Assembly: GCA_052327205.1 (NCBI GenBank)
Contig: CM126204.1
Location: forward strand, 327,856,001-327,920,000
Length of the DNA: 64,000 nt
Direction of reading: 5' to 3'
Origin: Somniosus microcephalus
Lineage: Eukaryota
The position numbers were made by a program, and so were the translations under genes. The notes below the pieces were generated by a model, which was not told the DNA's origin, did no database searches, and saw only the letters and a program-made list of their open reading frames with translations. Positions within the stretch are counted from its first letter, which is position 1. Each line of letters begins with the position of its first letter. Of the stretch, positions 1 to 64,000 are shown one piece after another.

Positions 1-21
1 AAAAGAACTGGAGAAAAGCTA

Positions 22-820
22 AAGCTGCCCCGACAGCTCAACTGATTAAGGCACTGATTTGCTGAGCTATTTGGACCACAAAAGTGGATTCGCTGTCTGT
101 GTTAAATTAGCTAGGATCATAGTGAGGCTGTTACAATTCATCCCAACTCCTCTGGGTTAGCGAGGGAATTACATCGAATTTATAGCACAGAAACAGGCCA
201 TTTGGCCCAACTGGTCTGTGCCAGTGTTTATGCTCCACATGAGCCTCCTCCCACCTTACTTTATCTCATCCTATCAACATATCCGGCTATTCCTTTCTCC
301 CTCATGTACTAATCTAGCTTCCCTTTAAATGCATCTATGCTATTCACCTCAACTACTCCATGTGGTAGCAGGTTTCACATTCTCACCACTCTCTGGGTAA
401 AGAAATTTCTCCTGAATTCCTTACTGGATTTATTAGTGACTATCTTATAGTTATGGACCCTAGTTTTGGACTCCCTCACAAGTGGAAACATCTTTGCTAC
501 GTCTACCCTATCGAGCCCCCTTCATAATTTTAAAGACCTCTATCAGGTTATCGCTCAGTCTTCTCTTTTCTAGGGAAAAGCCAGTTCAGTCAGAAAATCC
601 TCAAGGGTTTCTGCTTTGGATCGCTTTTCAGCAGCAACCTCTGGATGCTTGACTGTTGGATGAGGACAGCATCAAGCTTAACTGTGATCACCACGTCTAA
701 TAGCTTGCTGACATTCAACTGTCAATGTTCACACATGAAAGAATGGCCATGTGGATGAGGTATTGAAGGGCACCCACAGAACCAGCAAGGAGTCAACATC
801 CTAAGAAGGAGGGAGAAAAA
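22..820 (+). mobile_element. LF-SINE-like element split by a CR1 insertion
   Basis: Head and core at 22-170 (gctgagctat...ttacaattca...tgggttagcgagggaa). The tail resumes near 590 (tgaggacagcatc...cacacatgaaagaatggcca...ggagggagaaaaa). Confidence 0.6.
168..583 (-). mobile_element. CR1-type LINE 3' fragment
   Basis: Reverse complement of the typical shark CR1 3' end (gcacagaaacaggccatttggccca...accactctctgggtaaag). Confidence 0.75.
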
Positions 821-831
821 TAAAACTTAAT

Positions 832-1115
832 GGCCGGTAATTTGCGGTCAGCGGAGAAGCAAAAACGCTCGCCGCTGGCCCTGAGAAAACTGTCCACAGA
901 GATCTCGCGATTGTCAGTTTCACTGATTGCTGGCTATGGGGCGGGGGGGGGGGGGCGGGGGAGGGTCCACAGCGCCACAGCAGTGAATGACTGACCGCAA
1001 CTTCAGGATTTCTGCGTTTAGATGCGCATGCGCTAAATCCTGAAGCCACAGTCAGTTTCAGAGGGGTAATAACGGCAAACAGTTCGCCATCATTACCCAC
1101 CACAAAATCTGGGCC
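832..1115. mobile_element. Non-autonomous TIR element (Harbinger-like MITE)
   Basis: Imperfect TIRs ggccggtaatttgcgg / ccacaaaatctgggcc. AAT is duplicated at 829-831 and 1116-1118. Confidence 0.6.
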
Positions 1116-1544
1116 AATATCTTCGGTGATTTAAAAAAGAAATCTAATGGTATATAGAGGTTAAAGGTAATTTAAAAAAAAGATCGTTTCATTTGAAACT
1201 TTGGCCACAGTAACATCCAATGGATGATGGGTACAGATGGGAACCATCACTGCTAACTGCAAGCTTTTGCAGAGAAAAGATCTTAAGTGCATTTAACACT
1301 GAATTTATTATACTTAAAATATTTTGAAAAAGATTTTCAGAACACGTGCACTTTATGCTTTTTTTTCCTGGTTGCAGCCAGCTACAAAATGTTGTATCTT
1401 TCATTTTGTACGTTGTTCTCATTGAAAGATCAGCCTTGAAACATTGATCTGCACTTTAGGTGCAACAGCTCACCAGGACTTTCTCGGAGTAGCTGGTATG
1501 CTTCTCATATACAGTTAAATAATAGTCAACGTTCTTGTTCTTTG

Positions 1545-2008
1545 CCAATTTTCTTCCCACCCTTCCTGAAGTACTCCTTGCTGGGGTCTGGGTCCAGGGC
1601 TGCCAGCCATCTTCTAGTACCGTACTTATATATGAGTTTTGATTATGAGTATGGGCAGGTCATTCCCCCACGGGGCATCATAGCTGAGCCCAATCCTGTC
1701 TTCACCTGACAACACACCCACACACCCACACTGACACACATACACACCCACCCTGACACACACACACACACACACACACACACGCGCACACACACACACG
1801 CGCGCACACTTCTGTCAGGATCCCCAGATAGAAATCAATGCCAAGAATACCGAGTAATTGTCCCCTCCATAATCCAGGAGTGCTGAGACTAATTCTACCA
1901 CTCCCACCATGGCCCTGGCTGGGATCAACTAACTCAGCACAGACCAGGGTTGAAGCTGGGGCCTTTCTCGTCTGTATGGCTCAGCTACTCACTGAGCCAT
2001 CAAGGGAA
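1545..2008 (-). mobile_element. LF-SINE-like element containing a (CA)n expansion
   Basis: gatcaactaactcagcacagaccaggg...tctgtatggctcag and gctgagcccaatcctgtcttcacc match the other copies in reverse orientation. Confidence 0.65.
1712..1808. repeat. (CA)n microsatellite with CG interruptions
   Basis: Directly visible. Confidence 0.95.
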
Positions 2009-2259
2009 CTCAGCACTCAACTTTCAGAAGGCTAGATGTAATGGCTGACTTTAATTTTGCATTGCTCCCCGTGCTCTTATTAGTCTGGTCCACAGATTAA
2101 GTCACAGTTCAATTACGGCCACACTCGGCTCTATCGCTCGTGACATCATCCAGTGGAGCAGTTTATTTGAAAGGGTGGAAAATCATTTTATAATATGGCA
2201 GATAAGCTTTCATTACAAGATCTTGATCTTGTATTTGAAAAAATGGTCAGAATTTTTAA

Positions 2260-2879
2260 AAAATCTATTGTTAAATCACAGATTTATTTTAGACCATTAA
2301 ATTAATTTTTAATGAAATGATAGTACAATCTAAGCATTCCCATACACAGGCCTGTGAGAAAGGCAAGTTGCTTCTGTAACCATGGTAATTTGTCTGAACT
2401 GGAAAAACCTCTTTCATGGTGACTAGGCACTTGCATAGAAAGAAAATCCTGACAGGGGGTGGGGCGGGGCAGTGGGGGAAATCTAACCTATATAAACTTA
2501 TACATTTTAAAAGAGTAGCAGCAAAATAAATCAAGCAATTATCATTTATCTGAACCCAAAGTTACAAAAATTCTCTTCATTGTACACAGACTACACATCT
2601 TACCATTCATTAGAACTCTTGACTCTGAATTTTCTGGTGCTTTACACAGTATATAAAATACAGAAGTATACAGTACATCATTAAATAGGTTTGTTTTGTT
2701 TTGTTTTTTTTAGTATTAAAATATATTTAAACACCAACTTAATATTTTAATATAAATTTTCCTGTCTCCGTCTTGAGGTTTATGTACATAGGCAGTTTTA
2801 CACATTTCTTGAGCCGGAGGACATCGGGATGTGGGGGGAATGTAAGCATTCTTTGGCTGCCACATTCATTTGAGGCGAC
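2260..2879 (-). other. ptch2: Probable terminal non-coding 3'-UTR exon of ptch2
   Basis: Donor TAG|gtgagt at 4574-4575, acceptor ccttatgctctgcag|G at 2880-2881, AU-rich body, AATAAA at 2283-2288 on the minus strand. Confidence 0.6.
2283..2288 (-). terminator. Candidate polyadenylation signal AATAAA (an alternative lies at 2162-2167)
   Basis: Plus-strand tttatt. On the minus strand it is followed by a CA and U-rich sequence. Confidence 0.5.
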
Positions 2880-3481
2880 CTGCAGAGCATAAGGTGAATG
2901 ATACGAATATCAGTAACATAAAGCCAAGTACGCACGTTATAACTGATGCTACTCTTGGTACTATCTCTGCTCCTACAATATTAAACGGAGCTTCACCATA
3001 CTTAAAAATCACGAAATCTAAGATGTCCAAACAAGTTACATGTAACAGTAGGCCTATAAAAACAAAAAATTAATATCATTGTTCTCGTTTCTCTTGAATT
3101 TTGACAGAATCTCCATTTTGGAATCAGGATTCAACAGCCCGGTCATTCCATAACCATTAAGATGTACTTCTAATTGTTTTTAAAAGCTTTGTTTTTAAAA
3201 TTGTTGAAAAATTCTGTTCTCTTACTGAAAATTACTACAGGTAAGCTTTCCTGTGATTCCCCCACCCCTCAGTGAAGAAGTCTTTTGTTAGATTATGATT
3301 ATGCCGCACAGTGCCTTTAACACTGTGCACTGACAGCACACAGCCACATTGGCAGCTGCCATCAGCGAATAAACACAGACCAAAAACAGAATAAAACTCC
3401 CACACGTAATATCGGAATCAGTATATAAAATTATTAAGGACACATATCAAGAAATGCTTTCTCATTCTTTTTTTCTTAAGC

Positions 3482-3710
3482 TGCCTCGATGACTCAGCAA
3501 ATTTATCCAGTGAGTTATTGAGCCATATAGACCAGGCAGGAAGGTGTCTGATTTGATGCTAGGTCGGTGCTGAGCTAGCTGATCTCAGCAGTAGGGGCAT
3601 TACAATAGACCTCAGTCCCACTAGGTTGGAGAGAAGTGAATCAGCTAGAGTCCCTACTCCTGATTGCGACGCAGCCACCCCTGCTGGAAGTGTATATGTA
3701 TGGGCCAGGT
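3482..3710 (+). mobile_element. LF-SINE-like 5' half inside the presumed 3'-UTR intron
   Basis: tgagccatatagaccagg...tgctgagctagctgatctcagcagtaggggcattacaatagacctcag...ctcctgattgc...cccctgctggaag. Confidence 0.7.
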
Positions 3711-4575
3711 TCTCCAATCTATGATTTGGGAGCATTTATCTCATGTACAGGCGGTGGAGGCAATCTCTTCTCATGTGATTCAGATAGTGGATAGGTTTGA
3801 GGTGTCCAAACACATCTGCAACACCACGAAGGAGGTACGGCATGGCATGAAGAACATTGTGGTGTGTTGTCGACCAGGAGATTTCACATCAGGAGGACGT
3901 TTGAGGACAATCGCTGCTTCTAAGTACAGGTAACAGTAAAGACTGTTTCGATAGATGCTCTGAAGAGCACCCTAACTTGGGATTTCTGAAACTTAATTAG
4001 GACCTGCTCGCATGGTGACTATTAGACTAATTGAGCCCCGAGCCCAGTACTAGTGGCTTGAAAGGAATGGTCATAAATGTCATTGTTTCTCACGATAGTG
4101 ACAACGGCTGCATTAATCAAACCCTCCTCCAATGCCAGCACAGGAGGGAGCTTGTGGCCTGGGCCCAGTAGGCATTGGATGTCACCAGAAGCAGATCCTG
4201 CAAGGACATCAGCATCACCAGTACTAAGGAACACGGGTGTATCTTGCCTCCCATAATATGACTCTAGCCCCTCTCGTTGAAGCATGTGGAAAAGCAAAGT
4301 GGGTGAGCAAATGAAGGTGGGAGAAAATAGATTAATGGAGTGAATGCCTGGAAAGTCAATGCGAAATGGGGACATAATAAAAATAGTTTGCCATTGTGGC
4401 TTTGTACTTGATTCTCCAAAATTCACAATTTTTTTTTAGGGGAGAAAAAGGGGATAGTCAGGACCTATATTCAGCACTGTAATTTAGGTCAAAATGAGAA
4501 ATTTTGAGTCCGCCCCTCAATATTCTTTTTTGGATTGTTTTCCTGGAGATTTCCATGAAAAGTAGAAAAACTCAC

Positions 4576-5130
4576 CTAATGCCTTCTTGGGGCTTCCCTG
4601 CTCCTTACTTCACATTCAACATCCTGAAGTTCAAAAACCTCCACTTTGGAGTCTGTCTTTTTTTCATGAATCACATACGAGGAGGGTATGTGCGGTTCCT
4701 CGAAGCAGTCTGACTCACTGTCCTCGAACCCTTCATGCGTGTACCCTCTAAATGTCTGTGATACACTCGGGTGCACAGCTAGTGTCACTGATGCTGTGGC
4801 GGTCACCGTAGTGAAAGGGTTACTTGGTCCAGGCACACTGGTAGAGTATGCTGGCAGTGTAGTCCTAGGATGGTGAGTCCTGTTGTTCCGAGACCTGTGT
4901 TGACTCCTGGAGGAATTGACAGGCTGGATGGGTTGAGAAACACCCCTGTTGTGCAGTTCATTGTGAGAGACCTGTTGCCTCCCTTCTCCTGCCACCTGAT
5001 GTAAGTCTTTAGGTTCTTGCCAGGCTAGTTGAGAACTAACAGAATCCACAGTAGGCCGAGGTTGTCCTTTTGAATTTATGCGATTCTTCCTGTATGAGGA
5101 ATCCTTAAGCTCTTTGTATGGCTTCACAAT
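4576..5130 (-). CDS. ptch2: Patched-2 exon 23, last coding exon, ending in TAG
   Basis: IVKPYKE...FTTVTATASVTLAVHP...FEEPHIP...DSKVEVFELQDVECE...RRH*. Acceptor caacag|A at 5131-5132. The motifs match the Patched C-terminus. Confidence 0.9.
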   Translation of the reverse strand: MVKPYKELKDSSYRKNRINSKGQPRPTVDSVSSQLAWQEPKDLHQVAGEGRQQVSHNELHNRGVSQPIQPVNSSRSQHRSRNNRTHHPRTTLPAYSTSVPGPSNPFTTVTATASVTLAVHPSVSQTFRGYTHEGFEDSESDCFEEPHIPSSYVIHEKKTDSKVEVFELQDVECEVRSREAPRRH

Positions 5131-5866
5131 CTGTTGGGGAACATATATATTTTTCCAACAAAGTTTTAATATTTAAAAACTGACTGCATCAGTCTAGCAC
5201 TGCATGCAGTTGTCTAAAAGCTTATGCAGGCCTCTGAAACTGAGACCTTATCAGTCATTAGCATTACTGAGGCCTGCATTGGCTCTGGAGTAGGAACCAG
5301 TCCCACTGAGGAAAGGTGGTACTCTTTGAGCCTCTTTCCAAAGTAGCCTTATAAACGCAGAACTTGCAGACTGAATTATTATTTCCTAATAATATAAAGA
5401 TCAAAGTAAAGTGCACGATTAGATATCTTCAGTGGAATTTTCCTCCACTAGCTATCAATGGGGAAATTCTAGCCACAGTCTCTTAATCTTAATCACAGAT
5501 ACCTTTACATACACACATGATTTACAAGAACATACTTGAAATGGAACTCGCTATTCTCCCTTTTTAGGGCAGGAGGGTACGGTAGCCAAGCATGTGGATA
5601 TCTTTGGATACCAGCAATGCTCGCTTTGGTTGTTGCTCCAGAAGGCACCACGAGTGACACAGCAGGAGGTGGTGGGGGTGGGTGTAGAAATACCCCAGCC
5701 ACTTTTCCTTCCCTCCTAAAAATGAGATTAGTGGATCTTTCACTCAACGAGCAACTTGAGTGGAAATATGGTATTATTGAATCCACGACTTGCACATTTA
5801 CTGACAGCATATATCGATTAATAAATATGTCCTTATGTTGCCTTTGGTGTATAACCTAGAGACTAG

Positions 5867-6564
5867 GGCCTAGAAATTCGCTATCGCCGCGCCAGGTCTT
5901 TAGCGCCCGAAATTTAGCGCTCGCCCGGATTCCCGTAGCGCCCGCCTGAAATTCAGTTGCGGCGCCCCAAGACGGAGGCGGGCGCTATTGCAGGGTTTGG
6001 CCGCCTCGCTTGGGGCGATGAAAGTCAATTTCAGGCGTCCAGCTGCCGCTGCGGCACCCGATGCGGTGCGGCAGGCTGGGGTACTGCAGGCCTCCTCCTT
6101 CTCTTAAGGAGGAGCTGCCTGCAGCCGTGAGATCGCCGCTGGATTCCCCCGGCAAATGAGCCCGGCACCACGGAGAAGTGCCGGGCTCGCGGGAGTCAGA
6201 CACCAATGCCGCGGGGGGGTGGTGCAGGAGTCCGGGGAGGGAGGTGCGGCCAGGCGGCCGCCGGGAAAGCGGCCGGCCGCCCCTCCACCTTTATGCGCCG
6301 GCCTCTCGGAGCTGCAAGGCCCCGTTTTTCAAACGCTGTTTGCGGCCGCTACGGGCGAGGCGGCCGCAACTGAATTTGGCCGTCGGCACGGAATCGCGTT
6401 GGAACCGGGGCGCTGCGCACACCGATGACGTCATCGGTGCCGGCGCAGCGCTACCGGCTAACGCCGATTTTAGGGACCAACTGAATTTCGGGCACTAAAA
6501 AACTTCCGGCGCAAACCACTCTTTAGCCAATAAGTGGGCGCAAACGCGACTGAATTTCTAGGCC
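5867..6564. mobile_element. GC-rich 698-bp MITE, copy A (Harbinger-like)
   Basis: TIR ggcctagaaattc / gaatttctaggcc. TSD TAG at 5864-5866 and 6565-6567. Confidence 0.85.
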
Positions 6565-6780
6565 TAGCAACCTTTTAGTTTCCTTCTTTCCCTGTGGAAA
6601 AGGACCTAAATTCTATTTGTGGCCTCTTACCTAAAGCTGTGGTCAATATGATTAGCTCATTATATGGGTTGGTCGTAACATTCAGCAGTGCAGCCCATTT
6701 CCATAGCCTACCATTTTCTGACTCCTCTATCAAAATGCCAATAGGAAACTGAAAATGTTTTGAATGACAAAGGCACTTAC

Positions 6781-7056
6781 CGTGACTCGTGGGAAGTTAG
6801 GGTCGTTTCCCGACTCCACCAGTATCTGTGAGTGAGCTGGGGGGATGATGTATGCACTTTGGTCAAAGTGCGGCAGGTCCTCCTCGCTGATCCCAGACAC
6901 TGTGGTCTCTGAGTAATATTCCGAATCGGAGGACTCAGAAAACGTACTCTGCTGACGTGGAAATGAACGGACATAGAAGCCATGATGGTTCATGGGTGGA
7001 GGAATGGGCTCGGGTGAAGGGGTTGGCAATCTACTGCCTCTATCTGCTGGAGTGAC
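6781..7056 (-). CDS. ptch2: Patched-2 exon 22 (C-terminal tail), 276 bp
   Basis: VTPADRGSRLPTPSPEPIPPPMNHHG...SESSDSEYYSETTVSGISEEDL...QILVESGNDPNFPRVT. Acceptor ctccag|G, donor ACG|gtaagt. Confidence 0.92.
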
Positions 7057-8377
7057 CTGGAGACAAAAAGTCAAAAAAGATTGATGAAGAAAAATAATGT
7101 TAGGCTCATAGGTTAGGCATTCTTGGCGAGGGATTAGTGGTACAGACATCTCTGGAGCCCTGATTACACCCCATGTCTGATCTCTCAATAATTTTTTTCA
7201 AATACACTTCTGATATTTTTCTCTCAGACTCCTGAGGGCAGGGGGTGGGGGGGGGCAGTGAGGTACTTCAGGCTTCTTTGGCGGAAACCTCCATTTACGC
7301 ACGCAAATGGAGTTTTGGCCGAACTCCCGAGGAAGTTCAGCCCCAAGACCACAAACCAACTGCAGCCAAAAGAATGAGCAGGCAGCTTGCTCCCAGGCTC
7401 CTACTATGGACGTGTGAGTGTGCTCTGGGCACAAGACTCCGCAGTGACCAGTCTGAGATTGAGAAATAAGCAGTATTGGGGATTACACCTACATTCCACC
7501 AGTGCTGTGATTCTCTGCATCAGAACTCGAGCATTCTGTCTCTCGTCTTCATCCAGTTGTAGTGCTGGTAAGATCGTAGCAGCCCTGATCACACTATACT
7601 CAAGGCAGGGCAGCCCACTGCCCAGTGACAAAGTCAAACAGACATAGCACATTCAAAATAATCTCTGTGGCATTATGTTCTATGCAGAATAATAGGTACA
7701 CTGAAATGATTACAGAATAGTAATTTCAAAAGATTTCACATGGTTTGTATACAAAATAATGGATACCTGGGAATGAGTTACAAAACTTTAATCTAATCAT
7801 GGGGTTCAGATAAGGTCACAAACTGGGAGAGACTGCTGAACCCCAAGTCTAAGATTTCAGTCTAGAGTTACTCAGCTGCTGTGCTTATGATGCAGATTCA
7901 CAACAAACATGAATTTGTAACTCATGTATAAAAAGGGCCTGCTTCCAATTATATTAATTACCATTACTGGGTGAAGCTCTTGTTACACTAAATTCCGTTT
8001 TCAATGCAAAAGAACCTAAATCTTGTTAATCAAACACAAACATGCTCCTAAAAACAATTTGCATTTGCTGTTTGAGAAATACTCAGACAAACCTTGGAGA
8101 GTTAACAGCATAACATTCTGGGATAAGGTACTGGGAGTTAAAGGTGACACAGAGGAGCCAATCTAGAACATTCTAAAACACACAATTTGTACCTTTTCTA
8201 AAGTGTGTTTTATCTGGGTTTGTTGTTACAATGGACCGTTGATAGGTTGGTTAAAGTATATCAAACTGTGCAAGGTGCTATATTGAGGGTATGTGCTATT
8301 TCAGAAAGTGTAATAGTGAGGGATGTAGGTATATCGGAGTGTTATAGCGAGGGATGCGAGATATATCTGAGTAGAGA

Positions 8378-8660
8378 TAGAGATTCATAGAATGATACAG
8401 CACAGGAGGAGGCCATTTGGCCCATCATGTCTGTGTCAGCTCTTTGCAAGAGCTATCCAATTAGTCCCACTCCCTTGCTCTTTCCCCATAGCCCAGCAAT
8501 TATTTTCCTTTTCAAGTATTTTTCCAATTCTCTTTTGAAAGTTACTATTGAATCAGCTTCCACCACCCTTTCAGGCAGTGCATTCCAGATGATAACAATT
8601 TGCTACGTAAATTTTTTTTTTTATACACATGTCGCCTCTGGTTCTTTTGCCAATCACCTT
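8378..8660 (-). mobile_element. CR1-type LINE 3' fragment
   Basis: catagaatgatacagcacaggaggaggccatttggcccatc...ccaccaccctttcaggcagtg. Confidence 0.75.
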
Positions 8661-8661
8661 A

Positions 8662-9068
8662 AATGTAGGTATATCTGAGAGTGTTATAGTGAGGGATGTA
8701 GGTATATCTGAGAGTGTTATAGTGAGGGATGTGAGGTATATCTGAGAGTGTTGTAGTGAGGGATGTAGGTATATCTGAGAGTGTTATAGTGAGGTATATC
8801 TGAGAGTGTTATAGTGAGGGATGTAGGTATATCTGAGAGTGTTATAGTGAGGTATATCTGAGAGTGTTATAGTGAGGGATGTGAGGTATATCTGAGAGTG
8901 TTGTAGTGAGGGATGTGAGGTATATCTGAGAGTGTTGTAGTGAGGGATGTAGGTATATCTGAGAGTGTTATAGTGAGGTATATCTGAGAGTGTTATAGTG
9001 AGGGATGTGAGGTATATCTCAGAGTGTTGTAGTGAGGGATATGAGGTATATCTGAGAGTGTTATAGTG
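8662..9068. repeat. Minisatellite with 23-34 bp variant units (gtgagggatgt[g]aggtatatctgagagtgttata)
   Basis: Tandem units are directly visible. A degenerate version lies at about 8305-8372. Confidence 0.95.
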
Positions 9069-10603
9069 AATGAAGAAGCAAAACATTTTGTATGGTTTCT
9101 TGATTAGTGAAGTACCAAGATATGCCTGCTATATCACAGTCTTGTACACATCAGAGTATTTTAAAATATTATGGTGAGCGCTGTGAGCTATGTCTAACAG
9201 TGTTATATGGAGAGTTGTGTCTTATATCAGAGGCTGTGGTATGCCACAATGTTATACTGGGTGTATTATATAGGGAGAGTATTCTGTGGATGTTAATGAA
9301 GCAATAATAAACCAATAATAAACCATCCATGCTATATCAGGAGTTGTGCATTCTTAGTGACTGCTCCAGTTAGGGGCATGGGATATTTTAGATGTGAGGG
9401 GGCATCAGAGCATGTCATATTGAACATGGTTTCTCTATTAGAGAAGGAGCCATAAAGAATGTATATCAAGACAGGGGCTGGTGTCTATCAGACAGTATTT
9501 TGGGAGAGCTATGTGTTACATCAAAGTGTGTGTTATATCAGGTAGTGTTATTGTGAGTGGACGATATATTGTCAAAGAGCGGTTTCAGGCAATCCCTAAT
9601 TGAGAGATAGCTTTTCAGGCACATACTAATCCAGGGAGTGTGTGCCTCACTCATTAGGAAAACGAGCTTCCTGCATTTAACTCTCCATGCACCCAGCCAA
9701 ATGAAACCTGCTATTACTGATTAGGATAAGGCTGGAGCCGATGCAGAGCAGATGGAAACATCCAAGCCCCTGAGGAAAATGAGCCTTGCATGTTTAGTTT
9801 GGAGCACTAGTCAGATCCAACCACAGATCTTCTACATTTGTAATATTGCTCCTCTCTCCATCCACTGCTATTTAGAAAAGCAAAGTGGGCTGTGGTACGG
9901 TGCTGAAAGCTGCAGGAACAACCTAAGTGGAGGGTGGGGCAAGACAGAGAAAGACAAATACTGACACCAAAACTTGCCAACGTATGTCACTGCGGAAAAA
10001 TCAGGCAGCCAAGTACTGCTCGCTAGCACTCGGGTAACTGTGGAGACATGGGTTCCGGGTGCATCCCACGGGGGGGGGGGGGGGGGGAGGGTGGAGGGAG
10101 GACGTCCGAGCGTCCGAGGTAGGGGAGGTCTAAACTTTCCTTTTGGAGCCCAGGAGGAGCATTCCTGCCTCTCCTTGGCTCCTCAAAGGAAAGTATAAAA
10201 CTTACCTTGAAGGGCCGCTTCTACTTCCAATCCTATTCTGACAGGCCTTCACCTCGCAGGAAAGCTGTAGCAACCTCTCTGCTCAGGCTGAAGTTAAAAT
10301 TGCAGTCAGGCCCGATGACATCATCGGACCTGGATCTGCATATTTAAAGAAGGACCCCACCGACGTTAGGCGGGTAGCTCAGCCGCCTGTCCAGGAACGC
10401 TGGCAAAAATCAGAAATGGTGGGATCCGCTCAGTGGATTTTAACTGCTAGGGTTAAAATCTACCCCAAGATAGCACTTGCCACAACAAATCACTTGCCCA
10501 ATTAATGATACACAGAATTACGTTCATGCACTTGTTTCCAGGGTGGCTCGTTCTGGCAGTAGACCTAAGCAGGTTCAAAAGATCAAGACTTTGCCGTGCT
10601 TAC

Positions 10604-10703
10604 CTCGGCTGGGGGTCCAATGACTGACAGCAAAACAGGAAGTAGGACCAGACCATTAAGGATACCCAAAACTGTTAATATGGTCAAAACAGCAAAGAAA
10701 TAC
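10604..10703 (-). CDS. ptch2: Patched-2 exon 21 (TM12), 100 bp
   Basis: Hand translation (R)[33 protein letters not shown]. Acceptor ttgcag|G, donor GAG|gtaagc. Confidence 0.95.
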
Positions 10704-10814
10704 CTGCAAATGGAGAACAGTAATTCATATTATTAGAACACTTTCATTTTGCTTTAATGTTATTACTTTAATTATATTTTATGCTCATCAAGGTCAGGTA
10801 CAAACCTGGTAATT

Positions 10815-11255
10815 CCAAGCCAGCTAGTCTGGCATCCATAATGGCAAAAATATTGAACAGTGAGGTCGAGGGTGGGTTTTTAGAGGGCCGTTGACCGTGG
10901 CAGTTTTGAAAGGGAAGGGATCAGTGCCTAAGGACAGCAAACTATTTATCATATCGGCTACAATGAGAGACAGTAAGGGAAGTTGGGTGATGAGGACTTT
11001 AGTGGGCATGGGATCAAAGAAGGGAAAACTAAAGAGATGGCGTTCAAGACAAGAGTGGGTATGTCTGCCTTAGTGGGCAAGGAGAACGGGGGAAACAGCA
11101 GAGGCAGCTAAACCGCTGGGGTGAATCCGCTTGGTGGCTGAACAGAAAACTAAGCAGCCACCCTGTGTTAAATGGGTCATGGGAATGTGGGGAGAGGAAA
11201 GAAGCTGCTCAACTCTGTCCATCCTGACCAAATTGAAGACAAACTCCATGGGATG
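10815..11255 (-). mobile_element. Degraded L2 LINE internal fragment
   Basis: ORF 10824..11009 (PTKVLITQLPLLSLIVADMINSLLSLG) is similar to the L2 ORF at 23238..24089. Confidence 0.65.
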
Positions 11256-11994
11256 TGAAAATATGAATGTAGCTACATGAGGCAGTTACCAGCCCCCACC
11301 CACCCACCCACAGACATTCACCCTCCTCCCTTTGAATATGCTGCAATCCCACATCTTTTGTCAATGCATTGTGAAACTAGGTGGCATATTCCATGGTCAG
11401 CCGTGAGCTACATCTCTTGCTGTGTAAGTAAATTGGGAAAGGTTGTGAATAATTATGGCCAATTTCCCGTTTCAGGCCTGCTGGTCTGGAGGCATTAATT
11501 ACAGAGCAAAGGGCCTCCACAGAAAGTCCTCACTGTACTTAGAAGGATTAAGACATTTGGCTCGATTTCAAGTGAAATTCCTCAGCAGAAGGCTTAGCCC
11601 TATTCCCAGTGGCAGGCTCATCTATCATTACAGTCTTGGTACTTCCTGCACTGTGTGAGTATATGCGTGTGTGAGAGCGAGAGAGACTCAGTTCTACGCT
11701 CAAAAAAATCCAGTCTCCTCCTTTTCATAATATCCCTCCCCTCATACATGGAATCCAGTATTCACTACTACTCCTTTAGAGGGATCCTCATTCCAAAACC
11801 CTCTTAAATGATGCAGAAAGGAGCTGGAACGTTACCTTGGAAGTTTAGATAAATCCTTTTGAATTGCAGTGGAAAACTGTTCAGTGTGCAAATATATTGC
11901 CACAGATTATGCATTCAGAACCCACACTTAAAAAGAAAATATGCAGTGAACTTTGAACTTATCAAGGCCAAGGTTGCCTGTTTAAAAAAAAACC

Positions 11995-12275
11995 AGGATG
12001 AACTTGTATTTATATAGTGCCTTTCAAAACCTCACGACGTCCCAAAGCACTGTTGTAATGTAGAGAAACACAGCATCTAATTTGCGCTCAGTAAGGTCCC
12101 ACAAACAGCAATGAGTTAATGATCAGATAATCTATTTTTAATGACGCTGGTTGAGGAATAAATATTGGCCAGGAAAACTTCCCTGCTTTTCTTTGAAACG
12201 TGCCATGGGATCTTTTACATCCACCTGTGAGGCCAGCCAGGCCCCTTGATTCAATATCTCATCTGAAAGACAGAT
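11995..12275 (-). mobile_element. SacSINE1/DeuSINE-like SINE, partial
   Basis: tcccacaaacagcaatg...aaatattggccagg...tgccatgggatcttttacatccacctg. Confidence 0.75.
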
Positions 12276-14421
12276 GAGGCCAATGGAATACCTTTGGTGG
12301 ATTTTATATCCTTCCTTTTTTGTTGTTGGGTTTAATATTGATCCGTCCTCAATATACCTTCTTTTAAACGTTTGATGATCATTTAAAATGTGCAGTGGCC
12401 TAACTTATTTTTAAAACACAGGAATGGTTGCAAACTGGGAACTCAGGCACAGCTGCAGAACAGCAGTAACCTTTCTACTAGTCCTTTCTGCCTTTTCTGC
12501 TTTAAAGCCTTTGAGCCCCATGTGTGCGGAGGAAGGCCAAGTGTTTATTTAACAGCACAGTAAGATAAGCAACAATATGCATTGCTTGGAATTCACAGGA
12601 ATGGCACGCAACTCCAATGGAGCCTCAGGATCTGTCTCCCCGCCTCACTGAAAACAATTTTTTTTGGCTTATGAGTTTCCATTGTGGCTTGGTTATGTCT
12701 ACATATGTTTGGGGGAGGGGGTTGGTGATACAACCTCTTGTATTACCATTTGTTAAAGGGGCCTTGGCACCTCGTGAGGAGTCAGTGGTGACAGCAGCCA
12801 ATACCCCTTTGAAACCATTTGTACATCACCTATAATCTTGCTAACAGGGGTTGACAAATTTCTAAAATTAATTTCAGGAACAGCATTGGTCACAGCAGAA
12901 TGAACCCAATCCACATGTCCCTTCTTCGTGCCAATCTCCTTCTCGCCCTGTAAAAAATAGTTGTGGTCCTGGCTTCTAAAACTGCTGATGAATCATTTAG
13001 TAAAAGATTCTTGCAGTGATATTGCTGAAAAGCCAAACTTCAGCCACTCTTTTTTTTGATCCAAACACAACTCCGTCTCATTTTACTGCCTCCCTCACTT
13101 AGTGCCAGAAAATTCACTAGACTGAATTTTCCGCATTGCTATTTGTTTCATTATGATGCCGCTTCAGTGTTTGTCTTCTACCGAACAGAGGGAAGAAAAT
13201 GCTTTGCCCCAGCCTGTTCTCCTACCCTCTGTGCTCCCCCGTGATTGAGATCAGATCACTGTGTGGAGAATCACGAGATGCAAAGTCTCTCCCTCGGACT
13301 CTGAGGCTCAGTCAGTTTAACTAGCCACAAGACCAAGAGTGGTCATTGCTACAATATACCATCCAGTGAGCTGCCCCTTCCAGGTGGCTGTGGGGTTAAC
13401 AAAATTTGACTTTGGTGTGCAACAGTGGCAAATGAACATGTTGGCTGATCACCCCCACCACCACCACCACCACACCAAGAAAAAAGAGAGGCCTTGACTG
13501 CCACCCTCCTTTGCCCTTTATAACAAGAGGGGCCCTCCTGTTACTGCAATCAGACAAGTAACCATCTTCTATTTATTTTACTTAAGCCAACAGTCTGAGA
13601 ATCAATCGGTTGGCCTGTTGTACAGGACCTCCATGTAGGCAGCATGTCAGAATCCCGTTGTTTATGCTTTCTGTAATCTTTTCCATTCTGAGGAAGGCTG
13701 GCTGAAAAATGCAGAGTTTGTTCAGCTGTTTATGGTGCATGCACCATAGAAGAAATATTTACAACAACTTCTTTACACTAACCCACGCTATCTGACTGGC
13801 TCTCTAAACAAGACCTCCCTGACTGAAAGTCTACCTTGTGGTTCATTTAGTTCAATGTTTAAAAGAAAAATGACAGTTTGGGCTTTCAAAATAGTATCTC
13901 TGTTTCTCATCGTTTCTAAATGACGCGGAGTGGAAAATATATATTTTTTCTGTTTTTCTATTAACTTTTCCCTTTTTTTTTTAAGATCCTTTCCCCCTCC
14001 GCCACCTATGCAAGGGTTCTCTCTGATCAACTGGATAGCCAGGCAACCTAGTGCCAATCCTCGGCCAATGCCACTCTGTGGGTTGACTCACATTCTGGCT
14101 TTCATTCTGTCATTGTCCACCTTCTCTCACTATGATGCTAATATATGAGAGTATAAGCGTCACCTTGTGGGGGAATAACACATTTGAACATCAGGAATTT
14201 CAACCTCCTTCTACCCCTCTGCAAAATAGCCAACACAGGCAGAGGATTTCCCTTGGTTTTTAACATTTATTTTGTGACTGGCCAACTGATTTACTTGTCC
14301 GGTCATGAATAAAATGTGTTTTTACTGAACTAACAGACTTCATTACACTGCAGGACCTGCAGCAATATGATGACTGCTGTTTTAGTGTTTTATTTGGGTT
14401 GTGATGTATGGATTCATATAG

Positions 14422-14870
14422 TGTCAGCCATGGCTCAGTAGTAGCACTCTTGCTTATAAGTCAGAAGGTTGTGGGCACAAGCCCCACTCCAGAGACTCGA
14501 GTGCATAGCCCAGGCTGGCACTTCAGTGCAGTACTGAGGGAGTGCTGCGCTGTTGGAAGTGCTGTCCTTTGGATGAGATGCTGAACCGAGGCTCCATCTG
14601 CCCTCTCAGGTGGACGTAAAAGATCCTACGGCATTACTTCAAAGAAGAGCAGGGGCATTCTCCCCGGTGTCCTGGCCAATATTTACCCCTCAAAGCAACA
14701 CCAAAACCAAATTATTTCATTGCTGTTTGTGGGAGCTTGCTGCGTGCAAATTGGCTGCTGCATTTCCTACATTACAACAGTGACTACACTTCAAAAGTAC
14801 TTCATTGGCTGTGAAGACTTTGGGACTTCCTGAGGTTGTGAAAGGTGTGATATAAATGAAAATTCTTTCT
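14422..14870 (+). mobile_element. SacSINE1/DeuSINE-like tRNA-derived SINE, near full length
   Basis: tRNA-like head (tggctcagtagtagcactct...gtcagaaggttgtggg), central block caggtggacgtaaaagatcc...tgtttgtgggagcttgctg, and an L2-like tail. Confidence 0.85.
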
Positions 14871-16082
14871 TTCACCAAACTGATTGAAAACGCATTGTAA
14901 AAAATGGATGCAGGAGGAAATGACAATCAAATTATCTTTTATTTTATTTTTGCTATTGCTTTATATCCTAAAATCTTAATTGACATTTCTCTTTGGCAAG
15001 GCATCTGGAATAGTTTCAACTTCTGAAGTAGATATCAGTGACAGCCGGATGGCGTTTACAGCGACTGGATTTCAAGAGTGACAAATTTCATCTGGATTCA
15101 AACCTCTCCCTTCCCTGTGTACTGGCCTCCAGAGATATGCTGGGTCCCATCTGAGCCAGTGGAGCAGGAACTCCCGGTATAAGGAGTTCCTGCCCCGTTT
15201 CTGGCCCTAGATAACATCTGCCCTGTAGGGGACGGTAGAAGTTCTGCTCCATACAACACAAGACAAAAACTCTGAGTGTCCGTCATTTTCCAGTGGGTTC
15301 TGCCAGAGTTATGTCAGTGCCCCAAGGAATTTTGGTCCCTCTGAGTTACGTACCCACCGAGGCTGATCTGGCAAACCTTTAGGCAAATGGCTGCAAAGTA
15401 GCATTGCCAGGCTGCCTGCCTGCCTCCCCTTTTTGGCTGGGTGTATGGCTCATGGAAGAAAGGAAGCACATATAGGACAGGGAGAAAACAAAAATTTGCT
15501 TACAATTCACTTCATAATTAGGTGTTTAATTTTATAGAACATTTAAAATCTCACCAGTTCCATCTTACTCAAAGCAATGGATTTGGGATTCAGAACATTA
15601 GCCTAGCCCAGCTCCCCCCCCCCCCGGAAGGCAGTGTGTTCCAGTCTAACTTCTGCTCTGGGAACACTTATGGACTGGATATCTACTCAGTGTCATAGGT
15701 TACATCAATCAAATGAGCAGGAATGACAGCTGCGTATCACCCTTACAGGGAGCGATGAAAAAGACTTAAATCACTATCACATATGGACATCAAATTCCCT
15801 ATAGGCACTGGACGCTACTTCAGCACCTCTATTGCAGACACTCTGTTCTATCATTTGCATGATTAAAATAATACAACAACAGCTTACATTTATATAGCGC
15901 ATTTAACGTAGTAAAATGTCCCAAGGCACTTAACAAGAGCGATATCAATAAAAACATTTTTGACACCGAGCCACAAAAGGAGATATCAAGACAGATGACC
16001 AAAAGCTTGATTAAAGAGGGAGGTTTTAATACAGTTTATTAAAGTTTAATTCAAAGATTATTTAACCCTGCAATAATAATAA

Positions 16083-17750
16083 TTGAGGTGCTGTATTAGT
16101 TTGAAGTACTGTATTAGTTTGAGGTGCTGTAATAGTTTGAGGTGCTGCATTAGTTTAAAGTGCTGTATTAGATTGCGGTGCTGTGTTAGTTTGAGGTGCT
16201 GTATTAGTTTGAGGTGCAGTATTAGTTTGAGGTGCTGTATTAGTTTGCAGTGCTGTGTTAGTTTGAGGTGCTGTATTAGTTTGAGGTGTTGTATTAGTTT
16301 GAGGTGTTGTATTAGTTTGAGGTGTTGTATTAGTTTGAGGTGCTGTATTAGTTTGCAGTGCTGTGTTAGTTTGAGGTGCTGTATTAGTTTGAGGTGCTGT
16401 ATTAGTTTGAGGTGCTGTATTAGTTTGAGGTGTTGTATTAGTTTGAGGTGCTGTATTAGTTTGCAGTGCTGTGTTAGTTTGAGGTGCTGTATTAGTTTGA
16501 GGTGCTGTATTAGATTGCAGTGCTGTATTAGTTTGAGGTGCTGCACTAGTTTGAGGTGCTGTGTTAGATTGCAGTGCTGTATTAGTTTGAGGTGCTGCAC
16601 TAGTTTGAGGTGCTGTGTTAGATTGCAGTGCTGTATTAGTTTGAGGTGCTGCACTAGTTTGAGGTGCTGTATTAGTTTGAGGTGCTGTATTAGTTTGAGG
16701 TGCTGTATTAGTTTGCAGTGCTGTGTTAGTTTGAGGTGCTGCGTTAGTTTGAGATGCTGTATTAGTTTGAGGTGCTGTATTAGTTTGAGGTGCTGTATTA
16801 GTTTGCAGTGCTGTGTTAGTTTGAGGTGCTGTATTAGTTTGAGGTGCTGTATTAGTTTGAGGTGCTGTGTTAGTTTGAGGTGCTGTGTTAGATTGCAGTG
16901 CTGTATTAGTTTGAGGTGCTATATTAGTTTGAGGTGCTGTATTAGTTTGCGGTGTTGTGTTAGTTTGCGGTGCTGTGTTAGTTTGCGGTGCTGTGTTAGT
17001 TTGCGGTGCTGTGTTAGTTTGCGGTGCTACATTAGTTTGAGGTGCTGTATTAGTTTGCGGTGCTGTATTAGTTTGAGGTGCTGTATTAGTTTGCGGTGCT
17101 GTGTTAATTTGCGGTGCTACGTTAGTTTGAGGTGCTGTATTAGTTTGAGGTGCTGTGTTAGTTTGAGGTGCTGTATTAGTTTGAGGTGCTGTATTAGTTT
17201 GAGGGGCTGTATTAGTTTGCGGTGCTACATTAGTTTGAGGTGCTGTATTAGTTTGAGGTGCTGTATTAGTTTGCGGTGCTGTATTAGTTTGCGGTGCTGT
17301 ATTAGTTTGCGGTGCTGTATTAGTTTGAGGGGCTGTATTAGTTTGCGGTGCTGTATTAGTTTGCGGTGCTGTATTAGTTTGCGGTGCTGTATTAGTTTGC
17401 GGTGCTGTATTAGTTTGCGGTGCTGTATTAGTTTGCGGTGCTGTATTAGTTTGCGGTGCTGTATTAGTTTGCGGTGCTGTATTAGTTTGCGGTGCTGTAT
17501 TAGTTTGAGGTGCTGTATTAGTTTGAGGTGCTGTATTAGTTTGAGGTGCTGTGTTAGTTTGAGGTGCTGTATTAGTTTGAGGTGCTGTGTTAGTTTGCGG
17601 TGCTGTATTAGTTTGAGGTGCTGTATTAGTTTGCGGTGCTGTATTAGTTTGCGGTGCTGTATTAGTTTGCGGTGCTGTATTAGTTTGCGGTGCTGCATTA
17701 ATTTGAGGTGCTGCATTAGTTCGAGGAGCTGAAATAGTTTGAGGTGCTGT
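16083..17750. repeat. 18-bp minisatellite (gtgctgtattagtttgag and variants), about 92 units
   Basis: Directly visible. It explains the long repetitive ORFs (RCCISL)n, (PQTNTA)n and (QHLKLI)n. Confidence 0.98.
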
Positions 17751-19054
17751 ATCACTGAGAATAAAGAATGTTTCAGTGATCACTTCATTCCTTTAAAACA
17801 TGTCCTCTTTTTAAAAAAAACTACTGTCTCACCCTCCCTTGTTTAGCTGCAGCCCCCAATACCACAAACCAGTCCCCAAATGAGAGTGCCTGTAGCTGGC
17901 CTACTCCCAAGCCTGTGTAAATATCACTCTGTATTTCTCCATTATCAGCAATGCAGGGCCAAGGGCTCCTTCCCCCCCATTCCAGGGTTGGTCACTCTCC
18001 TTCACTGTAGGGAAAGACTTGCCTCACCCTCATCCTCTCAATATCTCCCTTTTGGGTTGGGGGTGGAGTGGGGAAAGGGAGAAAAAAATTGCTGATTTAT
18101 AACATTATGTTTTCAACTCTGCAGGCGTATCTAGTTCTTTTAAAGTCAACTGTAAATCTCACTGACTAATCACCCAAGTGGTGAGTTTCCATTTTCAGGT
18201 ATACCATCAGGTTGGGGGAGGAGGGGCACCGACTGGGCAGGAGGAAGTGCCAGATGAAGGCTCGGCACTTTCTGACAGGGGAAGGGTGGAGAGCAAACAG
18301 CAATTTTTTTCAGATGAGGGGGAGGAAGTTAACACATGCAAGACGTTTTCCTTTCCCCCCCAGAAGATTCCTTGTTCTTACATCACAAGCACGGTGTAAT
18401 TATCCAACCTTTCGATCAGTCCCCACTCTGGAGACATTATTGCATTCAGTGAAAACACAAGCCAATCTTGACGCACACAAGCTGTAACAGTATAAGAGGC
18501 TGGGTCCCTTGTGCAGAAAGGAGCTGTACTGAGCCCAGGGTGGCAGGTGTCCAACAATTCTGTATTTGGCTCCCGCAGTCATTAGATTGGATTATATTCC
18601 CACCTTCTGATGTATAAGAATTGCTGGGGCAGGACACTGCTAACATTCCCCCAGAATGACAGGAGTACAACACTTCTAACATTCTCCAAGTGTTACAGGA
18701 ACGCTGCACCATTAACAGCACCCAGAGTCAACATGATTTTCATTGAAGTTTGAACATGCTACCGCTGTCCCGCTGAGCCAGTCAATCTGCATGTGAAAGG
18801 AATTGTGCCTGTGAATGGCCAAAGAGTGAGATTTCTCATCACCCTACTACACTGGTAAGCAAGTGAAAGATTTACCCCCAAGTTCCAACATGGTCAGTAC
18901 CCGTACTGAAATGGATCAGGAAGAGTGAGGGACTGAATGGAGTCCATGTACTTTGCCACATAGACACAATGAAGCTGAACCGCTGAGAGAAAATGGACAT
19001 AGCCAGTGGTTGGTTGAACAGCCGCATTGACAGACCCCTGATAAAAGTCATTAT

Positions 19055-19232
19055 GGGCTATTTTGACCTAACTCGCCAGTCAGGAAACTGTCGGGGATCG
19101 GGTGCAATGCTGGTTTTACACCCCGTCTGATTTTAATCTCCATTAAAGTCAATGGGGCTGGGTGTAGAGCCAAGCATTCCACCCAATCCTGCTGGCTTCC
19201 CATCAGGTGAGTCAGGCTAAAATTACCTCCAT
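19055..19232. mobile_element. Old palindromic MITE
   Basis: Imperfect fold-back around ccattaaagtcaatgg, with ends gggctattttgaccta / ggctaaaattacctcc. Confidence 0.5.
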
Positions 19233-19426
19233 TTGCTCATCCTCTCGGTTGGGGAATGGTATTTCACAACATAAGGAGCAGGGGGAAACATAACTTTAAA
19301 AAAATGAAATTGACAAAAATAGTTTAAAAAAAAAGTTCATCCATTCTGGCTTATTTGTGGTGGATAATGGAAAAGAGGAATCTCACTGAAAATGTTGTCC
19401 CGACAGGGTCTCCTTTCAAAACCTAC

Positions 19427-19569
19427 CTAATGATGAAGTCAAACTCAGAACCAGCCAACATCAGGACCCCGAGTAGTGTGGAGATTGCCCCGTCTATTAC
19501 TGGTGCAAACATGTGTTCCAGTGCCACAGCGGAACGCAGATTCCTATTTCCAATGGCAGTCAGGAAACC
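19427..19569 (-). CDS. ptch2: Patched-2 exon 20, 143 bp
   Basis: Hand translation [47 protein letters not shown](R). Confidence 0.95.
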
Positions 19570-19646
19570 CTATAGTGTAATAAATATTACATATTTATAT
19601 TAATAGCCAGATTGTACAAACAGGAAGAAATGCACTTAAACACATT

Positions 19647-20446
19647 GGGCTGGATTTTCATTGAGGAGTCGGGTAGGAGGCGGGACTACAACTTTTGGGG
19701 TTGTAGTCCCGCCTCCATTGAGTTCTAGCCAACCCACGCGATATTGACTTGATTGACCTTGTTGAGCCCGCCCAGCGGGCTCAGCAGGCCAATTAGGGGC
19801 CACCCGGCAACAGGTGACGTCACAGATTGATATTTCATCTGTCAAGACCTTTTGAAGCTGTCGAACACTGACAATCTGTACTCCAGGTTAATTCCTTCCT
19901 CTCAGGCTGATTTAGAGATCTCCCCGGAACAGAAAGCTGAATGCTGCAATTTTTGACAGCTCGCAGCCATTCTGCTTTCTGTGCCGGTGAAATGAGGGAC
20001 TCCCGAGACCTGAAGGAAGGAAGGCTGTAAAGGTAAGTAAAGGTATGTAAAACTTATTTAAACACTTTACACACACCAAACACACTTACCTTTGCACTCA
20101 TGCACCCATCACTCACCTGAACACCAGACATCTCGACCCCTCCAAATCCTTCATCCCGACGGTTCGCCTCCTCTAACTTGGCGTGGTTTGGAGCCGTCGG
20201 GAATCCCACACTTCAACATTAAAAATATGGATTAGGCTAAAAACTGCCTGTTAACAGGCAATTAATTGGCACTAATCCCCTTCCCGCCTCGGGGAGGCGG
20301 GTCCCAGTGCGGGTCGGGTACCCGCCTCCTTTGAAACTGGCATGGAGGCGGGTTGGGTGCGGGATGGGTTTGTGCACCCGATTTCGGGATTTTAACCCCC
20401 CACACGCCTTCAATCCCGCTTCCACGGCCCAATGAAAATCCTGCCT
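19647..20446. mobile_element. 800-bp Harbinger-like MITE, older subfamily
   Basis: TIR gggctggattttcattg / caatgaaaatcctgcct. TSD ATT at 19644-19646 and 20447-20449. Internal gtgacgtcac. Confidence 0.7.
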
Positions 20447-20559
20447 ATTTTGTTTAAAAATTAAGTTAACAGGATTTACCATTAGCTCGTTTGAATCTGC
20501 TAAATACCCCAGATGTTTATTTCTCTATTGCTGCAAAAAGGAAAACACTTTTCTTTTAG

Positions 20560-20905
20560 ATTCATAGCATCATAGAAGTTTACGGCACAGAAGGAGGCCA
20601 TTCGGCCCATTTTGTCTGTGCTGGCCGAAAGAGCTAACCGGCCTCATCCCACTTTCCAGCTCTTGGTCCATAGCCTTGTAGGTTACGGCAATCCAAGTGC
20701 ATATCCAAGTACTTTTTAAATGAGAGTCAGCACGGGCTTGACGGGCCAAATGGCCGCCTTCCGTGCTGTAACCATTCTATAATTCTATGAGGGTTTCTGC
20801 CTCTACCACCCTTTCAGGCAGTGAGTTCCAGACACCCACCACCCTCTGGGTGAAAAAAGTTTTTCTTCAACTCCCCTCCAATCCTTCTACCAATTACTTT
20901 AAATT
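20560..20905 (-). mobile_element. CR1-type 3' fragment with a nested, oppositely oriented CR1 tail
   Basis: catagaagtttacggcacagaaggaggccattcggccc. The inner plus-strand tail at about 20725-20786 is flanked by atgag. Confidence 0.7.
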
Positions 20906-21402
20906 GTTGTATCTACAATGGTCATCAATATTAAGTCTATCCTGCTGCTAAATTCTTCTGCTCTAAATTTACGTATTTATCAACACTACCACCACCAACT
21001 TGCATTTAGTTGGTGCCTTAAAAGTAGAAATTGTCCCAAGGTGCTTCACAGAAGTATAATCAGACAAAAATCAACACTGAGCCAAAGAAGAATATATTAG
21101 GAGGGGTGATTAAAAGGTTGGTCAATGAGATAGGTGTTAAGAAGGGTCTTAAGGAGGAGAGGCTGAGACATTTAGGGAGAGTTTAGGGCCTTGACAGCAG
21201 AAAGCATGCTCACCAATGATGGGGTGAAGAGATTGGGCGATGCACAAGAGGGTGGAGTAGGAGGAATGCAGAGATAGGAAAAAACTAGAGTGAGACATGG
21301 GTTCAGCACCAAGACTTGACTGTGGGCAAAAGTCACAGCCCTGGGATGGGCTGCGGTTGTCCTTGTTGGTAGGCATATACAAGACTGTGGTGATCTACTT
21401 AC

Positions 21403-21540
21403 CAGAGCTACATGGACAGTGAATTCCACTCCAATTCCAACAGATGCAATCAGGATCACTACAGGGATTGCACTCAGTTTGATGCCTATCAGTCCCATAA
21501 TTCCAAACAGCTCCACTGTCATCATAGCCAGAATAAATAC
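21403..21540 (-). CDS. ptch2: Patched-2 exon 19 (TM9-10, GxxxE motif), 138 bp
   Basis: [46 protein letters not shown]. Acceptor tgtag|G, donor CTG|gtaagt. Confidence 0.96.
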
Positions 21541-22200
21541 CTACAGATAAACAAGAGAAGGTTAATATCTTAGACTTGCATGGATAGCAAGAGCTCTCGA
21601 TGGCTTGGGCCTGGGTGGCAAGAAGTCCATCTGTAATGGGTAGTGTCACCAGGGTAAAGTACCTTACAAGACATTTCACCATTTATGTGTATGGTGGGGG
21701 AGTGAAATGACACTGCTAATTTATTACATATAATCACAATTTCCACAAAATACTAGGTTTCAAAATACAAAAAAAAGAGAAGAAATTCTAATAGATTGTG
21801 CTACAGTAGATGCAGGAATAAAAATGCGCAGTTTGGTTTTAGTTGAGGAGCTAATCAGTGGAACAGAGGCTCGCATATTGCTAGACAAGAATTAAATTGG
21901 TGGATAAAAGCACGGATATTATTCAGAACCTGGTGAGCTGCTTTTTTAAAACATATCCGATTAGGAAAATATCTTGTCCTTGCCTAGCTGGCGTTGAATT
22001 TGCCAAAGATTGTAGTCCTCCCCCCTCCTCCATTATAATGCAGTCCTTTGGAGCCATACAACAGTGACTACACTTCAAAAACTACTTCATTGGCAGTAAA
22101 GCGCTTTGGGAAGTCCGGTGGGTGTGAAAGGTGCTATATAAATGCATGTTTTTCTTTCATATAGAAAATAAGTTGAAAAAGGGTACAGGATTTGTGTCAT

Positions 22201-24085
22201 AACAACAATAACTTGTATTTATATAGCACTTTTAATGTAGTAAAACGTCCCAATGTGCTTCACAGGAGTATTAAAAGACAAAAAATTTGACACTGAGCCA
22301 CATAAGGAGAAATTAGGGCAGGTGACCAAAAGCTTGGTCAAAGAAGTAGGTTTTAAGGAGCGTCTTAAAGGAGGAAAGAGAGGTAGCGAGGCGGAGAGGT
22401 TTAGGCAGGGAATTCCAGAGCTTAGGGCCTAGGCAACAGAAGGCACGGCCACCAATGGTTGAGCGATTATAATCAGGGATGCTCAAGAGGGCAGAATTAG
22501 AGGAGTGCAGATATCTTGGGGGGTTGTGGGGCTGAAGGAGATTACAGAGATAGGGAGGGGCGAGGCCATGGAGGCATTTGAAAACAGGGATGAGAAATCT
22601 GAAATTGAGGCGTTGCTTAACCGGGAGCTAAAGTAGGTCAGTGAGCACAGGGGTGATGGGTGAATGGGACTTGGTGCGAGTTAGGACACGGGCAGCCGAG
22701 TTTTGGATTACCTCAGGTTTATGTAGGGTAGAATGTGGGAGGCCGGCCAGGAGTTCATTGGAATATTCAAGTCTAGAGGTAATATAGGCATGGATGAGGG
22801 TTTCAGCAGCAGATGAGCTGAGGCAGGGGTGGAGACAGGCAATGTTACGGAGGTGGAAATGGGCGGTCTTTGTTATGCTGCGGATATGTGGTCGGAAGCT
22901 CAATTCAGGGTCAAATATGACACCAAGTTTGCGAACAGTGTGGTTCAGCCTCAGACAGATGTTAGGGAGAGGGATGGAGTCAGTGGCTAAGGAACGGAGT
23001 TTGTGGCGGAGACCGAAAACAATGGCTTTGTTCTTCCCAATATTTAATTGCCGAAAATTTCTGCTCGTCCAGAACTGGATGTTGGACAAGCAGTCTGACA
23101 ATTTAGGGGTCGAGAGAAGTGGTAGTGAGGTAGAGCTGGGTGTCATCAACGTGCATGTGGAAACTGACGCTGTGTTTTTGGATGATGTCGCCAAGGGGCA
23201 ACATGTAGATGAGAAATAGGAGGGGGCCAAGGATAGATCAGTGGGGGACACCAGAGGTAACTATGCGGGAGTGGGAAGAGAAGCCGTTGCAGGTGATTCT
23301 CTGGCTATGATTAGATAGATAAGAATGGAACCAGGTGAGTGCAGTTCCACCCAGCTGGACGACGGTGGAGAGATGTTGGAGAAGGATGGAGTGGTCAACA
23401 GTGTCAAAGGCTGCAGACAAGTTAAGAAGGATGAGGAGGGATAGTTTACTTTTGTCACAGTCACAAAGGATGTCATTTGTGACTTTGATGAGAGTAGTTT
23501 TGGTACTGTGGCAAGGGCGGAAACCTGATTGGAGGGATTCAAACATGGCATTGTGGGAAAGATGGGCACGGCTTTGGGAGGCGAATACATGTTCAAGGAC
23601 TTTGGAGGTTGGAGATGGGGCGGTAGTTTGCAAGGGCGGAGGGATCAAGGGTTTTTTTGAGGAGAGGTGTAATGACAGCAAATTTGAGGGAGGGGGGACA
23701 GTACCTGAGGAGAGAGAACCATTAACAATGTCAGCTAACATGGGAGCCAGAAAAGGAAGTTGGGTGGTGAGCAGTTTAGTGGGAATAGGGTCGAGGGCGC
23801 AGAAAGTGGGTCTTATGGACAAGATGAGCACGGAGAGGTCATGAGGGGAGAGCGGAGAGAAACTGGAGAAAGATGTGAGTTCAGGGCTAGGGCAGGGGGG
23901 AACTTTTGAGGAAGTTTGGCCCGGTGGGCTAGGGGAAGGAAGGGAAGCGGCAGAGGCAGCTGAACGGATGGTCTCACTCTTAGAGACAAAGAAGTCCATG
24001 AACTCCTTGCACTTGTTTTCGGAGGTGAGGGTGGAAGAGACAGGGGAGAAGGATTTAAGAAGATGGTTAGCAGTAGAGAATAAGG
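22201..24085 (-). mobile_element. 5'-truncated L2 LINE (decayed RT region plus 3' UTR and tail)
   Basis: ORFs contain FESLQSGFRPCHST, LNLSAAFDTVDH, SGVP and LGVIFDPELSF, with frameshifts. The tail is acttgtatttatatagc. Confidence 0.92.
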
Positions 24086-25764
24086 ACAAAGTTCATTATG
24101 GGTTCTCCACCACGTTGTATAAAAATCTGTTATATAAGTCAAGACATAAAGGGAGTATTTTATTTTTTATCATTCATATTTCCTCACTTACGTGGGTGGC
24201 AGAGTAATTTGAGAGAAACATGTTGCTCCCCTTGCTTTTAATGGGCTGTTCCATTGATGATGTCATGGATTGAGTTACAATCTGTAATGGGTTTCCCACA
24301 TTACTTCTTCAATTAATTACATCATCCAGTGGAACAGTTCATAGAAAAAGAGGGGGGAAATCATAATTCTGGTATTAACATTTAAGATATATTCAAGACT
24401 TTGAATGCTTGAAACAACTAAGGGACTCACTCGTTGACAGAATCAGAAAAGCTTCCTGTAAGTTTGAGGATTTACTTTAAGGGTTAACTTCAAAAGGGGA
24501 GAGGAGAAAGGTGTTGCCCTTTTGTAAGAAAATGCTGGAGCAAGGGGTTTGTTTATAGTTTGCGCTTTTATCTTCCGCTGCGAGCTATTTAAATGTAAAT
24601 TCTTTCAGCCTCCTCTAGCCCTAACCTGGAGAAGATGAGGTTAGCAGCAAGCAAGCATTCTCTCTGAACCTTGCTGCCACTATCATCTGTTAGGCATCGA
24701 GTTACAGGGGCCTCCCGTGATTCAATGTTTACAAGGAATGTCTACCACCTTTAAAGTGGGGACAAGTAAACCTTTTGTTTCCATTTTTTTATTCCACAGA
24801 ACCAGCGCCCACTCCTAACTCTTTGCTTGCAAGTTGAAGCCTTACACATTTGGCTGCATGACTACAATGAACAGTCAAGGTTTTGCGTGCCTGCATGAAA
24901 ATTGGTTCTCTCTTTTCTTTTTCGGTTTCCCTGTAACTAGGTTATGATAAGATTCTTGCTTTGAAGTCAGCACGAGGCAGGTTTTGTCACGCATACCCTG
25001 TTGTTTGACTTGCGCAAAAGGAACCATAGATAACTTAAAAAATTCCTTCATAATGAAACTGAGCAGGATTACTATACACAGACGAGTTTCCAGCATGCCA
25101 CTGTTATAAAGGGAATTGTCACTACTGTAACTAAGCATCAACTAAGAAGCAAAATATATATTTTTTAAATTCCAAAGTAATGTTTTTTTGCCAAACAGAT
25201 TTTTGTAGAAAAATATTGCGGTCGTGTGTTTGTGCATAAACATATTGTGCCGTAAAATGGGAGGAAAAGATATCACATCCAAGATATGTTGGTCTTCCCT
25301 TCCCCATAGTTATTTTCCAATCTCAGCTGTGCCAAACTAAAGGCTGGACTCAGCTCCTAAAGGAGAGGAGTAACATTGAAGGGCAACTCATCCCTCAGCC
25401 TTGGTGCTGGTGCATGTTGACTCTTTCGTGGCCAACTGAACAAATAGAGGGTTTTGACTCTACAATTCACACATGTGTTCAAGCCCATCAGCGCGTGAAA
25501 TGGAGGAAAGGGAGAGCCTCATAATGCCTGCGGGTACGCGACAAGGCTGTAATTGAATGGGGGGGGTGGTGGGGGGGCGAGCGGGGCGTTGAGATGATAT
25601 CACAATTTACAACTTCAGTATTTTGTGAACATCATCCAAAACCCCTAAATTCATTTACATCCTTGTAACCTAATCCCAGATATTTATTATTTCCATTTTT
25701 GAACTCACTTGTACTTTAAAGAACATAATGGTTTCTCAAAATTGTTGCAATTTCTGTATTTTAG

Positions 25765-26217
25765 TAAGAAAGATTTGCATTTACATAGTGCCTTTCATGA
25801 CCTCAGGACCTCCCAAAGCACTTTACAGCAAATGAAGTACTTTTGAAGTGTAGTCACTGTTGTAATATAGGAATCATGGCAGCCAATTTGCACACAGCAA
25901 GCTCCCACAAACGAGATAATCCTGATTGATCACCTGATAATCTGTTCTTTTTAGTGATGTTGGTTGAGGGATAAATATTGGCCAAGACACTAGGGAGAAC
26001 TCTCCTACTCTTCTTTGAATAGTGCCATGGGATCTTTTACATCCAGCTGGGAGGGCAGCCGGGGCATCAGTTTAACGTCTCTTCCAAAAGACGGCACCTA
26101 CCTCAGTACTGCACAGGAGTGTCAGCCTGGAATTTGTGCTCAAGTCTCTGGAGTGGGACTTGAACCCACAACCTTCTGACTCAGAGGCGAAAGTGCTACC
26201 ACTGAGCCACAGCTGAC
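25765..26217 (-). mobile_element. SacSINE1/DeuSINE-like SINE, near full length
   Basis: Reverse complement of the 14422 and 60073 copies, ending ...accactgagccacagctgac. Confidence 0.85.
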
Positions 26218-27686
26218 ACATTTGGCTTTGCAAAATGTTATTCCTTCTACATTTCTCAATGTAAAGTATGTCTGCAGATTCTTTTCCAAAAGAATCAGTT
26301 TTTGTCAGTTTCCTCTTGAAGCTGGGTTTGCTTTTCATGGTATTATTAACTGGGCCTTGGAAAAATGCCTTGCGGTGACCCCTCCTGGCCAATAGGCCTC
26401 CCCTTCCTTACTGTGAAATCCTTCCCAGCCACTCTGCTGCCATAGCCCGTCAGCTGCTGATGGATTGATTTAGCACATGAAGGTCAAGCCAAGGACAATT
26501 CTTTCCCCAAATTCAAACAGACAGGGATGTGGGGGTCCCTTGAGCACTGACTATTTTATCACTGTTTTCTTAAAAGATTACTTCCCACTGTACTCCATCA
26601 GCCTCAAACAATATCGCCTACAATTTAATTTATTGGCAACTGTCAGTGATTCTTCAGAGACTAGTAAGGTTATAAAAATGAAGGTATCGTACTATATTTT
26701 CTCTGGCATTTGTGTTGTCAACTTCTAGTCATTTTTAAAACTTTGGTTGATCTTGTAATTAAAAAAAAACAAGGTACTTGACGAACAAATATTAGAACTT
26801 CTCGGCTGGCAACCCAAGGTGCTAAAATATTGACCATCCAGATTTCCAAATGTCCTTTCAAGGGACACAATGGCCAGTGCCATCATTGTTCCTCCCAGGA
26901 ACACAATCGGAAAGGCTCCATCCAAACTGTGTGTGTGTGTGAGAGAGAAACAAGCACTTTTTTAAATCAAGGTTGTCAGCCTTGATTGTGTTTTTGTACA
27001 GTATTCTGCATTACAGAAAATTATGGGCAATCTCTGAATATCAAAGACTTTTAGGACCCCGACCATGTGAAAAGGAAATGATATACTCAATGGTGCTGGG
27101 GAGAGGGTATTAGTCACAACTGGATATTCCACCAATCACAGAATCAATACTGCAAAAATATTTAAATCAAATTGAACAGTTTGCATGTGCAAAATAACAA
27201 CATTTAACATAATAAACCTCATCACACAGAGTTCCACAACTTGGTTTTAGCTTTAATCTTGGGGTATCACCAGCGTGTCATTCACCAATGGATCAGAAAG
27301 ACTATCCTGTTAGTGATAGTGAGTTCCACATGCCCTCTCTCTCTCTCACACACACACAAGAACCCACCATAACTCATTCTTGCTGGTTGCACATGTGAGT
27401 TGTGCCGCACTGGTGAGATGGACTCTATGTGTGCAGCAAAAAATTAAGCATTCAATGTGCAATAAAATAATCTTGTAACATTCTTTTTTAAATAGCTCCC
27501 CTTTTGGGTTTCTCTCTTTTACGCGTGACTCATGGTTCCAATGGCAAAGCTGCTCAACAACCAGTCACTAGTGGTAGGTAATAAAGAAACACTGGAAGAG
27601 GCCTGGGAGATGGTTGTTTGTTTAACCCCTCTGCTGGGGTAATACTTAGTGCGGGGAAGAGAAGAAAAAAATGAAAAGGGCCCATC

Positions 27687-27832
27687 CAATGTCCCCTCTA
27701 AGCTGTACACGTGCCCGGCCATACAACAATCGGGAAGGTACCGCGTAGGCCGCTCACAAGCTGTTCCCTCTAAGATACCACACAGCAAATTTAAAGGTAC
27801 CGCGCACAAATTTTTTTTTAGAAGGAACATTG
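27687..27832. mobile_element. hAT-like MITE, 146 bp
   Basis: TIR caatgtcccctctaa / ttagaaggaacattg. Degenerate 8-bp TSD ggcccatc / ggctcgtc. Internal duplication. Confidence 0.65.
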
Positions 27833-28022
27833 GGCTCGTCTCTGACCCTGAACCACCTGAGCACTACATTTGTGGTCGGAGTATTTTTGATGTAGCTCTT
27901 TAAGAGGTCCAGTATTTGAACAAAATGCGCACATTGTGAAAGAAATAATAATGGAGGAAAGTGCAACTCCCCTGCCCCTTCCTGTCTGACCACCACGACT
28001 GTTAATTACAAGAGACACTTAC

Positions 28023-28303
28023 AATGATGCCAGCTGTCCAAGGGTTGAGCAGCAGAAGCGCGCACACCAGGAACGTGCAGGCCAGCACAATGCTGATGGA
28101 GAGCAGAAACCAGTGCCTCAGGCCGATGTACTGTTCCCAGAACAGGAAAGGGTAACCGTTGGGATAGTTGAGCACCCCCTTCTTAGCGAACTCCTCACAT
28201 ATTGCTCTGATGCTCTCGATGGCTTCTATGAAATCTGAGGTTTTCTGCAGGCCGGTCAGGTAGAAAGGGAACTGAGCAAACTCGATAAGCTCAGCAGCAG
28301 GAA
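28023..28303 (-). CDS. ptch2: Patched-2 exon 18, 281 bp
   Basis: (I)[93 protein letters not shown]. Confidence 0.96.
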
Positions 28304-29644
28304 CTGTGTAAAAGGGCGAGAGGAGGGAAAGGCAGAAAACAGTTAAAATGAGGTGAAAAATTAAACATGATAGATGATAACATCTATCAAGTATAGTGAC
28401 CCATACTGCGGTGGGTTTCCTCCCCCACGCATTGTTACAGGTTAATAGCATATCCTGTATCTATTATAATACTGTACAGGAAATGTCACTGTTATAATTG
28501 TTGCAGCAACATCACCAGGATTCTACGTACTGTACCACAGTTTCAGGGAGCCACTGAAAGGGTCCATCCTTATCTTACATTAATCTGTATAACTGTGATT
28601 GCATTGATTGCAGCAGGTGGGACGAGGCTGCTGCAAAATAGATTTGCCGTCAGGGATTAGATTTGGTATGACTGCCATATGGAACATCTGATTGCTGCAG
28701 ACAGGACATGACCATTTGGCACGGTCAGTGGATGTCCAGGTGACCTCTGCAAATGGGTCATGTGGCTGTTAGCTGCTGACTGTGATTGCGCAGAACAGGT
28801 GGTTGCTGCTAATTAGCAGCATTGCAACAATAGAGAAAACCCATCAGCACCCAGAGGGCATGACTGATCTGGCCAGATGATTGTTGAAACAGACAGGAGA
28901 CCAGTTTACACAGAATCTCGTTAAAGTTGCCAGACTCCAGATGTACTCCGATCTCTTCGTGCCACCCTGCACCATCTCCTGAATAAGATGGCTCGCAGTC
29001 AGCCTAATTTTAAATCTCTATACCAGTGCCACCTTGGGGTCCTGCTGTTGAAAAGAAGTTATTCAGAACAGCCTCAGTGAGCTCATACTCCCTCAGCCCT
29101 GCTTCATTGACCTTATCTCCCCATGACTAGGTTTTGCCATAAAGGGAAGTGCAGGCAAGCACGTGTGCCCTATCAGTCCAGGATGCAGTGCATCGATTCA
29201 TTGACGTACTGTGCCACCACCACTGTTCCAGTAGTTTGGTTGCGAAGAGGCGTCCAGCTTGACTATATTTTTACAAGGACTGTGGGTCACTCCATCCCAC
29301 AGTGACACCGATGACAGTGTCAAAGTGATGATGTGAATAAGCCGCAGTGTGCATGCGGGAAGCGAGAGATTCCTTTGGTGGTGTCATCATTAAATAAATC
29401 ATAGGCTAATTACTTTCAAAACGGCTACTGCCAACAAGGGAGAGCGGAATAGCAGGTGGCAATGGAAAACCAAACTGAGCTTTATTGCCCTATATTGATG
29501 AATTTATCTTTCACACTCAGGATGGTAAAGGTTTACAGGTTACGTTTTAGCAGTACGTCCTCTGGGTTATATTCTAGAGTTCTTCTCAAGATAAGACCTT
29601 TCGCCCAGTTACACATAGGCTTTGGAACACTTTGCAATACCTAC

Positions 29645-29825
29645 TTCTCAAATTCTCTCCGGTTGTGTCATATTTGTCGTGAATCCATTCAGGTGGGTGA
29701 GGGTTGAAGTTAGCCTGAGATGCAGCGTAACCCAGGGGGTCATTGCTGACCCACACTGTGAGATAGATGTAAAAGGTGTCAGGATTGATTGTTCCATCCT
29801 CATCCACCAACTGCCTCGAAGTCAA
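29645..29825 (-). CDS. ptch2: Patched-2 exon 17, 181 bp
   Basis: [60 protein letters not shown](I). Donor A|gtaggt, phase consistent with exon 18. Confidence 0.94.
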
Positions 29826-30801
29826 CTATAACAAAGAAGACGGGGAAACTGTTATTGCACCTTTTTACCTTTATGTGGGACATGGGCAAAATGGTGTATC
29901 GGCATTCATGAGCCAGCCTTAGAGGTCACAACCAACATAAAAGAACAGTAAATCTGTGTTCACAAACATTGAAGCTTTCATCTTCTACAGTCTGGAACTA
30001 GACAGGTTTTAATTCTGGTTTTATTTCTGTTCACAGTTATACAGTACATGATTTGTGAGTAGTTTTCTTTTATGACAGGGTGGAATTTGTACTCAGCAGC
30101 ATAAAGAATATCCGTGGTGGGGAATGGAATATTTTCCTGCTTTTTGCATCATATAAGCATACAAGTATGATTGACAGGAAAAGGGCAGATAGTCCATCAA
30201 GCCTGTCCACTGCAGTCATGATAAAACTGAACATCATGATCCCCATGGACCCATCACACACCAGGAGCTATGTCATCTGGAATAGGGAAAAGATCAGAGA
30301 AAAACCATAGGCCAATTCAGGGGGAAAGAATCTGGAAAATTCCTCACCGACCCCCGAGGGTGATTAAAACAAGTTCCAGGAGCCCACAGCGAGCGTGAGA
30401 CACATCACCCAATATCAGCAAGTCAGGTACAACGCATGCTGGATTTGGAGTAAAGCTCCCTCCACTGTGCTCCACGTATATGCCTTAACCTAGTCTTAGA
30501 ATGCTATTCAGGCACCAGTGTGACATTTCCTGCATTGGGTATCCTTGTAATCTGAATGGGACTCTTAATTGAGTGCCAAATTCGGGATGCCGGAGAAAGA
30601 AGATTTCCATCCCATGAATCAGGACTGGATTCAAACCCAGGCCTTAGATTGTGTGCGCTAATTAACTGTGCCATTCAGATCCATAAAATGTTCTGATTAC
30701 TGACAGCTTCATTCGTACATTCTAACAGAGAAGGCAATTTTATGCCATTTAAGCCCAGCCCACACAGACCAATCAAAGGGCTACATGCTTATCTGGCTCA
30801 C

Positions 30802-30944
30802 CTGGTTATAGTTGAAGGGCTCTTTCTTGTTTCCAGTTTGTATGAGTAGTTTATAGGCGAGGACTCCATCTTCTGAGCCATTGCGGTAACTCTCCCTGGT
30901 GATTTTGCCTGTCCGCCAATCTTCATCAAATGCAGCCTGTAACC
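30802..30944 (-). CDS. ptch2: Patched-2 exon 16, 143 bp
   Basis: Hand translation (G)LQAAFDEDWRTGKITRESYRNGSEDGVLAYKLLIQTGNKKEPFNYNQ. Donor CAG|gtgagc. Confidence 0.95.
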
Positions 30945-31297
30945 CTGGGTGATGAAGTCAACAGCATGTGAGAAGTCAGAAGGGCTGGCATGTAGCTATT
31001 ATAACACTAGTGAAAAATGCTTTTAATCCGATCCTGGGAAGAGCTCCTACTTACGCATGGTTGGGGATAGAGTATTGTGGTAGATCTGCACTACAACTGA
31101 CCCATCCTCAGGCGAGTACTCTTTACCACATGGTTGTCAAATTTACATTTACTGAAGCTTCTATCCATAATGGGGCCTCTAAAGTGAGATTGCTGCCAAA
31201 CTCGGAGTAGGTTTATGAAAATTAACAGATATAGCAGTATTGCTCAGGCAGTTATACCACATCTTGGGAGCTCAGATAGCACCAATAAATCACCGAG

Positions 31298-31476
31298 GGG
31301 TAGGTTTTCCTCTTCAGCACCTGGGGGGTAATCTGGCGGAGTGGATCGCTCACCCATTTTAGAACGGGCCTAATTTTCATATGATTAATTTCATTGGAAT
31401 GAAAACCTGGCAAGCTCTGTAAAGGGGGGTGCGATCCGTTCCACCAAATAATTGCCCTGAAGACAAAAATCTACCC
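31298..31476. mobile_element. Short palindromic MITE
   Basis: Ends gggtaggtttt / aaaatctaccc, GAG on both flanks, fold-back interior. Confidence 0.6.
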
Positions 31477-31554
31477 GAGCTTCACTTTTATAATTGCACC
31501 ACTTACAAGAAGTATGCACTCTACACCTGCTGTCCTGCTGCCCTTTAGTATATC

Positions 31555-31735
31555 ACTAAAATACAGATTATCTGGTCATTTATCACATTGCTGTTGCTAT
31601 CAAAATTGGCTGCCGCATTTCCCACATTACAACAGTGACTACACTTCAAAAAGTACTTCATTGGCTGTAAAGCGCTTTGAGACATCTGGTGGCCGTGAAA
31701 GGCGCTGTATAAATGCAAGTCTTTCTTTCTTTCTT
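31555..31735 (+). mobile_element. SacSINE1-like SINE 3' part
   Basis: cagattatctggtcattt...acaacagtgactacacttcaaa...ataaatgcaagtctttctttc. Confidence 0.75.
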
Positions 31736-31737
31736 GT

Positions 31738-33400
31738 CCTTCTAGGTGCTAGAGGTCACGGGTTTGGGAGGTACTGTCAAAGAAGCCTTGGCGAGTTGCT
31801 GCAGACACGGTGCATCAGTGGTGGAGGGACTGAGGCCTAGAAATTGGCCTGAGGCGCCCAAGCGGTGCAAAGTTCGCTTGTGCGCTGGAATTTGCGCCGC
31901 GATCGCCACATTAGCGATCGCCGCAAATTCAGTTGAAGTGCCCCTAGAGGGAGACGGGGCGCGGCTCGAGGCGCTCCGCGTCCCTCTTAGGGCGCTGGCG
32001 CTGAAACTGAATATCGCAGCGCAACATGCCGCAGCGCCACACGCTGTGGCACGGCGCGCTGCGGTACTGCAGGCCTTCCTCCCACTGTTAAGGGGGAGGG
32101 GCCTGCAACAGCGCGATCCCCGCTCGCAAGTGCTAGCAAACGAGCCCGGCACCAAGGAGAAGTGCCGGGCTCTCGGGAAACAGCCGGCAATGCCGCGGGG
32201 AGGGGGGTTAGGAGGCCGGGGATGGAGGTGCTGGCAGGCGGCCGCCCCGCACCTCCACCTTAACTTGCGCTGCTGCCGGCACAGTAAGGCCCTGTGAACC
32301 GGGCGCGGGTAGCGAACGGTGCAACTGCGGCGTTCGCTACCAAATATCGCGAACGGGGCGCAAATGGGGTGCTGCGCACACCGATGACATCATCGGTGGT
32401 GGCGCAGCGCAAATGGCTAACGCCACCATTAGCGCCCCTGCTGAATATCGTGGGAGGCGCAGCCAGTGGCGCTACAGCCACTGACTGCCTCTTTAGGCGC
32501 TAAGAGGTGGCGCTACTCACCCAATTTTTCCCCCTGAATGTTTAAGGTGCTGGATGGGGTGCCAATCAAGTGGGCTGCTTTGTCCTGGATGGTGTTGAGC
32601 TTTTTGAGTGTTGTTGGAGCTGCACTCATCCAGGCAAGTGGAGAGTATTCCATCACACTCCTGACTTGTGCCTTGTAGATGGTGGGAAGGCTTTGGGGAG
32701 TCAGGAGGTGAGTCACTCACTCAGAATACCCAGCCTCTGACCTTATCTTGTAGCCACAGTATTTATGTAGCTGGTCCAGTTAAGTTTCTGGTCAATGGTG
32801 ATCCCCAGGATGTTGATGGTGGGGGATTCGACAATGGCAATGCAATTGAATGTCAATGGGAGGTGGTTATACTTTCTCTTGTTGGAGGTGGTCATTGCCT
32901 GGCGCTTGAGTGGCATGAATGTTACTTGCTACTTATCAGCACAAGCCTGAATGTCATCCAGGTCTTGCTGCATGCGGGCATGGACTGTTTCATTATCTGT
33001 GGAGTTGCGAATGGAACTGAACACTGTGCAATCATCAGCGAACATTCCCACTTTTGACCTTATGATGGAGGGAAGGCCATTGATGAAGCAGCTGAAGATG
33101 GTTGGGCCTAGGACACTGCCCTGAGGAACTGCTGCAGCGATGTCCTGGGGTTGAGATGATTGGCCTCCAACAAGCACAGCCATCTTCCTTTGTGCTAGGT
33201 ATGACTCCAGCCAGTGGAGAGTTTCCCTCCCGATTCCCATTGACTTCAGTTTTACTAGGGCTCCGTAATGCCACACTCACTCAAATGCTGCCTTGGTGTC
33301 AAGGGCAGTCACTCTCAGCTCACCTCTGGAATTCAGCTTTTTTATCCATGTTTGGGCCAAGGCTGTAATGAGGTCAGGAGCTGAGTGGTCTTGGCAGAAC
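31738..33400 (-). mobile_element. CR1-group LINE RT fragment interrupted by MITE copy B
   Basis: VPQGSVLGPTIFSCFIN...MFADDCTVF and TIYKAQVRSVMEYSPLAW, with frameshifts. Confidence 0.88.
31834..32534. mobile_element. GC-rich 701-bp MITE, copy B
   Basis: Left end ggcctagaaattgg, right end ccaatttttccccc. TSD TGA at 31831-31833 and 32535-32537. Confidence 0.88.
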
Positions 33401-36400
33401 CATTGATTTGCCCCGAAATGCAAAATAAGTGTAACAAAACAAATTGATTCAAACAAAACTTTTCAGAACAATTCAGTTGCTGCCACCATTTAATCTTGTG
33501 GCTTTAAAAAAAACACTTCAAAGCAGTAATTTAACATCACTGGAAAAAACCCACAATTAAGATCTGGGAATGCCTGGGGTGTATTAAAAGGCACTGTGTG
33601 CAAGTTTAATTTTTATTTTTAGATCGTTGAATGATACCCTGTGTGGTCTGACAGAAAAGGATATACTGTCTTTCAAAAAGCAATAGCCTGCTCAATCTGT
33701 TACGGCTGTGACAAAGGCATTTTTTAAACCAGTAAACTCCATCTGGCAAACCCTTTGAACATTCAAGCATCTTTACTTCACTTTTATTTTGCATCTGTGT
33801 GTGTTTCTCACTCTAGTTCTTTCTATCTGTGCCTCCGACACTCTTTAAGAGCAGTAAAATGCTCAACTGTGCCAATGACTTCACTATTTGCTGAAATCCT
33901 GATCTCAGTCGAGGAGGATTATTTCCCCCAAAAGCTGTAGCAATAAAGGATACCCTCATAAGTGCTGGCACGATTTGATGTTAATAGCAGTGGAAATATC
34001 CACATTATACATGAGTGACAAATTTGCTCGGCTGGACCTGTTGGGTGTACAAGTTGTATAAAAATGAAATGCCATCTGTAGCCATGGGATGAACTAATTA
34101 TACCATGAAATGAGCTAGGATGTGGCAATCTTTTCATTGGTGGAGAAGAAAGAAGTGAATATTATTTAAATAAAATATCTGATACCTGCAAACATTTCAA
34201 CTGTTTTGCTATGATTCTTGAAGAAAATGGAGAAGTACCATTTTGTCCCATACCGAGGCGACTTTCTATCAGCCGTGGACACATATGCCTGCTAAACTGG
34301 CAGACTGAGCCTCAACTTTTAACTTTAAACTCTTTGATATTTTAATAGAAAGAATTGGGGAGGTGGATGGGAGGGTCCCAGAGACCCTCTAAGACTTGCC
34401 TCTTCTAATGCAAAGCTGCACAAATTCACTTCTGAAGCTCCGTGCACCGTCTGTCAACAGCGTAGGTTCAACAAAAAAAAATTGTTGGTGGGACTCTTGG
34501 GAGAGTTGGGTCAAGGGTTTCAAAGCTTGAGCATTTCTGGCTACCACAAGCTTCAGTGAGGATTGTAGCTGCACTCAGTAACTGTCTGAGCTAAGAGAAG
34601 CTGTGTGGAGTGAGTGTACCTGCCTAATGTCAGACCAAAGTGCCTGTCAGGGAAAAAATAAAAAGCCATCCAGCTGTCAGGTGCATTTGCCATGGTGTTA
34701 GCACACCCGTGTATAATTGGTCAACAGCATAAAGGACAAGCTCGTTTATCTTTTTTCTAAATCAAGCAAAATGTGTTCGCAGAAGCAGCAGTAGTATCAT
34801 GAGTTATTTTTATATTTAGCTTTGTTTCCCTGGTGAGATATGTACGTACGGTGCACATGGTGATTATTTCAGTACATGAATGCATAAAGGAGGTTTACTG
34901 AATGGGGAGGGGGGGGGGGGGAGACTTCCACTGTCAGCTTCGAAGTTCCAGATGTGGACTCCGTACACTTCTCCATATGACAATTACACCAGACAAACCT
35001 AGTTCTGAATTGCGGGCAGGTATGATGGAGAAAAATATCTCACAAAGGGAACAAAGTCTGTGTATGTGCATATCGGAGAAAGAGAGGAGGGGAATGGGAA
35101 AATGACAGTATTGTGGTCACAGTATCACTAAAAAACCCACTAAAATACCAACACAGTTGAAGGAAGTTTTGGAACAAAGCTATAAAAAAATCCTAATCCG
35201 CAGCCTTGTAAAGCGAATCCAATGAGTGTCTTCGATTACAGGGCTGAGGTAGGATAATGATCCCACCTCATGCATGTCCTTGGCAAAGTGTTGGGTGCTT
35301 GTCAGAGAGATTCTGCTGAAATGTAAACACACCTTGTCATTCAATCTCACAACTGCAATCAACTCAAACCCTCAAGGCATCAGGATGTAATACGAGTAGG
35401 TTTACTGGGGAAAGAGAAAGGCATCGTTGTATTTCCCGCCCTCCCTTCCCCCTTCAGCCCCAAAGGGAATTCAACACTTCAGAGTAAATTTCTGTACTCT
35501 ATGCTCCGAGAGCTGCAAGGCAGCTGTGTTTATGCTGATGAGAGGCTAAGAACAATGCTGTTTACTGGTACCAGAGGGCACCACCGAGCCCGCCCATGGA
35601 AAGGCTGGGACAAAGCAGGAGGTGCCATATTTTGGGCAGTATGACACATGAAAAAAATGAACAACTCTTCAACAAGCTGTTGGACAGGAATGGAAGGTGA
35701 TGATGAGGATAGGTGCTAGATATATAGCACTTAAAACTCTCAACAACTATCAGTAAACAGTATCGCAGAGCTGTCAGTTGCGAGGGATTGGTTTACTCTC
35801 CATCGAAGCTGACTTAAAAACAAGATTCGGATTTTAAATACAGAGCCCAGTGAGACGTTAAGAATCATACATCTGATCTACAAGCAAATGGATCCTTGGA
35901 TGAAGCACAGCAAATCTGTCTCTTTTATAGCAGCAGGAAAATGGAAAAATGGTCATCAAATTGCACGACAGAACAGTCTTTTGAAATAACAACAGAAAAT
36001 GCTGGAAAAACTCAGCAGGCCAGGCAACATCCGTGGAGAGAAAGTGAAGACTGCATTTTTTCCTGTGTGATGTATGTGTTCAAAAATTTTTTTTAAATAG
36101 AATCTCTACCGAGCATCAGCTCAAAGAATACTATAGTCATTTCTGATTGATGAGCAAATACATTTTTCAAAACACAAAATATTTTTTGATGTGAAAATTT
36201 TCCTGAACCGTCTGTTTATGTTGTGACCCTGTTTTTTTTTTAACTTTGCAGCTCCAAAGTGGTCTAGACATCAACGGGTTAAAGAATGTACATTTCCTTT
36301 CTTGGAACTTAACCCTGAAAGCACTAGTGACTTTTGATCAGTTCACGTAGTAACTGGGCTGCTTTTCACTTAGACAGGTAGGCCATGCTTATATAACTCT

Positions 36401-37469
36401 TAATTTGAAATTCACTATGAATACATTTAGGAGGCCAACAAAACATGTGCTATTATGGGGCAAATGGAAAGGGAACATTAGAGAGGGTGTGTTTTGTGTG
36501 ATTTCTGTTAGCGAAGGACCCAGAACCAAGTGCAAATTGCACTGATATCTCGGGTTATCAGGCATCATTGGCTCTACTGTAGCTATATAAAAATAATTTG
36601 TTAAAGCCAAAGCCTTTTTAAGGCATAAACTTTACTAAAACAAAACCACTACTAAATCAACTGAATGTCCAATGCATCCAGACATGGAAAATATTGGGGC
36701 ATCATATTTTCCAATGGGAATGATAACTGACCGTTGTTGACACTGAATAAAAAACACTGCAGTTTATTTATAGGAAAAATAAACATATAAATCCAGTGAT
36801 TCCTTAATGCTTGCTGTGTATGCAAAGCTTTAAAGATTTTTTGATTCTTGCCCCAACTTCAAACCTTTTCCATACATTGACCGAAAAAGTTTGGCCTTAA
36901 CCCCTCCCCCATCTCGCTAATCCAGAAGCTTTCAGGATCCAATACAATTTTACACAACACGTCTGTGTCTCACTCTATAGAAATTGGGCTCCTTTATCTA
37001 CAAGCCTTCATAATCCAATAAAACATGCCACCCACAAATTTGTTCAGATAGTTGAGTCACAGCTGTATATCATTACAATTAAAACTGTGAATTGAAACAC
37101 CACATGCATGCAGATAAGGGCATTCTGTGTAAGTCTAAAAGCAAGCTGGATCAGCGCCAATTGAGAGTAAAGGCTGTCTCTACAACTCTCATTTACACTG
37201 CCCACTTCACTCACGCTGTGTGTGCTTCTTTCCCAAATTCACTCGGTGCATGTGGGTGTGTCTACCTTTTAAGTCTCACTGGGCGTGTTTCTTTCTCGCT
37301 TCCTTCTTCACACTTTTGTAGGTCGCAAACTCCCGCTTGTGTGCTTTTCTTTCAAACATGTACACGTTCAGTTGTTTGAAAGTTGCAATTGTCATTTTCA
37401 TTTCTGGCCACTGCAACTTCCCTTTAGCTACACAAAGTCCATATAGGCCTGGTGTCGTGCACCATAGGT

Positions 37470-38130
37470 GGCAGCCACCGACCCCATGCCGTCTCCATCA
37501 CAAAGACCACTTACTTCCACCTCTGTAATATCGCCCGTCTCTGCCCATGTCTCAGTCCATCTGCTGCTGAAACCCTCATCCATGCTTTTGTTACCGCCAG
37601 ATTCGACTATTCCAATGCTTTCCTGGCCAGCCTCCCCTCTTCCACCAATCCACCTTCCATAAACAAGAGCTCATCCAAAATTCTGTGGCTGTATCCTAAC
37701 TCACACCAAGCCCCATTGATCCATCACCCCTGTGCTCGCTGACCTACATTGGCTATCGGTCCAGCAATACCTCAATTTTATAATTCTCTTCCTCATGTTC
37801 AAATCCCTCCATGGCCTCACTCCTTCCTATCTTTGTAATCTCCTCCAGCCTTACAACCCTCTGAGAAATCCGCGTTCCTCCAATTCTGGCCTCTGGTGCA
37901 TCCCCCCCACTTCCTTTGCCCCATCATTGGTGCCTAGGCCCAAAGCTCTGTAATTCCCTCCCTAAGCCTCTCCACCTCTCCCTCCTCCTTTAAGACACCC
38001 CTTAAAACCCACCTCACCTGTGCTTCTTTGGCTCAGTGTCAAACATTATTAAAAAAAACTCTCCCGTGAAGTGCCTTGGCACGTTTTACTACGTTAAAAG
38101 CGCTATGTTAAATGCAAGTTGTTGTTGTTG
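37470..38130 (+). mobile_element. L2 LINE 3' fragment
   Basis: SITKTTYFHLCNIARLCPCLSPSAAETLIHAFVTARFDYSNA, with tail aaatgcaagttgttgttgttg. Confidence 0.85.
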
Positions 38131-39281
38131 CTGGCTGCACAGGGAAAACCACCAGACAAGTGGGAGGCAGTAACAACACCTCAGTTACCCTTTGACAGTG
38201 CGACTGGAGCGAAGGTTGGTAGTGGCAGCTGCACTATGATACCGAGGGAAGGGGTCTGTGTCTCTTGGTTTCGCTTTCATTCCATGTGTTTGTGCCTCTC
38301 AGGGGTTTGGCTTTCATCCCATATGTTTCTCCCATTTTTCACAATCTCACTATGTGTGCATGTGTTGTTTATCTCTTTCTCATTAGGTGCTTTTACATTT
38401 ACTGTGCCGGTTATACGAGAGTGGGCCTCTCTCGCCAGTTTACATTTACAACCAGCTACATTCTCTGCAGACACTGGGAAGAGCAGAGCCAGTGAATATT
38501 TCTTCAGTTCACTAGAAGCATGAAAAAGTGAGTCTCTGCTGCCGCCTGAACAAGATAAGCCAATCGATTTAAGCAAGTGGAGCCAATGACAAGGAAACGG
38601 CGTGGCCCGTCAGCTTAAATTTTATAATGTAAAAAACACCTATTCTTTCACTATCTGCGTCTCCTTCTCACATTCACCTGTCAAAAATGACCCATCAAAA
38701 CACCCACATAGCTGTGTGTGCATTAACTCAATCACTGTTTCTATTACAGTATAATGTTAACATATGCATTTGGTGGCACTACAGTACCAGTTAACATAGA
38801 ATTAAAACCGCTCTTGATTTTACATAATTAAAGAGGCTTGTCAAAATAAGTGCCTTTTGTTTTCTATTACCTACACTCAGGTTTTCAAGCCAATTCCTCA
38901 TATAATAGAAAAGATATTCAATATTATTAGACACAGAAATATCTAGACATGAGCAGCACTGAACCTCTTCAAGTTATCAGAATAAGTCTCAGTAATTGTT
39001 ACCATAGGAAAGTGTCTTGCAACACGACATTCTTATACAAGGGAGCAAATAATGGGTGGTATGATGATGTAATTTCCTTGTCATTCATGTCTGCCTCAAT
39101 CTTTGTTCTTTTAAGCCTCAATAAAAATTAAAATGAAAACTACATGCAAAAGCCTCATCTCCAAAGTTGGAGATGCAGCAGGTCAATTGTAAGCCTCAGC
39201 ACAATACAACTTGCATTTAAATAGAAAACACTTTACAAGAGAGGTAGGAAATAGATGGGATTAACGAGGACAGTACAAAAG

Positions 39282-39994
39282 GGGGGAGAAATTGGGTGAG
39301 TAGCGCCACCTGTTAGCGCCTAAAGAGGCAGTCAGTGGCTGTAGCGCCACTGGCTGCGTCTCCCGCGATATTCAGCAGGGGCGCTAATGGTGGCGTTAGG
39401 CATTTGCGCTGCGCCGCCACCGATGACGTCATCGGTGTGCGCAGCGCCCCATTCGTGCCCCGTTCGCGATATTTGGTAGCGAACGCCGCAGTTGCGCCGC
39501 TTGCTACCCGCGCCTGGTTCACGGGGCCTTACTGTGCCGGCAGCGGCGCAAGTTAAGGTGGAGGTGCGGGGCGGCCGCTTTTCCGGCGGCCGCCTGCCAG
39601 CACCTCTGTCCGCGGCCTCCTAACGCCCCCCCCCCCCGCGGCATTGCCGGCTGTTTCCCGAGAGCCCGGCACTTCTCCTTGGTGCCGGGCTCATTTGCCG
39701 GCACTCGCGATCGGGGCTCGCGCTGTTGCAGGCACCTCCCCCTTAACAGTGGGAGGAAGGCCTGCAGTACCGCAGCGTGCCGTGCCGCAGCGTGTGGCGC
39801 TGCGGCACGTTGTGCTGCGATAATCAGTTTCAGCGCCCTAAGAGGGACGCGGAGCGCCTCGAGCCTCGCCCCGTGTCCCTCGAGGGGCAATGAAACTCAA
39901 TATCTGGCGATTGGTATCACTCCGATCGCTGCGCTAAATCCTGCGCTCCGCCGACTTTTGCGCCACTTTGGCGCCCCAACCCAATTTCTAGGCC
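39282..39994. mobile_element. GC-rich 713-bp MITE, copy C (inverted relative to B)
   Basis: Ends gggggagaaattgg / ccaatttctaggcc. TSD AAG at 39279-39281 and 39995-39997. The body is the reverse complement of B. Confidence 0.88.
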
Positions 39995-40359
39995 AAGGAT
40001 TTAAAACGAGAGGCGGGAGAGATGGAAAAAGATAAGGTGCCCGAGGAAGCAAAAGGTGCCGCAAGATTGAGTTAAAGAACAAGGTGGCACTTGGCACAAA
40101 CTTTCCTGGCACTTTTCAGACCAAGTTTAAGGACCAGGCTGTTCTCAGTGCTGAACTTGCCAACAAATCCCATAGCTTTTGGAGCGACGGCTTTCCTGAG
40201 AAATTCTGGGCAGAGTTTAAAGATTATGTAAAACTGGCCCCACAGCCTTGGTCAATTAGGATAGGGTAAGCAGTGTGGTTGTTCAGTAAATTGAAGTTTG
40301 CGCTCCCATGGGCTGGGAGGGACTAAACTCCAGGCATTGATTTGTGCTGGTCATTTCAG

Positions 40360-41268
40360 TTGGGCCTTACACTAAACATCCGTAAGACAAAGGTCCTCTA
40401 CCAACCTGCCCCCGCCACACAGTACTGCCCCCCGATTATCAAAATCCACAACAAGGCCTTGGACAATGTGGACCACTTTCCATACCTCGGGAGCCTACTG
40501 TCAACAAGGGCAGACGTCGATGACGAAGTCCAACACCGCCTTCAGTGTGCCAGTGCAGCCTTCGGTCGCCTGAGGAAGAGAGTGTTTGAAGACCAGGACC
40601 TCAAACCCAGCACTAAGTTCATGGTCTACAGAGCAGCAGTGATACCCGCCCTGCTGTATGCCTCAGAGACATGGACCATGTACAGCAGGCACCTCAAAGC
40701 ACTGGAGAGGTGCCACCAACGCTGCCTCTGCAAGATCCTGCAAATCCATTGGCAGGATAGACGCACCAACGTCAGTGTTCTCGCTCAGACCAACATCCCC
40801 AGCATCGAAGCTTTGACCACGCTCGATCAGCTCTGATGGACGGGTCACATCGTCCGCATGCCCAATACGAGACTCCCAAAAACAAGCGCTCTACTCGGAG
40901 CTCTGACACGGCAAGAGAGCCCCAGGTGGGCAGAGGAAATGCTTCAAGGACACCCTCAAAACCTCCTTGAAAAAGTGTAACATCCCCACTGACACCTGGG
41001 AATCCCTGGCCCAAGACCGCACAAAGTGGAGGAGAAGCATCCGGAAGGTGCCGAACACCTCGAGTCTCTTCACCGGGAGCAAGTGGAAGCCAAGCACAAG
41101 CAGCGCAAGGAGCGCACGTCAACCCAAGCACCCCACCCACCCGCCCCTTCAACCACCGTCTGCCCCACCTGTGACAGAGACTGTAGGTCCCGCATCAGTC
41201 ACCTGAGAACTCATTTTTAATATGGAAGCAAGTCATTCTCGGTTCCGAGGAACTGCCTAAGAAGGAAG
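40360..41268 (+). mobile_element. RTE-clade LINE 3' portion
   Basis: LGLTLNIRKTKV...HFPYLGS...ASAAFGRL...LLYASETWT, AQDRTKWR and a C-terminal CPTCDRDCRSRISHLRTH zinc finger. Contains an in-frame stop and frameshifts. Confidence 0.9.
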
Positions 41269-41711
41269 GTCAGTATTTCTTCTGCAAGTTAGTTCGTTGG
41301 AGGAATGTTGACAGCTTTAGCTCAGCAACAGCCAGACAGTCGGACAAGGTGGCTGACTGCGTGCGTCCCCAACACCACGAGAAATCACAAGCACTTGTCG
41401 GAGCTGAGGATAACGGGAATGGGATCATTTCGGATCTTCTCCTACAACTTTTAAAAAAAAATGGATAGGCTTTCAACAGCTTGACTTCCAAAATCCTCTG
41501 GCAATTAAAGAGCCAATGTCACAAGCAGCAGACTTGCTAATATTTTATCAGCTCAAAATCTGGACAGGTCTAAGGTAGAGGTAAGGGTGAGAGAAGGGAG
41601 GTGTAAATAATTGGGGCCAGAGTGAAATACTGTAGTGTCAAGCGAGTTGGAGATGTTTCTTACAGGAAGCAAAGGTACTTAAAATGAAATTGAATGCGTA
41701 GTTCTGAATAT

Positions 41712-42061
41712 CACAGAAATCACAGAAACCCCACAGTGCAGATAGAGGCCATTTCGGCCCATCGAGCCTGCACCGACACATATCCCACCCAATCCCCGTA
41801 ACCCCTACACCAACACATATCCCACCCTATCCCCGTAACCCCACGTATTTAATTCCCCTAACACTAAGGGTCAATTTATCATGGCCAATCAACCTAACCT
41901 GCACATCTTTGGACTGTGGGAAGAAACCGGAGCACCCGGAGGAAACCCACGCAAACACAGGGAGAATGTGCAAACTCCACACAGTCGCCCGAGGCCGGAT
42001 TCGAACCCGGGTCCCTGGCGCTGTGAGGCAACAGTGCTAACCACTATGCCACCGTGCTGCC
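41712..42061 (-). mobile_element. HE1-type V-SINE
   Basis: V-domain tttggactgtgggaagaaaccggagcacccggaggaaacccac, tRNA-like head and CR1-like tail. Confidence 0.88.
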
Positions 42062-42964
42062 CTATGGAATATGGCTGCTGAAATCATGAGTGGGTTGAAA
42101 AAAAATATGCTGGTTGACAAATAAGTATCAGAACCCCTCATGCCGTGAATGTGTTGCAAATAGATTTTGCTGCTTTCAAATCATTTATAAATTTTTTTGT
42201 TGGCTACTTGTTTAAACAAAGCCTGTTGCTATGGCAGCATTACTAGACCCACCCCACACAAGAAGTACCGACCAACCATGCATGTTATCACTATGATGTG
42301 TCACTAGGACCAGTGCCATCCCATGCCACCCATTTACCATTAAATAATGTACTACATACCACTCGGGTCACATTACTCCTACGGCAGCAAAGGGATCATC
42401 ACTAGACTTCAAGCAATCCAAATTATCCCTAGCTTATTTGCTACAAGACATCACAGGGTTCTAACAGTTCAGCATAATACATACCCCATTGCTGCGGTAT
42501 GCCACAAAGAAAGAAAGACTTGAACTTACCATGTCTCTCAGAAATGTCTCAAAGTGCTTTGCATACAATGAATTACTTTGAAGTGCAGAGACTGTCATTA
42601 TGTATACACAAGGCCCCAATGTATCCATTCTTATGCTATTTTGCAAGCCCCCCTCCCCTTCAAGTACCCCATGCAGTGTTGTACTTAACAGATGTTATTC
42701 AAAAGCTCATGTCATAAGAATTATGACGGAGAATATAGGAATGAGAAGATTAGGAACAGACTATTATATAGTGGGGCTGTGCCTGTTAACTCTAAGCTAC
42801 TGGGAGAGGTCTGTTACCAGTATCTGCATTTCACCTACACATGCAAAAGCTAATACTTTTTTTTGGTCTGGACATTGATACAATCTAGACAAACTTTCAC
42901 ATACTTTACAGCTCACTATTAAATTCTGTATGAGGAATACCGAAGAGAGGCGTTGAAACCTTAC

Positions 42965-43277
42965 CTCTCAACCAGTCTTGAATGTAATGCAACCACATTT
43001 TCGGCAACTCCTTATTCTCTTCACGAACAATGTATTTGATATTATTGAAACTCTTGTGCAAGTCATACAGCAACTTCTGGGATGTGGGATAATCAAACCC
43101 TCCCATGGAGACGATGTACATGTTATAGAAGGAGAAATACTTGAACTGGGCTGCAATGAAATCGTACTCCTTGGTCTCACGAGGAACAATGTCTGTAAGG
43201 TACAGCCCATCATGAACCATGGTAGTTCCATAAAGGCTCATCCCAAGCAAGGCCATGAAGAGGACTAACACGACAAC
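42965..43277 (-). CDS. ptch2: Patched-2 exon 15, 313 bp
   Basis: [54 protein letters not shown]...[14 protein letters not shown](G). Confidence 0.95.
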
Positions 43278-43307
43278 CTGGATTGTTAAATAAAACCATA
43301 CATCAAT

Positions 43308-43331
43308 GAATAAATAAATAAATAAATAAAT
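43308..43331. repeat. (AAAT)n microsatellite just upstream of the exon 15 acceptor
   Basis: Directly visible. Confidence 0.9.
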
Positions 43332-43367
43332 AGCTTATTTCAAATCTGAGTTCAACAGATGTCATTT

Positions 43368-43555
43368 AGAAACATAGAAGATAGGAGCAGGAGTAGGCCA
43401 TTCAGCCCCTCGAGCCTGCTCCGCCATTCAATGTGATCATGGCTGATCATCCAAATTCAGTACCCGATCCCTGCTTTCTCCCCATACCCCTTGATCTCTT
43501 TAGCCTTAAGAAATATATCCAACTCCTTCTTGAATATATTTAATGTATTGGCCTC
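43368..43555 (-). mobile_element. CR1-type LINE 3' fragment
   Basis: agaaacatagaagataggagcaggagtaggccattcagcccctcgagcctgctccgccattcaat. Confidence 0.75.
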
Positions 43556-44032
43556 TATTCTGAATAATAAGGCTTTATATATTTTTTAAAAATTTATATA
43601 CCTTTGCTCTGCCACGGAACCTTTAGGAGGGAGGAAAGGATAGTCGGGACTGCTGAGTACATGAGGTGTTCCTTTTAGTGGGCCCTGCTGTAAACCAGCT
43701 AGTCCAGGCTACTGGGCCACACTAGCGTGAATACTAACCAGGACTGGAATTTGAACCTGGGTTTTTTGTTGTCGAGTGCCCAGTGCTGCCACACTAGAAT
43801 TATTTGTCCTTGGACAACATTTCTATAATGAAGCAGCAAGCATGTTGTGAAAGTCCACAGCCATTCTCCCGACAAGCCAAAGGAAGACAATGCCGAGACA
43901 GGAAGGCAAAGAAAGGGATTTACAAATGAGTGATGAAATCATAAGGTCATGGTTGGCACCAAGTGGCAGGATACAGAGTCACGTTCAGTGATTTCCCCAA
44001 AGGCCAGGTGCCTGATATCAGTGTCTATCACA

Positions 44033-44620
44033 GGAACCATCATAACCATCATAATCCATCATAATCAACTTTATTGTCATTGTTAGTGCACAAGTGCAGT
44101 ACAACGAAATGTAGGCTTGCGGCTCCCGAGAGTGTACATTTAGATTAAGACATTTAAACATTCAACATACATTTGGCTTGTAATACATTAACATAAACAT
44201 AACCATAATAAAGATGTGCAGGTTTTAGAGTTTATTTGTGGAGTTCAGTAGGATGACAGCCCTGGGAAAGAAGCTGTTCCTAAATCTGGTCATACGGGTG
44301 CGAATGCATCTGTAGCATCTCCCAGATGGCAGGAGGGCGAACAGACTGTGGCTGGGGTGGGTAGGGTCTTTGATGATGGACCGTGACCTCCGTAAACAGC
44401 ATTTTTGGTATATGTGCTCTATGGTCGGTAGCCGGGTGCCGGTAATGCGTTGGGCAGTTTTGACTACCCACTGCAGGGCTTTCCGGTCATAGTAGCTACA
44501 GCTGCCATACCATACTGTGATACAGTTCGTCAGGATGCTCTCTATTGTGCAGCGGTAAAAGTTAGAGAGGATCAGGGGTGACAGGTTACATCCCTTCAGC
44601 CTCCTTAGGAGGTAAAGGTG
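44033..44620 (-). mobile_element. Rex1/Babar LINE 3' end
   Basis: LYLLRRLK...FYRCTIESILTNCITVWYG...IIKDPTHPSHSLFALLPSGR...FRNSFFPRAVILLN, followed by AATAAA and a short tandem-repeat tail. Confidence 0.88.
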
Positions 44621-44781
44621 ACGAATGAGTTCAGCTCTCATACTACAGGTTGTAAATCAGCATTAAGGAGGTCTGGGACCAAATCACCAGTTGAAAATTG
44701 GTATGTGGCAAATGGAAGGTGTAAAGAGGAAAAATAATAATAATGTATAATATATATTTTTTTTTAATTGAAAGACACATG

Positions 44782-45458
44782 GGGGGAAAAATTCAGTATC
44801 GTCCCGTTTGGGGCGCCATTATCGGCCGTGTGCAAAGTTTAGCGCCTGGCGCTAATTATCGCCTCAGACAGCAAACTTGGCTTTTATTGCCCCTGGAGGT
44901 GATTGGAGCGCTAAATCAGGCACTTCACACCTGTCTTAAGGCGCAAAGGCCGAGGAGCGAGGCGCTACCTCAGAGCGCTGGCGAAGCAAGGAAGGGCAAA
45001 TCAAAATAAACCTGCAAAGTGCTGCTCAGTACTCAAAACTCCTTCACACAGCGTTGAATCTCTCCAGAAGTCTCCCTCTCTCTCTCTCAGAATGCGTGGT
45101 GCAAAAATGTCACCGACAAAAAAAGGCAGGAAGCGGTCGCCTTTAAATAGCGCTCCCCCAGTCCCTTTCTGACAGCAAAACGCTCCCCTCAACCTGTCGT
45201 TGCTGGCAGCAGGCAGTAAGGCAGGGGGCGCCACTCAATATCCAGTCCGGGGCGCTAACGGGGCGTTGCACACTTGGCTGACGTCACGATCTGCCGGCGC
45301 AGGAGATTGTGGCGGTAGTGTTTAGCGCCGCGCAAAATGTCTAGTTAATTTCGCGAGCAGCGCAAACATCGCCGCGCCCGGGCGCTAGTTGCTTTGCACC
45401 CCATTGGCGCCCTCTTAAGGCGCTAACGGGAGGCACAAACCAACTGAATTTTTCCCCC
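44782..45458. mobile_element. GC-rich 677-bp MITE, copy D
   Basis: Perfect 16-bp TIR gggggaaaaattcagt / actgaatttttccccc. TSD ATG at 44779-44781 and 45459-45461. Confidence 0.88.
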
Positions 45459-46039
45459 ATGGAGTTAGTTGGCATTTGGTTGGACAGTCGTTTTACCACT
45501 GGGACCGGTGTTTAAATATAGATCATGAAAGGCATCTTCGCTGACTGTGACTGGTATATGGAGTTAGGTCGCAGATCTGCCATGATCTCATTGAATGGCG
45601 GAACAGGCTCAAAGGGCTAAATGGCCTACTCCTGTATCTATGTTCTTATGTATCCTCACTGAAGTAAAGGGCAGGGTCAAATCAGTGCCAGTGGTCACTG
45701 CTTAAAACTATTTGGCTGTAATTGGTACTAATGTGACAGTCTCAGTCTCACCCAAGAGAGGCCACATTGGAGCAATAAATGGTGCTCTTCTGAGTTTTGG
45801 GTTAGGAGAATATTGTGCAGAGAATTTTCAGTGTAGAGTGTTCTCTCTTCTCTTTACCTTCCCACCACCACATTTACGATTTCAGGGAGAAGAATTCAGT
45901 ATCATTGTTGGGTCAGAGATGGGTGAGAGCTTAACCTTGTATCTAACCCATGCAATATCTGAGCAGGCAGTGCCTGATACTAACGCTTGGTACAAAAATG
46001 GTGAAAACCATTCCATTTCCAGCACTCCCCCCCACCACC

Positions 46040-46378
46040 AATTTATTCCCTATCTCGCCCGCTGAGGGCAGTGACTCATGCTATGGTGTCATTACACAGA
46101 TCCCAGCATGCTTCCAGTGCCTTGTCCAAGTGGCCAATCTTCATGTGGAAATCTTTCCAGCTGAGCCGACTCCTGACCACACCCAAAGATTTACTAGATA
46201 ACGTTCAAGAATGAGAACACTCCCCCGGTGACACTCAGGTTAATTGTGGGTCCCCACTCCCATTCTGCCATGAAATTAGATAACTGAGCACAAGCCAGTG
46301 ATCAACCCTTTTCAGTCTGTATGGCTCAGTGCCATATTGTGTGGTGCATTTAAATGCCCACTGAGCCATTGGTGGGGG
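46040..46378 (-). mobile_element. LF-SINE-like element beside the exon 14 donor
   Basis: ccaagtggccaatcttcatgtg...ctgagcacaagccag...tctgtatggctcagtgcc...cccactgagccat. Confidence 0.6.
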
Positions 46379-46452
46379 GCGGGGGGGCAGGGGAGACATG
46401 ATCTGCAAAATAATACATAGAAGGAATAGAAACATAGCTACAAATTGCTTAC

Positions 46453-46858
46453 TTTAGATTCCGTCTTGAGGAGGAGTGGAGCGTACTTGTCCCGTGCAAA
46501 ATCCGCCAGATTCCATTTGACAAAGGGCATCTGAACACAGTCCCTGCCGGCTTTCACCTCATCCATCTGGGCCAGCAAGTCCCTAGTTGAGCTAGTGGGG
46601 TCCATACCCTGGGAGCCAATGTGGTCTGCTGGAGGCACGATGACAGAAGGAGTCGAAGAGATCCGCGAAGTTGGAGAAATGATGGTGACAATGTGCTGCC
46701 CGGTGGGATCGCATTGGGTGAAGGCCTGCACTGTGGTGGTGATCTGAGTACTGTGGGTAAACGTTGGCCCACCATACGGAGAAGGATGGAAGTTATGGTT
46801 ATCATTTGCATCTGCAAACTCTTGTGGTTGGACCTGAATCACTCTTGTTGAGCAGAGA
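46453..46858 (-). CDS. ptch2: Patched-2 exon 14 (large cytoplasmic loop), 406 bp
   Basis: LCSTRVIQVQPQEFADANDNH...TSSTRDLLAQ...KWNLADFARDKYAPLLLKTESK. Acceptor ttccag|T, donor AAA|gtaagc. Confidence 0.94.
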
Positions 46859-47494
46859 CTGGAAAACAAGATACTTGTTCACATATAATCCATCCTATAC
46901 CTATATTATTACACATTATGATATATATTAAAACATTGAATAGCAACAATGCATGCCTGGGAATGATTATGAGCTAGTAATCTTATTGAGGAATTCAGAC
47001 ATCATCATAAACCATGAGAACTAAACTCGCTCGAATTATTTCTAACTATCCCCTGAATTAATTCCTGAAGTGAAATTATTGCCCTGAAATCACTCCTACA
47101 TATCCATTTTACGGTTGCTGAAAGCAGCTTTGTCCCATTTTTATCCCTTCGTAGGTAACAGCTGTCATGATGGATGCTAATGACTGAGATTGTTGATTAT
47201 TATTACAAGAAAATAAAGACGTCTTCACATACTGCTATTGTACCATTCCCTGGTTTAAAGGGCAGGTAGACAATGAGTCCCAAGCAATTCAGCAATCAGG
47301 TATTAAGAGAAATTTCCAGCCCTCCTGGTTTTTCCTTCTCCCCTTCCTTGATGACCTTGCCAACAGGGGTGAAATCAGTGAACACCAATAGCGCAGAACA
47401 GTTGATAGCGGATCGGCAGCACATTATACACCGTGCCAGATTGTTCAATGAAGAGAAAAATCGGGCGCAGTGCAAAACGGGCGGCTTTTAAAAA

Positions 47495-47898
47495 ATATAT
47501 TCATTCCTGGGAATGTGGGCATCACTGGCAAGGCTAGCATTTATTGCCCATCCCTAATTGCCCTTGAGAAGGTGGTGGTGAGTTACCTTATACAACTGAG
47601 TGACTTGCTAGGCCATTTCAGAGGGCAGTTAAGTGTCAATCACATTGCTGTGGGTCTGGAGTCACATATAGGCCAGACCAGGTAAGGGCAGCAGATTTCC
47701 CTCATTAGTGAACCAGATGGGTTTTTACGACAATCCGGTAGTTTCATAGTCACCATTACCGATACTAGCTTTCTATTCCAGATTTTTAAAAAAATGTAAT
47801 TAACTGAATTTAAATTCCCCAGCTGCCGTGGTGGGATTTGAACTCATTAGTACAGGCCTCTGGCTTACTAGTCCAGTAACATAACCACTATACTACCA
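47495..47898 (-). mobile_element. tRNA-derived SINE inserted into a MITE (about 47366-47954)
   Basis: Minus-strand head ggtagtatagtggttatgttactggactag...gttcaaatccc. Host MITE ends are ggggtgaaat and atttcacccc. Confidence 0.7.
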
Positions 47899-48206
47899 AA
47901 TCCTTATTCACTTTAGCACTTTTTGCACTATTGGTGTTGACCAATTTCACCCCCACCGTGTCTTGGTAAGCATGGGCACAAATTCCTACATCTTTCTTAT
48001 CTTTCCATTACAACAGTGACTACACTCCAAAAGTACTTCATTGGCTGTAAAGCGCTTTGAGACGTCCGGTGGTTGTGACGGGCACTATATAAATGCAAGT
48101 CTTTCTTTCTTTCCCTTTGTAGTCCGGCCCTTTAGTCCACCACCACTTGGCCCTCGCAGTGGGTGACAATTGTATCCGAGAACTTTACGATAAAAGCAAG
48201 CCTCAC

Positions 48207-48325
48207 CTGGAAAAGCAGCAGAAAATATCCAGCCTTTTATCTTCCCGCCGGTGAAGGTCCAGGCTTAAAATGGCAGGAAAGATGAGGAGCACCATGGCAA
48301 AATTAAACACCACAATTATCGCAGC
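48207..48325 (-). CDS. ptch2: Patched-2 exon 13, 119 bp
   Basis: Hand translation [39 protein letters not shown](S). Acceptor cacag|G, donor AG|gtgagg. Confidence 0.95.
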
Positions 48326-49069
48326 CTGTGAGGGGCAGGAACAGGAGATATTAATAATATTCTAGTACAATTGCAGACTGCTGGCTTAATTTCAAAATCT
48401 GCAAAACTAGGACTTTGAAAAGCTCTTGAAGGTTGGTGGGATGGGGGATGTGTGGGGAGAAGCTTCCATTCCTGAGGAAAATCAACAGCCCACCATGAAA
48501 ACTCTACTGCTATGCCCCTATACTGGCAAGAGAGGCACCTCCACACTGTATCTGGCATTATTTATCTTACTAACTTTTCCAAGTAAAAATTATACTTCTA
48601 TAGTGACAAATACAATTGGTGCTGGCTGCTTACTCCACTCTTACTTAGTTTACTAAGTGCTGTGCTGTCTTGCAAGACTGCTTACCAGCTAAGAGTGTCC
48701 CTTTAAGATATGGAAGAGGCACAGTTGTAAACCTATAGCTTCACTGTAGGCCCTAGGCCTCAGGCAAAGTGTTCAGAGAACAGCAGTTTCTGATTTCTAA
48801 CCAAGATATTTCTAGCTTTAACTGAGTTGTACTACAACCCACTTCCAGACCTCACTAAATCCACGTATTAAGCCAAAGAAAATATTAAATCACTAAAGGA
48901 TTTGAAGCAAGAAATCCCCCTCCCCAAAATGCCCCCCTTCTCCACACCCCTCCTCCACATAAACATTAATGTGAAGGAGGCTCCTAATGGTCACAGCAGT
49001 CTGATGTAAGTGAAAAAGGGGGGGGTGGGGTTGCCTGAGGCAGACATTATAATACGTTATTATCTCCCA

Positions 49070-49078
49070 GACCACCCA
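49070..49078 (+). promoter_or_regulatory. Perfect GLI consensus site GACCACCCA in intron 12
   Basis: Exact motif in apparently non-repetitive intronic DNA of a Hedgehog target gene. Function is unproven. Confidence 0.45.
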
Positions 49079-49769
49079 GTAAGCTCAGGCAGATCACATA
49101 GCTGGAGCTGACGTCTAGATGATATATCCCATCATTTATGCCAACTACCTTGGCTGTGCAACTTGGAGGCCTGCTTGCAGGCTGGCCCAGTGTTCGAGCC
49201 TGTCAGGTTCTTGCTGCTTAATTCCCATTGTATTGTTTTCAATCAGCGACTCCCAGGCTCTGCCAAGTCACCAGTTACAGTAGGCCAGTGGGACTGTGTT
49301 TTCAATAGAACAGCATTCAGTATATGTAAATAAATACATTGCTTTCAGGAGTGACGTAGGAGAGGAAAATAATCATTACTCAATGGAAATTTAATTTATT
49401 ATTATATCAATATATATTGATATTTTCCTTAGCCTTTCCTCCCCCCAAAAAAGACCATTTATAAAGGGAATGGAGCTTGCTCTTCATTTACTGATCACTC
49501 CTACCACATGACTGTCATCCTTCCCAGCCCTCCTCTCAAAGACAATTTTACAAATGAAAATAAAGTATCATTTAATCCCTCTGAAGAAATAGATAGTAAT
49601 CCAATTTTAGTATCAATTCCAAAAGGGCGTGATTGGGTATAAGACTATTTATTTGGAGGATGTTAGATGCTAAAAAAAATGAAGCCACCTTCTCCAAAAA
49701 AATAAATTTGCATCTAAACTTAAAAAATGAGTAAGTCACGTTGAAATGTTTCACATCACTCACACATAA

Positions 49770-50092
49770 TGTTATCTCGACAAAAATGACTGCCCTTTCA
49801 AATAAAACTCAAGATTTATTGAACATTGACTACTTCTTCCTCCTGTGCTTATAGCCGGAGACTGGGGGACATTGCTACACATGTGGAGTCGCAGGCTGCA
49901 AAGCTCGCTGTCACACATCGCGTCAGATGAGGTGCTGTTCCTCAAGCTTGTGTTGAGCCTCATTGGAACAGTGTAGGAGGCCGCGGACAGAGAGGTCAGA
50001 GTGGGAGTGGGATGGACAATTAAAGTGGCAAGCGTCTGGAAGCTCAGGGTCATGCTTGCGGACTTAACGGAGGGGTTCAGCAAAGCGGTCAC
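49770..50092 (-). mobile_element. L2-group LINE fragment
   Basis: The degenerate translation resembles LINE ORF2 linker sequence. Family recognition is from memory only. Confidence 0.5.
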
Positions 50093-50129
50093 CCCATCTT
50101 TTGATGAGGCGCTTTACACCCTTCCGGCC

Positions 50130-50545
50130 TCAACATTGAATTCAACAACTTTACATCATAGCCACCGCTCCCTTTTTCTCGGACAGCAGATGCTGGTAGT
50201 GGTTCTGCTGTAATCATTTATATCTCCTCTGGACACATCTTTTGTTTCCTTACTTGTCCCATTACCACCCCCTTTTGCCTTGCCCCATCATCTTTTTTGT
50301 CATTTAATCACTCCTGCCTTCCCCCCATCACAGACCTTTCCCTTTTGCTCTTTCCTCACGCCTTTTCCCCTGGCTTTGTATTTGCTTAAAACCTGTTATT
50401 TTTCGAACTTCTTCTGATGAAAGGTCATCGACCTGAAACAAACTCTGTTTCTCTCTCCACAGATGCTGCCCGACCTGCTGAGTGTTTCCAGCATTTTCTG
50501 TTTTTATTTCAGATTTCCAGCATCCGCAGTATTTTGCTTTTGTTT
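50130..50545 (+). mobile_element. Penelope-like element 3' end with a degenerate hammerhead motif
   Basis: ctgatgaaaggtcatcgacctgaaac at 50414-50439, then tctctccacagatgctgcc...cagcattttctgtttttatttcagatttccagcatc. Confidence 0.75.
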
Positions 50546-51435
50546 TAGAGCCCTCTTTTAACATGTCTGTAAGTGTCCTTTTTAAATTGAACATTATTTA
50601 TCTAGGGAACTATGTTAGCTCTGGGGCATTTTAAATCAGCCTCCAACTTGGCTCCAATTGATTCACTTGTGTTAGCCAACAGTTTAACTGCAGTAGGTAG
50701 TTTCCAAAAGGGCTTCTTGCCGGCATGAAGTTACATTTAAAAAAAAAACATTTGCAGCAATTTTTTTTTTACATTGGGGACCACTGCAACAGTAGGTTGC
50801 AACCAACCGGCAGCTGGTCCATGGGCACCCCCTGGGGAGCCATTCAGCCATCTGACCTTCTCAGGTGGAGAATGGCATGCTTTGTAGGGGGAAGAGACTT
50901 AAAAAGGAAAAAACTGCGCCCGAATTTTGGTTTCCTTGAGCGCCTTTCATTCGTCTAAAGATGGCTCTACAGGTGTGACTTTCCAAATCGTGTGCAATGC
51001 CAAGGAAAACAAGAAATTATATTGGCGCTGCGCCAATCCTTCAAAACTGCTACTTTTTTTCTTTTAATTGCAAAAGGTTTTAATCAATTCATCACTTTTT
51101 TTTCTCTTACCTTTCAAGAAGCCAAACCCCACCCCTCCCACAATCCTAATGACAAGCTACCTTGTTGTTTAGCAGATAGTTAAGCCCCTTCTGCAGCAGA
51201 CATCTGCAGGTAGGCAACAGGGGCGGTGCAGGTAAATTCAAAGAAGCGTACAACACCTGGAGCAAAAGAATTTAGAGGCCCTAATCCACCCTCATCCAGC
51301 TTGCCCAGACCCCCCACCCCCCCCCACCCCCACCCAACACAAATACACAAACATATTGCAGATTGCTGTAAAAAGGCAAAACCAATATACTCAGCACTTT
51401 ATATACAATCAAGGCACTTTATACGATTCACCTAC

Positions 51436-51561
51436 CTGTAAGGAAAAAGCGCGAAGTGCAGGAATGGGAATCAGGGCAGCCATAAAGAAAGCGATCATGT
51501 TATTAATGGATGTGAGGGCAACGCTGGTCCCTGTCCGCCTCAAACACTCTCCTGTCCTGTC
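51436..51561 (-). CDS. ptch2: Patched-2 exon 12, 126 bp
   Basis: Hand translation [42 protein letters not shown]. Donor CAG|gtaggt. Confidence 0.95.
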
Positions 51562-52154
51562 CTTTAGCACAAATTAAAATAATCAGTGAAAAGCGACAGA
51601 AATGTTTCAAATTGCAAAGTTCGATCATACTTGTGGGCAAGACTGAGCAAGTGCGCACACACACAAACATACACTTTCACACTGTCTGCAAATACGTACA
51701 CCTCACATGTGTAGAAATCTTTTTTTAATCAACTCCAAACTTAACAAAGTTTTGATGCTTTTATGTTGGCTGTGGAATCCAGCAGCAATCCCAATGTGAA
51801 TCTGCTTAATTCACTAAATTTGAACTTTTGCTACCCAGTAAAATATATTTCAAGCCATGTGAATTCAGCACATTTACATTAGGGTCACCACCAAGTGTGT
51901 AAGATATGTGTCAGAAACCGGTGGCACAAGCACTTTAAGGCGAACATAAAAGCGGCTCTTGACTATAAGTAAATAGGTTAGATTCCCGATTTCTTCTAAT
52001 TTATCAACCCATTCAAACTGGTTGACAAAGAAACATACTCTATCAGCTTTGTAGAAAGACTCTTTTATAATGTTCCCCTGATTACCCCAGTGTAATAACA
52101 GGAAAGGAGTAAAGTAATGGTGTATTCCAGTTTTAAGCAAAGTTTGGTCTTTAC

Positions 52155-52253
52155 CTTGAAAGGAATGTTCTTATTTTGACCTGTCTCAGTGAATGCGTGA
52201 GCCAGGAGAAACATATCGTCGACACCAATGCCCAGAGCCAGAAATGGTAATAC
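52155..52253 (-). CDS. ptch2: Patched-2 exon 11 (TM4, GxxxDD motif), 99 bp
   Basis: Hand translation [33 protein letters not shown]. Acceptor ctctag|G, donor AAG|gtaaag. Confidence 0.95.
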
Positions 52254-52476
52254 CTAGAGCCAGGAGATGGAAAGAAATGATTAATATTTGGGATTTATTA
52301 TTACAAACAAAATCTGTTCTGCATAAAATGTACTTAATTCCTTCAATGACAAAAGCAGATGACTTTTTTCCCTCCTCCAACAATGACAATTAACTCAATT
52401 GAGAAATATTCAGTTGTGATCCTGCGGGGAGGGGGAAAGAAGTGAGAGATAGGGATGGAAGCCAAGAATGATGTAC

Positions 52477-52632
52477 CTGGGTAGTTGCAGCATTGAAGGA
52501 AATGCCCAGAAGGGAGCACAGCCCCAGTCCTGAAGCTACGGACAGGGCCACCAATAGGACTCCAGCTAGACCCACAGCCCCTTGGGATTTTGAGCAGTCC
52601 CACCTCAGCATGGTCACACAAGCATACGCCAA
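52477..52632 (-). CDS. ptch2: Patched-2 exon 10 (sterol-sensing domain), 156 bp
   Basis: [52 protein letters not shown]. Canonical AG/GT, phase 0-0. Confidence 0.96.
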
Positions 52633-53035
52633 CTAATGGAGTCAGAAAAGAAAAAGAATTGATCAACATACAACAAACAAAGAGTGCAGCAGAAACAAAA
52701 ATTGGAAACGCACAGCAGGCCAGTCAGGTTCTGTGGAGAGAACAGACAAGTTAATGCTTCAGGTAAGGGCCGGCATTACAGGTGACTACGCTTTGACAGT
52801 ACTTCACTGGCTGGGATGCGCTTTGGGATGTCCTGAGATTGTGAAAGGTGCTAAATTAATGCAAGTTCTTTCCTTCAATGTCACTGGAGTTCAAATTGGA
52901 TGGTACAATATTGTTTCAATTCAAATCAGGTGATTTATTGGTAAGAGTCTGCCACATGTCACTATCGACCGTGATGTCCACTACTGGCGGAAACAAATAT
53001 CTTGCTTAACATAGAATAAAATATGACGGCCACCA

Positions 53036-53470
53036 AGTATCAGCTTAGTTCAGTGGCAACACCCTTACTTCTGGGTCAGCAGGTGGTGGGTTTGAGCACC
53101 ATTCGATGACTTGAGCACGTAATGTACACCAGCACTTTAATGCAGTACTGAGGGAGTGCTGCATTGTTGGAGATGTTATTTGGATGAGGTGTTAATCTGA
53201 GGCCCCAGCCACTCGTGCCTATGGCACTGAGAAGAGGAGGGAGCTCTCCCCGTGTCCTGGCCAATATTTATCTCTCAACCAACACCACCTAAACAGATGA
53301 ACTGATTATTTATTTCATTTGCTGTTTATGGTGCCTTGCTGTCTGGAGATTGGCTGCCACGTTTATATACATAACAACAGCGACTACACGTAAAAGTAAT
53401 TCTGTGAAGCACGTTGGGATGTACGGAGGACACAAAAGGTGCTCTGTTAATGTAAGTTCGTTCTTTCTTT
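53036..53470 (+). mobile_element. SacSINE1/DeuSINE-like SINE, older copy
   Basis: gcagtactgagggagtgctgcattgttggag...gtgtcctggccaatattta...ttggctgcc. Confidence 0.75.
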
Positions 53471-54259
53471 TCAATGATACCTGTGAGCCTGAACAAGCAC
53501 ACATACAGTATATAAAACTAGCCAATTTCCTCAAGCCTTACACATGAAAAGTCAAGACCAAAGTGAAGTGGGTTAGCAGGCAGACATCATTCAGTGCAGT
53601 CCCCATTTTAAAGTCATGTAATCTGTCCTTATTTTTATCTATTGCTTCAATTTTATATTATTATTTAGTTAAATAGCCAAATGTACACATCGGGGCTCCT
53701 CTGCAGTACAGGCTCAGGGGCTGGGAGATGCAAACATGACGCACTGCAGCGCCACCACCGGCAGAAAGGTGTAATTACAGCATGGTACATTTACATAGCC
53801 AGATTCCATTATTATAAATATGGATGGATGTTGGAATTTATAATGGAAAAGTTGAGACAGGAAGGGCGTACTAATATGAAATGTTAATATATTGTTAAAG
53901 ATAAATACACAGACTAGACGGCGTTTTAAGAATGTAACAAATCTGATGGTTCAGATAACTTGGATAAATGGCTAATGATGTCTTCCGAACTGTTCAATGT
54001 GTTTTTGCCTTGCAACACTTTCAGCATATGTATTATTATATCCTATATATAAACACAGTCACTGCCATTGTTGATTATTCCCCTTACAGCATCAATCTGA
54101 GCATAATTTAAAACTAGGTTGCAGAAGTGAAAGATGAGTTTCCACAAAACTGTACGCCCTGTGCCTGTAGATTACTTTTTTGTGGATGACATTATGTTCA
54201 GAGGCACCCTAACGTGATGTTAACTCTAAACATACATCCAGAAGTAAAAACATGCTCAC

Positions 54260-54391
54260 CATTAGCAAGTACCCTCCAGCAACGCGGATAGCACTGACAT
54301 CGGAAAAAGACTTCATGATGTCATTAAGGGTGGTGGTGGAAAAGGCGTGGATATTTTGGGAGGAATTCTGAGGCACAGTCTGGTGAGCTAC
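54260..54391 (-). CDS. ptch2: Patched-2 exon 9, 132 bp
   Basis: [44 protein letters not shown]. Acceptor ttgaag|G, donor ATG|gtgagc. Confidence 0.95.
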
Positions 54392-54549
54392 CTTCAAGAA
54401 AAAGTTAAAACAAGAAGCTAAAAATAGCAGTATCACTGCATCATTGAAACATGTACATTAAAAAGTTTGAAAACAAATATTTTAAGACCTTCATTTGGTA
54501 GTGAAGAAAATCCCTCTAAAATTCAAAGACTCAGAATTGCTCAGTCAGG

Positions 54550-54835
54550 GTTTCTGAGGATTAGTTGGTAAATGAAGTGTGTAACTGAGCCATATGGAGC
54601 AGAAGGTTCCGGATTTGATTTCTGGCCTGTGGTGAGTTGGTTGATCTAAACCAGGGTAGCAGTTGATATGTTACAATTGACCTCAATGATCTGGGTTCGG
54701 AAAGGGGGCAAAAAAAATCAGCCAAGGTTCCCACTACTGATTGTTACACAAAGCCTCAAGCTGAAAGATGCCCGTGTGTGGACACTGGGTGAAGGTAGGG
54801 GCTGAAGGAACAGCCTGCCGACATTCTCTCACAAG
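54550..54835 (+). mobile_element. LF-SINE-like element
   Basis: ctgagccatatgg...aaggttcc...ttacaattgacctca...aatcagccaaggttccca...gtgtgtggacactgggtga...cagcctgccgaca. Confidence 0.65.
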
Positions 54836-56789
54836 AGTGGAAACCCTGAGGACACGGAGGCTCTTTGTGGCTGCCTTGGCTGACACTGCTAGCTCAAAAA
54901 CAGACCGTGGATCAACTTGGGCAACTTCCTGCTCTATATTGCTCAATAACACACTGCCTACTTCATTCACCCACTAAACCATCAGGAAAACTAGAATTTG
55001 TTGTTAAAGGATGCTGATGGTGACTCCTAGTTTTAATATCAATAAAACTGTGAAAAAGAGGTACGTTCCAAAACAAATGTCCAAATTAATCTTACAACAA
55101 TTCTTTTAAAGAATCAATCTTGTTGATCTGGTCTCTCACTGATCTTGTCAGGAGTATCATTTTGCTATCAAGACGCCAAGCAGTTGCAGTCTCCTGATGC
55201 ATTTGTTACAATACCACAGGTATCTGTATTTTAAAAAAATAATAATTTGTAGCGTTTTAAGAAAAAGGAACCTGTAACTAGAAAATGTTGAGAACAAATA
55301 TTCACAGGTTCCTTCAGTTAAAAAGGCTGCAGTTAAGGCTTGAAACTGTGGCTCAGCACATTGGAATACCAGTGCAGGGTTATTTGCTCCACTCCACTGA
55401 GTTCCCATCTCAACCGTGCTGTTGGGAGACAGAAAATTGACTGAAGAGTCTTCCCCAGACCAGTCTTGTGGGCCTTTTGGTGATTGTTCAAAAGATCCAC
55501 TTGTAACGGCTTGGTGTCTGGCCTTGAAGAGACTAAGAAGTCAAGTAAGCCAAGGGGGAAAAGAAAGAGCATAATGTACCCAGGGGGGTGAATAACTCAC
55601 AATAAAAAACCCGCATTTGTAGTACGTTTAAATGAAAACTGAAGACACTTGCAATTATATATTTAGGTTAGTTACAAATCTCAATAGGTGCTTTCAATTT
55701 GAACAAACAAACAATTTGAGAAAATTTTAATTTGAAACCAGAATTTAAAAAACATCAGAGAATTCCACATTCCTGTGGAGCTTCCTCTGGTTTCATCTGA
55801 CTTATCGCGTCTTGTCAAAAGAGGAAACATAAACTTGAGGTATGTCTTGAAGCTATCCAAGTTATTTGACAGGGTTTATGCGAATCCAAATTTGACAATC
55901 CATCGCAGTGATCTTTCTTTTTCTTGGGGTGCTCCTTTTAAACGTGTATAAAATAGATTATTTTTGAGTCTTGACAGCTTAGAATAATGGTCGCAGATGC
56001 CAAAGATCATTATGGTCAAAGGTCAGGTGAGATCACATGGTCTCTAGAGCACAGCAAAGTTCCCGTCATTCACCACCTAAGCTGCCACAGCCAAAGGGAC
56101 TACAACCTTGGGATTCAGTGAAACATCGTCCACGTTTGTTATTCACCCCATCACAACCCAATTCCCTTTCCAAGCAGGCGTTTCATAGGCCTCAGATCTT
56201 CTCGCAATCAGCATCTGGGTGTCAGTTATCACCAAACAGCTTGTTCCCATAACTCTCCATCTGTCAGAAGCCCAGAATCTGACTCCTTGTACAATACAGC
56301 TGCAGACTGATGGAAATCAGCCTGATAAGTAATTCCAGCATTTACAGAAACATTTCTCCTGCACACACTGGAATGAATCCAATTGAAGAAAAAAAGAGAA
56401 AAGCATGTTTGTTTTCCTTATTATAAAAAAAATCCTTAAAATATTTTCCCATAGAAATGAAACCCTGAAGTTCACTTGGAGGCGTTTATTAAACAGAGCC
56501 AACCTGTTAGCACAATCTTGTACTCTCAGTGCTAACACCTACTTTCTTAGTGTGTTCAATATAAATATTGTGTGTGCAACTAATGATAAAGGTCAACTCC
56601 TGGTGATTTGAAGTGTCTCTGATATACGCTGACATGGCTTCCAGTGTGTCATATTTTATAGTGATAAAAACCCACACATTAAGAATAACTGCAATAAGAC
56701 CCTATTTCTGCTTAAGGACCAGTTGGCTCTATGCATTTTAAACCTAAGCATGGCATCCTTCCAACCACTGCTTATTGATTTTTTCCCTT

Positions 56790-57482
56790 CTCTTTTTTGG
56801 GAATTTTCTCTTGAAGGCACTGACTTGTGTCTGAATACGGTTCCTTGCAACTAGCAGCCCTGTGGTACATTGCCCAAATGGTCATATGTGAGCCCAGACA
56901 GTGAGTGCCAGGAGACTATTCCACTGTGGAGGCCATCACAACCAAGTACGATTCTGTCCTCACCCATCGTATATACTTGTACACTTTTCAGCAGTGTTCA
57001 CTGGATAGGAATCAGGAATGGAAAACCTTGGCTGACTTTTCCACTCCCAATCGAAGGCCAATGTCTCAGCAAACATTTTCCACTCTTATGGCTCTGGCTT
57101 ACTATGCAAAACCCTCCCCTTCACACTATCATTTGGGACAGACCCTTCAGGCACCATGCCACTACACTTTGGAATTCTCTTCCTAAATTCTTCTGCCTTG
57201 CTACCCCTCTCTCAACCTTCAAAAGCCTCTGCAAAACTTGCCGTCTTTGCCCATGCCTTTGGTCATCACCCCTAACTTCTCTCCGTCTTCCTGCTCATAT
57301 CTCCAGATCTCCCAGCAAAGCATCTTGCAATGTTTCATTATGTGAAAGTTGTTACAATAGTGAAAATTATTTCTGTTGTGTCCTGGCTCAGACCAGGTAA
57401 CTTAGCACAGATTGGGAATTAAAACACAAACCTTCTGGCTTGTAAAGGTTCAGTGCCACACCACACATTTGCCCATTAGGCC
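56790..57482 (-). mobile_element. LF-SINE-like element split by an L2 3' fragment (about 57045-57380)
   Basis: Tail and core at 56790-57042, head at 57381-57482. The intervening piece has ctttggaattctcttcctaaa and an L2-like tail. Confidence 0.55.
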
Positions 57483-57689
57483 AATGGGGAACTTTTACAT
57501 TTTCAGCTTTGGTGGTGTCCAGCCCTCAACTGGGCTCCTCAATGACACAAAATCCAAACTAGTCCGAATAAGGGCATTAAAGAAGAAGCCATTTTGTTGT
57601 ATTCTAGTGGAACCAACCACTCTTTATGGCATCATAATAACCTCTATGGTGTTGCAACATCCTCCCCTGAAATCAAGAAACAGCTCAGC

Positions 57690-58440
57690 TAGATTCATAG
57701 AAGGTGTGAGGCCATTTGGCCCATCACACCTCTTCTGGTGCTACCTCTTCAATTGAAGCTATCTACTCTGATGCCATTTCCCTATCTTTTCCCTGTATTA
57801 TTTTATATTGTTCCTTTACCAATATATATCCAATTCCATTTAAGTGATTTTATAGTCTCTGCCTCATGTGCCCATGTTCTAATGACTCTCTGAGCTAGGT
57901 TTTCCTAAATCTGTCCCAGGAGGGTGGGAGGGGGGACATTCACTCACCACCCTGGCCCAGTTCCTTCTCTGGGACTCAATCTGTATGAAGGGTGGGCTCC
58001 CAACAGGATCGCCGCCATTAAGAGGGAACACCTCTAGATCTCTCTGTTCCTCCAATTCATTAAGAATCTTAATAATTGGTGTATATTCCCTTTCAGTGTC
58101 TTTTCCCAAAATGTACTAGCTCATATTTCTCTGCATTGAATTGGACCTGTCACCTGTCTATGTCCTCCTGCAATGTCCCTCACTGTTTGCCGAGCCCCTT
58201 ATGCATTTGTCCAAATCATTTATATAAATGTAAAGCAAACTGCTTTTCAGATTAGATCCCCGGGGCACATCATTACCCACAGCCCGCCAATCTGAAATAG
58301 ATCTGTTTACCCCCTATATCTATCCATGCCGTTACGTTCCCTTTAATACCATGTGCCTTAATTCTAACAAGCCTCTGTCTGATATGTCACCTTATCAAAC
58401 ATCTTCTTAAAATCTATATCTACAATATTCAACACATCCT
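57690..58440 (-). mobile_element. Old CR1-type LINE fragments
   Basis: catagaaggtgtgaggccatttggcccatc, ccaaaatgtactagctcatattt and ccaaatcatttatata motifs. Confidence 0.55.
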
Positions 58441-59218
58441 TTTAGCCATACACTCTTGATTTCCTCAAAAAGTTAATTCTCATAACAGAAATATTACAAA
58501 TATACAAAGTAAGTACTTAACTGTTCTGACACAATTACATAGAGTGCTGGATGGGTGGTAATGAGTAATAGCTGTCTTTAATTTAATCTAGGGATCCAGA
58601 TGACATTATAAACCATAAAATCAATGTTTCAGTACTTTATGGATATCATATAAACCCTAAGATTAAGTCACAGCCACCTACACACTGTCTGCTACAACAG
58701 TGGAATCTGGTTATACCGATTGGTTTGGCCAGTGGCCAAAATGGTTACTGTAACTGACTGAGCAATATATCAAGACAGCAATCCCCGATGAGTACTGCTG
58801 ATCTATGATCCATGGTATGTACTGCGCTGATGATCAACACTCCTTACTAGTCATTGGCCTTTTAAACAGCTTATTAAATAACTGCTCAAAAACTCTCTCT
58901 GATGAGCTGCTCAGCATTTGCTATAAAATAATGTTACATGCTTTTATGTTGTTCCATTCATTGCTCTCAATCCAAAACCAACATTCTGAGTGGAGCAGTG
59001 TTTCAAAGTGCTGGTGAACGATGCTCATGGGGTCATCCTTTATAGTTAACCAGTTAAAGCCAGTTAAGGACAATAACCAGTCCATTAGTAATATCATTAC
59101 CTATTCATATACTGGATAGTGCAGATCAATGATCAATCAGTTACAACTGAGGCAACTGTCTGTCAACAAATTAGGAACTGCCATTGAAATGATCAACTGA
59201 ACTACACTGATCCCCGTG

Positions 59219-59591
59219 CACTTCAGTCCCACGCTCCTGATCTTTGGTCACCCGGTGCGGAGGGGAGCGGGCAGGTCGGAGGACCTCCTCATAGGACTGC
59301 TCCTGGGCCTGGCCAAAAAAGCCATCAATTGGTCCAGGCAGCGGGCGGTTGGGGGGGTCGTTCGGCCCGATTGCCTGCCTCTCTTCCGCGGCCATGTTCG
59401 CGCCCGGGTGGCCCTGGAGATGGAGCACGCGGTGTCCGCCGGCACGCTTGAGGCTTTTCGCGACCGGTGGGTGCCGCGGGGACTGGAGTGCATTATCAAT
59501 CCGGGCAACCAAATTGTAATTTGATTTGTTAAGTTTTATTTAAAGTTTTATTAATTTACAGTCAATTTGTTTAAGCACCCAATCAAAAGAG
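59219..59591 (+). mobile_element. Tx1/L1-clade LINE 3' fragment with target-site duplication
   Basis: LLLGLAKKAINWSR...FRDRW is an ORF2 C-terminus. TSD tac(a/g)ctgatccccgtg at 59203-59218 and 59592-59607. Confidence 0.75.
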
Positions 59592-59826
59592 TACGCTGAT
59601 CCCCGTGAACAATTAGAATAATGTAACAAAATGGGTTCTGGCTTCTTTATTACTTAGATTGAGACCACCTGTTCAGCTGCTTACTGCCCCTTCCCCTTGC
59701 CCACCAAGCAGGTAAGTTCTTTATTTGTGAAATCAATGTCTTATTTAATTTCCCCCACTATGTAGCATCAACTCCATTCATAGTTCACTCCAAAAGAAGA
59801 ACAGGAAAGAGCACAGCAGGGAGTAC

Positions 59827-59974
59827 CTCTACGAATTTCCGCTGCCAGCTTTCCAGAATAGCCGTTGCCTTTTCCTGGTTCCAGTTGATATCGTGGATTT
59901 CATAATCATCCTTGAAATGTTCATAAAGTTGCTTGGGGCTCATCAGTAGATACATGGTCTGGAGAGCTTCGGCA
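59827..59974 (-). CDS. ptch2: Patched-2 exon 8 equivalent (first extracellular domain), 148 bp
   Basis: Translates as (S)[49 protein letters not shown], which is vertebrate Ptch2-type. Acceptor AG at 59975-59976, donor GT at 59825-59826. Confidence 0.95.
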
Positions 59975-60072
59975 CTTGAGTAAGGGAGGAAAGAGGCAAA
60001 CAAAACGTGTATTTAACAAATATAAAACAAGACAAATTTGCATTTATATAGTGCCTTTCATGGCCTCAGGAT

Positions 60073-60445
60073 GTCAGCTGTGGCTCAGTGGGTAGCACTC
60101 TCACTTCTGAGTCAGAAGGTTGTGGGTTCAAGTCCCACTCCAGGGACTTGAGCACATAAATCTAGGCTGACACTCCAGTGCAGTGCTGAGGGAGTGCTGC
60201 ACTGTTGGAGGTACCGTCTTTTGGATGAGACGTTATACTGAGGCCCCTCCTGCTCTCTCAGGTGGACGTAAAAGATCCCATGGCACTATTTCGAAGAAGA
60301 GTAGGGGAGTTATCCCCGGTGTCCTGGCTAATATTTCTCCCTCAACCAACATTAAAAAAACAGATTATCTGGTCATTTTCACATTGCTGTTTGTGGGAGC
60401 TTGCTGTGCGCAACTTGGCTGCCGCGTTTCCCACATTACAACAGT
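60073..60445 (+). mobile_element. SacSINE1/DeuSINE-like SINE, 3'-truncated
   Basis: gtcagctgtggctcagtgggtagcactc...ggttcaagtccc (A and B boxes) plus the conserved central block. Confidence 0.88.
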
Positions 60446-60699
60446 GCTGCTCAGAGTTCTGTGGCATCCAGGGTGGGAAAGAGGTATCAACATGCTTCCA
60501 AACAGGATGGAAAAAAACTGGGCGAAGAGTCACCTGCACTCACCTGCTAGTTTTAAGTTATAGAGGGGTAAAGGCCTGGGAGTGGGTTGCCTGCCCTGCC
60601 CTGCCCTCTCTGCTCAAAGTATATGATGTGGGAAATCAAGAAAGGAAAACAAGGAGAAAATAATCAAATATGTAAAAAAAAACACATTTCAAAACACAT

Positions 60700-61090
60700 T
60701 CCCTGATGGATTTGTGAGTAAATGCACTGCACATTGTGGTACTAAACCAGCTATCCCACACATTCTGTGCTGAGTTAACCAGTATCAGCTGGGACAGAAA
60801 TAGAAGCCCTACCGCTGGCCTTAGTGTTCCTGGGCTAGGAAGGGGAGAAATAAGCTAGGGTTCCTACTCCTGATCCCTATCCAGTGAAGCCCTGCTAGAA
60901 TGTGCATGTGTGGCTATCAGGTGAGGGCGGGATTGGGTTTGGATGAGAAGTCCTCCACAGTCAAACAGCCCACTGACACTCCTATATGAAGATTTGCTGC
61001 TTGGCTGATGTATTGGAGGGCTGCTAATCCCTGTGGAACTATGGAGTTAAAAGATTCCTCCTTTTGATTGAGAACTGAAAATTGGAATTT
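60700..61090 (+). mobile_element. LF-SINE-like element
   Basis: tctgtgctgagttaacc...ctgggctaggaagggg...agggttcctactcctgatccctatccagtga...ggtgagggcgggattgggt. Confidence 0.65.
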
Positions 61091-62217
61091 CTTCTTCTCA
61101 ATAAGCTCATGGCTTTGTACAAGTCCCTGCTCTCACTAGTCCACTGCGGCTTCTTTTACATGTCGTTTAGTCACGTTCTCATATACTGAGCCTGAAGCTT
61201 TAGACCTAGGTCAGGTAACCTATAATAGCCTTGGGCATCAGGCCAGTAGGAGTCCTCCCAACACCTTAATAACATCATAATTTTAAGGCAGTTCCATCAT
61301 GGAGGCTTCACAGGAGTGGTGTCACAGGTGGAAAGAAATTCAGTCTGTGCTTTCAGCTACTGGGCAGCCTGCTGGTTGGCACACTGACAATCATAGCTCA
61401 AAGAGCAAAACTAGGATATCATAAATCATATCACAAAGTAATGTTTCCAAGTCTTTCACGGCCTGTTTAAAGGGATTGTACCACATCCATGGAGATTTCC
61501 CAGGTCATGTTCTGGGCAAGGGACCAAATTTGTTGTAATCCCACTCATTTCAGATTGATTTTAAATAGAAAAAACAGGCTCAAAAATACTGGGATTGTAT
61601 AACATTCCATTCATTTTTTTATGGTTTAAAGTATTTCCTTTTTATAATTTGAAATGATCTGTGTTATTTTCTCCTGTCTTTAGGTTTCTCTCTTTCTGGA
61701 GCCACACGCTGCTCCCCAGGCAGTCCTGGAGTTAGTCAGGGAGATCAGCTGCCAACTTCTGCCAGTGCCTTTTTTGAAGAGGCTGCTGGGAGGTGTAAAA
61801 TGGTAACCCTGGAAAGGACCCGCTTAGTCCGGGAAGAGAGGAACACACATGATTGAGATAGCAGCTGCAAACCAGTACACGACCACCATTGACACAGCGT
61901 TTTACAGAAGTGACATTTTGTGCCACTGCACAACTGAAGTCACCTATTGCCTTCCCCCATCTCTGTTAAAAATACATATTTCCATTAATTAATAATGGAA
62001 ACAAAGCAATATTTTGGCCAATTATAACTAGCATCGCCTTAAAGATGACAGCTTTTCTTAAAGTGAGAATTTCACTGGCACTGTAGTAATTTTTTTTTAC
62101 GGGTGTTATAATGTTATTTTTAATATTATGTTAACATCCTTGCCATCCTCCAGTGTATTTCTATATGATGTTAAATAAAATTGTTAAAATACTGAGCACA
62201 GATGGTATTTAAGTGGA

Positions 62218-62390
62218 ATAAAAACAGAAAATGCTGGAAATACTCAGCAGGTCAGGCAGCATCTGTGGAGAGAGAAACAGAGGTAACGTTTCAGGTCGAT
62301 GACCTTTCATCAGATGTTGCCTGACCTGCTGAGTATTTGCAGCATTTTCTGTTTTTATTTCAGATTTCTAGCATCCAATGTATTTTGTTT
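62218..62390. mobile_element. 173-bp fold-back Penelope-like insertion
   Basis: Inverted arms aaaacagaaaatgctggaaatactcagcaggtcaggcagcatctg / cagatgttgcctgacctgctgagtatttgcagcattttctgtttt. Flanking 15-bp direct repeat tggtatttaagtgga. Confidence 0.85.
62285..62313 (-). ncRNA. Minimal type I hammerhead ribozyme core (Penelope-associated), probably inactive
   Basis: The minus strand reads CUGAUGA-A-AGGUC-AUC-GACCU-GAAAC-GUU. The stem I partner appears lost at the inversion junction. Confidence 0.6.
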
Positions 62391-62494
62391 TGGTATTTAA
62401 GTGGAGACTGGTTCAGAAGAACTCCTGAACACCACAATGTGAAGTAGCTGAAGTGACATGACCTGTGTTGCAAGATCCAGAGCTCACCTGGGTT

Positions 62495-62813
62495 AATCCC
62501 AGAGGGGATCGATAACCTTTCTCAATCCCAGAGCGGATCGATAACCTTTCTCAATCCCAGAGCGGATCGATAACCTTTCTCAATCCCAGAGCGGATCGAT
62601 AACCTTTCTCAATCCCAGAGCGGATCGATAACCTTTCTCAATCCCAGAGCGGATCGATAACCTTTCTCAATCCCAGAGCGGATCGATAACCTTTCTCAAT
62701 CCCAGAGCGGGTCGATAACCTTTCTCAATCCCAGAGCGGATCGATAACCTTTCTCAATCCCAGAGCGGATCGATAACCTTTCTCAATCCCAGAGCGGATC
62801 GATAACCTTTCTC
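62495..62813. repeat. 29-bp tandem repeat, 11 near-identical copies (aatcccagagcggatcgataacctttctc)
   Basis: 319 bp equals 11 x 29. Only about 2 substitutions and no spacers. Confidence 0.97.
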
Positions 62814-63224
62814 CTGCGAGCAAAAGGCTCCCATTGGAGCTGAAGGTTTTTAAAAGAAGCTCCTTTTCTTCAGTTCGGGAACCTTACGAGATCTCAGGCA
62901 GGGAAACTTACAAGGCGAATTGGGAAGGGTGCTGCTGGAACCCCCCCTTACAGGTAGCAGAGTTCTGACCCAATCATACAAATGGCCCCATTCCCGCAAT
63001 TTCAGACGGGCAGCCAGGATTTCCGCTCCGCGTAACGTCTGGTGGTGGAGTGGGACTCCTGAAAGTTCAGGCCATGTATCTTTACTGATATTAACTTAGC
63101 TCCTTCATGCTGACAGGCTTTGTATTTCCTATTTATGACAGTTCTTCTAATAACATTATTGGCACTCAGAAATAAATAGGCAGAAGGATGTTAAAGTTAA
63201 TGATAATTCTTTGAAACGTTTTGA

Positions 63225-63378
63225 TTTTTAAAAGGAATCTTGGTGGTGAGACTGTCTCTTTAAAAGGGAATCCCAGTAATGAGATCCTGATGGCGAGGCT
63301 CCTTCTTTAACAGGGGTTCCAGTGACGAGACCCTCTTCTTTAAAAGGGACCTGATGGTGGGACTCGCTCTTTAAGAAT
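63225..63378. repeat. Degenerate short tandem repeat (ctctttaaaaggg...tgatggtgagact)
   Basis: Four to five diverged units are visible. Confidence 0.6.
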
Positions 63379-64000
63379 GAAAGAGTGATGTAAGAGGCAG
63401 GATTATATGAGCATCCACTTACTGCAGCTGGCTACTCCAGAGTTCAGGTCAAAGGGCAGCACTGATTGCCCTTGCAAGGAATTCCTTTGCAGTGCGGTTA
63501 TTGGAAGGCAAATCAGCCTGATTTAGGCTTTAACTCTTTCAAAACCACTTGGGACCAAAACAAAGCAAGCCCACATTAATAAAAATAATAATTCTATGAT
63601 CGCGTAATGGCTAGTTTTCAAACTGAATGTTCTTTAGAATGTCGTCAAAGTGGGTGCAACACTTGCACAACCACCAGCGCCAGGCCTGATCAACTAATAC
63701 CTGGCAACTGTGACTGCGCCTTCCTGAAGCACCCCCAATAAGGTAAGCACACATTTTCGCCCTCATTTGTGATATACACAACCTGCTCTGGTTGACAGGG
63801 TTGGCAGGCATCCTGGAGTCCAAGTCACTACGTAACTAGCCTGTGGCAGAAGCATGGGCTCATCCTGCAGACAGAAGAGCCATGTTTCTGTGGATCAGAA
63901 TGCTGGTATTCCTATAGGGGCATCCACCTTGCCCACCTCTTAACAGCTTGTAGTTTTCACTCCCAGATTAGTTACAGCACAGGTTAACTGTAAGGCAGAG

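What the first reader, a model, noticed from the sequence alone, without database searches (positions are those of the whole stretch)
16083..17750. Intronic 18-bp minisatellite puts about 90 Quaking/SF1-type ACUAAY motifs into the ptch2 pre-mRNA
Seen: on the transcribed (minus) strand each unit reads CUCAAACUAAUACAGCAC or ...ACUAACACAGCAC. Nearly all units keep ACUAAY; a minority become ACUAGU, UCUAAY or AUUAAY. Established: the QKI response element is ACUAAY plus a UAAY half-site within about 20 nt, SF1 binds the related branchpoint YUAAY, and QKI affects splicing and circRNA formation and has been linked to Hedgehog signalling in zebrafish muscle. The 18-nt period makes most neighbouring units a bipartite site. 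Inference: intron 20 could be a length-variable QKI/SF1 landing pad or sponge that affects exon 20-21 splicing. It could equally be a neutral VNTR.
Basis: partly seen in the sequence, partly recalled or inferred. Interest (0 to 1): 0.7.

Follow-up and report, generated by a model that had tools for sequence, protein, structure and literature searches.

The report
Dispersed minisatellite copy in ptch2 intron
The repeat in this Patched-2 intron is one copy of an 18-base tandem repeat found at many places in the genome, so its Quaking-type motifs come with the repeat family and are likely incidental rather than a splicing switch.

Summary
The array is real: 92 units of 18 bp at 16083-17752, in the intron between ptch2 exons 20 and 21. 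On the sense strand 80 of 92 units carry ACUAAY (64 ACUAAU, 16 ACUAAC), not about 90. The repeat is not special to ptch2. The same unit has 1,512 exact two-unit matches genome-wide and was seen on 13 contigs, including tRNA/vault-RNA macro-repeats and a chromosome-end array over 15 kb. In 30 other array segments 3,297 of 4,507 units also carry ACUAAY. The ptch2 copy shows ordinary minisatellite turnover and no clear extra protection of the motif. It lies 1.7 kb from the donor and 5.4 kb from the acceptor, outside the short ranges reported for QKI repression and QKI/SF1 branch-site competition. Its donor-side edge is present at the same site in three related organisms, so it is old. One relative's contig fits normal exon 20-21 splicing; two RNA runs did not cover the exons tested. 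QKI binding in vitro is likely; a regulatory role is unsupported. A cryptic last exon encoding (APQTNT)n is possible but unlikely. Verdict: ordinary member of an apparently undescribed minisatellite family.

The parts
16083..17752 (-). 18-bp minisatellite, 92 units, consensus GCACCTCAAACTAATACA; 80 ACUAAY on the sense strand; CCG-variant units in the 5' half, CTG-variant units at 3-6 unit spacing in the 3' half, degenerate units at both ends
10704..19426 (-). ptch2 intron 20 (GT..AG, 8,723 nt) that holds the array
19427..19569 (-). ptch2 exon 20 (143 nt, ends in phase 2)
   Evidence: covered without differences by a contig of organism H
10604..10703 (-). ptch2 exon 21 (100 nt; last transmembrane helix, assignment recalled)
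17755..17775 (-). Weak acceptor-like site (10 of 16 pyrimidines, CAG) just before the array; in frame with exon 20 if used; use not shown
   Evidence: 26 other YAG sites in this intron have 11 or more of 16
16155..17753 (-). Open frame of 532 codons reading (APQTNT)n, then TAA; a property shared by other arrays of the family
   Evidence: no Pfam match; no hit among longer proteins
16035..16040 (-). AATAAA about 115 nt after that stop codon (1 of 6 in the intron)
15873..16029 (-). 5'-truncated 3' end of a LINE-like element, 54 nt after the array, same strand; 78% identical to the end of a longer copy at 22202-22356 (L2/CR1 label recalled)
15888..16066 (-). Candidate 179-nt pseudo-exon (AG about 28 nt after the last ACUAAU, GTAAG donor; in-frame stops); the only geometry seen in which a unit could act as branch site; use not shown

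Best explanation
The array is one copy of a genome-wide 18-bp minisatellite family that sits deep in ptch2 intron 20 and is likely a near-neutral passenger, removed with the intron. Shown: the unit occurs at many unrelated loci with the same ACUAAY; the ptch2 copy has unique flanks and its own variant units arranged in blocks; its donor-side edge is present at the same site in three related organisms. Inferred: a seed of units arrived before those lineages split, by ectopic repair or as a retro-copied repeat RNA, and has since grown and been homogenised in place by slippage and unequal exchange. Predicted: QKI would bind the unstructured repeat RNA, but 1.7 and 5.4 kb from the splice sites this would do little to exon 20-21 joining.
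For: 1,512 exact 28-mer matches in G000, 0 for the reversed control. Family seen on 13 contigs: C1, C3, C4, C19, C32, C33, C37, C38 (first 100 places listed), C41, C82, C20, C29, C40. On C38 it lies in 22-26 kb duplicated units with tRNA and vault-RNA genes; on C4 it fills all 15 kb fetched, about 1.2 Mb from the contig end. ACTAAY is in 3,297 of 4,507 units of 30 other segments (range 0.50-0.97); 3 of 30 equal or exceed ptch2's 0.87; two C19 arrays have more ACTAAC (0.26-0.27) than ptch2 (0.17). Distinct substitution types in the ptch2 array: 4 over the 5 ACTAA positions, 13 over the 12 positions outside the hexamer. The CCG variant is locus-specific (21 of 25 genome matches) and clustered in the 5' half (0 of 20,000 permutations as extreme). 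Flanks match no other array locus. A 526-nt contig of organism H matches 19424-19570, ending where an exon 20-21 junction predicts.
Against: The ptch2 copy is at the high end for motif retention (0.87 against a pooled 0.73) and for ACUAAC (0.17 against 0.03). It has persisted at this site across relatives whose flanks differ by about 3-7% substitutions. The comparison arrays were found by similarity to the ptch2 array or by a pattern containing ACTAAT, which inflates their motif content. The RNA is predicted open (MFE -9.2 against shuffles -23.1 kcal/mol, z +4.5). Neutrality was not tested directly: the two RNA read sets had no reads on exons 19 and 20, and it is not known whether organism H carries the array.
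Confidence: 0.8

Rival explanations
1. The array has been co-opted as a cis QKI landing pad: QKI dimers load on the nascent intron and tune exon 20-21 splicing, intron removal or back-splicing, with strength set by copy number.
For: 80 bipartite sites on the sense strand; unstructured RNA; position shared with organisms C, D and E; QKI can promote inclusion from the downstream intron (PMC9786888, passages); intronic tandem repeats associated with splicing are common in humans and enriched for RBP binding (PMC10078293, abstract in listing and passages).
Against: Motif is the family consensus; 1.7 and 5.4 kb from the splice sites; no partner cluster in the 8 other introns examined, 0-3 motifs each, which a looping model would want (recalled); exons 20 and 21 are 143 and 100 nt, so skipping either alone shifts the frame; no sign of motif-specific constraint.
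Confidence: 0.1
2. The array is a cryptic alternative last exon: exon 20 splices to the AG at 17755 and reads in frame through about 530 codons of (APQTNT)n to a stop and AATAAA, giving a Ptch2 without its last helix and cytoplasmic tail but with a Pro/Thr-rich extension.
For: Pyrimidine-rich CAG right before the array, frame compatible with exon 20, 88 units without stop or frameshift, AATAAA 115 nt after the stop; the two commonest variants (positions 6 and 15) are synonymous in this frame; no difference at the AG is listed for C, D or E (tables cut).
Against: 6 of 30 other segments have open runs of 94-115 units; 26 YAG sites in the intron have more pyrimidines; only 5 of 18 substitution types are synonymous; the contig of organism H ends at 19424, not 19427, and no joint from exon 20 to the array is listed; no Pfam or longer-protein hit (weak evidence).
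Confidence: 0.04
3. The family as a whole acts in trans: transcripts of the large arrays elsewhere soak up QKI or SF1 in some tissues, and the ptch2 copy is a minor part of that pool.
For: RNA run X21 has 153 reads on the first 53 nt of the array, all with a base that differs from this locus, so from other loci; X22 has 1. Thousands of units genome-wide.
Against: X21 reads are split 79 to 74 between strands, as read-through or DNA carry-over would give; two samples of one study; no binding data; the ptch2 copy is 92 of several thousand units in a pre-mRNA that was not detected.
Confidence: 0.04
4. The last unit supplies a branch site for a 179-nt poison exon (16066-15888) in the LINE tail, and SF1/QKI competition there sets how much ptch2 mRNA is degraded.
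For: Last ACUAAU lies about 28 nt before a CAG, with a GTAAG donor 179 nt on and in-frame stops; this is the spacing described for QKI/SF1 competition (PMC13004596, passages).
Against: One of 26 such YAG sites; needs one unit, not 92; the contig of H ends at 19424, not 19425; no RNA support.
Confidence: 0.02

Closest known systems
Dispersed minisatellite families with variant-repeat (MVR) structure (recalled class; shark simple repeats richer on short chromosomes, PMC10620051 passages)
   Same: 18-bp unit, kilobase arrays, variant units in blocks with polarity and degenerate ends, many loci, concentration on smaller contigs and several near contig ends.
   Different: A/C-rich unit with about 39% GC; much of the family rides in tRNA/vault-RNA macro-repeats; the unit was not found in print.
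Splicing-associated intronic tandem repeats such as the CFTR (TG)n bound by TDP-43 and the 25-bp ABCA7 VNTR (PMC10078293, passages)
   Same: Intronic tandem array that multiplies an RBP motif on the sense strand.
   Different: The CFTR repeat lies near its 3' splice site and those repeats have measured effects; this one is kilobases away, and neither length variation nor an effect is shown.
Quaking response element and QKI/SF1 competition at ACUAA branch sites (PMC9786888, PMC13004596, passages)
   Same: NACUAAY core plus UAAY half-site within 20 nt, 80 times.
   Different: Described sites are one or two ACUAAC elements 20-60 nt before a 3' splice site, or within about 100 nt upstream of a cassette exon; here 64 of 80 are ACUAAU, none is UACUAAC, and the true acceptor is 5.4 kb away.

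Membership tests
Minisatellite (VNTR class) | Head-to-tail unit of about 10-60 bp over 0.5 to several kb | tested here: met
   18 bp x 92.8, 1.67 kb
Minisatellite (VNTR class) | Variant units arranged by in-place turnover | tested here: met
   CCG block 5', CTG units 3', locus-specific variants
Minisatellite (VNTR class) | Copy number varies between individuals | not testable with these tools
Dispersed repeat family | Same unit at many unlinked loci | tested here: met
   1,512 exact 28-mers; 13 contigs
Transposon-borne internal repeat | Shared flanks or termini between the ptch2 copy and other copies | tested here: not met
   Only array letters matched other array loci; other arrays do share flanks with each other
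Quaking response element | NACUAAY plus UAAY within 20 nt on the transcribed strand | tested here: met
   80 of 80 cores
Quaking response element | Single-stranded, accessible RNA | tested here: met
   Predicted only, on 301 of 1,670 nt: centroid unpaired, z +4.5
Quaking response element | QKI binding in cells and a QKI-dependent effect | not testable with these tools
   No CLIP or knockdown data
QKI/SF1-contested branch site | ACUAA 20-60 nt upstream of a used 3' splice site | tested here: not met
   5,379 nt from the exon 21 acceptor; none within 300 nt of it; only an unverified cryptic AG at 16067 fits
Splicing-associated tandem repeat | Repeat length associated with a splicing change | tested here: inconclusive
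   No reads on exons 19-20 in 2 of 2 RNA read sets; one contig fits normal splicing
Coding mucin-like repeat exon | Spliced into mRNA in frame, frame kept better than in non-coding copies | tested here: inconclusive
   Frame open for 88 units, but 6 of 30 other segments have longer runs; no junction seen

The most novel reading that the evidence does not exclude
An old minisatellite has been exonised as an alternative last exon of ptch2: exon 20 splices into the array and makes an 11-helix Patched-2 ending in about 530 residues of (APQTNT)n, a mucin-like tail of variable length in place of the last helix and the cytoplasmic tail, with QKI loading on the 80 motifs deciding between this exon and exon 21.
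Probability: 0.04. Interest if true: 0.8.

Novelty: new member of a known kind. Interest (0 to 1): 0.2.

Why it matters
As it stands, little: it adds an apparently undescribed minisatellite family, shared by at least seven coded organisms, and shows how a tandem unit can multiply a 6-nt protein-binding motif without any sign of selection. It could serve as a marker for repeat turnover and for tRNA-cluster duplication in these genomes. If the array did tune ptch2 splicing, or made a mucin-tailed Patched, it would be a repeat-length dial on Hedgehog feedback and a clear case of a satellite turned into gene regulation; nothing here shows that.

Tried and rejected
Expression and splicing: no RNA holder listed among indexed runs. 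Two raw RNA runs of organism A (24% and 31% of each read) had zero depth in the bins over exons 19 and 20, so intron retention, back-splicing and cryptic exons could not be judged. Runs of F and G gave almost no cover of the unique flank, so presence at the orthologous site is unknown for them and for H. Host genes at other arrays: 82 of 346 flank ORFs of 85+ codons were scanned; hits were retroelement and DDE-transposase domains plus three weak or sub-threshold others, no clear host exon, so sense/antisense bias in other introns is untested. No Rfam match in 15 further loci. Shared transposon ends or a clear target-site duplication for the ptch2 copy: none found. Origin of the unit from a SINE: one 15-of-18 match near window 42586 in 275 kb of non-array DNA, about what chance gives, rejected. 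Coding reading: no Pfam family and no protein of 932-2,660 aa at E 1e-10. Literature: 'shark + minisatellite + genome assembly' (13 listed, none on this by title or abstract start), 'QKI + ACUAAY + tandem repeat' (2, unrelated), 'satellite DNA + elasmobranch + satellitome' (0), four spellings of the unit (0), shark repeat terms (15 of 31 listed). The library lacks most subscription journals and no repeat database could be searched. The circRNA search was seen as a listing only. No supplements were opened. Earlier scan notes: nothing by place or by sequence.

Full report
Observation. On the minus strand it parses into 92 whole units with consensus GCACCTCAAACTAATACA. 80 of 92 carry ACUAAY (64 ACUAAU, 16 ACUAAC), none is UACUAAC, and all 80 have a UAAY half-site within 20 nt. 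The rest of the window has 18 such motifs on the sense strand and 20 on the other. The excess is real but is one motif amplified; 5.5% of random 18-mers of this composition contain it.

Host gene. Ten patched exons were located on the minus strand, and two match PTCH1 structures at 159 and 165 bits. The genome has a second patched gene on C1, 72% identical over the same exon, which scores 189 bits against PTCH1. This gene is therefore most likely ptch2. The array lies in the 8,723-nt intron between exon 20 (19569-19427) and exon 21 (10703-10604), 1,674 nt from the donor and 5,379 nt from the acceptor. No ACUAAY lies within 300 nt of the splice sites of these two exons. Exon numbers follow human PTCH1 as recalled.

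The unit is a genome-wide family. A two-unit 28-mer has 1,512 exact matches in the genome and the reversed control has 0. Copies were seen on C1, C3, C4, C19, C32, C33, C37 and C38 (first 100 places), C41, C82, C20, and C29 and C40. On C38 many arrays lie in duplicated units of 22-26 kb that hold tRNA genes (13 calls in 8 of 15 loci) and a vault RNA gene (3 matches). On C4 the repeat fills all 15 kb fetched, near the contig end. Some arrays share flanks with one another (C20, C33, C37, C38:29.8 Mb). The ptch2 copy shares none. Shark simple repeats are reported to be richer on short chromosomes (PMC10620051, passages), which fits.

Is the motif specially kept at ptch2? I parsed 30 other array segments from 18 regions, dropping 5 segments with fewer than 25 seed matches. 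3,297 of 4,507 units carry ACTAAY (73%; range 0.50-0.97). ptch2 at 0.87 is high, but 3 of 30 equal or exceed it, and two C19 arrays have more ACTAAC. These loci were found by likeness to the ptch2 unit, which inflates their motif content, and duplicated loci are not independent. Within the ptch2 array there are 4 distinct substitution types over the 5 ACTAA positions and 13 over the 12 positions outside the hexamer, too few to show a difference. Variants are local and polar: CCG units fill the 5' half (0 of 20,000 permutations as extreme), CTG units recur every 3-6 units in the 3' half, and 21 of 25 genome matches of the CCG unit are here. This is ordinary minisatellite turnover. Beside the C19 arrays lie related units that have lost the motif altogether.

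Relatives. Single-copy contigs of organisms C, D and E run from the unique flank into the array at the same site: 51 nt in C, 30 nt in D, and about 300 nt of repeat-like letters in E, whose flank has 45 other letters in 639. The array is therefore older than these splits. Only the donor-side edge was tested. Family contigs also appear in F, G and H. Persistence alone is weak evidence for function, because the unique intron sequence beside it persists too.

RNA. Two raw RNA runs of organism A had zero depth on exons 19 and 20, so splicing could not be judged. One of them had 153 repeat reads that differ from this locus, on both strands, so other copies are transcribed or carried over as DNA; the other had 1. 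A 526-nt contig from organism H (RNA is a guess of the tool) matches 19424-19570 with no difference. An exon 20-21 junction predicts a match ending at 19424; the two cryptic acceptors predict 19427 and 19425. Contigs drop rare forms, and H's intron was not covered.

QKI and SF1. The response element is NACUAAY plus UAAY within 20 nt; QKI represses from within or about 100 nt upstream of a cassette exon and activates from the downstream intron (PMC9786888, passages). QKI and SF1 compete at ACUAA branch sites 20-60 nt before a 3' splice site (PMC13004596, passages). The zebrafish Hedgehog link is gli2a mRNA stabilisation (PMC4699748, one passage). A 301-nt piece of the repeat folds less than 100 of 100 shuffles, so binding in vitro is likely. 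The position does not fit branch-site competition, the 8 other introns examined have 0-3 motifs each, and skipping exon 20 or 21 alone would shift the frame. Intronic repeats can change splicing (PMC10078293, passages), so a small effect is not excluded.

A CAG just before the array is in frame with exon 20 and opens 532 codons of (APQTNT)n, followed by TAA and AATAAA. Against it: 26 YAG sites in the intron have more pyrimidines, 6 of 30 other segments have longer open runs, only 5 of 18 substitution types are synonymous, no junction was seen, and no protein or Pfam match was found. I put it at 4%.

Mechanism. Shown: family membership, unique flanks, local variant structure, shared site in relatives. 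Inferred: a few units were seeded into the intron long ago and then expanded in place. A truncated LINE-like 3' end lies 54 nt downstream on the same strand, so a template switch onto repeat RNA is one possible route, ectopic repair another; neither is tested. Predicted: removal with the intron and little effect on the mRNA.

Verdict. Observation confirmed with a corrected count. The neutral-repeat reading is the best supported (0.8); QKI co-option 0.1. The family was not found in five literature searches, with the limits given under Tried and rejected. New member of a known kind; interest 0.2.

Noticed in passing
G000:C38, about 1.6-16.9 Mb and 45.8-46.6 Mb (L029-L033, L041-L043): Duplicated units of 22-26 kb, many blocks 90-98% identical, each with tRNA genes or pseudogenes, often a vault RNA match, and a 3-4 kb array of this minisatellite; copies lie in both orientations.
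   Followed up: partly
L029:5805-5877 and L042:7592-7664: tRNA-like genes called with anticodons TTA and TCA inside the C38 units; probably mutated copies, not checked as suppressor tRNAs.
   Followed up: no
G000:C4:351430001-351445000 (L045, L046): Highly homogenised array of the same unit, 825 units in 15 kb, running off both ends of the fetch, about 1.2 Mb from the contig end; 97% of units keep ACTAAY.
   Followed up: partly
L047 and L048 (C19, 84.08 and 84.38 Mb): The array grades into related 18-bp units that lack ACTAAY, and a degenerate array on the opposite strand lies about 175 nt away.
   Followed up: no
window 8663-9069, 62495-62813, 1712-1809: Other tandem repeats: a 34-bp-based array in the next intron, a 29-bp x 11 array at 98% identity, and an AC microsatellite.
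   Followed up: no
window 19620-21300, 22200-24170, 32660-33280, 40330-41200, 44230-44660: High-copy interspersed repeats and decayed LINE-like reading frames fill the introns; the stretch 19620-21300 draws many RNA reads from other loci.
   Followed up: no
runs X21 and X22 on window 17700-17752: Repeat-family reads are present in one RNA sample (153 reads) and nearly absent in the other (1 read) at similar read depth, which may mean tissue-specific transcription of other copies.
   Followed up: no
L044 (C1:86.655 Mb) and L034 (C41:45.895 Mb): Two other arrays with unique surroundings begin directly after what look like retroposon 3' tails (labels recalled).
   Followed up: no
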